Of a DNA stretch of 38,438 nucleotides, positions 1 to 38,438 are shown piece by piece. The notes beneath the pieces are model-generated. The model was given only the letters and a program-made list of their open reading frames with translations. It was not told where the DNA came from and ran no database searches. How positions within the stretch are numbered: position 1 is the stretch's first letter; each line of letters opens with the position of its first letter. This DNA comes from a virus (Duplodnaviria; Caudoviricetes): IMG/VR virus record IMGVR_UViG_3300049138_000079, positions 1 to 38,438 of that record; one strand, 5' to 3'. The position numbers and the translations under genes are program-made.

Positions 1-63
1 GTGTGGGGGTCGGAGCCACAGATGCCCGGCCCCCGCGCTCCACAACCCAAGGAGCAGCCGGTG

Positions 64-162
64 ATGACACACCTTCGTGGATGGCTCCGGAAGCGAGTCC
101 AGGACTACCGCTGGCACCCCGAGCTCCGCCGGTGGGTACGCGTGTCGGGGCCGAAGCGGTGA
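64..162 (+). CDS. Small basic peptide (MTHLRGWLRKRVQDYRWHPELRRWVRVSGPKR)
   Basis: AAGGAG RBS at 49-54 with GTG61/ATG64 start. Its TGA overlaps the next ATG (TGATG 160-164). Too short for the ORF track. Confidence 0.55.
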   Translation: MTHLRGWLRKRVQDYRWHPELRRWVRVSGPKR

Positions 163-692
163 TGGACGACGGCCCGCAAGGGCTCGCCATCGACGCCGCA
201 CAACGGATCGTCCTCAACCACGTCAACGGCCCGTGCGGCCAGTGCAAAGGGCGCCGCTGCTGGATGCTCGAAACGGCGGTCAAGGTCGTGATGTTCGACG
301 GCGAGGAGATCGACCCGGCGATGCGGGCCGCGCTCACCGATGCGGCACGGAAGATCGCCGACGTACACAAGCCCGCCGACGACGGACTCTGCTCTCCCTG
401 CCTGCTGCCGATACCGGAGTGCGAGCCGTACGAGATAGCCACGGCTTGGCTCCAGGTCATCGGTGAGCCCCTCCAGCCGGCCGGGCCGGGCCCGGATCTG
501 ACCGAAGCCCGACAGGTTGTGCAGCAGCACCAGGGCTACGGCTGTCCGGAGTGCACGCCGCAGGGATGTCCGGCCGAGGACCGGGCGGTGCCGCTGGTGT
601 TCGACGACGTGGTGTCCCGGTGGCCGGATGGTCCGAAGACCCTCGACGACCTGGAGAAGATCGCCCGAGAGATCCGGGGCGACGAGACGTGA
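162..692 (+). CDS. Hypothetical protein with three H-x(4-7)-CxxC-x(4-6)-C repeats (putative zinc-binding)
   Basis: Repeats HVNGPCGQCKGRRC, HKPADDGLCSPCLLPIPEC and HQGYGCPECTPQGC. Start is coupled to the upstream ORF. Confidence 0.7.
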   Translation: MDDGPQGLAIDAAQRIVLNHVNGPCGQCKGRRCWMLETAVKVVMFDGEEIDPAMRAALTDAARKIADVHKPADDGLCSPCLLPIPECEPYEIATAWLQVIGEPLQPAGPGPDLTEARQVVQQHQGYGCPECTPQGCPAEDRAVPLVFDDVVSRWPDGPKTLDDLEKIAREIRGDET

Positions 693-886
693 GCGGGCTG
701 ACGCGGATGACGTTCAACCTCACCGAGAACGGCGCCGCCGCGCTGGATCGGCTGCCCGGCAGGGACAAAGCCGACCGGATCAACCGGGCGCTGCGGGTGG
801 CCGCGATCGTCGAGGGACTGATGACGGCGGAGCGGACGTTGACGATCCTGCGGGACGGGAAGCCGCACGAGGTTCACATCCTGTAG
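689..886 (+). CDS. Small putative ribbon-helix-helix DNA-binding protein
   Basis: GTGA overlap with the previous gene. N-terminal strand RMTFNL followed by two helices (ENGAAALDRL, KADRINRALR). Confidence 0.6.
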   Translation: MSGLTRMTFNLTENGAAALDRLPGRDKADRINRALRVAAIVEGLMTAERTLTILRDGKPHEVHIL

Positions 887-906
887 GAGCGAGGAAAGCG
901 CGTTCC

Positions 907-1149
907 TCAGTCCTTCCGGGCTGCGGTGGTGGTCTTCCCCTCGGCGATCTGCTGGGCCCGTGAGCGGGTGACGCCGAGGGCTGCGGCGACGTCGGCGTGA
1001 CTCATCCCTCCGGCGCGCATCTCCAGTACGGCGTCTTGTCTGGCCTGGCGGAGTTGGTGTTGCAGGTCGGCGATCTCTCCGAGTGCGTCGGTGATGGCCT
1101 TGGCTCGGCCGGTGGGGTCGGGGATGGCGAGTAGGTCGCGGGGGTCCAT
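907..1149 (-). CDS. Helix-turn-helix DNA-binding protein
   Basis: GMSHADVAAALGVTRSRAQQI HTH after an amphipathic helix. ATG lies 6 nt after a TACAGT -10 box (leaderless). Confidence 0.8.
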   Translation of the reverse strand: MDPRDLLAIPDPTGRAKAITDALGEIADLQHQLRQARQDAVLEMRAGGMSHADVAAALGVTRSRAQQIAEGKTTTAARKD

Positions 1150-1155
1150 GAAGTC

Positions 1156-1205
1156 ACTGTACATGGGGCCTTGACGCCTGTACATGGGCCATGTACACTT
1201 GACGT
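1156..1205. promoter_or_regulatory. Divergent promoters with a 19-bp palindromic operator
   Basis: Plus strand: TTGACG(1171-1176)-N17-TACACT(1194-1199), ATG at 1206. Minus strand: TACAGT(1156-1161), ATG at 1149. Palindrome TGTACATGG-G-CCATGTACA at 1179-1197, with an extra half-site at 1158. Confidence 0.75.
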
Positions 1206-1457
1206 ATGAGCGAGGGGGAGGGGCAGACGATGGAGACCACGACCTACACCTGGACCGCCGGAAGCCGGTACTGCTCCGCCGACATCCACCGCACCGAGGA
1301 CGTCTGCCCCGACTGCGAGCACAACGGCACCTGCGCCGACTGCCAGAAGCCGATCCCCGCCGGCCCCCAGTACCGGATGTGCCGGGAGAACGGGGAGTGC
1401 ATCCACACCGGGTGCTCGACCAAGCGGGCCGCCGCCCGGTGGGTCGACTACTGGTGA
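1206..1457 (+). CDS. Small Cys-rich putative zinc-binding protein
   Basis: CPDC, CADC and CIHTGC motifs. Follows the promoter directly; alternative start at ATG ~1230 after a G/A-rich RBS. Confidence 0.7.
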   Translation: MSEGEGQTMETTTYTWTAGSRYCSADIHRTEDVCPDCEHNGTCADCQKPIPAGPQYRMCRENGECIHTGCSTKRAAARWVDYW

Positions 1458-1465
1458 CCCTCCCG

Positions 1466-1485
1466 GGGGCCGGGCAACCGGCCCC
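1466..1485 (+). other. GNRA-tetraloop hairpin between accessory genes
   Basis: GGGGCCGG-GCAA-CCGGCCCC, no U-tract. Confidence 0.5.
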
Positions 1486-1552
1486 ACCCAACCCCCCTCC
1501 CACTCAAGATCCAGGAACACGCTTTCCTGCCCCGACCGGACGGAGATCCCAG

Positions 1553-1822
1553 ATGGCCACCAAAATTCGCAAGCCGATCGCAGCGCAAGCCAAGGCAGTC
1601 GAGCAGACCGAGGCACCCGCCGGTGTCGAATGGCCGGCGGGCAAGACCTTCGGCGAACTGGACTCGGCCACCCGCCGCGCGGTAACCCGTCAGGCAGCCG
1701 CCCGCCTCACCGCCGAGCTGTCCCACCCAGCGGTGGCTGCGGCCATCACGGCGGCGCTTGAGGCTGACCCGGCCGATGCTGGCGACCCGGGCCACTGCGC
1801 GCCGGGCAGTGGCCCGGCCTGA
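1553..1822 (+). CDS. Hypothetical Ala-rich protein
   Basis: GGAGA RBS, begins MATKIRKP, ends just before a hairpin. Confidence 0.6.
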   Translation: MATKIRKPIAAQAKAVEQTEAPAGVEWPAGKTFGELDSATRRAVTRQAAARLTAELSHPAVAAAITAALEADPADAGDPGHCAPGSGPA

Positions 1823-1838
1823 CCCCGGGCAGCAAGAT

Positions 1839-1871
1839 GCGGCCCCGGTCTCCGAAGAGAACCGGGGCCGC
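1839..1871. terminator. Intrinsic terminator-like hairpin
   Basis: GCGGCCCCGGT...ACCGGGGCCGC 11-bp stem with short T-containing flanks on both strands. Confidence 0.7.
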
Positions 1872-1879
1872 TTCGTGTG

Positions 1880-1915
1880 TAGACAGATATACAGAGTCTC
1901 TGTATACTGGTATAC
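1880..1915 (+). promoter_or_regulatory. Sigma70-type promoter with a 19-bp palindromic operator
   Basis: TAGACA(1880-1885)-N17-TATACT(1903-1908), ATG at 1916 (leaderless). Palindrome TATACAGAG-T-CTCTGTATA at 1888-1906. AT-rich island in GC-rich DNA. Confidence 0.8.
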
Positions 1916-2254
1916 ATGAGCGAGCGGCAGATCACCCGGGACATCGCCCGATACACCGACCAGGACGCGCCGGCCCACCGGTGGACCCTGACGGTCGACG
2001 GCGAGACCGTCTCGGAGCTGTGGGTCGCCATGGAGACCGGCGAGATCATGCAGGTCGAGACCCCCGCCGAGCACCAGGGCAACGGGTACGCCAGCGCCCT
2101 CTACCGCCAGGCTGTCAGCGAGATGGCCATCTACCACGCCCCCGAAGCGCACCGCACCCCCGAGGGCGACCGGTTCGCCAAGTCCGTCGGCGGGGACTCG
2201 GTGCCCTGCCTGCACGGCTGCTGCGACGACACCCCCGACTTCGATGAGGAGTGA
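1916..2254 (+). CDS. Small GNAT-family acetyltransferase
   Basis: Acetyl-CoA motif A VETPAEHQGNGYASALY (QxxGxA) preceded by beta strands; TPEG motif later. Confidence 0.75.
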   Translation: MSERQITRDIARYTDQDAPAHRWTLTVDGETVSELWVAMETGEIMQVETPAEHQGNGYASALYRQAVSEMAIYHAPEAHRTPEGDRFAKSVGGDSVPCLHGCCDDTPDFDEE

Positions 2255-2619
2255 CCGTGACCGACGACTTGATGGCCTGGCTCGGCCCGGCCGCCGACGA
2301 ACTGACCCCGGAGCAGGTCGAGCGGGTCCGCGACGAGGCGCGTGCCATCGCTGAGCGGTACCCGGACCCCGACGAGCAGCCGGAGCGGGACGCGGCCCTG
2401 TCCGCCGTCGTGCAGTACCTCCTCGGCGAGACCACGCCGGAGGATGCGGCGCGGGAACTGGTCGACGCCCGGCTGCGGGAGCAGCGGGCGATGGCGGCAG
2501 CGACGTGGGTCGCCGTGATGCTCGTCCGCGACAACCCCGTCCGCTACAAGGCGGTCGCGGCCGAACGGGTCGGCATCAACCGGATGACGCTGCTGCGGGC
2601 GCTCGGCGAGCGGGACTGA
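2251..2619 (+). CDS. Protein with C-terminal helix-turn-helix
   Basis: GTGA overlap with the GNAT gene. KAVAAERVGINRMTLLRALG HTH. Confidence 0.75.
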   Translation: MTVTDDLMAWLGPAADELTPEQVERVRDEARAIAERYPDPDEQPERDAALSAVVQYLLGETTPEDAARELVDARLREQRAMAAATWVAVMLVRDNPVRYKAVAAERVGINRMTLLRALGERD

Positions 2620-2634
2620 CACGGACAGCAAGAA

Positions 2635-2675
2635 GCGGCCCGGGACATCCCCGGGGAGGGGACGGACCGGGCCGC
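2635..2675. terminator. Terminator-like hairpin between the plus-strand cassette and the end of the late operon
   Basis: GCGGCCCGG...CCGGGCCGC stem with inner TCCCC/GGGGA; followed by TTCTTG on the minus strand. Confidence 0.65.
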
Positions 2676-2782
2676 CGTGGGTACTACTCGGCAATGGATT
2701 GGTTGGTGATCTCGGCGCGGCATCGGCGGGATGATGCCGAGCCCCGCCGGTGCCGTGCCTGCGCGGCCCTCTGGCCGTGCGT

Positions 2783-3019
2783 CTACCGGCTCGCCGGCTC
2801 CAGCTCGACAGCCGACGGCGAGTCCGGCGCACCGACCCCTGCGGTGACGACCGACGTCAGCACCGACAGCACCGCAGCACCGGCCGCGACTCCACCCGCC
2901 AACCCGACGTCGACGGTGAGGACGTTGAACCCATCCAGGGTCCACAGACCGAGCAGGGCTTGAGCGGCGCTCTTGACGGCCCGTTCGGCGGTCTGCTTCC
3001 AGAAGGTACCGGTGAACAT
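2783..3019 (-). CDS. Holin (r1t-like family)
   Basis: FWKQTAERAVKSAAQA...AAVLSVLTSVVT...SPS pattern, two TM segments, GAGGAGG RBS. Confidence 0.85.
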   Translation of the reverse strand: MFTGTFWKQTAERAVKSAAQALLGLWTLDGFNVLTVDVGLAGGVAAGAAVLSVLTSVVTAGVGAPDSPSAVELEPASR

Positions 3020-3097
3020 GAGCCCCTCCTCAGGGGTTCTTGGGGACCGACCCCGGGGCCCCGGGGTCGGCGTCAGTGGGCCGGTAGGGTGGCCGGC

Positions 3098-3304
3098 GTG
3101 GTGCGCGGCTACTGGACAGACAGCAGCGGCAAACCGGCGTGGGTCGAAGAGCTGCCCGACGCGTGCTGCGGCCGGTGGATGCCGAGCTGGGGCACCTGCC
3201 CGCGCGGCTGTCGGACGATGGGCCGGACGTGGACGTGCTCAGGCTGCGGCCGGGTTAGCTTCGATCCCGAGCATCACTGCGGTCGTGCTGCGCCCGGTGC
3301 ATGA
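3098..3304 (+). CDS. Small Cys/Trp-rich protein, antisense within the lysis cassette
   Basis: TAGGGT -10 (3085-3090) 7 nt before GTG. CC, CxxxC, CxxC and HHC motifs. Fills the gap between two minus-strand genes. Confidence 0.5.
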   Translation: MVRGYWTDSSGKPAWVEELPDACCGRWMPSWGTCPRGCRTMGRTWTCSGCGRVSFDPEHHCGRAAPGA

Positions 3305-3563
3305 GAACGATCCGCCACCAGATCTGACCCACCAGCAGCGCGAACGCGACCAGAGTGACGATGTCCCGGCCCGGATAGTCCGGCCAAATCCTCGCGGCGA
3401 CGATCAACGAGAACAGGACACCGAGGTTGGCGGTGAACTGCATGATGTGCCGGCCCTCCGGGGTGAGCCGGAAGTCTCCCCGGGTCAGAGACCAGTACGC
3501 GACGACGAAGTACCAGCAGCCGACGCCGCCGATCGCGGCGAGCACGGTACCGATGTGTCTCAT
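3255..3563 (-). CDS. Three-TM membrane protein, holin-like
   Basis: Three hydrophobic segments and a basic/charged C-terminus; lies in the lysis cassette. Confidence 0.75.
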   Translation of the reverse strand: MRHIGTVLAAIGGVGCWYFVVAYWSLTRGDFRLTPEGRHIMQFTANLGVLFSLIVAARIWPDYPGRDIVTLVAFALLVGQIWWRIVLMHRAQHDRSDARDRS

Positions 3564-3760
3564 TTCTGACCCCTCAACGCTTGCGTGATCATGGGGCCGA
3601 AGTGGTTCCGGGACCGCAGCTCCTGCAACTGGCGGGCCACCTTGTCAACGGCGGGGTCGTCGGCTTTCGCGGCGGCGAGATCCTCACGTGCCGCTTCCAA
3701 CCGTCGACGGGCGTCGTCAGTATCCGGGGATGGCCGTGTGCGTCTACGCCACCAGGTCAT
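3560..3760 (-). CDS. Small lysis-cassette protein (NHF motif)
   Basis: Coupled to its neighbours. RSRNHFGPMI motif resembles small actinophage lysis-region proteins. Confidence 0.7.
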   Translation of the reverse strand: MTWWRRRTRPSPDTDDARRRLEAAREDLAAAKADDPAVDKVARQLQELRSRNHFGPMITQALRGQK

Positions 3761-4034
3761 CCCGGCCCGCCTCCTTCGACAGCGCCCGGAGTAGCTGGAC
3801 GGTAAGATCTGAGTTCGTCAGCAACTTCTGTAACTGCTCATCTCGCACCGCGGCTTGCTCGTCGCGTACCTGAACGGTCTGTTGCAGGTACACAATCTGC
3901 TGATCCTTGTCCCCGATCCGTTCCTCATGCATCTTCCGAGGCACAAGCCGGCCGACGAGGACCAGGAGGACGACGAACGCGATCAGTCCGACCGGTCCGC
4001 CGGTGCCGATGAGCGCCGGGGGGATCTCCGGCAT
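3744..4034 (-). CDS. Single-TM coiled-coil lysis-cassette protein
   Basis: GLIAFVVLLVLVGRLVP TM segment followed by a heptad helix; TGATG coupling to the endolysin. Confidence 0.75.
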   Translation of the reverse strand: MPEIPPALIGTGGPVGLIAFVVLLVLVGRLVPRKMHEERIGDKDQQIVYLQQTVQVRDEQAAVRDEQLQKLLTNSDLTVQLLRALSKEAGRDDLVA

Positions 4035-4903
4035 CAGCCGCCCGCCGGGGTGGCGCCGTCGACCTCGCCGAGCACCTGCCGGACCGCCTCCACCGCCGCG
4101 GCCTTCAGGTGCGGCTTGAGCGCGGTCGCGAGGGCGGTCACGTCGACCTGGCCCGACTCGACCGGTGCGCTGGCCGACCGCTTCAGCAACTCGTCGGCCT
4201 TGTTGACGATGCTGTTCGCCTTGCCTCGGCCGTTGCCCGGGTCCACCTCGAACCCGCAGGACGGCCCACCGGTAAACATGGCGGCGTAGATCGCGTTCAG
4301 CTTCTTGCGGTCGTCGTCGGTCATGTCGTCGTCCTCTCCGGCCAGCACCGCGGCGACGTCGCGCCGGAACTGGTCCATGTTGAAAGTCGGGTCGCTCTTC
4401 GTGGACGTCGCACCCGACGGCCGAGTCGCGTACGGCTGGTGCTCCTTGTGACCGGCGACCCGCGAGACCGGGACACCGAGCTTCTCGACCAGCGCGGCCA
4501 CGCCCCGGACGTACGACCGGTACTGCCGGTCCGGCCACGGTTCGGCGCTGGTGTTGGAGTGCTGCGCCTCGATACCCAGCAGCCGCGAGTTCCCGTAGCC
4601 CTTGTTCGGCCCGTCCCAGCCCGTCAGGTTGTGGTTGCAGCGGCCGGACGCGACCACCCACCACTCCCCGGACCGGGACAGGTAAAGCTGGGAGATTGGC
4701 GGCGGGGCAGTCGCGGACCCGTTGACGATCACCCGCAGCTCGCCTGCGTCCGTTGAGGTGCGGGAGCCGGCGGTGGCGTGGCAGGTGATGCCGCGGATTG
4801 GACCCCAATCGTCGGAGCCGCGCGTACGCCACCCGGCGTACTCGTGCACGGTGAGGCCGGCGGCGCGAAGCACCTCGGGCAGCCAGAGCAGACGCATGGT
4901 CAC
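4034..4903 (-). CDS. Endolysin, N-acetylmuramoyl-L-alanine amidase (Amidase_2-like)
   Basis: CHATAG, CNHN, GIE, GHKEH and KSDP Zn-amidase motifs; first gene of the lysis cassette. Confidence 0.9.
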   Translation of the reverse strand: MTMRLLWLPEVLRAAGLTVHEYAGWRTRGSDDWGPIRGITCHATAGSRTSTDAGELRVIVNGSATAPPPISQLYLSRSGEWWVVASGRCNHNLTGWDGPNKGYGNSRLLGIEAQHSNTSAEPWPDRQYRSYVRGVAALVEKLGVPVSRVAGHKEHQPYATRPSGATSTKSDPTFNMDQFRRDVAAVLAGEDDDMTDDDRKKLNAIYAAMFTGGPSCGFEVDPGNGRGKANSIVNKADELLKRSASAPVESGQVDVTALATALKPHLKAAAVEAVRQVLGEVDGATPAGG

Positions 4904-5343
4904 ACCACCTCGTAGATCGTCAGGTGGATCGTCGTGTTGATGTTGAGGATGCGGGCCACGCCGGACGCGGTTGACTTGTTGCCCAGCAGCTTGATCGTGT
5001 GCGAGCCCGCCGATGCGAGCGTGCCCCGCCAGATCTGGTTAGCCGGCCCGCGATCCGGTGCGTTCATCTCGTACACCGCGGATGCCCCCAGCGATGCCCC
5101 GTCGACCGCGCACCGGCCGAGCACGTTGGTGCCGGCCGCGGCGGCGTCCACGATGACGTCGAAGATCCCCTCAACGACGTAGATCGCGTTCGCGCCCGCG
5201 GTCGTGAACGTGATGCTGGCTCCTACAACATCGGCCTCAGCCGTGCCGACGGTGAGCGCGCTCGTACAGGCCGCGTCATAGGTGGTCGGCTGCAACAGCC
5301 CGAGCCGGCCAGCCGACACGATCTCACCCGCCAGGATTGCCAT
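4900..5343 (-). CDS. Minor tail protein
   Basis: Beta-rich, LASAGSHTIKL; lies after the tail-tip gene. Confidence 0.7.
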   Translation of the reverse strand: MAILAGEIVSAGRLGLLQPTTYDAACTSALTVGTAEADVVGASITFTTAGANAIYVVEGIFDVIVDAAAAGTNVLGRCAVDGASLGASAVYEMNAPDRGPANQIWRGTLASAGSHTIKLLGNKSTASGVARILNINTTIHLTIYEVV

Positions 5344-5350
5344 ACCTACC

Positions 5351-8300
5351 TCACAGGGCCAGTCGCCACGGGGTGGCGAGGGACAGAGGTGTGCCGGTCG
5401 GGATCGTCTTCGTCACCTGGTTGACCGGGGTCGCGGCGAAGGTGAACGCCTGGAGGCCCGGCGCCTCGAACGGGTCGACGTCGATGCTGACTGTTCCGTT
5501 GGTGTTGCCGGTCTCGCGCCTCACGCCGACGCCCGCACGGGTCCCGGTGGTCAAAGCGGTGTCGGTGGCGGTGATGTGCCATCCCCGCTCGGCCGGCTGT
5601 GTCGACTTCCAGCCCCGGGCCCGGATGGTCGAGCCGATCGCCGAACACTGGAGCACCCACCGGTCGCCGGCCACATGTGGACCGTTCAGCGTGACGGTGG
5701 AGCCGAGCTGGGTTCCGGTGCCGGCGACCCGCTTGAACAGCCGCAGCTCAGGGACCGCACCGGAGGTGATCAACAGGGTCGCGTAGTAGTAGTTCGACGT
5801 GTCGGTGAACCGCGTAGAGACCCACAGCGAGATCCCGGAACCGATGGGGGCAACCGGCAGGAGGAACTCTGCCCGGGGGTCGGCTTCGACGCTGTTCACG
5901 TTGATGGTCGCCAGTTCGAGCTGGTTCACCGTCGCGGTCGCGATCCGCCCGACTGCTCCGGTGACCGACCAGTTCCCGGCGGCCCCCGAGTTGACCGACC
6001 ACGGCTGACCGGTGGTCGCGGTACCCCATCCGCCGGCGCCGACCGACCGAGTGAACGTGTCCCGCGCCGCCGTCTCGATCCCGGTCACCGAAAGCACCAC
6101 GCCAGCCGACCGGACATCGAGCGGGAACATGCTCGGCTGGCTGGCGGTGGTAATCCACGGCGGGCCGGCGGTTACCACGACCAGCGCCGACGTGTCCGTA
6201 CCGGCGTCTACGTCGTCTGCCCACTGCGATCCGCCGGTGTCCGCCCGGCCGAGCACCGGATCCTCGACGACACCGACCGTCCACGGCCTTGCCGGGGTGC
6301 CGACGATCGAGCCGCCCCAGGAGCCGAGCCGGGTCAGGGTTTGCGAGATACCTCCGGCGTGCTGGTCAACGTCCTCCGACGGATGCGGTGCGGGGACGTT
6401 GACCTGCTGCACCCGATCGCCGGGCGTCACGTTCAGCCACGAGTCAATCAGGTCTGGTTGTCCGGCGAGGTCGACGGAGATGCCGGGGTACCGCATCTCC
6501 TCCCATGTGCCGAGGTGGACCCGCCAGCCGGCGTGACTGGGAAGCGCGGAGTCGGCGGCGACCCCGATCGTGACGGAGTCGTCGTAGACGCCGTGCCGCG
6601 CCGCATGCTCACTGTCGACAACCCGGGCGCTTGACCCATCAGTGCGGCTGACCGTCACATCGTTGCGGGTGCCCTGATCGTCATACGTGGGCGCGAGGAT
6701 CTGCTCGGGTCGCATCTCCTGTGAGTGCATGTACGTTTCGAGGTCGACGGTCAGCGCCGGCACCTGGTTGTAGCGGGTGGAGCGTGGCCGGTAGCCGAGC
6801 CCCCATCCGCGCTCGTACAGGATCCCCATGTCCGAGTGTTCGGCATCCCTCAGGATGTCGAGGTCGCCGCCGGCGGGTTGCGGGCCGAGGGGTTCGGAGT
6901 CGCCGGCGGCGACGGTGATGCGGATGCCGCGCTCGTCACATACCCGCTGGATCCGGTCACTGGCCGGCTCGTAGGGAAAGCCCATACCAGCGTCGTGCTG
7001 GAAAATCAACGGCACGCTGTTGTGGAACGACAGGTGACTGAGGTAGATGTCAGCCATGTCGTCGCTGACGCTTCCCGTATCACCCGCGAACGCGCCGATA
7101 GCATCGATTCTCAGCGGGGCGCCGATCGTCTGCCCCGCCCACGTTGCGCCGGCGACCGTCACATCGTTGACATCCAGCCACACGTTGGTGTCCGCGCCGG
7201 ACTGTTGCGCGGTGAATACGACGTGGAGCCATTCTCCGGTGATGCCCAGATTGCTGCGAGGCACCGGATCGTTCAGGGAGACCAGATCCGTTTCGTTTTC
7301 TTGGTCCTCGGACAGGTACAGGCCAACGCCGACTGCGGCGTCTGCCCCGTACTGGTGGATCAGTCGCAGTATCTTGCCGGTGGTGGTGCGGATTTCCCAC
7401 GCCACATAGTGGGCGCCGGCGGCGCCCGACACGATGACGCCCTTGGTCCAGACAGCCACCTGCCAGCCGGCCGGGTCAACGCCTGCCACAACCCCTCGGA
7501 GTGCGTTCTTGGCATCGGGCTGCGGGTGGGCGGACCCGGACGCCCCGGGTGGGGCGTCGTCGACAAAATCCATGATGCCGACGGACACGCTGAGCGGCTG
7601 TCCGTCCGGCAGCCCGCTCGCCGCTTGAGTCGAGTCGACGCCGTCTTCGAGCGGCCACCACGCGACCGGATTCGTGGACGGCAGGTACCGGGTCAGCGCG
7701 GACCGGATGACACCGTTGCCCTGGCCGAGTCGGCGCAGGATCCCGGACGCGGTCAGCCGGACAATGGACGTCATCCCGTCGGTGGAGGGGATGAACTGGG
7801 GTTGCCACTGGTCGGCGAACCCGTTGAACACGTCGGCCCGCACCGTGTAGTTGTCGTGGGAGACGGTGACCGGGAGGACGTTGGTGTTGCCGGGGATCAG
7901 CCACGTCTGCATTCCGACGCCGCCGGCCGACGTGAGCGGGTCCGGGTCGGTGACGTCAAGCTGCCAGCCGGCCGGCTCCGATCCGGCCGCCGTCCACACC
8001 TTCATGGAGAGCCGGTTGCCGACGACGGAGATGCGGGTGCGCAGCGGCGTGGACGCGGCGTAGGAGAGTCCCGGGACGGCGCCGACGGATCCGAGGTCAG
8101 TGTGCGTCCCACCACGCACGCGGGTGATCTTGAGCATGACGGTGGTGCCACCCGAGTTGAACTCGGTCCGCAGCCAGTAGTAGTCCGTCACGGCCGGGTC
8201 GTGCCGGGCCATCACACCCGTCACCAACGCCGCGCCGGTAATCAGGGCTGAGGTGGAGGTGTCGACGACGTGATGGGTATCGAGCAGCGACACACCAGCC

Positions 8301-8740
8301 CGCACCTGCCGGAGCACGTTGAGGGTGGAGTGCGCGATCCGACCCTGCCCTGACGAGACGCTGTAGTCGCCGGGGGACCCGTTCGCGGTCGCCCACGCCA
8401 GCCCGCCGTCGGACGTGCCCCACCCGTTCGACACCGACCGCCCGAAAGCGTCCTCCACGCGGCGGAGGGTGAGCCAGATCGGGGTACCCAGCGCGACGTT
8501 CGGCCAGTACTCCGACTCCGGACGCAGCGGAGTCAGATCCCCGTCGTCGTTGAGGAGGTGGATCGTCGCCGTCGACGGGGACACATCCCCGCTCCCAGAC
8601 CCTGAGCCCTTCCGCAGCGGGATCGGGTTCGTCAGTAGCCGGCCGGACAAGTCCGTCCAAGTCCAGTCACCCGGGTCACTGTCCGGGTTGGCGCCAAACG
8701 CCGCGAAGACCTCGACGGGCAGTTCGTCGTCGGGCCACAT
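5351..8740 (-). CDS. Large tail-tip/baseplate protein with a LamG-like domain and two related lectin-like modules
   Basis: Follows the tape measure. N-terminal WTWTDLS..LLNDDGDLTP, PVAWWPLEDG (LamG-like), RNDVTVSR hub-like segment, duplicated DxFxRSV..GWG modules. Confidence 0.85.
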   Translation of the reverse strand: MWPDDELPVEVFAAFGANPDSDPGDWTWTDLSGRLLTNPIPLRKGSGSGSGDVSPSTATIHLLNDDGDLTPLRPESEYWPNVALGTPIWLTLRRVEDAFGRSVSNGWGTSDGGLAWATANGSPGDYSVSSGQGRIAHSTLNVLRQVRAGVSLLDTHHVVDTSTSALITGAALVTGVMARHDPAVTDYYWLRTEFNSGGTTVMLKITRVRGGTHTDLGSVGAVPGLSYAASTPLRTRISVVGNRLSMKVWTAAGSEPAGWQLDVTDPDPLTSAGGVGMQTWLIPGNTNVLPVTVSHDNYTVRADVFNGFADQWQPQFIPSTDGMTSIVRLTASGILRRLGQGNGVIRSALTRYLPSTNPVAWWPLEDGVDSTQAASGLPDGQPLSVSVGIMDFVDDAPPGASGSAHPQPDAKNALRGVVAGVDPAGWQVAVWTKGVIVSGAAGAHYVAWEIRTTTGKILRLIHQYGADAAVGVGLYLSEDQENETDLVSLNDPVPRSNLGITGEWLHVVFTAQQSGADTNVWLDVNDVTVAGATWAGQTIGAPLRIDAIGAFAGDTGSVSDDMADIYLSHLSFHNSVPLIFQHDAGMGFPYEPASDRIQRVCDERGIRITVAAGDSEPLGPQPAGGDLDILRDAEHSDMGILYERGWGLGYRPRSTRYNQVPALTVDLETYMHSQEMRPEQILAPTYDDQGTRNDVTVSRTDGSSARVVDSEHAARHGVYDDSVTIGVAADSALPSHAGWRVHLGTWEEMRYPGISVDLAGQPDLIDSWLNVTPGDRVQQVNVPAPHPSEDVDQHAGGISQTLTRLGSWGGSIVGTPARPWTVGVVEDPVLGRADTGGSQWADDVDAGTDTSALVVVTAGPPWITTASQPSMFPLDVRSAGVVLSVTGIETAARDTFTRSVGAGGWGTATTGQPWSVNSGAAGNWSVTGAVGRIATATVNQLELATINVNSVEADPRAEFLLPVAPIGSGISLWVSTRFTDTSNYYYATLLITSGAVPELRLFKRVAGTGTQLGSTVTLNGPHVAGDRWVLQCSAIGSTIRARGWKSTQPAERGWHITATDTALTTGTRAGVGVRRETGNTNGTVSIDVDPFEAPGLQAFTFAATPVNQVTKTIPTGTPLSLATPWRLAL

Positions 8741-10611
8741 CAGCGGCTCACCGTCGCGAACGCCTCGTCAGGGTCCCCACCGTAGTCGGTGCGGATGTTC
8801 TCCCTCACCCACGCCATGAACGAACCGGGAGCGTCGCCGGCGAACCGGATCGTCGGCGCCGCTGGGTGCACGGCGGCAGCGGGCGCGCTGAAGCCGGCCG
8901 CCGGGGTGGTGAGCGGCGTACCGGCGACCAGCGCAGTAACGGACCCGAGCTCGGCTTCGAGGGAGCGCCGTTCGCCGTGGATACCGCGGATGAGTCCGCC
9001 CATGATCGCCTGACCAGCCGGCTCCAGCAGCACCCGGTCCCGATCCTCAGGGCCCTTCCACGACGGGATCATGTTCGTCACCCAGCCGAGGACACCTTGC
9101 AAGTTCGGGATCGCCGCGCGGATGCCGCCGACGAGCCCGTTGATCAGTGCCCGGCCGGCGCCGCGTAGGAGGTCGCCAAGACCGCCCAACGCCCGAAGGA
9201 TCCGGCGGGGGATGCCGGCGATCCACCGCACCCACGCTTCCGGCTCGTTCCGCAGGCTGCGGAAGATCGCTGTGACGATGGCGGAGAACCGCTGGAACGC
9301 CTCCTTGCCCTGCGACGCGAAGGAGTTCACCGCATCCCGGGTCTGCCACACCACCTTGATCAGGTTGAGGAACGTGCCGATCGGCGACAGCAATACCAGC
9401 GTCCGGAAGACGGGGTACAGCTCGGTGAAGACGCGGATGACCACGCCGACGGCCAGGATCAGCAGACCTACGACGGTGATCAGGTCGGAGAAGAACAGCG
9501 ACGCTTCCGGGCCGCCGCCGTCGATGATGCGGAAGAACGCGCCGATGTATTCGCCCAGCTTCGGCAACTCCCCGGCGAGCCGGATCAGGAACGGTGTCGC
9601 CTCACGAATCAGCTCGACGACTCCGGGGAGTACGTTGGAGACGAAGCCGATCAGCCCTTCGGTCAACGGCTGGATCGCCGGGGCGATCAGGGAGAACATC
9701 TCCTTGAACTGCGGACCCCACTCGACAACGGCGAACCTGATCGTCTCCATGGCCTTCACGAGCGGGTCAATCAGCGGCGTCGCGACGCCCCGAAGCTGGG
9801 TGCTGACGGTGAACGCGAGCCGCTCCGCCGCCGCTGCAACGTCCGGCTGCTCCCGCAGGATCAGCGCGCCGAGCCCGATCAGGCCGAGCCCAGCACCACC
9901 GAGCAGACCGCCGGTGATGGCCGCAGTGATGGCGGGCAGCATCGCCGCGCCGATCGCCGTACCCGCCACGATCAGCCACGGGGAGACGCCAGTCGCGTTG
10001 CGGATCGCCGACCCGAACGACGACAGGAACCCTCGCCCGGCGTCGTCGCCGATCTTCCCGCCGGCCTTCCGGCCCACCTCCGCGTCGATCTTCGTGTGCA
10101 GCCGGTCAAGGGACGGCTTGTCCACCTCCACGTCGGCGCGGATCGTGGCGCGAACCCGCTGCGCCACCCGGGAGACCATCGACCGCAGTCCGCGCTCGTA
10201 CTCGGGCTCACCGGCCGGCTCGGTATCAACGTCGACGTCAACCTCGGCCGTAACGTTCTCTTCGGCCTGGTCGACAACGTCTTGGAGTTGGCGGCCGAAC
10301 GTGGTTCCGTCCGGGCCGACCGCGACCCACGCCTTCACGTCGTCGGCGGTCTGCTGGACGGTCTCTTGCAGCTCGGTGAGGGACGTCTTCTCCGGTTCGA
10401 CCGGAACCTTCAGCGGTTCGAGATCTTCCGGCTTGTCGACGACCGGCTCGACCGGCATCTTGACGCGGGTGTCGCCGAGCGCGTCGGAGATCATCCGATC
10501 CAGGTTGGATCCCTTGAACTCCTTAGCGATTGCCTTCTGGAGTTCCTTCGCGAACCCCTTCGCCGACGGGATGATCGTGACCCAGGCGGTGCCGACCTCG
10601 GTGTTCGCCAC
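8740..10611 (-). CDS. Tape measure protein (623 aa)
   Basis: EVGTAWVTIIPSAKGF N-terminus, Ala/Gly-rich amphipathic repeats, KGP..D..LL..AG.AIMGG C-terminus; follows the tail chaperones. Confidence 0.9.
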   Translation of the reverse strand: MANTEVGTAWVTIIPSAKGFAKELQKAIAKEFKGSNLDRMISDALGDTRVKMPVEPVVDKPEDLEPLKVPVEPEKTSLTELQETVQQTADDVKAWVAVGPDGTTFGRQLQDVVDQAEENVTAEVDVDVDTEPAGEPEYERGLRSMVSRVAQRVRATIRADVEVDKPSLDRLHTKIDAEVGRKAGGKIGDDAGRGFLSSFGSAIRNATGVSPWLIVAGTAIGAAMLPAITAAITGGLLGGAGLGLIGLGALILREQPDVAAAAERLAFTVSTQLRGVATPLIDPLVKAMETIRFAVVEWGPQFKEMFSLIAPAIQPLTEGLIGFVSNVLPGVVELIREATPFLIRLAGELPKLGEYIGAFFRIIDGGGPEASLFFSDLITVVGLLILAVGVVIRVFTELYPVFRTLVLLSPIGTFLNLIKVVWQTRDAVNSFASQGKEAFQRFSAIVTAIFRSLRNEPEAWVRWIAGIPRRILRALGGLGDLLRGAGRALINGLVGGIRAAIPNLQGVLGWVTNMIPSWKGPEDRDRVLLEPAGQAIMGGLIRGIHGERRSLEAELGSVTALVAGTPLTTPAAGFSAPAAAVHPAAPTIRFAGDAPGSFMAWVRENIRTDYGGDPDEAFATVSR

Positions 10612-10612
10612 G

Positions 10613-10990
10613 TCACCCCCCGGTCTTCATCAGTCCCAGCCGTTGGAGTCGACCGACGTACTCGCGCTTGCGCTTCTCGGCACGCGGGTCTGGGCGTTGG
10701 AGTGGCTTCGGCCGTGGCCCCTTGCCGCCGCCGCGCTGCCAGTTCGCCGCCGCGAGCAGGTCACCGACGGTCAGCAGCAGGTAGTCAGTGATGCCGTACC
10801 GGGCCGCGTCGCCGTTGATGGCGATGCCGAGCGGTGAGTTCGGCGGAAGTTGACGGATCAGGGACAGGAGTTCCCGGGCGGTCACTTCCCTGGCGAGCGC
10901 CGACCGGAGCGAGAACCCGTACCGGCGGAGCGACGCGTCGACGGCCCCGCCGTGCTCCCGGATGAGCCGGCAGAGCCCTGAGATTCCCCC
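10613..10990 (-). CDS. Tail assembly chaperone, frameshifted (gpT-like) segment
   Basis: Open in the -1 frame relative to 10882-11274, overlapping it at GGGGGAA. ANWQRGGGKGPRPKP motif. Confidence 0.8.
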   Translation of the reverse strand, partial: GGISGLCRLIREHGGAVDASLRRYGFSLRSALAREVTARELLSLIRQLPPNSPLGIAINGDAARYGITDYLLLTVGDLLAAANWQRGGGKGPRPKPLQRPDPRAEKRKREYVGRLQRLGLMKTGG

Positions 10991-11274
10991 GGCTTCAACC
11001 CCGCGTGCTTCTGCCAGCGGCGGAACAGCTCCCCGATCGCCCCAGACGGCTGCGGGTAATTCTCGAACTCGGCCCACTGGTCCTCGCCGAAACTCCGTCG
11101 GAAGATTTCCCGCAGCGCGCCGACCTGGCCGCTTTCGGCGGCTTCGGCGATACGCCAGTCCACATCCGAGAAGTGCGGCAGGCTGAAAGTCTGCCCACCG
11201 CGCTTGAACCGGTACGGCTCCTTCGCGTTTTCGGCAATGTAGTCATCGAGGTCGAACAGGTCCTCGTCGGGCAT
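10882..11274 (-). CDS. Tail assembly chaperone (gpG-like)
   Basis: AAGGAG RBS, FDLDDY..EPYRF N-terminus, PGES slippery motif; lies between tail tube and tape measure. Confidence 0.85.
   Translation of the reverse strand: MPDEDLFDLDDYIAENAKEPYRFKRGGQTFSLPHFSDVDWRIAEAAESGQVGALREIFRRSFGEDQWAEFENYPQPSGAIGELFRRWQKHAGLKPGESQGSAGSSGSTAGPSTRRSAGTGSRSGRRSPGK
10984..10990 (-). other. Programmed -1 ribosomal frameshift site GGGGGAA
   Basis: CCG GGG GAA TCT (PGES); a -1 shift gives GGG GGA ATC (GGI) in the downstream ORF. Confidence 0.8.
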
Positions 11275-11305
11275 GTCAACTCCTTGCGGGCGTTTGCGGG
11301 CTTGA

Positions 11306-11344
11306 GCACCGGTGGGCGCGCGCCCGCGTGCGGCCCACCGGTGC
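11306..11344. terminator. Hairpin upstream of the tail chaperone gene
   Basis: GCACCGGTGGG...CCCACCGGTGC 11-bp stem. Confidence 0.5.
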
Positions 11345-11410
11345 GATCAGGTGGGCTGAACAGCCCAGTCGGGTGATCTGCGGGTTGCGTTGCGCTGCCA
11401 CGATGACCGA

Positions 11411-11728
11411 ATGCATCCGGACCCGTACCAGTTGCAGCCCTACCCGGTGTACGTAGCACCGCCGCCCACGTCGGGGCTGGCAGTCGCATCCGGGATCGCA
11501 GGGATAATCAGCGCCCTCGGCGGCTGCTTCCTCGTGCTACCGCCGTTCGCCGCCGTCATACTCGGACACATGGCGACCCGGGAGACCCGGACCGGAGAGC
11601 GCGGCGGTCACGGATGGGCCATCACCGGCCTGATCACCGGCTACCTGTTCGTAGTGCCGATGATCCTGGCGGTGGGTTGGCTGCTGCTCGGGTTGATGTT
11701 CGCCCCGGTTGCCGCTGTCGATCAGTAA
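11411..11728 (+). CDS. DUF4190-like two-TM membrane protein (moron)
   Basis: Pro/Tyr-rich N-terminus, TSGLAVAS..., LGHMA..E..TGERGGHGWAITGLITGY. Antisense to the tail genes; CACGAT 6 nt before ATG. Confidence 0.8.
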   Translation: MHPDPYQLQPYPVYVAPPPTSGLAVASGIAGIISALGGCFLVLPPFAAVILGHMATRETRTGERGGHGWAITGLITGYLFVVPMILAVGWLLLGLMFAPVAAVDQ

Positions 11729-12292
11729 CTACGGGGTGGCCATGTCTTCGTCGAGGTAGTACCGGTAGGTCCAGTTACCGCTGCTGTCGACGTACGCGTT
11801 GAGTGTCCACTCGTAGACGGTCGGACCTTCACCGGACCAGACGACGTCTCCGCGCTCGCCGATCTCCGCGATCGGGAGCACGACCCGCTGCGCCCGGTCG
11901 TCGCCGTCCTTCCCGTGGAGGATCCAGGCCCGACGGTCGGACGTCGGCGGCTTCTCCTCCACGGTGGCGCCCTCGGTGGTCGAGGTCACCGACGACCCCG
12001 GGTACTGGAGACCCAGGGTGTTCATCGTGGTTTCCGCCGCCGCGAAGGTGAACGTCTTCACGCTCTCGGTGCGGGTGGTCCGGCCGAGGGCGCCACGCTG
12101 CCAGATGTAGTAGTTGTTGATCGACTGCGAGGTGGCTTCGGTGAGCCCTTCCGGGCCGATGGCCCCGATCTCGAACCAGCCGACGCCCGGCGCGGTGCTC
12201 GCGTCGGTGGGCAGGGTGACGGTCGCGCCCGGGGCGTGGGTGTAGACCGCGCCGTCCTCGTACGCCCTGATCATGTTGGTGTCGACCGCCAT
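11729..12292 (-). CDS. Major tail (tube) protein
   Basis: AAGGAGG RBS; LPTDAST..GW.EIG.IG.EGLTE and ERGDVVW..PTVYEWTLNAY; located after the terminator gene. Confidence 0.88.
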   Translation of the reverse strand: MAVDTNMIRAYEDGAVYTHAPGATVTLPTDASTAPGVGWFEIGAIGPEGLTEATSQSINNYYIWQRGALGRTTRTESVKTFTFAAAETTMNTLGLQYPGSSVTSTTEGATVEEKPPTSDRRAWILHGKDGDDRAQRVVLPIAEIGERGDVVWSGEGPTVYEWTLNAYVDSSGNWTYRYYLDEDMATP

Positions 12293-12357
12293 GGGTCAGC
12301 CTCCTTGCGGCATGGTGATGGCCCGGCGGTCGCCGGGTGGACAGGTCGCGGGCGTGG

Positions 12358-12804
12358 TCAGACTGCGCGGATGCGCATGCCGATCTCGACGGTGAGTCCG
12401 GTGATGGTCTTCGTGTCGTCGGCCGGGTCGGGCTCGGCGTGCGGGCCGGCGAAGTCGAGCACCCGATAGCAGGTAACCGCTGGCCCGACGGCGGGTACTA
12501 CGACGCGGCCGCGGATGTCCTTCAGCAGCGCCCACACGAGCAGCGCGAGCTGGTTTCGGGACCGCTCATCGGTCGGCTGGGCTGTGTCGTACCAGACCTG
12601 CGCATCGAGCCGCGGCGAGTCCTGCACCCGCGAGTACGGCACCCCGCCGACCCGCCGGATCCGGACGTGCCGGGCCGGGGATGTCTTCGGCCGCAGCTTC
12701 GTCGACACGACCACGCCGGCGGCGTACGGTTCCGCCCGGCCGGCGAGCGCGGACGTTAGGTAGGTGACCACCACGTCCTCGGCGTCGGCCGGCAGCTCGA
12801 TCAC
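12358..12804 (-). CDS. Tail terminator
   Basis: VRIRRVGG..DSPRLDAQVW motif; immediately upstream of the tail tube gene. Confidence 0.75.
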   Translation of the reverse strand: MIELPADAEDVVVTYLTSALAGRAEPYAAGVVVSTKLRPKTSPARHVRIRRVGGVPYSRVQDSPRLDAQVWYDTAQPTDERSRNQLALLVWALLKDIRGRVVVPAVGPAVTCYRVLDFAGPHAEPDPADDTKTITGLTVEIGMRIRAV

Positions 12805-13100
12805 GGCACGTTCCGGGCGGCGTCGATGTTTGTTGCAAGCAGCTTGTGCTTCGCTTCCACCGCCAGCCCGGAGGGGTGGTCGAGCACAACCACGGTCCGG
12901 GCCCGAATTCCCCGACCTGTCGTACGGACCTCCACCGGCAGGGGAATGGCGCCCGGTTCGCCATCGACCCGGACACCGACCGACTTGATCTGGTCGGCGA
13001 CCGCAAGCCCCTTAGCGTGCAGCATCTCCTGCGTCTCAGCCCGAGACAGGATCTCGCCGATGCCCTTTCGGGAATGCTTAAACCGGATCCGCATCGACAT
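12801..13100 (-). CDS. Tail completion/neck protein (HK97 gp10-like position)
   Basis: Synteny; GIGEILS..RARTVV..VEAKHKLL. Confidence 0.65.
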   Translation of the reverse strand: MSMRIRFKHSRKGIGEILSRAETQEMLHAKGLAVADQIKSVGVRVDGEPGAIPLPVEVRTTGRGIRARTVVVLDHPSGLAVEAKHKLLATNIDAARNVP

Positions 13101-13101
13101 G

Positions 13102-13437
13102 TCAGCCCTCCACACGCATGAGTCGGGCTTCGATGTGCGCCAGAGCACCGGTCGGGGATGGCCACCGTTCGACCGATCCCTCAATGTCGTAGGTGACGCC
13201 CTGGTGCACGATCCGGTCGGTGTCTTGGATGTCCATTCCGTCGGGTCCGAACAGCCGCCACCTAGTGACCACAGCATCGCGGTCGATGGTGTACTCCGAG
13301 CCGCGTTCCGGCTGGACCCGGCAGCCGGTCACCGCGGTTTCGGTGGCGTTGGGCCAGTCGGGGACGTCGTTGTTGTAATCGTCCTGCACGATCGGCGCGC
13401 GCAGCACCGTCACCGTGTCGGTGTGGTACCCGATCAT
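13102..13437 (-). CDS. Head-to-tail stopper (head closure)
   Basis: TVTVLRA..DDYNN..DW, VQP, DRI...YDIEG..RW pattern; synteny. Confidence 0.75.
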   Translation of the reverse strand: MIGYHTDTVTVLRAPIVQDDYNNDVPDWPNATETAVTGCRVQPERGSEYTIDRDAVVTRWRLFGPDGMDIQDTDRIVHQGVTYDIEGSVERWPSPTGALAHIEARLMRVEG

Positions 13438-13982
13438 GCGCGTAGCGGGATTCGGTACTTGCGGTCCAGGATCCGCAGTTCCCCGTCGGCCAACAGCGAG
13501 CGGGTGCCCCGGTCCGCGTACGAGTAGGTGACGGACTCGCCGCCCGAGCGTTCCTGCACCACCCCGGCGGGGTTCGCTATCGCCCGCGCCACCGCCCCGC
13601 AGATCAGCGCGACCAGCGCCGGCGGTGTCTGCGCGTATCCGTGCTCGATTTCGGCTTCGACGCCCCGCAGGTCGCAGGTCCACCGGCAGGTGCGGCGCAT
13701 CCAGCCGCCCTCCGACCACTGCACGCCGGCAACATCCAGGACGGTGCCGGACTCGGCCACTGCGATCAGGTCGAGGAGCTTCAGCGTCGGTAGGTGTTGC
13801 ACATGCCCGCCGGACCCGTCGACGGTGACCTCTTCGGTGATGACGGGGGCGATGTGCCATCCGCAGTAGTCGGTGACCTCGCCGGACACGGCGTCGAGCA
13901 TCATCGCCACCGCCGCTTCTTGGGCAGGCGTCAGGGTGCGCTGGTACCAGGTCGCGAACTGCTCTGGGGTTACCAGCGCCAT
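13434..13982 (-). CDS. Head-to-tail adaptor
   Basis: YCGWHIAP, DGSGG..LP, HGY..P, NP.G...E.SG..SVTY motifs; synteny. Confidence 0.8.
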   Translation of the reverse strand: MALVTPEQFATWYQRTLTPAQEAAVAMMLDAVSGEVTDYCGWHIAPVITEEVTVDGSGGHVQHLPTLKLLDLIAVAESGTVLDVAGVQWSEGGWMRRTCRWTCDLRGVEAEIEHGYAQTPPALVALICGAVARAIANPAGVVQERSGGESVTYSYADRGTRSLLADGELRILDRKYRIPLRA

Positions 13983-13986
13983 CGGG

Positions 13987-14283
13987 CTACTCCGCCGACT
14001 TGTTCTGCGCAGTCCGGGCCTTGTTCGGCGCCCGGCGCTGCTTCGCCGCCGGCTTGGCCGTCGGTTCGGTCGCGGTGTCGTCGAGCAGTTCGGCGTCGGG
14101 GTAGTTCTCGGCGTCGTCGTACGACAGCTTCATCACGGTCGAGCGGCCGTTGACGGTCACCCGGTACTTCTGGTTTGCCACGGTGGACTCCTTGATCGCG
14201 AGGATGTCAACGGGTCGGGCAGTGGACGGCTGCCCGCATGCAGCGTGGTTGGCGCCGCAGAGCGGGCAGCCGTCCCCGGTCAT
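13987..14283 (-). CDS. Small head-region hypothetical protein (possible true start GTG 14181)
   Basis: Lys/Ala-rich PNKAR tail typical of small post-capsid genes. AAGGAG RBS precedes GTG 14181; the longer form is ATGA-coupled. Confidence 0.6.
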   Translation of the reverse strand: MTGDGCPLCGANHAACGQPSTARPVDILAIKESTVANQKYRVTVNGRSTVMKLSYDDAENYPDAELLDDTATEPTAKPAAKQRRAPNKARTAQNKSAE

Positions 14284-14492
14284 GGCGCGATGACGCCGGC
14301 CGCGCGTACCTGCGCCAGCAGCTCGTTGAGCCGCGTGCGCAGATGTGACACGTCCACGCGCAACGCGTCGTACTCGGCCTTGGTCGGAGCAGCTCCGGCC
14401 GCGACGACGCTGGTCAGCGCGTTCGCGTTGGGGACCGCGGCGCCCTGTTCACCGGAGCGCCGTTCGGCCTCGGCGGGGTTCAGATACGCCAT
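14280..14492 (-). CDS. Small head fibre/decoration-like protein
   Basis: APTKAEYDAL...LNELLAQVRAAGVIA motif; TGATG-coupled to the capsid gene. Confidence 0.65.
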   Translation of the reverse strand: MAYLNPAEAERRSGEQGAAVPNANALTSVVAAGAAPTKAEYDALRVDVSHLRTRLNELLAQVRAAGVIAP

Positions 14493-15805
14493 CAGACACC
14501 GTCCGCCATGTCGATCTCGACGAACGCCGACGGCTGAAGCACCCCGAACGCGGCCCGCATCTCGGCGAGGATCGCCACCATGTTCCGGATGAAGAAGTTC
14601 GCGTGCGAGTTCGACACCGTGATGGTGGCCTGTTCGCGGTCCCACAGGACCGCCTTGCGCCAGTCGGCGACGTACGCGGTGCCCTCCGGGACCGCCTCCG
14701 ACTCGACGACCGGCAGACCCCACAGGGTCGGCTGGCCGAGACGGATCGGGCCGCCGAAGTAGTAGCGGGCCTCGTTGTCCTGGAGCAGGTCGATGGTCTC
14801 CCAGTCGGCCGGGTTCATCACGTACGCGGTCGGCACGCTCCGGCCGACGGTGCGCACGAGGGTGCGGGCCTTGCGGGTCGTGGTGAGGATGTCCGTGTCC
14901 CACGCCTGCGCCTGCACACCGGAAACGTTCGAGATGCCGGTGAAGTCCTCACCCGAACCCGAACCGTTGATCATCTGGTCCTCGAGCTCCTCCTCGATGC
15001 CGTAGCGGAGGAACTGGTCGATCAGGGTCCGGATCTGACCGGCGTCGGACAGAGCCCGGGTGGTCGCCGGCAGCCAGTGCGCGATCGTCCGTACGGTCTC
15101 GGTGACCTTCGCCAGCGCGAGCGCCGACTCGGGCTTGACGCCGTTCGCGGCGGTCATCGACCCGGGGTCGGCGGTGGTGGTGGACTCGGCCACCGGAGCC
15201 GCGTTGTTGGTGATCGACGTGACCCGCACGTACTCGACGGTGTCGCTGGACGTGGTGCCGTTGGTGATCAGGTTGCGGATGGTCAGCGGCCGCTGGAAGA
15301 TGTCCAGTCCGACCTGGAGTCCGCGGTAGTCGGGCTGGATCATCGCGCCGGCGGACGTGTCCGAACCGCTGGTGATCAGGGTCTTGGCGCCGAACGGGGC
15401 CGAGTTGACCACGGCCCGCTCCGGGATCCGGCCGTTCGGGTACTGCTTCAGCAGCGACCCGAGCTGGTGGGACTTGGCGAACGCCTGCCCGAGGGTTTCG
15501 CCCTTGCCCGGCGTCCACAGGGCGGCGCCGTCGGAGCCGACGTTCGACGCGGACTTGGCGCCGTCGGGCAGCAGTGCGATGCCGTCGCCGAGGTCGCCGA
15601 GTTGCTTGGTCAGGTCGGCGTCCGCCTTCGCAGCGTCGATACGGGCCTTGACGCCAGTGGCAGCCTTGACGGCCGCCTCGATCTGGGCGCGCTCCTCCGC
15701 GGTCAGGTCCCGGCCTTCGGCTTCCGCCTTCGCCGCCAGGTCCCGAGCCGGGGTGAGCGCGTCGGACAGCTCCTTACGGAGCCGCTCCATCGTTGCGGTG
15801 CTCAT
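14492..15805 (-). CDS. Major capsid protein (HK97 fold, N-terminal scaffold domain)
   Basis: Coiled-coil N-terminus, KPES, TIAHW, QMINGSGSG, YVMNPADW, LWGLPVV, FIRNMVAILAEMR..PSAF. Confidence 0.95.
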   Translation of the reverse strand: MSTATMERLRKELSDALTPARDLAAKAEAEGRDLTAEERAQIEAAVKAATGVKARIDAAKADADLTKQLGDLGDGIALLPDGAKSASNVGSDGAALWTPGKGETLGQAFAKSHQLGSLLKQYPNGRIPERAVVNSAPFGAKTLITSGSDTSAGAMIQPDYRGLQVGLDIFQRPLTIRNLITNGTTSSDTVEYVRVTSITNNAAPVAESTTTADPGSMTAANGVKPESALALAKVTETVRTIAHWLPATTRALSDAGQIRTLIDQFLRYGIEEELEDQMINGSGSGEDFTGISNVSGVQAQAWDTDILTTTRKARTLVRTVGRSVPTAYVMNPADWETIDLLQDNEARYYFGGPIRLGQPTLWGLPVVESEAVPEGTAYVADWRKAVLWDREQATITVSNSHANFFIRNMVAILAEMRAAFGVLQPSAFVEIDMADGV

Positions 15806-16536
15806 ACCGCTGTCTCCTTCGTCAGGTCAAGGTCGTACGCGAGTGCGTCGACCTGGAGCGACAGCAGGACATCGGCGGGGCTCAGGGATGGCGCGGTGGA
15901 CTTGGCTTCCGGGCCGTCGCCCGGTTGCTCCTCGTCTCCGTTGGCCGGTGCTGGCTTGGCCTGTTTACTGTCGTTGTCGCCGCAGGTACAGGTGCGGCAG
16001 TGGTGGACGGACTTAGCCCCGACCAACTCAGTCGCGGCGTTCATCCCGATCAGGGTGGGGCCGACCTCGAACAGTTCGAGGTCGCGCAGCTCGTACACCC
16101 GCTCTCCGTCGCGCTCGCCGAGCGCGCCGTCGCGAACGTCGTAGCTGAACGAAAACTGCTTCACCCGGCGCCCTTTCAGCAACCGGTGAACCGTTGCGGC
16201 GCGGGGCGCATCGAGATCGAGTTGCCCTCGGACCCACAAGCCACCGTTGTTCTTGAGCTTGTCGGGTAGCCGCTCATCGCCTGGCAAGAGCTCGGCGGCG
16301 TCGACCACGTATCCGACGTGCGACTCCGGATCTCCGATCTGGTGTGACCAGATGACGGGGATGGGGTCGCCGCTGGACTTCCACTCGGTGAGCGTTCGGG
16401 AGAACGCGCCCGGCATGACCACGTCCCCACCGTGGTCAACGTTGCCGAAGACTGAGACCACGGCGTCGAACTGGCCCGGCTCCAACCCATCCCGGTCGTC
16501 AGCCTTGACGTGAGCCCGGAAGGCCTTAGTCCTCAT
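15802..16536 (-). CDS. HK97-family prohead protease
   Basis: SVFGNVDHGGDVVMPGAF, WSH, FSFSY and LFEVGPTLIGMN motifs. Confidence 0.92.
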   Translation of the reverse strand: MRTKAFRAHVKADDRDGLEPGQFDAVVSVFGNVDHGGDVVMPGAFSRTLTEWKSSGDPIPVIWSHQIGDPESHVGYVVDAAELLPGDERLPDKLKNNGGLWVRGQLDLDAPRAATVHRLLKGRRVKQFSFSYDVRDGALGERDGERVYELRDLELFEVGPTLIGMNAATELVGAKSVHHCRTCTCGDNDSKQAKPAPANGDEEQPGDGPEAKSTAPSLSPADVLLSLQVDALAYDLDLTKETAV

Positions 16537-18487
16537 CGTCGTCCTCCACGCTGATCTCCAGTTCGCACTGGCATCCGGCCACCTCATCGACAGACAGGGC
16601 GGGGTCAGCGGGCCACTCCGCGCCGTTCGAGAATCGGGCTTCCAGTTCCACGGTTTGGCCGTTCATCGCCAGATGCGTCGGCCGCGGGTTGTTCGAGGTG
16701 ACCAGCCACGTCTTCGTCGCCCGCCGGCCGGTGTGCTTCACCGCCTCCTGGCTGCCGAAGCCGGACGCCCGGGTGACGGCGGTCGTCGCGATCTCCCCGG
16801 CCCGCTGGTCCCGGGCCCGCATAAACACTGCGGCAACCTCGGGGCCGGGGTCGTTCGCGTCTAGGGCGCGTTCAAGCTGGGTGCGGGTGACCTCGTTGAT
16901 CGCGTGCGCTGACCGCTCCGCGACCGTCCGCTGGAACGCCATCGTCCGCGGCTCGTCGTACTCTGCCGGATCCAGCCCGAGCGCCGACAGGATCGCCTGC
17001 GCAACCGCCTTCGCCGCGGACAGCGCCAACGTCAACAGATCGGCGGCTAGTTCCCGGTCCCATCGGTCGGCGTCCCACGCATCCCCGAGCGCAGCTTTAC
17101 CGCGGGCCTTGCTGGCACCCAGCCGGGACTGGACGGCAGCGGACTGCCGGGCGAAGAACGCCTTCATCGTCTGCTCGCCGGACGCATCGAGCGCCGCCGG
17201 AGCACGGCCTTTCACCCGCGCCCGGTACGCCTTCACCCGGCGAATCGGGAGCGCCTTCGGCGGTGCGGTGTCCTGCGGGCTGGCCAAGCCGCCTTCGAGG
17301 ACGTTCAGCGGCACGATCAGCTCGTCGCCACCGGGGACGCTGGGCAGGTTCGACAGTGCCCGTCCCTCGTTGCGGGTCATCCACGGCGCCCCGACTGCGG
17401 CTTGTAGCTGCTGGGCCTGTTCCTCGAACGAGCCTTGCAGCTTCTCCCGCATGTTGAACTCGACATAAACCCTGGCGTTGTCGGGTAGGTCCGGGATGAG
17501 TTGTAGCCCGATCTCCTGTTCGATTTCGGCACACCACGGCCCCAACGTGTCCTGGTACAGGGCTTTGTGCTGTTCTTTGATGTTGGAGAACGTCGCGTGG
17601 TCGAGGATCCCAACCAGCGGCGGGGCGATGTGGTACGCCGACGCCGCTTCCTCCCGGGTCAGCTTCCGCGACTCGACGTACTGCGCTTCCCGCGGGTTGA
17701 TCGACGCGGGGACGAAGTGCATGCCGTCTTCGAGGATCGGCGTCCCGCCGGCCTGCGGTCCGTCGCCGGTGTACTGCGACTGCCAGTCAGCCTTGAACCC
17801 GTCCTTCGCCGGCCCGGACCACGGCGGCGCTTCCAGCGGGCGTTCCAGGTAGCCGGACGCCCGGGCGCCGTTGGACCACATCTGCTCACGCCACTGCGCA
17901 GCCGCGTACTCCTCCGCCAACACCTGACGTAAGGCTTCGATCGGCGGCGATCCAACACGGGAGTCGGTCGGGTTGTAGCCGCGGAAGTGCACCACTTCGG
18001 TACGGTCCAGGGTCAAGTCGCCGCGGGAGCCGTGGATGCGGTAGCCCTCCGGGTCGGTCCAGTCCGGGCCCAATGCCTCAACCCGCCACGGCGCGATCCG
18101 GCGCAGCCCGATCGGGTCGCCGGCGGTGGCACGCAGCTTCACCCAGTACGCGTCGTCGTAGATCGCCACATCCGACACGAGCGCCCGAACCAGCCGGAAC
18201 GCGGTGGTGGTCGGGTTCGGTTCCGACAGCAGCCGCGCCACCGGATGGTCGATGAGCCGCTGCCGGTCAGTGTCCGACACCCGCCGGTACGCGTGCAACC
18301 CGAGCTGGGCGAGGTTCCGGGCGAGGAAGCTGACGACGGTGCGGACGGCCGGCTGGGTCCGGTAGATCGCCCCGTACGTCAGCATGTGGTACCGCGACAC
18401 CACGGCCGTGTAGCTGGGCATCGTCGATACGAGCGGACGGGACGGCTCCAGCCGCGCCAACTGCCCGTTGGAGACCACGAACGCCAT
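16526..18487 (-). CDS. Portal protein fused to a C-terminal MuF-like (head morphogenesis) domain
   Basis: HK97 portal motifs (VVHFRGYNP, ILEDGM, TFSNI, MTRNEGR, GGDEL) followed by KTW..RPTH..MNGQ..WPADP..GCQC. Confidence 0.9.
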   Translation of the reverse strand: MAFVVSNGQLARLEPSRPLVSTMPSYTAVVSRYHMLTYGAIYRTQPAVRTVVSFLARNLAQLGLHAYRRVSDTDRQRLIDHPVARLLSEPNPTTTAFRLVRALVSDVAIYDDAYWVKLRATAGDPIGLRRIAPWRVEALGPDWTDPEGYRIHGSRGDLTLDRTEVVHFRGYNPTDSRVGSPPIEALRQVLAEEYAAAQWREQMWSNGARASGYLERPLEAPPWSGPAKDGFKADWQSQYTGDGPQAGGTPILEDGMHFVPASINPREAQYVESRKLTREEAASAYHIAPPLVGILDHATFSNIKEQHKALYQDTLGPWCAEIEQEIGLQLIPDLPDNARVYVEFNMREKLQGSFEEQAQQLQAAVGAPWMTRNEGRALSNLPSVPGGDELIVPLNVLEGGLASPQDTAPPKALPIRRVKAYRARVKGRAPAALDASGEQTMKAFFARQSAAVQSRLGASKARGKAALGDAWDADRWDRELAADLLTLALSAAKAVAQAILSALGLDPAEYDEPRTMAFQRTVAERSAHAINEVTRTQLERALDANDPGPEVAAVFMRARDQRAGEIATTAVTRASGFGSQEAVKHTGRRATKTWLVTSNNPRPTHLAMNGQTVELEARFSNGAEWPADPALSVDEVAGCQCELEISVEDDDED

Positions 18488-18687
18488 CAGCTCACCACCT
18501 GGATCCAGTCGATCCGGTGGCGAGGAATGATCGTCCGGCCGTCGATCGGCACCGACTGCCCGTCCCGGTGGGTGACATGCGCGGCCGAGACGACGACCTG
18601 CCACGGCCACGACAGCCGACGGTCGCCGACGATCGCCCGCCCGTCGACGAGGTTGACGACGACCTTCCGGCGGCGCACGGTGATCAC
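18487..18687 (-). CDS. Small hypothetical protein (Sm-like beta pattern) between terL and portal
   Basis: GGAGG RBS; VVVNLVDGRAIVG...IDGRTIIPRHRIDWIQV; coupled to the portal gene. Confidence 0.7.
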   Translation of the reverse strand: MITVRRRKVVVNLVDGRAIVGDRRLSWPWQVVVSAAHVTHRDGQSVPIDGRTIIPRHRIDWIQVVS

Positions 18688-18701
18688 AGCACCTCCATGG
18701 G

Positions 18702-20444
18702 TCAGACGACCATCAGGCCGGCGCCGGACTCGTACGCGGACACGCGGACCTTGGGACGGTTGATCGCCCGATCGAGTGCCATCACAGCGGCCACAAAGCC
18801 GTCGATCTTGTCGCCGGCTTTCGACTTGTCCGGCTTCAAGTTCCCGGCCGGATCCATCGACACGGCCAGGTTGTCAACACACCAACGGGTGATCGGGTTA
18901 CCGCCGTGCCGATACATCCCGGACCGCAACAGCCGCAGGATTTCCTTCGTCGGCGGGGACATGGACACGTAGCCCTGCCGCATCTGCGTCATCGTCGCGC
19001 CGTCGTCTGTCAGGTTGTTCACCAACTGGGTCGAGTTCCACGGGTCGTACGCGATCTCCCGCACGTCGAACCGCTCCCGGTCGGCGTTGATGTCCGCCCG
19101 CAGGAAGTCGTAATCCGCCACGTCGCCGGGGGTGGTCTGTAGCCAGCCCTGCCGAACCCAGACGGTTGCCATACCCGCGGCGCGTTCGTCGAGCCGGCGG
19201 ATGTTGTCCTCCGGCGTCCAGTACCGCCAGATGGTGTCGTACGACCCGTCGGCGGCGGGGAACGTCCACGCCAACGCCAGCAGGTCCGAGGTTGCGGCGA
19301 GGTCAAGTCCGCCGTACGCGGGCTTGCCGTGGAATGCGGCCACGTCGACGACGGTGGCGTTCTTCGGCCGATCCCACACCGGCATCTCGATGTACTTCTC
19401 GGCCTGCTTGGTCCGGATCCCAAGGTGCAGCCGCAGGTAGCTGGCGAGGTCGGCGGGCGAGTTCTGGGCCCGCTTCGCCGCTCGGTCCAGGTACTCCCGC
19501 GTCGGCGAGATCCCGTAGCCCGGGTTCGCCTTCCGCTGGGTGGTTTCGGCGAACGGGTCGTCGTTAGGGTCTGCGCACCAGACGACGCCGTACGTCGACG
19601 AGTCCTTGATGACCTTCCGGGCGAGCTGTTCGACGTACTTCCGCTTCCGGGCGTAGATGGTGTCCATCCGGCCGTCGTCAGCGGTGGTGATGATGGCGAC
19701 CAGCGGTTGCAGCCGCGACCCGGTGCCGGTCTCTACGGTCTCGACCAGGTCGGGCTTCTTGTGTACGTGCAGCTCGTCTATGACAGCCCCGTGCACGTTC
19801 GCGCCGTGCATCAGATCCGCGACCGAACTGACGACTTGGAAGAACGACCCGGACCGCTTGTGGACGATCTTGTCGGCGAGACACTTGACGTTCGGGCCCA
19901 CCGCCGGGGACTTCTCCGCGATCGCCTTCACCGGGTCGAACGTCTTCCGCGCCTGATCCTTACCGGCGGCGAGCGCGTACACCTCGGCGCCATCTTCCCC
20001 GTCCGCGCAGGTCAGGTACATCGCCAACCCGCCGGCAAGGGTGGTCTTGCCGTTCCGTCGCGGAATGTCGACGTACAGGTTCGAGATGATCCGCGCCCAA
20101 TGCCCGGACGACTCCCGCACCCACCCAAACACCGGGGCGATCACATACGCGACCTGCCACGGGTCCGGCACCAGCGGACGGCCGGCGAACTGCGAACCCT
20201 TCGTGTGCTTCAGGTGCCGCATCGCCCCGATGACCCGGTCGACCCGCTCCGGATCGAACCGGGCACCCTTCAGACTCCGCGGTTCTGGGGTCTTCCACCG
20301 TGGCGGGCAGTCCGGCAACGGGATCCCCCGCGACAGGAGATACCACGCCACTTCGGGGCTGAGCTTGAGCCGGTCGAGTTCCGCCTTCGGGGGAAGCGTC
20401 GGCCCGGCGGGCTTACGCGTACGGGTTCGAGTCGTCCCCGTCAT
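18702..20444 (-). CDS. terL: Terminase large subunit
   Basis: Walker A PRRNGKTT, Walker B VIDELH, ITTA, ANPG, nuclease motifs GGLDLA, AYDPWN and KIDG. Confidence 0.96.
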   Translation of the reverse strand: MTGTTRTRTRKPAGPTLPPKAELDRLKLSPEVAWYLLSRGIPLPDCPPRWKTPEPRSLKGARFDPERVDRVIGAMRHLKHTKGSQFAGRPLVPDPWQVAYVIAPVFGWVRESSGHWARIISNLYVDIPRRNGKTTLAGGLAMYLTCADGEDGAEVYALAAGKDQARKTFDPVKAIAEKSPAVGPNVKCLADKIVHKRSGSFFQVVSSVADLMHGANVHGAVIDELHVHKKPDLVETVETGTGSRLQPLVAIITTADDGRMDTIYARKRKYVEQLARKVIKDSSTYGVVWCADPNDDPFAETTQRKANPGYGISPTREYLDRAAKRAQNSPADLASYLRLHLGIRTKQAEKYIEMPVWDRPKNATVVDVAAFHGKPAYGGLDLAATSDLLALAWTFPAADGSYDTIWRYWTPEDNIRRLDERAAGMATVWVRQGWLQTTPGDVADYDFLRADINADRERFDVREIAYDPWNSTQLVNNLTDDGATMTQMRQGYVSMSPPTKEILRLLRSGMYRHGGNPITRWCVDNLAVSMDPAGNLKPDKSKAGDKIDGFVAAVMALDRAINRPKVRVSAYESGAGLMVV

Positions 20445-20907
20445 CGCTCGACCCCTTTGAGACCTTGTTCTCCGCCGCGGGCGTCAGCCCGAACTCTGAA
20501 CACCACGCCCGGATCGCAGCCTGCGCATTCCGCTGCACGGCCACGGCCGGGTTGGCGGTGTACCAGGTCGACTCGGTGCCGTCCTTCTTCACCGACTTGT
20601 TCTCCACCACCAAGCCGCGGTCGTGGACATCTTCGGTGGCGCGGACGAACGTCTCGTACATCTCGCAGTACGACGCGAGCGCGGCGGCGTCGACCTCCTT
20701 GACGAGATCGAGCCGGGACAGCTCCGGAACAACCCGATCCCACTCGGCCCGGGCCAGTTCGCCCAACCACTCCGGCGGATTCGGCGGCAGCCGTTTGAAC
20801 GCCGGCGGTGTCTTCACCGGACGGCCGCCCGAATCCGTGCCCGGCGAGCGGCCGGTTACCAGCCGGAGAGCCGGAGCGGCAGGGGTACGACCCGCGTTAG
20901 CGGCCAC
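20413..20907 (-). CDS. terS: Terminase small subunit (P27 family)
   Basis: PPEWL..ARAEW, LASYC, NPAV and EFGLTPAA motifs. Confidence 0.92.
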   Translation of the reverse strand: MAANAGRTPAAPALRLVTGRSPGTDSGGRPVKTPPAFKRLPPNPPEWLGELARAEWDRVVPELSRLDLVKEVDAAALASYCEMYETFVRATEDVHDRGLVVENKSVKKDGTESTWYTANPAVAVQRNAQAAIRAWCSEFGLTPAAENKVSKGSSDDGDDSNPYA

Positions 20908-21010
20908 GCACAGTCACCCCCCATTGATCAATTGTGAGATCCCACGCGCTTCACCACCCGCGCGGTCTCCGTCATGCCGGGCGGGAGCGATTCCGACTCC
21001 CCTTCCCCCA
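20908..21010. other. Likely cos/packaging-initiation region
   Basis: Lies between the HNH end and terS, where cos phages of this architecture place cos. Minus strand reads GGGGAAGGGG...GAGACCGCGCGGGTG. Exact overhang cannot be determined. Confidence 0.45.
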
Positions 21011-21352
21011 ACCGGACTGATCCACGGCCGTGCGACGACTGTGGTGTGCGTGAGCCATTGGTCGCCAGTTGGTCGGGTCGTACCCTCGTGGGCCCAGGGG
21101 TCCCTGCCCGTCCACGTGGTCGGTGTCGGTGGCGAGTCGTCGCTGATCCTCGGGTAGCTGCTTGCACTGGTCGCATTCGCACAGCGGGTTGTCGGCCAGG
21201 TATGCGCGGCTGGCGCGTTGCCATCGTCTGCCGTACCCCCGCTTTGCTGCGGAGGGGCGGCCTTGTTCCCGGGCTGCGGTGCAGGTGGGGCAGCGGCCGG
21301 GTGGGATGGCTTGTCGGCAGCCGGAACAGACGCGGGACGTCCGGGTGGGCAT
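20972..21352 (-). CDS. Packaging-associated HNH endonuclease (HK97 gp74-like)
   Basis: RGYGRRWQR..YLADNPLC, ATDTDHVD, NWRPMAHAHHSRRT; adjacent to terS. Confidence 0.85.
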   Translation of the reverse strand: MPTRTSRVCSGCRQAIPPGRCPTCTAAREQGRPSAAKRGYGRRWQRASRAYLADNPLCECDQCKQLPEDQRRLATDTDHVDGQGPLGPRGYDPTNWRPMAHAHHSRRTAVDQSGWGKGSRNRSRPA

Positions 21353-21446
21353 GATGCTCACCCCCGGATGGGTGATCTCGTGGGAGCGTGGCGTGTGATC
21401 AGACTCGGGAATGGCTACGCAACGACGCGGACCCTACCGCTCCCGA

Positions 21447-21542
21447 ATGCTCCAACCTCGAACCGCCGGGCTGATCCTGTTGCTGGTGCTTCTCAGCGCA
21501 GTACTGCTGTCATCCGTCGTGACTGCGCTGTGCGGCTGCTGA
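21447..21542 (+). CDS. 31-aa hydrophobic single-TM peptide (MLQPRTAGLILLLVLLSAVLLSSVVTALCGC)
   Basis: ATG..TGA read directly; long hydrophobic stretch; followed by a hairpin. Confidence 0.45.
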   Translation: MLQPRTAGLILLLVLLSAVLLSSVVTALCGC

Positions 21543-21557
21543 GTTCGGGTAGCAGAA

Positions 21558-21583
21558 CGCCCCGGCCGTGTAGGTCCGGGGCG
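21558..21583. terminator. Terminator-like hairpin in the putative late leader
   Basis: CGCCCCGG...CCGGGGCG stem followed by TTCT on the minus strand. Confidence 0.6.
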
Positions 21584-21629
21584 AAAGCTGGGACGCCGAC
21601 CAGTTGACAGTACGGCGATCGTGATCAGT

Positions 21630-21857
21630 TCAGCACGCAACCGCGTCAACGTCAAGTTGACTCGCCGCGAGTAGATCCGCCCGCGCCCACAAGGTGACGG
21701 TGGAACGGCCGATGCGCATCCGGCGGACCGGTTCGATACCCCGCTCCCGAGCCCAGCGGACGAACGAACGCGCGTCGACGCCGGCCAGGAACGCGGCTTC
21801 GGTGGTGGTGAACGTCGCGCGCCTCACGGCCGCCTGTCCTCCGAGTGCATTGACCAC
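21630..21857 (-). CDS. Excisionase/MerR-like winged HTH protein
   Basis: FTTTEAAFLAGVDARSFVRWARERGI...LWARADL; last gene of the early operon. Confidence 0.7.
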   Translation of the reverse strand: MVNALGGQAAVRRATFTTTEAAFLAGVDARSFVRWARERGIEPVRRMRIGRSTVTLWARADLLAASQLDVDAVAC

Positions 21858-22039
21858 CCCACGCTGCTCCACTCCTCTACGGTGACCCGGCCGGTGTCCG
21901 CCCGGGACTTCGCTGCGGCAACCTCCACGTCACGCGACGCGTCGTCAGCGTGCACGGTTTGGATGGCCATCTCGCCCGGAACCTTCGGCGCCTTGGCGTC
22001 GCTGCCGTAGTAGCAGGTGACGCGCCACTTCTCGATCAT
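21824..22039 (-). CDS. Hypothetical protein
   Basis: AAGGAG RBS, ATGA coupling; begins MIEKWRVTCYY. Confidence 0.55.
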   Translation of the reverse strand: MIEKWRVTCYYGSDAKAPKVPGEMAIQTVHADDASRDVEVAAAKSRADTGRVTVEEWSSVGWSMHSEDRRP

Positions 22040-22326
22040 GCTGCTGCTCCTTCGTCTCCACCTGCCGGGCGGTAGCGCACGATCGGAGTCGGCTCCGGGG
22101 TCGATTCGGGATCCCTGGTAGTGCCGCCACCTATCCAGTCGTACTCCGTGCCCTCCGACGGCGGGCCGGGGCATTCCTGGTCCCAGCCCTCGGGCCAACA
22201 GAACTCGCAGAAGAAGAACCCGCAAACGGTGCATCGGGGGCCGTTGTGCCCCATCGTTTCGCCTTCGACGTCGAAGGCGAACTCGTCGGGCCGGCCCTTG
22301 TCGTCGGTCTGCCACGTGTGCTTCAT
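22036..22326 (-). CDS. Hypothetical Cys-rich protein
   Basis: HNGPRCTVCGFFFCEFC; ATGA coupling. Confidence 0.65.
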   Translation of the reverse strand: MKHTWQTDDKGRPDEFAFDVEGETMGHNGPRCTVCGFFFCEFCWPEGWDQECPGPPSEGTEYDWIGGGTTRDPESTPEPTPIVRYRPAGGDEGAAA

Positions 22327-23015
22327 GCCGCCACCCCTCCGTCGTCTCGTACATCATCCTGCGCGGCCGCGAGTTGGAGCCACTGACGGCGGGCCCACGA
22401 CACACCACAGCGGGGACATGCGATCTGATCCAGGTACGGGTCGGCGTAAAGACGGGTTTGACAGCGCGACTCGTCGCGCAGCTTCGCTGGACACTTACCG
22501 ATGTACTCACCGGTGCGCTGCGGCTCGGTCACGCCCCGAATCGCGCGGAGGGTGTCGCGGACCTCGCGGGCGAAGTCGTCGACGGCGGGGTGTTCGTCGA
22601 GTGCCCAGTCGAGCCGGGCCAGCAGCCAACCGGTGAGAGTCGAGATGGTCGGGACGGGTTGGTGTTCGGATCGCTGGCGGACGTCGATCCAGTCCGCGAC
22701 CCACTGGTCGAGGACGACGAGTGGCGGGATGGGCCCGTGCTGGTCGGACGGGTCGCCGTGGACCGTGCCGGTCGCGCCGACTAGCAGGTTGAGGGCGTCG
22801 AGACGGACCGGGATCGGCGCCGTCCTCGTCCCGGAGACCTTCACGCCGGTACCGGTGCCGGGCTCCAAGCTGGCGGGGATGAGGGCGTACGCGTCGGGGA
22901 TCTCCGACAGCTCCGACTTGACCCGCTCGCGGCAGCCGGAGCAGACCGGGGCGAAGTCCGGGAGACGCGGACGGCCGGCGGGACGGTAGACGGGGCACAC
23001 CACACACAGAGTCAC
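22323..23015 (-). CDS. Zinc-ribbon phage protein at the end of the early operon (candidate late regulator)
   Basis: CVVC, CSGC, IGKCP..C and CPRCG..W motifs; WL..RLDWA..HP..DDF helix region; position before the late region. Confidence 0.7.
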   Translation of the reverse strand: MTLCVVCPVYRPAGRPRLPDFAPVCSGCRERVKSELSEIPDAYALIPASLEPGTGTGVKVSGTRTAPIPVRLDALNLLVGATGTVHGDPSDQHGPIPPLVVLDQWVADWIDVRQRSEHQPVPTISTLTGWLLARLDWALDEHPAVDDFAREVRDTLRAIRGVTEPQRTGEYIGKCPAKLRDESRCQTRLYADPYLDQIACPRCGVSWARRQWLQLAAAQDDVRDDGGVAA

Positions 23016-23161
23016 TGCCGGCCACCTGCTTTCGTTACAGTTTCGGATGCTTCGCCGGGAACGGTTTCGGTGTCGACCCGGGGTTGAAGATCATCACCGC
23101 TCGGCTGCTCGTCACACTCCGTCGACAATCGGATCTCTCGGAGCGGAATCCAGTCCCTCAT
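23012..23161 (-). CDS. Small hypothetical protein
   Basis: ATGA and GTGA coupling on both ends; 49 aa. Confidence 0.4.
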   Translation of the reverse strand: MRDWIPLREIRLSTECDEQPSGDDLQPRVDTETVPGEASETVTKAGGRQ

Positions 23162-23373
23162 CCCAGTACCGCCGCCACCGTCATCAACGAGAACGCCAGA
23201 ATCCAAAGAGCCAGCGCCACCCACTGGAGCCGGACCGCCTGCTCCGACAGCTCCCGCGCCCGAACAGCCAGCACGCGTGCCCGCTTCCACTGCCATCGAG
23301 ACACCCGACGGTGGTAGCGGAAACACTGCTCGGCGGTGAGACCCCAGTAGCGGCAGTCCTCGTGCCCGCTCAT
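23158..23373 (-). CDS. Small membrane protein
   Basis: C-terminal TM segment; coupled. Confidence 0.55.
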   Translation of the reverse strand: MSGHEDCRYWGLTAEQCFRYHRRVSRWQWKRARVLAVRARELSEQAVRLQWVALALWILAFSLMTVAAVLG

Positions 23374-23540
23374 CGGGCCGGCTCCGGCACGATCTCGCCC
23401 AACTCAACCGCTTCCGCCAGAGCTTCCGCGTCGAACTTCGCCCGCTCCACTGCGGCGAGCTCCGGCGGCATCCACCGCATCGCTTTCGGCGAGAAGTCCG
23501 ACGGCACCCAACCGTCCAAGGTGTCGATCACGTGCTGCAT
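23370..23540 (-). CDS. Small hypothetical protein
   Basis: GGAGGG RBS; TGATG/ATGA coupling. Confidence 0.55.
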   Translation of the reverse strand: MQHVIDTLDGWVPSDFSPKAMRWMPPELAAVERAKFDAEALAEAVELGEIVPEPAR

Positions 23541-23929
23541 CAGCCCTCCCCGTGGACGCCGCAGCGAGGATCGCGGCCCTTGACCGTGCGCGGCTCCGCC
23601 TCGCCGAAGGACTGGACGTCCAGCTCGGGGCAGATGCACGCGGCGGCGCGGATCAGATTGATGCAGTGCCCGGCCACCCGATCGGCGAGATCCCGCTCCG
23701 CCTCGTCGGAGATCAGCACCTTGATGGCCGCCCGGTGGTCCTCCACCCGTTGGACGGCGGACAGGATCAGCCTGCGGGTCTGCTCAACCCGGTCGGCTTC
23801 CACCTCTCGCTGCGCGGCGGTGACCGCGTCAATCAGGTGCGCCTCGAACTTGGCGACGCAGCAAGCCGCCGGCTCGCGGCACTCGCTCGGCTCGTCGCCC
23901 TCTCGATGCCAGTGCAACAGGTCGCTCAC
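23540..23929 (-). CDS. Hypothetical protein with CICP...DPRCGVHG motif
   Basis: AAGGAG RBS, GTGA coupling. Confidence 0.6.
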   Translation of the reverse strand: MSDLLHWHREGDEPSECREPAACCVAKFEAHLIDAVTAAQREVEADRVEQTRRLILSAVQRVEDHRAAIKVLISDEAERDLADRVAGHCINLIRAAACICPELDVQSFGEAEPRTVKGRDPRCGVHGEG

Positions 23930-24114
23930 GGGGTGTCTCCTTCGCAGTCGTAGTCGTGGACCAGCCCCATCCGCTGACCGCCCTGCCACCGGTACGGCTG
24001 ACCCTTGAAGATGCCGAGCCGGCAGTTCGAGCACGTCGACAGACGGTTGTTGGGGTCGGAGGTGTTCGACCGCTTCCCCGGCAAGCTCGCGACCGGACGA
24101 ACCCGCGTACTCAC
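23926..24114 (-). CDS. Small hypothetical protein (CxxC...HxxxC)
   Basis: GTGA coupling at both ends. Confidence 0.55.
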   Translation of the reverse strand: MSTRVRPVASLPGKRSNTSDPNNRLSTCSNCRLGIFKGQPYRWQGGQRMGLVHDYDCEGDTP

Positions 24115-24386
24115 GACGACTCCAACCGGTACGCGAGCAGTTCGGCGAAGACGGCACGGCGGTCGTCGTCGCTGCCGAAGATGCCCTGTAGCGAATCGCC
24201 GTGCCGCACGCGGGCTTCATGCGGGTCATCGACGGCAGACTCGGGGCCGATGCCCAACCCGAGGGAGGCGCGGCCGCCCCGGTAGCGGAAGTAGAAGTGC
24301 CGGCCGTCCCGCAGCGTGCCCTCCCACTGCTCCGGACACGCGACGCACGTCATCTCTTCGGTCGCGACGAGCGGGTGAAGCTTCAT
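24111..24386 (-). CDS. Hypothetical phage protein (TCxACPxQW...YFRYRxG)
   Basis: AAGGAG RBS, ATGA coupling; recurring phage small-protein motif. Confidence 0.7.
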   Translation of the reverse strand: MKLHPLVATEEMTCVACPEQWEGTLRDGRHFYFRYRGGRASLGLGIGPESAVDDPHEARVRHGDSLQGIFGSDDDRRAVFAELLAYRLESS

Positions 24387-24775
24387 CGGGGTGTCTCCTT
24401 GGTGGTGGGGACGGGCACCCACGGGCCAACCCGGCGAGACACAACGACGACGTCATCCGCCCCGAGCGGCGGATCGGCAGCGATGGCACGGCAGTTGGCT
24501 TCGGTGGTGATCCCGGCGTACGACTCGTAGACCTTGCCGTTGACGCGGATCGTCCACTGGGTGTCGGTGTCTGGGGGAAGCAACCGAAGGATCTCGCGGC
24601 CTGCGTTGTAGGAGTCGTCCTGCCACGCCTTGACGCATCCGGCGCAAGCGATCACCCAGTCATAGGGCCGCGTCATGCCAGTGCTCACCAGCGGGACGAC
24701 CGCAACGCCTGGGGTGTCTTCCGGGCTGTCGCAGTCGTCGAACTGGCACGGCGGCGCAGGGTTGGGGTCGGTCAC
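24383..24775 (-). CDS. Hypothetical protein
   Basis: GTGA coupling; Cys pairs; VVSRRVGPW C-terminus. Confidence 0.6.
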   Translation of the reverse strand: MTDPNPAPPCQFDDCDSPEDTPGVAVVPLVSTGMTRPYDWVIACAGCVKAWQDDSYNAGREILRLLPPDTDTQWTIRVNGKVYESYAGITTEANCRAIAADPPLGADDVVVVSRRVGPWVPVPTTKETPR

Positions 24776-24936
24776 TGGTCGGCTCCCCGGTATCGGTACG
24801 AGACCCGGTCCCCCTCGCGGATGTGCTTCTCGGCGGCGAGGTCGCCATTCCCGGCGGGTTCGCTGCCGCCGTGGCCGCAGTCGCACTCCCACTGGACCCG
24901 GCCGTCGCTTTCCCACATCTCGATGACGTGCTTCAC
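24772..24936 (-). CDS. Small hypothetical protein (WECDCGH...H)
   Basis: GGAG RBS, GTGA coupling at both ends; 54 aa, not in the ORF track. Confidence 0.55.
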   Translation of the reverse strand: MKHVIEMWESDGRVQWECDCGHGGSEPAGNGDLAAEKHIREGDRVSYRYRGADQ

Positions 24937-25361
24937 CGGTCTGCTCCGTTCTCTGCAACACGAGCAGCCAGCGCGAAGGCCGCGTTCATCATGCGAAGGT
25001 TCTCGTGAGCCGGCTCATCCACGATCTCGGCCCGGATGTCTGCGGCTGCTGCGGTACGACCAGCAGCCACGGCGTCGTCAACGGTCGCCCGAAACGACGG
25101 GCTGGCCGCGCACTCGGCCGGATCCAGCGCGTCGATGCCGGTGGCGATGGTCAGGTACAGGTCGTCCGGGTTGGTCGGCGGGGTACGACCAGCAGCCCGG
25201 CCGTCGACGAAGATGCGGGTAGCGAGCGCCATCATCTGCTCTTCGGTGATCTCGAAGCGCCACTTCCCGCCGGAGATGTACGGCTCGATGCGCAGCTCGG
25301 TGAGTACTCCGGCGACGTACCGGTCGGCGTCGGGGATCGGGTGCTGCTCAGGGGATGTCAT
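24933..25361 (-). CDS. Hypothetical protein
   Basis: ATGA coupling; helical Ala-rich composition. Confidence 0.6.
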   Translation of the reverse strand: MTSPEQHPIPDADRYVAGVLTELRIEPYISGGKWRFEITEEQMMALATRIFVDGRAAGRTPPTNPDDLYLTIATGIDALDPAECAASPSFRATVDDAVAAGRTAAAADIRAEIVDEPAHENLRMMNAAFALAARVAENGADR

Positions 25362-25891
25362 CGGACGTGCCTTCCGTATCCGTCGTTGTGGCAGCCGCAA
25401 GGCAGGAAGCCCCACCGCCAGTCCTTCTGTGCACCGGCCGCCGGCGGGTTGTCGAGTCGAGCTGGCGGACCGTCGGAGTCGTCCGTGGCGGGTTGGGGGT
25501 GTCCGGATCCCTCGGCAGACACCACAGACGGCTGTGCGGCGTCCTCAGCGGGGTTGGTGGCAGCTTCGGCGACGGTCATGCGAGTCAGCAACTCCGACTG
25601 GAAGCCGTCAAGTGCGGCCTTCACCAGCGGATCGGAAGCGGCGAACGCCATCGAACCCACCAGCACGCGGACGGTCGACCACGTCTCGGCTCGGATCCGG
25701 ACATCCCGAGCAGGATCGCCGGGATCACGCCGAGCGGCCCGGTCCAGCGCGGCGTGGAACCGCTGGACAGCCTGACGCTCCACCTCGCTGACCGGGTCGC
25801 GATGGGTCAGCACGGTCAGGAGATCCCGGCCGGCAAACCACAAATCGGTGATCATCCCCGCCAGGTCGGGGGTGGGGTTGGAGGTACTCAC
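25358..25891 (-). CDS. Hypothetical protein
   Basis: GTGA coupling; C-terminal CGCHNDG..H. Confidence 0.55.
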   Translation of the reverse strand: MSTSNPTPDLAGMITDLWFAGRDLLTVLTHRDPVSEVERQAVQRFHAALDRAARRDPGDPARDVRIRAETWSTVRVLVGSMAFAASDPLVKAALDGFQSELLTRMTVAEAATNPAEDAAQPSVVSAEGSGHPQPATDDSDGPPARLDNPPAAGAQKDWRWGFLPCGCHNDGYGRHVR

Positions 25892-26265
25892 CGGCCAGCC
25901 CCCGAACCGACGTACGCAACACCCGACAACTCCGGCTTTTCGTCGAGCGTCGGCAGCGCGCAGAACGACGGCCGATTGGGCTCACGCGGCACCCACTGCG
26001 CGCCCGGCATCCCACATGCCGAGTTCTCCGTCGAGTGCACGTCGAACGGACCGAAGTTCAGCGCGAAGCCCAAGTGCTCGTCGCACGCCAAGCCGTTCTC
26101 GGTCGTTGCTTCGTTCCACCGCAGATGGTGAGTTGCAGGCTGGCCGCAGATCGCGTCGGTGTGCGGGTTGCCGTCCGGGGTGGCGTTGCAGACCAGGGCG
26201 TAGCCAGTCTCGGCGGCGACTTCGCGGCCAACGTGCCGGGGCAGTTCGGTGGTCAAGGTGCTCAC
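25888..26265 (-). CDS. Hypothetical Cys/His-rich protein
   Basis: AAGGAG RBS, GTGA coupling; CGQPATHH..ACDEH. Confidence 0.6.
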   Translation of the reverse strand: MSTLTTELPRHVGREVAAETGYALVCNATPDGNPHTDAICGQPATHHLRWNEATTENGLACDEHLGFALNFGPFDVHSTENSACGMPGAQWVPREPNRPSFCALPTLDEKPELSGVAYVGSGAGR

Positions 26266-26525
26266 TCCTTCGATGAGGTGTTGCTCTTCAGGGCTTGCTT
26301 CGCGGCCACGTACTCGGCGCTGGGTGGGTCTCCGTGGTCGAGAGACCGCCACGTCACCGGGTCTTGGGCGTGCCGGCACGGATGCGGCCGGATCGCATGC
26401 TGGCCGGACTTTGGTGCGTCGACGAACGCCACCCACGCCCCACGCCGGGCCGAGTACAGCCAGATGAGTGGGGAGCCGCAGGGGGCGCAGCCGGTGATGT
26501 TCGGCGGCTCCGGAATCTCGATCAC
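26262..26525 (-). CDS. Hypothetical protein (CxxCG.PLIW)
   Basis: GTGA coupling to the DUF5131 gene. Confidence 0.6.
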   Translation of the reverse strand: MIEIPEPPNITGCAPCGSPLIWLYSARRGAWVAFVDAPKSGQHAIRPHPCRHAQDPVTWRSLDHGDPPSAEYVAAKQALKSNTSSKE

Positions 26526-27322
26526 TGCGGGTACTCGTTCCAGATCTGGCCATCGAGCACCCGGCCGCCCGACTTCGGCGTCCGGCCGCCCCACTGCTTG
26601 AAGAAGAACGCGACGCCCGACCCGACGCACCGATCCCGCAGGTCCCGGATCCATGCCGGGTCGACCGGACGGGCGTTCGGCCCGGACTCGCCGCCGGCGA
26701 TCAGCCAGTCGATGCCAGTCAGGTCAAGCGACGGCAGCGGGCCCAGCAGCGGCTCGGCGGAGATGAACCGGACGTCGGCCGTCGTGTCCCGTAGTGCGTC
26801 GGCTCGGCGGGTGTAGTCGTCGGACTCAATCGACGTGCCGAGCCATACATTCGCCAGTGGCCACGACGGGAGTTCCCGGCTGGGTCCGTTCAGGTCGAGC
26901 GTGCTCTCGTGCAGATAGACTGAGGACCGCCACGCCAGGTCGTTCACGATCCGGGCCATCCGCTCCGGCCGCTTGGTGAGTACCTGGTACGTGTGCCGGG
27001 GTGTGGCCGCCATGACCGCGAAGACCTGCGCGACGAACTCGCGGGGCACCCGGGCGTGGAACAGGTCGGACATCGAGTTGACGAACACCGTCCGGGGCGT
27101 CTTCCACCGCAGCGGCTCGGTGAGCGTCGCTGGGTGCTGAGCCACACCGAACCCCGGGCCGCTGGTGCGCGGGTCGCCGTCGGTCTGGTACTTCGCCGAC
27201 CCCATTCCCTTCAACCGCTTCGCCAGCGTCAGCGCGTAGCAGTTGTCGCACCCGGGCGAGATCCGGTCACAGCCGGTCGTCGGGTTCCAGGTCTCTTCGG
27301 TCCACTCGATGGCAGTGCTCAT
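26522..27322 (-). CDS. DUF5131 / phage Gp37-Gp68 family three-Cys protein
   Basis: IEWT..TWNPTTGC..SPGC.NCYA, FVNSMSDLFH, LTKRPER, SAEPLL, GGESG and FFFKQWGG. Confidence 0.92.
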   Translation of the reverse strand: MSTAIEWTEETWNPTTGCDRISPGCDNCYALTLAKRLKGMGSAKYQTDGDPRTSGPGFGVAQHPATLTEPLRWKTPRTVFVNSMSDLFHARVPREFVAQVFAVMAATPRHTYQVLTKRPERMARIVNDLAWRSSVYLHESTLDLNGPSRELPSWPLANVWLGTSIESDDYTRRADALRDTTADVRFISAEPLLGPLPSLDLTGIDWLIAGGESGPNARPVDPAWIRDLRDRCVGSGVAFFFKQWGGRTPKSGGRVLDGQIWNEYPQ

Positions 27323-27894
27323 GACGCGTCTCCTACGAGTCGGATGTGGCGGCGGTTGCCGGCGGGAAGTCCGCAGTCGGCGCATTCGCCGAAGCGGGCG
27401 GCGACGAACGGGTGGGTTTGCTGCGGGTCGGGGGCGTCCGAAGGGCGCACGTCCCCCGACCCGGAACCCCCCTTTAGGGGGTTCGGGTCGGGTCGGGTCG
27501 GGGTTACGAACTTCGGCCGAACGTTCGCCCGTTGTTCGCCCGAACCATTCCGGCCCTGGCCTGCGGCTTTACGCTGCGCCCTCAGTTTTTGCATCCGTTC
27601 TCGTGCCGCCCTTCTCTCCTCCTCGACGGCGCTTCGTTCCGGGTTGAAGTCGTGCCAGTCGTGGAATCGGTAGCCGCCCCGCGTCCTTTTCCACAGCCCT
27701 GTGGATACGAGTTCTTTCGCCAGCGACTCCGAGTCGGGGAGCAGTCGCGGGAGTACGTGGTCGGGTATGAACCCGTCGGACAGGTTCGCCCCCGACCACG
27801 ACCCGGCGACTACCCACAGACCCAGCGCGGCCGGCGACGTCGCCAGCACCTTGGGGTGGGAGTGGAACGAGTCGTCCACCTTCATCCACGTCAT
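27319..27894 (-). CDS. Replication initiator-like protein (actinophage RepA-type)
   Basis: W.KVDD.FHSHPK..ALGLW..DGFIP..LV..GLW..FHDW winged-helix N-terminus; PTRPDP linker. Confidence 0.75.
   Translation of the reverse strand: MTWMKVDDSFHSHPKVLATSPAALGLWVVAGSWSGANLSDGFIPDHVLPRLLPDSESLAKELVSTGLWKRTRGGYRFHDWHDFNPERSAVEEERRAARERMQKLRAQRKAAGQGRNGSGEQRANVRPKFVTPTRPDPNPLKGGSGSGDVRPSDAPDPQQTHPFVAARFGECADCGLPAGNRRHIRLVGDAS
27451..27546. repeat. Inverted and direct repeats inside the initiator gene (candidate origin)
   Basis: CCCGACCCGGAACCCCC / GGGGGTTCGGGTCGGG imperfect inverted repeat, (TCGGG)x4, GTTCGCCCG x2. Confidence 0.45.
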
Positions 27895-28049
27895 CGGTCG
27901 GTGTGCTCCTTGTGCTCTTGCTGGTTGTGCCGCTGTAACACCTGGACGGCGGCGTCGACCGGGTCTCCGACCCACGTCCGCAACACCTGCCACCGGTTCG
28001 CCGGGCAGCCGTCGACACCGCACTTCCAGCGGGGACGCGCCGGAGTCAT
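27891..28049 (-). CDS. Small C2H2-like protein (C-x4-C...H-x4-H)
   Basis: MTPARPRWKCGVDGC...HNQQEH; ATGA coupling at both ends. Confidence 0.5.
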   Translation of the reverse strand: MTPARPRWKCGVDGCPANRWQVLRTWVGDPVDAAVQVLQRHNQQEHKEHTDR

Positions 28050-28125
28050 CGCCGTCTCCGAGGTTTGCGGAACTGCTCCCGCTCCAAATCGGCGAGCGAC
28101 CCGAACCGCTCCACCAACAGCTCCC

Positions 28126-28383
28126 TCACCACAGAGCCCCCTCCCCGGTCACAGCGGCAATCTGCTCCGGCGTCCAGCCGAGAGCACGCCACCGGCGGAA
28201 CGGTGTCGGGTCGATCGGCATCGGTGGGGGAATCCACGGCGGCGGCACCTCCTCGGCGACGGCGGCCAGCGACGTCAACGGCAGCCCCGTTCCGGAACAG
28301 CGGGGTGTGCCGTGGGCGGCCAACTTCGGCCCCTGCTTCCCGATCGGCTTCTCGCAGACAGGGCACTCCCACCGGTCGATCAC
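28126..28383 (-). CDS. Small zinc-finger protein (CPVC...H...CSG)
   Basis: GGAGGAG RBS, GTGA coupling. Confidence 0.65.
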   Translation of the reverse strand: MIDRWECPVCEKPIGKQGPKLAAHGTPRCSGTGLPLTSLAAVAEEVPPPWIPPPMPIDPTPFRRWRALGWTPEQIAAVTGEGALW

Positions 28384-28673
28384 GACTCCTCCCGGCAGAT
28401 CCGGCAGCCGGCGGACAGGTGCGGTGTTCGGCGGGTTTCGAGCTTCGCCGCGTGGCATCCGTCGGACACCCACCGCAGTCCGCCGAGGATTTGCGGCACC
28501 TCCGGCGGGTTCTCCAACGCGGCCGCCTTGCATTCGGTGCGGACGTCGCAGTGGTTGTGGCAGGTGTGCAACGCCAACCCCGCAGCCTGCTTCATCCCCT
28601 CGCCCGTTGACGGGTGGAAGATCTCCGCATCGACGAGCGGGTTGCGGCAGCCGGCCCGTTCCTCCCACGTCAC
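28380..28673 (-). CDS. whiB: WhiB-family transcription factor (divergent)
   Basis: W...AGC...IFHP...C-x3-C-x5-C...ILGG. Confidence 0.75.
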   Translation of the reverse strand: MTWEERAGCRNPLVDAEIFHPSTGEGMKQAAGLALHTCHNHCDVRTECKAAALENPPEVPQILGGLRWVSDGCHAAKLETRRTPHLSAGCRICREES

Positions 28674-28882
28674 GACGACTCCCCGGCCGGTATCCAGCGC
28701 ACCTCGTGCACGGCGGCAAGCACCTCACCGGACGGCTCGAACCGGACGCAGCCCGCGGCCGGCAGCCCGCCACGTCGCCCACCGGTGAGGGTGTGCACCC
28801 CTTCCGACTCCCCGCAGACGCAGCGGCGGATCGGCGGGTACACGCCCCGACCTTCGGCGCCTCCGGGATCCTGCCGGCTCAC
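28670..28882 (-). CDS. Small hypothetical protein (CVCG....VH...GCVRF)
   Basis: GTGA coupling at both ends. Confidence 0.5.
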   Translation of the reverse strand: MSRQDPGGAEGRGVYPPIRRCVCGESEGVHTLTGGRRGGLPAAGCVRFEPSGEVLAAVHEVRWIPAGESS

Positions 28883-29235
28883 CGCGACACCGCCGTCCGC
28901 CACAACGCACACGTGTCCGACGCCGCCCAAAACTGTTCGACGGCGGTCACGACTTCGGCGAGTCCGAGCAGGTCCCGGACCGGCTGGGTCCAGTCCGCGA
29001 CCGGCGCGACCCGGGCGACCAGGTCCCGGCAGCAGCCGAGACACATCGACTCCCGGCGCGACAACTGCCACCCCGACGCGACGTGCGTCAACGTCCACCC
29101 GCCCGCGTACAGGCCGGTGCCGTCGATCGCGGGCGTGATCGCCAGCCCCGGGGCGACGATCTCGCCGAAGATCGGCATGACGACCTCGACGCCGCTGATC
29201 CGGGCCCGGATGTCAATCAGCGCCAGCTCAGCCAT
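28879..29235 (-). CDS. Hypothetical protein
   Basis: GGAGG RBS; PGLAITP..WTLTHVASG..ADWT. Confidence 0.65.
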   Translation of the reverse strand: MAELALIDIRARISGVEVVMPIFGEIVAPGLAITPAIDGTGLYAGGWTLTHVASGWQLSRRESMCLGCCRDLVARVAPVADWTQPVRDLLGLAEVVTAVEQFWAASDTCALWRTAVSR

Positions 29236-29530
29236 TCGCCACCTCCAACAGGACGTCGGCGTGACACGGCTGGTCGAGCGGGCACCAGCACGCCAGATCC
29301 CGACCAGCCAGTACGGTCCGGGCCCGCGCGACGTACGCCGGGGTATCCGTCACCAGCGCGCGGTACGCAGCGACCAGCCCAGCCGGATCACGCAGGTCCC
29401 GGTACTCGTCGGCGAGCCAGACGGGACGGAAGGTGTACGGGTTACCCCACTCCGTGGGCCGACCGACGTACACCGCCCCTTCCGGCATCCGCCAGCCGGC
29501 AGTGCGCTTCCGCTGGATCCGCTCAGGCAT
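29228..29530 (-). CDS. DUF4326 family protein
   Basis: RIQRKRTAGWRMP..AVYVGRPT.WGNP...LAGRDLACWCP...CHADVL. Confidence 0.9.
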   Translation of the reverse strand: MPERIQRKRTAGWRMPEGAVYVGRPTEWGNPYTFRPVWLADEYRDLRDPAGLVAAYRALVTDTPAYVARARTVLAGRDLACWCPLDQPCHADVLLEVANG

Positions 29531-29888
29531 CGGTCACTCCCAGCAGTACCCGAGCCAGCTCGGATGCGGCGAAGGTCGGTCCCCGTTCGGCTTGCAGTTC
29601 CAAGAGCGCAGCGAGGTGCTGAGCTATGCCGGGATGCACCAACGCGATCCACGCTGCGTCGTTCCAGACGTTGCGTTCCCGATCCCACGGACTCCCACTG
29701 AACGTCGGCAGCCACGCCACCAAATCGCCGCTGCCGGGCTTGCCGGTGAGGACTGTCGCCGCGTACCCGCCGGTGTTGCCGAGGTGCGCGTCGTGGGTTC
29801 GCCACGGACCCGGCGTCGCCGCTTCACCGAACTCCCGCAGCACCTTCGCTGCTGCTCGTGGGGTCTCTACCGAAGACAACTCAGCCAC
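29523..29888 (-). CDS. Ead/Ea22-like hypothetical protein
   Basis: AATPGPW...DAAWIALVHP..LAALL; AAGGGAG RBS. Confidence 0.65.
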   Translation of the reverse strand: MAELSSVETPRAAAKVLREFGEAATPGPWRTHDAHLGNTGGYAATVLTGKPGSGDLVAWLPTFSGSPWDRERNVWNDAAWIALVHPGIAQHLAALLELQAERGPTFAASELARVLLGVTDA

Positions 29889-30531
29889 GAGGGCTCCCTT
29901 CGAAAAGTTGGTGAAAGATCGACGGCCGGCTGTCCAACTCATCGAGCCAGCCGAGCAGCCGACGCAGGTTGACCTCTGGGCCGAACGCCAGATAGGTCCC
30001 ATCGGCCGAGTGGCAGCCGAACGCTTCAGCGATTCGGAGACGAGTGATCGAGTTGACCCGGCCCATGTGGACCTGCTTGCCGCGATCCCGGGCCTCACTG
30101 GTCAGCAGGTGCGCGACCGGGCCCACCTTCCACTCCGTGGTGCCTGCGAGAAACAGCACGTCAAAGTCGTCCCACGGGATCAGTCCGTCTTCGCATCCGT
30201 CTTGAGCTGCGTACGCCGCCGGGACGCCGAGCTGCCGAATCCGTCCGAGCCACGGCCGAGATTCGACGTAGGTACCGGCGGCGTCGAACGGGACGTCGGG
30301 GGCGACAGCCCACGCACATCGGCGGTTCCCGTACTCATCGACCTGGCCTTGCAGCCACGTCCACCACCGCTCCGGACCGGGCCAGCCCTTCCCGAACTTG
30401 CCGTTGTCGGCAGCCCAGCGAGCGCCGGTTGGGATCCGATTACCTTGCGCCGGAGTGGTCATGCAGTCGAGCAGTCCTCTACTCATCGCTGCCTGCACCT
30501 CAGGCCCGCTCGGGGTGCCGAAGTAGCGCAC
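29881..30531 (-). CDS. Small TGT/DpdA-like barrel protein (putative base-exchange transglycosylase)
   Basis: Ordered motifs WAADNG.F, VAPDV, AQDG, LAGTTEWK, VHMGRVN and SADGT resemble the TGT/DpdA DSG, substrate-Asp, HxxG and SxDS motifs. Overlaps the VUT transporter gene. CDS is secure; function is inferred. Confidence 0.55.
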   Translation of the reverse strand: MRYFGTPSGPEVQAAMSRGLLDCMTTPAQGNRIPTGARWAADNGKFGKGWPGPERWWTWLQGQVDEYGNRRCAWAVAPDVPFDAAGTYVESRPWLGRIRQLGVPAAYAAQDGCEDGLIPWDDFDVLFLAGTTEWKVGPVAHLLTSEARDRGKQVHMGRVNSITRLRIAEAFGCHSADGTYLAFGPEVNLRRLLGWLDELDSRPSIFHQLFEGSPRG

Positions 30532-31012
30532 GGCCCACCACCACCGGGATGACGACCGCCGCCGTGACGGCGGTCTTGGCGAGCATCTGACCGGGCAGCG
30601 CCGACCAGATCGGGAAGCCGGCCAGGGCCAGGAACAGCAGCGTGTCCACGGCGGATCCGACGAGCCCGGACAGCAACGCGGCGCGGCCCCATCCCTTGCG
30701 TCGGAGTGGCTGGTAGACGAGCGTGTCGGCGAGTTCGGAGACGGCGAACGCGACACCGGACGCGAACGCCAAGCGGGGACCGGCGAGAACCGCGCTCACC
30801 ACCGCGCCAGCGACGACACATCCGGCGACCGCGAGCCGGCCGGCGAGGTCGTGCACGAGGTCCCGGGCCAGCAGCACAAGGCCCGCCGCGTACGTGCCGG
30901 CGGTCGCGGTGAGTCCGAGCCCGACGGGGATCAGCCCGTAGCGTGCCGTCAGAACGTTCGCGGCGACCACGCAGATCAGGAATGCCGCGACGGCGGCTAG
31001 ACGGGCGCTCAC
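30500..31012 (-). CDS. yhhQ: VUT-family (YhhQ-like) queuosine-precursor transporter
   Basis: VVAAN, AG...G..L.ARD.VH, A.AS..AF.VSEL.D..VY, S..VGS.VDT..F..LA and GQ..AK motifs; multiple TM segments. Confidence 0.85.
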   Translation of the reverse strand: MSARLAAVAAFLICVVAANVLTARYGLIPVGLGLTATAGTYAAGLVLLARDLVHDLAGRLAVAGCVVAGAVVSAVLAGPRLAFASGVAFAVSELADTLVYQPLRRKGWGRAALLSGLVGSAVDTLLFLALAGFPIWSALPGQMLAKTAVTAAVVIPVVVGRALLRHPERA

Positions 31013-31473
31013 GGGTGGGTTTCCTCTCGGGTAGTGGGCCGGGGTCCGAACGTGATGACGCGGATGCCCTCGGCTTCGCAGCGTTCGAGGCAGTCGGCGG
31101 TGCCGTGCGTCCCGTGCGGTCGCGGCCGCCGGCACCGCTCCGACTCGCACGGGTTGATGAACGCCAAGCACACGTCCGCGCCGAGCTCGACCATCCGCTG
31201 ATTCCGCTCGTGTCCGGCACGGTTGCCACGGGTCCGCCACTCGGCGCCGGTGACGGGGTGGGGTTCGTGGTCGACGGGCCAGCCGATGTGCTTCCTCGTG
31301 GCCGCCCACACGCCCGCTGACGTGTCCGCACCCTTCGCCCCGCCGTGGACGACCGTGACGCCGCTATAGCCGCTCTGGGCCGCCGCACGGGCTATCTCGT
31401 CGAGCGCCGTGGTGACCGCGTCGAAGTCCTTCCACGACCGCGACCCGGTCACGATCACCCGCATGTGGGTCAT
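31009..31473 (-). CDS. SLOG-superfamily (DUF2493/YspA-like) protein
   Basis: VIVTGSR.W, VVHGGAKGAD, AG..RNQRMV..GAD.CLAF and HGTADC motifs. Confidence 0.88.
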   Translation of the reverse strand: MTHMRVIVTGSRSWKDFDAVTTALDEIARAAAQSGYSGVTVVHGGAKGADTSAGVWAATRKHIGWPVDHEPHPVTGAEWRTRGNRAGHERNQRMVELGADVCLAFINPCESERCRRPRPHGTHGTADCLERCEAEGIRVITFGPRPTTREETHP

Positions 31474-31568
31474 CGGGTTCTTCTCCTTCCCCTCCGCTGG
31501 ATCCGCCGGGAACGCCAGATGCGGAGCAACTCGATGGCGAGTTCGCGCTTCCACGCGCGGTCCATCAC
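31470..31568 (-). CDS. Arg-rich micro-ORF (32 aa)
   Basis: GTGA and ATGA coupling bridges the HNH and SLOG genes. Confidence 0.4.
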   Translation of the reverse strand: MMDRAWKRELAIELLRIWRSRRIQRRGRRRTR

Positions 31569-31945
31569 GACACCGGCGGATCGGTCGACACCGACCCGTC
31601 ATCGAGTAGGCAGGTCCAGCCGTGGACGGCGTGCTCGATCGCGTGATGCGCCGGCGACTGGACGGCGTGCCGGGAGACGAGGAAGCCGCGGTGCATCGCT
31701 TCACCCCGCCGGGACTCCACCTCCCCGTGGCAGCGCGTTGTCCCGGATCCGCAGAGCAGCACCAGGTTGCCCGGCAGGTGCGTTTCTGGCCGGCGGTCGC
31801 CGCCCATCCCCGCCGGCCGGCGGTGGTGCAGCGACCAGTCCCGTCCCCGCTCGCCGGAGACTTCGGCACCGCACCACGCGCACCGGCCGGAGTCCCGCTC
31901 GACGACGAGATCGAGCGCCGCGGCGGTGGGCCGGGTGGCGGTCAC
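31565..31945 (-). CDS. HNH endonuclease
   Basis: RDSGRCAWC...LHHRRP.GMGG...NLVLLCGSGTT.CH. Confidence 0.85.
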   Translation of the reverse strand: MTATRPTAAALDLVVERDSGRCAWCGAEVSGERGRDWSLHHRRPAGMGGDRRPETHLPGNLVLLCGSGTTRCHGEVESRRGEAMHRGFLVSRHAVQSPAHHAIEHAVHGWTCLLDDGSVSTDPPVS

Positions 31946-32226
31946 GGCTGCGCTCCTGGGTGGTTGCAGGTGCACCGCACCCGCCAACACCGCGAGTGGT
32001 CGCCGCGGTCGCAGGCCCGGCACGGGACCGGCTGCACATCCGCACCGAGCACCCGCACAGCCCGGACCGCCAGCGGTATCCCGAGGAACGACGACACCTG
32101 CCGCTGGCTCAGATCGCAGACAGAGCACACCTCGATCGGCTGCATGGTGTCGGTGTCGACGTCCACGTCGACTGGGGCGAAGCAGACGTTGCAGAGCGGA
32201 AGCACGTCCAGCGCCAGCGCGGTCAT
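31942..32226 (-). CDS. Cys-rich hypothetical protein
   Basis: Three CxxC motifs plus H..C...CTC.H; coupled. Confidence 0.6.
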   Translation of the reverse strand: MTALALDVLPLCNVCFAPVDVDVDTDTMQPIEVCSVCDLSQRQVSSFLGIPLAVRAVRVLGADVQPVPCRACDRGDHSRCWRVRCTCNHPGAQP

Positions 32227-32960
32227 CGGAGATCCATCTGGGCTTGCTCACCCTGCGGACCCGGGACGGTCGCCACCTCGATCTGCCCCAGCCGGTCCGC
32301 GATCGTGTGCCGCAGGTCCTTCACGTCGTCGTCGGTGATGACTCCGGCAGCGGCTGCCCGGGTCACGCGGACGTCGATCTCGTTGAAGGTGGCGGTATCC
32401 GCGGCGTGGGCAATCGCGCCGCGGGCGTTGGTCAGGAACGCCTGCCGGTTGTGCTCGTTCATCCGCGGCGGCTCGTCGTGCTGCTCGTCGGTGCCGTCCT
32501 TGAACTTGGCACCCCAAAGATCCAGGGCCACTCCGAACCGCATCCCGCCGTTCCGGAGCGCGTCGCCGATGACCTCCTTCACCGCATCCGGACCGTCCTT
32601 GCCCTCCGCGGCGCCGTACCCGAGCCGGGTCACTCCGGCGATGGTGAGTCGGATCCACAGTCCGCCGTGCCGGTCGAACGCCGGCAGCCCGTCGGCGGTG
32701 TACGCCAGCGGTTCCCACGTCCACTCCGGGTCAGCGGCCAGGAACCGGTCTGTTGTCTCCGCATGCCCCACGTAGTCGAGATGCAGGTGGGCGGTGGTGA
32801 TGTTGTTCCGGCAGTCCCGGCACCGGGCTTTCTGGTGCTCGTTGCAGGTGCGGCCGGACTTCGCCACGTCGCGGCACTGCTTGCACCAGACCCGCGGCAG
32901 CTTCCCGACCACCTCGGCGGGGAACGGCTCCCGCAGGAGCTTCGCGATCTCGGGGGTCAC
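32223..32960 (-). CDS. Rad52/Sak-like single-strand annealing protein
   Basis: LREPF, LDYVGHA.TTDRF..DP.WTW, LTI.GVTR.GYG and KE.IGDALRN.GMRFGVALDLW; Cys-rich insert. Confidence 0.8.
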   Translation of the reverse strand: MTPEIAKLLREPFPAEVVGKLPRVWCKQCRDVAKSGRTCNEHQKARCRDCRNNITTAHLHLDYVGHAETTDRFLAADPEWTWEPLAYTADGLPAFDRHGGLWIRLTIAGVTRLGYGAAEGKDGPDAVKEVIGDALRNGGMRFGVALDLWGAKFKDGTDEQHDEPPRMNEHNRQAFLTNARGAIAHAADTATFNEIDVRVTRAAAAGVITDDDVKDLRHTIADRLGQIEVATVPGPQGEQAQMDLR

Positions 32961-33163
32961 TTCGGTTCTCCTTGCTGTGCTTCGGCGAGCTGCATCTGCA
33001 ACCGGCCGATGTGCGCGGATCTCATGGCGGCGACGTGTTCCAACGTGCGGTGGGCGTTGCGGAGGTCACGGACGATCCGGCGCAGGTTCCGGCGCTCGGC
33101 CCGCAGCCGGACGTTCTCGCCGCGGACGATCGGGTCCGCCCAGTGGCGGAGCAGACGGCCCAT
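32957..33163 (-). CDS. Small coiled-coil hypothetical protein
   Basis: TGATG/GTGA coupling; heptad pattern. Confidence 0.55.
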   Translation of the reverse strand: MGRLLRHWADPIVRGENVRLRAERRNLRRIVRDLRNAHRTLEHVAAMRSAHIGRLQMQLAEAQQGEPK

Positions 33164-33330
33164 CACGACGCCACCCGGGAGCGCGCGACCTCGGCGACGA
33201 CGTACACCACGAACAGCGCCGACAGCAGCAGAGCTGCCGGCCAGCGGCCGGACCGGGCCAGCGCCACCACCGTGGGTGGCACCAGCACCGGAGCGGCGAC
33301 GGCGAGAACAGCGCGACGACGGGTGCTCAC
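33163..33330 (-). CDS. Small two-TM membrane protein (55 aa)
   Basis: GTGA/TGATG coupling; WPAALLLSALFVVYVVAEV. Confidence 0.5.
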   Translation of the reverse strand: MSTRRRAVLAVAAPVLVPPTVVALARSGRWPAALLLSALFVVYVVAEVARSRVAS

Positions 33331-33554
33331 CAGCCACCGTCCCGGTCCGGGCAGTACGGGTCACCGCACGGCAGTGCCTCGGCGTCGGCGATCGCGCACA
33401 GCGGGCACTCGACGTCGGCACTGTCGTCTTGCCACTCACCGCCGGACAGGTCGGCACCGCACATGCCAACGTCCGGATCGCAGCATGTGACGTGCGTGTA
33501 GTCGTCGTCCGCCGTCGAGCTTGGGATGGTTTCCGGATGCGCTCGGGTGATCAC
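33327..33554 (-). CDS. Acidic Cys-rich hypothetical protein
   Basis: H..CC....MCG...CPLC...C....C; coupled. Confidence 0.65.
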   Translation of the reverse strand: MITRAHPETIPSSTADDDYTHVTCCDPDVGMCGADLSGGEWQDDSADVECPLCAIADAEALPCGDPYCPDRDGGW

Positions 33555-33877
33555 TGAGCACGCTCCCGGGCCCGCTCCGCAGCGACGATCCCGAGGAACG
33601 CCGAGTCAACCGCCGTGTCTTCCAACTCGCCGATCTCGTAGTCGTGGCACGACGGGCAGCCGCAGTACTCGATGTCGTAGTTGTGCTCCGGCCACGTGAG
33701 CCCGGCCCGGCAGAGCCGGCCGGTGGGGTTCCAGACCTGCCACTCCAGCCGGTCGGCGAGTTCCTGCGGCAGGGTCCGCACCGGCCGGTCTCGGAGTGTG
33801 TCGGCGAGCACCTTCACCCCGACAGCGGCGAGGACGGCGAGCATGGCGGCGACGAAGACGACCGGACCGACACCCAT
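33551..33877 (-). CDS. Membrane-anchored hypothetical protein
   Basis: N-terminal TM segment; CGCPSC. Confidence 0.55.
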   Translation of the reverse strand: MGVGPVVFVAAMLAVLAAVGVKVLADTLRDRPVRTLPQELADRLEWQVWNPTGRLCRAGLTWPEHNYDIEYCGCPSCHDYEIGELEDTAVDSAFLGIVAAERARERAQ

Positions 33878-34101
33878 CACGCACCCCCGGTGCGGGTGGC
33901 GGTCCACTGCTCGAACGGGCCGCACGGCTGGAAGTCACCGTCGGGAACCTCGGCGTCGTACCACGCTCCGGTGTCCCACTCCTGCTCGGCAACCGTCTTC
34001 GTGCCGGTGACGACATAGCGGCGATGTCGGTACGGCTTCCGCTTCGCGTGCGACCACTTCCCGCAGGTCGCGCAGCGCCACATGGTGACCGTGTCCATCA
34101 C
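33877..34101 (-). CDS. Hypothetical protein (WRCATCGKWSHA...CGPF)
   Basis: Coupled at both ends. Confidence 0.6.
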   Translation of the reverse strand: MMDTVTMWRCATCGKWSHAKRKPYRHRRYVVTGTKTVAEQEWDTGAWYDAEVPDGDFQPCGPFEQWTATRTGGA

Positions 34102-34568
34102 GCACCCCCAGCCGGGCGGATGACGGTGGTTGGCATCAGCCCGTGGACCGTTTCGAGAGTGGCCGGCCGGACCTGCGGGTTGTCGCGTTGCGCCAGTTCC
34201 GCGCGGAGCCGCTCCACCTCGGCGAGCAACGTCCCGACGTACTCCGGCGCCCGCTTGAGGTACTCGGCGTGCGGGTTGTCGATGTCGGCGATGTCATCCC
34301 GGTAGTCCGCCACCCGGCGGATCAGGCCTTCGGACGCCTTGACCAGGACACCGAACCCCTCCTCCGGCCAGACCTGGAACATCGGCTCGGCTTGCTGCAT
34401 CCCGCGCCGGGCGAAGCCCATGATGTAGATCCGGCCATGCCCGTCGGTGGCGAGGTAGACCGAGCCGCCTTGGCTGTTGTCCTGCCCGTGCCATCGCCAC
34501 GGCGCGGGAGTCTTCTCGGTGACGTAGTTGTGGTGCTCGCGGATCTGCTCGATGGTCGGCTCGTTCAT
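34098..34568 (-). CDS. Ead/Ea22-like hypothetical protein
   Basis: TPAPWRW...AEYL.RAP..V..LLAEVERLR. Confidence 0.7.
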   Translation of the reverse strand: MNEPTIEQIREHHNYVTEKTPAPWRWHGQDNSQGGSVYLATDGHGRIYIMGFARRGMQQAEPMFQVWPEEGFGVLVKASEGLIRRVADYRDDIADIDNPHAEYLKRAPEYVGTLLAEVERLRAELAQRDNPQVRPATLETVHGLMPTTVIRPAGGA

Positions 34569-34801
34569 CGGGTGGCCTCTCGGGGAACGGTGAACAGCGG
34601 CGACGCGTACCCGGTCGGCCGGGGACGGCGGGCGTACTCGGCTTGCAACCGGCGCACGATCCGCGTCGCCCGGACGCCCTCCCGATGCCGGGGCGGATGA
34701 ACCGAACCGGGCTGGAAGAAGATCCCGATCGCGAGGAGGACGACGGCGGGGGCGATCGTGGAACCCCAGATAGGGGCGGTCTCGACCAGACGGGCGATCA
34801 C
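34565..34801 (-). CDS. Small membrane protein
   Basis: GGAGG RBS, one TM segment, coupled. Confidence 0.55.
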   Translation of the reverse strand: MIARLVETAPIWGSTIAPAVVLLAIGIFFQPGSVHPPRHREGVRATRIVRRLQAEYARRPRPTGYASPLFTVPREATR

Positions 34802-35121
34802 CGGTTCACCTCCTCGGGCTCAACCAGGAACGACCACGCTTCCGGGTAGCCGTCGAAGAACCAGATGAACTCGTCCACTGCCGTCGGCAGCTCGATGCGA
34901 GTGCCGTCGAGCAGGTACACCGCGTGGTCCCGTACGGCTGCGATCGGGATGCCGGCGTCCTTCAGGTAGTTGAAGATCGGGCAGCCGCACACTTCGCCGC
35001 GCTGGCCGGTGACGCCGAGCCTCCGCAGCGACTCGGCCACCTGCTCTTCCGTGTCGCCGAGCACTTCCAGCAGGTAGACGACCCGGGCTCGGGGGTCCAT
35101 CACGTCAGTAGTCAGGCTCAC
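34798..35121 (-). CDS. Hypothetical protein
   Basis: GGAGG RBS; LG...VA..L...GV.G....CPI..YL...LP..V..FI..FD..P. Confidence 0.7.
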   Translation of the reverse strand: MSLTTDVMDPRARVVYLLEVLGDTEEQVAESLRRLGVTGQRGEVCGCPIFNYLKDAGIPIAAVRDHAVYLLDGTRIELPTAVDEFIWFFDGYPEAWSFLVEPEEVNR

Positions 35122-35582
35122 GACGACACCTCCGGGTGAAGTGCCCGCTCCACCGCCGCCGGTGTCGGCATGTAGTCGCCGGTGAACAGAGCCCTGACGC
35201 CCTCACGGACCGCCGCGAGTTCGGACCGCAGGTTCACCACGTCCTCGGGGTCCTGAGTCAGCAGCGGCTCCCACAGGGTCCGCAGCGCACCGAGGATGCG
35301 CGGGCCGCGAAGCCACTCCAACACCTCGGCTTCCTGATCACGGCTGATCGGGCACGACACCGACCAGAAGCCGGACTTGCGCGGCATTGCGAGGAACACG
35401 TACAGGCGGTCGCGCTTGTCGTCGTCGTGCTCGTCGGCGACCTGCCAGTCCCACCGGTAGACGTGGTTCATGTCCTCGTCGGAGGGGTCAACGGACGCGC
35501 GCAACTCGGCGAAGGTGTCGACCTGCTCGGCGTGTCCCTCGGCGCCGTAGTACGGGTGGTGGATCTCCCACAGGTGGGTCAT
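35118..35582 (-). CDS. Hypothetical phage protein (HLWE..HPYY...D.DMN.VYRWDW)
   Basis: GGAG RBS, ATGA coupling. Confidence 0.7.
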   Translation of the reverse strand: MTHLWEIHHPYYGAEGHAEQVDTFAELRASVDPSDEDMNHVYRWDWQVADEHDDDKRDRLYVFLAMPRKSGFWSVSCPISRDQEAEVLEWLRGPRILGALRTLWEPLLTQDPEDVVNLRSELAAVREGVRALFTGDYMPTPAAVERALHPEVSS

Positions 35583-35743
35583 GACGTTGCTCCGATCTGC
35601 GGCAGGTAGACGGTGGGGGTGTACAGAGCGGCAGTCGGCCAAGCCACGTACTGCCACGGGTCTTGGGGTGGGGAGACTCGACGCCAGATCTCGGCCAGCA
35701 CGACGTGCGCGGGACGGTGGCGGAGCATGTCGGCGAGACTCAT
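35579..35743 (-). CDS. Small hypothetical protein
   Basis: ATGA coupling at both ends. Confidence 0.5.
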   Translation of the reverse strand: MSLADMLRHRPAHVVLAEIWRRVSPPQDPWQYVAWPTAALYTPTVYLPQIGATS

Positions 35744-35916
35744 CGGGCAACTCCGGCCCGGTGCATCTGCTCGAACCGGTGGAGCCAGTCGGAGACCATC
35801 TCGTCGCAGTCGCACTCGCCGACGACGGCGCTGCACGGGCAGTAGGTGACGGCGACGGTGTAGCCGGACGCGTCGGCGGCGAGGATCACGGCCGGGGCGG
35901 GCGTGTCGGCGTTCAC
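35740..35916 (-). CDS. Small Cys/His hypothetical protein
   Basis: GTGA/ATGA coupling. Confidence 0.45.
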   Translation of the reverse strand: MNADTPAPAVILAADASGYTVAVTYCPCSAVVGECDCDEMVSDWLHRFEQMHRAGVAR

Positions 35917-36035
35917 GCGATCACCAACACGACACCGGGCAGCACCAGCAGCACCGCCATGAGTGCGACGATCGCCGGAGCGCAGCCCCATCCGTCGGGG
36001 TTGTACAGCCGGTCGTGTTCGCCGTCGCCGTTCAC
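35913..36035 (-). CDS. 40-aa single-TM peptide
   Basis: GTGA coupling at both ends; AIVALMAVLLVLPGVVLVIA. Confidence 0.45.
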   Translation of the reverse strand: MNGDGEHDRLYNPDGWGCAPAIVALMAVLLVLPGVVLVIA

Positions 36036-36295
36036 AGGGCCGGCCCGTCGATCACACGCGGCGGGGCGATGATGTGCGTCTCCCGGTCGATCAGCACCAG
36101 CCGCATCGCTCCGTACGGCTCCACGGGGGACCGGTTGCCGTGCTGCGCCGCCCGGGCGGCGAGGAAGCGGCGCCAGCCGACGAACGACTCGAACGCCCGG
36201 CCGGCGTCTTCGAGGTTCGCGGAGGCGAGTACGGCGCCATTCGCCGCACGCTCTTCGATCCGCCAGCGGGCATCGGATAGGTTGTCGGTGACCAT
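36032..36295 (-). CDS. Hypothetical protein
   Basis: GGAG RBS after a structured intergenic region. Confidence 0.55.
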   Translation of the reverse strand: MVTDNLSDARWRIEERAANGAVLASANLEDAGRAFESFVGWRRFLAARAAQHGNRSPVEPYGAMRLVLIDRETHIIAPPRVIDGPAL

Positions 36296-36319
36296 GAGGA
36301 CTCCGTTTCCTTTGGTCGG

Positions 36320-36442
36320 CCGGCCCGGGTCTTGCCACCCGGGCCGGATCTCGTCTTGGGGGTGGGGGTCCCGCTCTGTCCCCACAGCCACAGCCGGACC
36401 CCGGGGAGTGGTTCCGGCAGACCCCCTCGCCCCGCCGGAACC
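36320..36442 (-). other. Three tandem stem-loops in an intergenic region
   Basis: Stems at 36410-36442, 36365-36402 and 36320-36347. Confidence 0.55.
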
Positions 36443-36448
36443 GCAGGA

Positions 36449-36988
36449 CTACGCGGCCTTGGGCTTGGCCAGGAACTCGTCGAGATCGAGCCCGGCCGCC
36501 TTCGCGGCGTCGGCCGGGGACTTCGCGTCCGGCGCCAGCACCCGCAGGGCCAACAGCCGGTCGTAGTGCGCGACCTTGTCCGTGTAGGTCTGCGCCGCCT
36601 TCAGTGCTTCGAGCCGCTTCTCCGCGATCTCGTCCCAGCTCCACAGCTCGATCAGTTCGCGCTGGTACTCGACCGCACCGTCGGTGCTCGCGACCTTCCG
36701 GGCCTGCTTCGCCGGCAGGTTCAGCACCCGGCCCTCGTGTGACACCATCGCCCGGTTGCGGTCCTCGTAGCGGGAGATTTCCTTGCCCAACCCGGAGCGG
36801 CGACAGGCGCGCTCGACCTCGGTGGCCCATGGCCGGTGAGCCTGGATCGCGTCGAGCAGCCGGTGCTCGAACAGGTCGAGCCGGTCGGCCGTCACGTTCG
36901 TGGCGCCGACGATCTCGCCCAACAGGTCCTCGTACTCGTCGCGCTCATCCGGGGTCCAGCCGGCGCGGTCGATGGCGTGCTTGCTCAC
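36449..36988 (-). CDS. Hypothetical protein
   Basis: GGAGGG RBS, GTGA coupling; helical; 179 aa. Confidence 0.7.
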   Translation of the reverse strand: MSKHAIDRAGWTPDERDEYEDLLGEIVGATNVTADRLDLFEHRLLDAIQAHRPWATEVERACRRSGLGKEISRYEDRNRAMVSHEGRVLNLPAKQARKVASTDGAVEYQRELIELWSWDEIAEKRLEALKAAQTYTDKVAHYDRLLALRVLAPDAKSPADAAKAAGLDLDEFLAKPKAA

Positions 36989-37878
36989 TGGGCCCTCCGA
37001 ATGGGCGTGACGTTGTCGGGCAGGGTGGAGATTCGGGCCTCGATGACCCGCGTGCGGTAGTCGTCGAACTGCTCGAACACCCGCACGAGTTCGTCGATGC
37101 AGACCTCGTCGGCGCGCTCCGCGACGTCGTCCGGCTTGAAGCGCATGACGGCGTGCACGCCAGAAATCGCGTCGAGGAACCGCCGCCGCCACTCCCGGTG
37201 CGGGTTGTCGTCCGGCACGAGCCGGTCGAGCACGGCGGCGAACTCGTCGGGGTCGTGGGGGGTTACCCCGGACTCGGACGTCTTCTGGCCGCCCGAGTCC
37301 GGGGCTGCGTCGGCTCCGGGAGTCCAAGCCGGCTCCGTGTCCGACGCATCCGACGGGGCAAGATCAACCCCGTCGGCCGTCTCGCCTGCCCCGACCGGCG
37401 GCCGAACACCGGTCGGGGCTTCGCTCACCGTGGCAGCGGCGTCGAGCCGGGCGCCGGCCTCACCCGTCGCGGACGGGCGGTCTGGGTTGGCAGCCGCACG
37501 GATCGCAGCAGCGGTCGGCTTGCCGTCGGTGGCTTCGTTCGCCGCACGCCAAACGTCGGCGCGCTCCGACTCCGGAACCCGGGCCAGCTCACGGGCCTGC
37601 CGCTCGTTCGCCGGAGCCGGCAGCCCTTCAGCCGTTACCGTGGTAACGGTCTGGGCGGCAATGATCAGTTGCCGGGCCCTGCTGTCGACGATCCCCCACC
37701 GCTCGGCGCAGTACGCCTCGAAGGTCCGGTAGCGCGTGCGCCACAACCGGTTGTCCCGGATCAGCGCTAGCGCGGTACCAACCTCTACGAAGGTCTGGAG
37801 ACCGTGCGAGATCGTCTGTTCGCAGTCGGCAAGGACATCTAGTTCCGCAACGGTCAGCCGAGCATCGAGGTCGGTCAC
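36985..37878 (-). CDS. DUF3102-like/HTH phage protein
   Basis: FVEVG.AL..IRD.RL...Y.TFE.YC.ERW...RA.QLI, NERQARELA and GKPTAAAI motifs. Confidence 0.75.
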   Translation of the reverse strand: MTDLDARLTVAELDVLADCEQTISHGLQTFVEVGTALALIRDNRLWRTRYRTFEAYCAERWGIVDSRARQLIIAAQTVTTVTAEGLPAPANERQARELARVPESERADVWRAANEATDGKPTAAAIRAAANPDRPSATGEAGARLDAAATVSEAPTGVRPPVGAGETADGVDLAPSDASDTEPAWTPGADAAPDSGGQKTSESGVTPHDPDEFAAVLDRLVPDDNPHREWRRRFLDAISGVHAVMRFKPDDVAERADEVCIDELVRVFEQFDDYRTRVIEARISTLPDNVTPIRRAQ

Positions 37879-38189
37879 GGGGTCACCTCGTCGAGTCCGT
37901 GACACCGCGCCACGCCAGCGGGCGGGGAAGCGACGTAGCAGAACCCGGGCGCCGACTTGTCCGGCCGGCCGTCGTACCGGTGGTCGGCGTACACCTCACC
38001 GACACCGGCCAGCACGAGTGCGCCGCCGGACAGGATCAGCAGCGCGATCGACTGGAGCAGCACCGCCCGCAGCCGACGTCGGTCGGCCCTCCGCCGCAGG
38101 AACCGCACCCGGTACGGGGAACGCGCCTTCGGCGGTTCGTGGCACTCCCGGTCGGGCCACCAGCCGGCGGGGTCGACGTCGGGAGTCAT
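37875..38189 (-). CDS. Membrane-anchored hypothetical protein
   Basis: GAGG RBS; Arg-rich stretch followed by a TM segment. Confidence 0.55.
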   Translation of the reverse strand: MTPDVDPAGWWPDRECHEPPKARSPYRVRFLRRRADRRRLRAVLLQSIALLILSGGALVLAGVGEVYADHRYDGRPDKSAPGFCYVASPPAGVARCHGLDEVTP

Positions 38190-38404
38190 CACCCACCGAC
38201 CTCGCGCTGCACCAGTTCGAGCGCGGCCAGCGCGGCACGGACCTCCGCTCGGAACTCCGCATCGGACACGTCGTCGGCGATGCACTGCAACACCGAGACG
38301 ACGTGGAAGTACTCGATGCCCTTGTTGGGGTGCTTGGCCGCGAGCCGGCGCATCGCGTTGGCGATCTCGTCGCGGCGCTGGGCGGCGGTCTGCTCGGGGT
38401 TCAT
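38189..38404 (-). CDS. Small hypothetical protein
   Basis: GGAGG RBS; TGATG coupling. Confidence 0.65.
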   Translation of the reverse strand: MNPEQTAAQRRDEIANAMRRLAAKHPNKGIEYFHVVSVLQCIADDVSDAEFRAEVRAALAALELVQREVGG

Positions 38405-38438
38405 GTCGCTACCTCCGTCGTCAGGGCTGGTCCGGTGG

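Follow-up and report, generated by a model that had tools for sequence, protein, structure and literature searches.

Gene content of the locus

The window (the whole stretch of DNA analyzed, 38,438 bases) is the entire virus record IMGVR_UViG_3300049138_000079, rated 90% complete and with a GC content of ca. 69%. It carries terminase, portal, capsid, and tail genes, together with an early region on the minus strand that includes genes for an annealing protein, an HNH protein, a replication initiator, and WhiB-like proteins. The closest homologue in a named genome was found in Micromonospora rubida (73% identity), and we infer from sequence that the host is likely an actinomycete related to Micromonospora. 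Three consecutive genes of the early region overlap on the minus strand, an arrangement described in the original prediction and whose coordinates and overlaps were verified here. They are listed below with a nearby DUF4326 gene.

29881..30531, minus strand: mini-DpdA (216 aa), TGT/DpdA-like, predicted bare (beta/alpha)8 barrel without zinc subdomain (AF2 model, hhalign to phage DpdA1, conservation)
30500..31012, minus strand: short VUT/YhhQ-like membrane protein, 170 aa, with four strong hydrophobic segments (Pfam Vut_1, hhalign)
31009..31473, minus strand: YAcAr-family SLOG protein, 154 aa, overlapping VUT and judged to lie outside the core cassette (Pfam PF10686, negative linkage tests)
29228-29530: DUF4326 gene, two genes downstream of SLOG

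The SLOG and VUT genes share 4 nt (GTGA) and the VUT and mini-DpdA genes 32 nt, and the GC3 of all three (0.76 to 0.88) is coding-like. Gene callers start the small protein at the ATG at position 30486, giving 201 aa; we favored the GTG at 30531 because the N-terminal strand is conserved, as is the overlap with the VUT gene, which measures 20 to 55 nt in 35 of the 58 viral pairs of VUT and small gene. Profiles derived from homologous loci detected no QueC, QueD, QueE, FolE, QueF-like, or DpdA1 gene in the window, in agreement with the report that folE, queD, queE, and queC are lacking, and there was no match to PF01702, PF23859, or PF20314. PADLOC, including its DpdA models, did not match mini-DpdA or VUT. 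The count of palindromic 6-mers in the window (1590 observed versus 1850 expected) is uninformative on modification.

A large family of small DpdA-like proteins

The motifs ADNG, APDV, HMGRVN, and SADGT all occur in the 216-aa protein, in the order predicted. The protein matched no Pfam family at E ≤ 0.01 and no NCBIfam family, and PDB sequence searches with it or with a 120-row profile returned nothing meaningful, while phrog_15826, of unknown function, was matched at E 2e-87. Homologues numbered 2,728 among 3,251 candidates, and the family amounts to 2,269 clusters (representatives at 50% identity), with matches in 27 GenBank phage records and 175 plasmid records. The suggestion that this small enzyme family had escaped notice did not hold, since many of the phage records, those of SEA-PHAGES included, are already annotated "DpdA-like tRNA-guanine transglycosylase". 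Fusions were found to QueF-like proteins (two), QueC (one), a methylase (one), and polyvalent-protein domains (InPase, ART-PolyVal), some of them possibly read-through artefacts. This occurrence in phages, on plasmids, and inside polyvalent proteins fits an anti-defence role.

Five residues (D79, Q110, H155, D177, and G178) do not vary across 120 diverse homologues, and D42 is retained by 118 of them. The protein has no Cys beyond residue 180, and at least two Cys downstream of the last Asp were present in only 2 of the 120 homologues; the C-terminal Cys/His zinc site is indeed missing. For want of this site we rejected a role as tRNA TGT as the main interpretation.

The AF2 model (pLDDT 89) is a TIM barrel of eight strands, with the conserved residues at the C-terminal ends of strands 3 to 8. 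In the wide fold search the first row was Cap10 (Z 14.2, rmsd 3.8, 205 residues aligned), and the other TGT-family chains included TGT 3s1g (Z 14.3, rmsd 3.1, 200 aligned), arcTGT (Z 13.6, rmsd 3.7, 204 aligned), and, lower, the bacterial DpdA 7ui4 (Z 12.3, rmsd 3.0, 193 aligned). The first three tie with the non-TGT barrels pyruvate kinase (Z 15.1, rmsd 3.1, 200 aligned) and PdxJ (Z 14.4, rmsd 2.8, 183 aligned), so that TGT is not singled out, and the top 50 Foldseek matches in the PDB were generic TIM barrels only. A viral fold search placed M4SLA5 of the DpdA3 phage phiST at E 1e-3. As fold searches fail to choose among barrels, the TGT/DpdA assignment rests on sequence.

When the 120-row profile was compared with seven canonical phage DpdA1 sequences, hhalign returned a probability of 89.9 and E 1.7e-6, with a score of 48.9; none of 25 column shuffles scored above 24.2. 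This match and the conserved Asp motifs bear out the proposed TGT/DpdA ancestry. The alignment pairs D42/D63, N43/S64, F46/F67, D79/D105, Q110/H132, G130/G154, and H155/H187 with CAjan DpdA, of which all the CAjan residues except H187 are given as pocket or catalytic in the accessible text of PMC7544227. As a check on numbering, the DpdA proteins of phiG7 and CAjan agree at 305 of 306 positions. D42 and D79 thus align to the DpdA Asps that follow strands 3 and 4, while D177 lies three columns from CAjan D206, the nucleophile after strand 8, in this significant alignment. Direct profile matches to E. coli TGT were not significant (hhalign E 0.54 to 0.59), and a forced, nonsignificant alignment (E 0.54) pairs D42/D89, D79/D143, G130/G214, and D177/D264. 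We take D89, D143, and D264 of the E. coli enzyme to correspond to Zymomonas D102, D156, and D280.

In both alignments, Gly157-Arg158 sits at the stacking Met/Phe-Gly site that follows strand 7 in TGT/DpdA, so the pocket may differ from that of these enzymes; a one-residue shift would give Met156-Gly157. Mini-DpdA further departs from known members by the lack of a zinc subdomain and by Thr-Thr at the two TGT specificity positions, which are L231/A232 according to the portion of PMC5699537 consulted. Asp42 and Asp177 are the predicted catalytic residues, and N43, F46, D79, Q110, G130, and H155 the predicted pocket.

Conserved pairing with a short VUT-family membrane protein

The middle gene product matched Pfam Vut_1 (E 2e-12, 48.1 bits versus a cut-off of 27.2) and fell below the NCBIfam equivalog cut-off for the queuosine precursor transporter (TIGR00697, 37.9 versus 50.95 bits). 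With hhalign it matched the CAjan transporter at E 1.8e-16 and E. coli YhhQ at E 7e-8, and it resembles the short phage type, such as the 159-aa putative preQ0 transporter of CAjan.

The neighborhood survey showed the small enzyme to be tightly coupled to this gene. From 243 viral loci the best 80 were taken, and VUT lay within 700 nt of mini-DpdA in 59 of these. The 80 are partly nonindependent (L079 is the same as L080 and L005 as L085), and 76 of them have a context judged intact-looking only within 6-kb flanks, several loci ending early. In an independent sample of 361 Micromonospora-family genomes, mini-DpdA was found in 24, and VUT was within 1.5 kb in 21 of these. Among 66 genome loci with mini-DpdA, VUT was present in 14. 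Anchoring on VUT (best 80 of 217 loci, biased because the query was built from VUTs beside mini-DpdA) gave mini-DpdA as the neighbor in 57 loci, a PF23859-type DpdA in 20 (3 Pfam-confirmed), and DpdA1 with que genes in 1; of the remaining two, one shows a QueF-like gene and is then cut off where its contig stops, and the other has another DpdA-like open reading frame (ORF), recognized by motif. Mini-DpdA was present in 28 of the 51 VUT-anchored loci that lay outside the first set. The same VUT is therefore found beside mini-DpdA or a PF23859 DpdA, which makes the two DpdA types interchangeable partners.

Relatives also bear out the predicted 7-deazaguanine context, with QueF-like, QueC, QueD, QueE, and FolE proteins as neighbors or fusions. 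Among the best 80 of 243 viral loci, a QueF-like gene was near mini-DpdA in 10 and QueC/D/E in 4, and 7 encode an 80-aa protein that resembles QueF in its Cys-Pro/Asp/Glu pattern but has no Pfam match. The 50 longest of these 80 records included QueC in only 3 and DpdA1 in 1, so most would rely on an outside supply of base; que genes and mini-DpdA occur without a detected DpdA1 in two records, one 88% and the other 70% complete.

The third gene behaved differently. SLOG matched PF10686 (YAcAr; E 8e-14, 51.6 bits versus a cut-off of 28.2), and the original prediction counted it as part of the system. It did not appear within ca. 6 kb of mini-DpdA in any of the best 80 of 243 viral loci; it was present in 4 of the 50 longest records taken whole and, without adjacency, in 2 of 66 genome loci, and in the reverse direction neither VUT nor mini-DpdA was near any of 38 SLOG-anchored loci. 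Given this negative linkage in both directions, we rejected SLOG as a core component. SLOG was near VUT or mini-DpdA in three further places: an unrelated phage (L268) has the same SLOG-VUT-enzyme order, Vibrio phage R29Z has enzyme-SLOG, and L308 has SLOG ca. 0.5 kb downstream. We read these as shuffling of common early genes, and SLOG is likely an incidental early-region passenger beside the cassette.

Source of the base and host Dpd islands

Strong QueC matches were found in 10 of 101 Micromonospora-family genomes and 16 of 121 Streptomyces genomes; with so few likely hosts having QueC, most would not produce preQ0, which gives a phage reason to carry an importer. Eleven of the strongest actinomycete QueC loci were examined (7 cassette carriers, 2 VUT-less carriers, and 2 background genomes), and PADLOC, run on 30 selected of 140 ORFs, detected Dpd genes in all 11. 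Host Dpd islands are thus a more likely precursor source than antibiotic pathways such as those to toyocamycin/sangivamycin, mentioned in the original prediction. Three of the 11 islands carry the same short VUT, 45 to 47% identical to that of the window.

In the first sample, 7 of the 12 genomes that carry both VUT and enzyme had QueC at E ≤ 1e-70, versus 7 of 121 background genomes (p 2e-5, uncorrected for kinship) and 5 of 33 VUT-less enzyme carriers. This screen used 12 of the 14 loci with VUT and 33 of the 52 without it; one genome that occurred twice, one from outside the actinomycetes, and copies that were short or broken were set aside. Strong QueC was missing from 25 of the 33 genomes with VUT-less mini-DpdA copies, many of them plasmid-borne. 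A replication with 722 genomes detected bacterial DpdA in 3 of the 23 that have both VUT and enzyme versus 24 of 676 (p 0.054, likewise uncorrected for kinship), and in 2 of 22 once an already-counted genome was removed (p 0.20). Dpd islands occurred in only 14 of the 361 genomes of each sample. The enrichment among cassette carriers, strong in the first sample and unreplicated, suggests mimicry of the islands as a lead, not a result.

Comparison with known systems

Mini-DpdA shares with DpdA1 (Escherichia phage CAjan, 9g, and Rosebush) the barrel, both catalytic Asp motifs, and the pocket residues in order, and CAjan has a homologous short VUT. It is shorter (216 versus ca. 306 aa), its motifs are DNG, AQDG, HMGR, and DGT in place of DSG, FH, HAFG, and DSS, and the window phage has no que genes, while some phages carry both enzyme types. 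A DpdA1 HMM failed to collect the family over three rounds (reverse match E 0.0016), and 12.5 kb around the CAjan dpdA held no family member. The singleton DpdA of Orion and cluster K phages (group 3, PF23859) is similar in the lack of biosynthesis genes, in its actinobacterial hosts, and in pairing with the same VUT subfamily (20 of 80 VUT-anchored loci, best 80 of 217); however, mini-DpdA has no PF23859 match, shows profile similarity only at E 6e-4, and lacks the C-terminal Cys/His cluster. DpdA4/DUF6610 (HVTV1_69) was the nearest named ESM Atlas cluster (0.91, 193/256 features) and has Asp-Gly at the nucleophile motif, but there was no PF20314 match and hhalign to HVTV1_69 was not significant (E 0.23). 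By sequence tests against DpdA1, PF23859, and DpdA4, mini-DpdA is thus outside these three.

The "DpdA-like" proteins of SEA-PHAGES belong to the same family (phrog_15826). They are 50 to 55% identical, usually with VUT upstream, and include members in cluster P mycobacteriophages, Aoka gp40, Sonali gp81, and ReqiPine5 gp03. They differ in having no SLOG neighbor, and their function is assigned by annotation only, with no experimental study found in the literature. Aoka, a phage of A. globiformis, also carries a QueF-like gene. Cap10, of type IV CBASS, is also a zinc-less TGT barrel and the top, if tied, fold match, but it works in host defence, where it acts on a CD-NTase that has been deazaguanylated, and the mini-DpdA loci scanned had no CBASS genes. 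Bacterial Dpd islands likewise insert 7-deazaguanine by a TGT paralogue, and YhhQ is reported in ca. 9% of Dpd restriction-modification islands in the accessible portion of PMC11888242; unlike them, the phage cassette has no DpdB, DpdC, or restriction genes.

A candidate scavenging module

Taken together, we consider it reasonably probable that VUT and mini-DpdA form a two-gene scavenging module for 7-deazaguanine modification of DNA. VUT would import a 7-deazaguanine base (preQ0 or preQ1), and mini-DpdA would exchange it for guanine in phage DNA, the target being deduced by analogy, so that the modified DNA may be protected from restriction. By TGT/DpdA chemistry, Asp177 would attack C1' with release of guanine, and Asp42 would activate the incoming base. 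As the phage makes none, the base would, judging from context, be taken up from the medium or be supplied by a host Dpd island. Modification would then depend on supply, as with Orion, which was found unmodified in M. smegmatis; the consulted text of PMC6884629 gives no modification for this phage and 0.02% for 7-11, both with singleton DpdA, and reports no feeding test for the lone DpdA of Orion. Several observations weigh against this reading: the tied fold search, the nonsignificant direct match to TGT with D177 off register in the DpdA alignment, the pocket that may differ, the copies carried alongside a canonical DpdA1, the 25 of 33 genomes whose VUT-less copies come without strong QueC, and the little or no modification in phages with singleton DpdA. 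Of the original prediction as a whole, the TGT/DpdA ancestry, the VUT coupling, and the 7-deazaguanine context were supported; the membership of SLOG was not, and the family had already been noticed by annotators.

The same chemistry might serve to mimic host Dpd restriction-modification, putting the host's own 7-deazaguanine self-mark on phage DNA with preQ0 taken from the island or imported in Dpd-negative hosts. The location of all 11 strong QueC loci in Dpd islands, the short VUT in three of them, and the first-sample enrichment (7/12 versus 7/121 and 5/33) speak for this purpose, which we nonetheless hold to be unlikely given the weak, kinship-uncorrected replication (3/23 and 2/22) and the rarity of the islands (14/361 per sample). 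We see a rather low probability that the protein is a 7-deazaguanine enzyme that has some other target or works in some other direction, as in RNA modification, removal or editing of a mark, or a different guanine-site modification with a PAPS-reductase-like PP-loop partner. Mini-DpdA lies beside canonical DpdA1 in four phages (Sonali, with gp81 and gp87, L059, R29Z, and phiG7, in the last of which it is split), which hints at a distinct function; three paralogues stand in tandem in one phage, the pocket as aligned has Gly-Arg instead of Met-Gly, and 30 of the 66 genome loci have a PAPS-reductase-like gene no more than 700 nt away, mostly in conjugative elements that lack VUT and carry SSB, DprA, and Mom. 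Against this, a PF23859 DpdA can stand in for mini-DpdA beside the same VUT, the protein lacks the zinc subdomain through which tRNA TGTs dimerise, and PF01702 matched just 3 of 101 genomes of the likely host family, at least one match being a Dpd-island DpdA.

A noncatalytic role, in which a Cap10-like barrel binds 7-deazaguanines or deazaguanylated proteins as a sink or decoy and blunts type IV CBASS or QatABCD while VUT drains or supplies the pool, would accord with the rank of Cap10, which also has a His beside the nucleophile, and with fusion into injected polyvalent proteins. The Cap10 lead is a tie, however, all 120 homologues have the nucleophile Asp, and QueF-like and que biosynthetic neighbors indicate a base made and used rather than destroyed, all of which makes such a role very unlikely. 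Scarcely credible, finally, is a true three-gene system in which SLOG provides the transglycosylase with free base released from a salvaged nucleotide: the 4-nt overlap, the gene orders in L268, R29Z, and L308, and a nucleoside deoxyribosyltransferase among the mini-DpdA paralogues of L082 would fit it, but the linkage counts (0/80, 2/66, 4/50, and 0/38) run the other way, and YAcAr is predicted to act on NAD+ and linked to DUF4326, the family encoded nearby here, in the available part of PMC7824862.

Regarding the scavenging module itself, the concept is known, DpdA-only phages and YhhQ in some phages having been described in the accessible text of PMC6884629, and the mini-DpdA subfamily is uncharacterised. 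ReqiPine5, Ksquared, Majeke, StevieRay, Sonali, and R6L are missing from the consulted supplements of PMC6884629, where the controls Orion and Finch are present, and sheet DS1 of PMC10516641 lists DpdA1 to DpdA4 with none of the mini-DpdA phages. No study of the family was found in the literature, including the accessible portions of PMC7544227, PMC5699537, 10.1101/2025.04.06.647259, PMC12839542, PMC7824862, and PMC11888242. A far-reaching and doubtful proposition is that this is a fifth, minimal phage-type DpdA subfamily, with more than 2,000 sequence clusters in phages, large plasmids, and injected polyvalent proteins, which with an importer stolen from Dpd islands forges the host 7-deazaguanine self-mark; it would then count as the first counter-defence to work by mimicry on Dpd restriction, and as the smallest enzyme for base exchange in DNA.

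The 2019 and 2023 surveys take DpdA as the signature of 7-deazaguanine in DNA, and the mini-DpdA family was not found in those of their tables that were accessible. A DNA transglycosylase of ca. 200 aa would be a compact labelling tool. The family makes it possible to ask in cultured phages (M. smegmatis, Arthrobacter) why DpdA is kept where hosts make no preQ0 and, if active, mini-DpdA extends 7-deazaguanine modification to temperate actinophages and plasmids.

Neighbors of the mini enzyme in the window and in other genomes

Besides the cassette, i.e., the short YhhQ-like membrane protein (VUT) and the 216-aa TGT/DpdA-like mini enzyme, the window has two further genes of note.

29228-29530, (-), DUF4326 gene, on the downstream side of the cassette and two genes away
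26522-27385, (-), DUF5131 radical-SAM-like protein with PADLOC matches

The latter matched the candidate defense models PDC-M41B and PDC-M30B (PADLOC) with E values of 1e-94 or better. PMC7824862 predicts that DUF4326 connects NAD+/SLOG systems to DNA modification; the DUF4326 gene is a likelier partner of the YAcAr-family SLOG protein.

In Streptomyces plasmids and integrated elements, the mini enzyme was directly adjoined by a PAPS-reductase-like PP-loop protein of ca. 410 aa (locus L107, 4676-5908, and 29 further genome loci), with SSB, DprA, and Mom close by. Related genes were also found near the mini enzyme in Aoka, ReqiPine5, and R6L. Several Streptomyces copies (L121, L137, L141, L143, L145-L147, and L150) appear to be interrupted by stops or frameshifts, suggesting that selection on the mini enzyme may be weak outside phages. 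Remote homologs appeared in Pseudomonas megaplasmids (pQBR103 and others) and in Deinococcus plasmids (L291, L292, and L293), and at these last three loci there was no VUT.

Relationship to canonical 7-deazaguanine systems

All 11 actinomycete queCDE-folE2 clusters examined (L297-L307) were Dpd restriction islands, three of them with a short phage-type VUT. In the Queuovirinae-type phages phiG7 (L152, 3645-4291) and R29Z (L153, 3923-4857), the mini enzyme is located 3' of canonical dpdA, unlike CAjan, which lacks it there. The phiG7 gene is broken into two ORFs, as in SHIN8, while that of R29Z is unbroken and followed by a SLOG gene. Another ORF, DpdA-like by motif with no Pfam match, was immediately 5' of a VUT (L279, 3105-3983).

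One phage locus (L082, 1-5200) carried three mini enzyme paralogs in tandem together with two QueC, QueE, QueD, and a nucleoside deoxyribosyltransferase; DpdA1, the canonical CAjan-type enzyme, was not found in that phage. Seven viral loci (L073, L074, and L077-L081) have, next to the mini enzyme, a protein of 80 aa whose residue pattern resembles that of QueF and for which the Pfam search gave no match.

Finally, the large polyvalent proteins P0277, P0278, P0280, and P0282 include the mini enzyme as a domain alongside InPase or ART-PolyVal domains, an architecture suggesting that the enzyme may be delivered together with the DNA.
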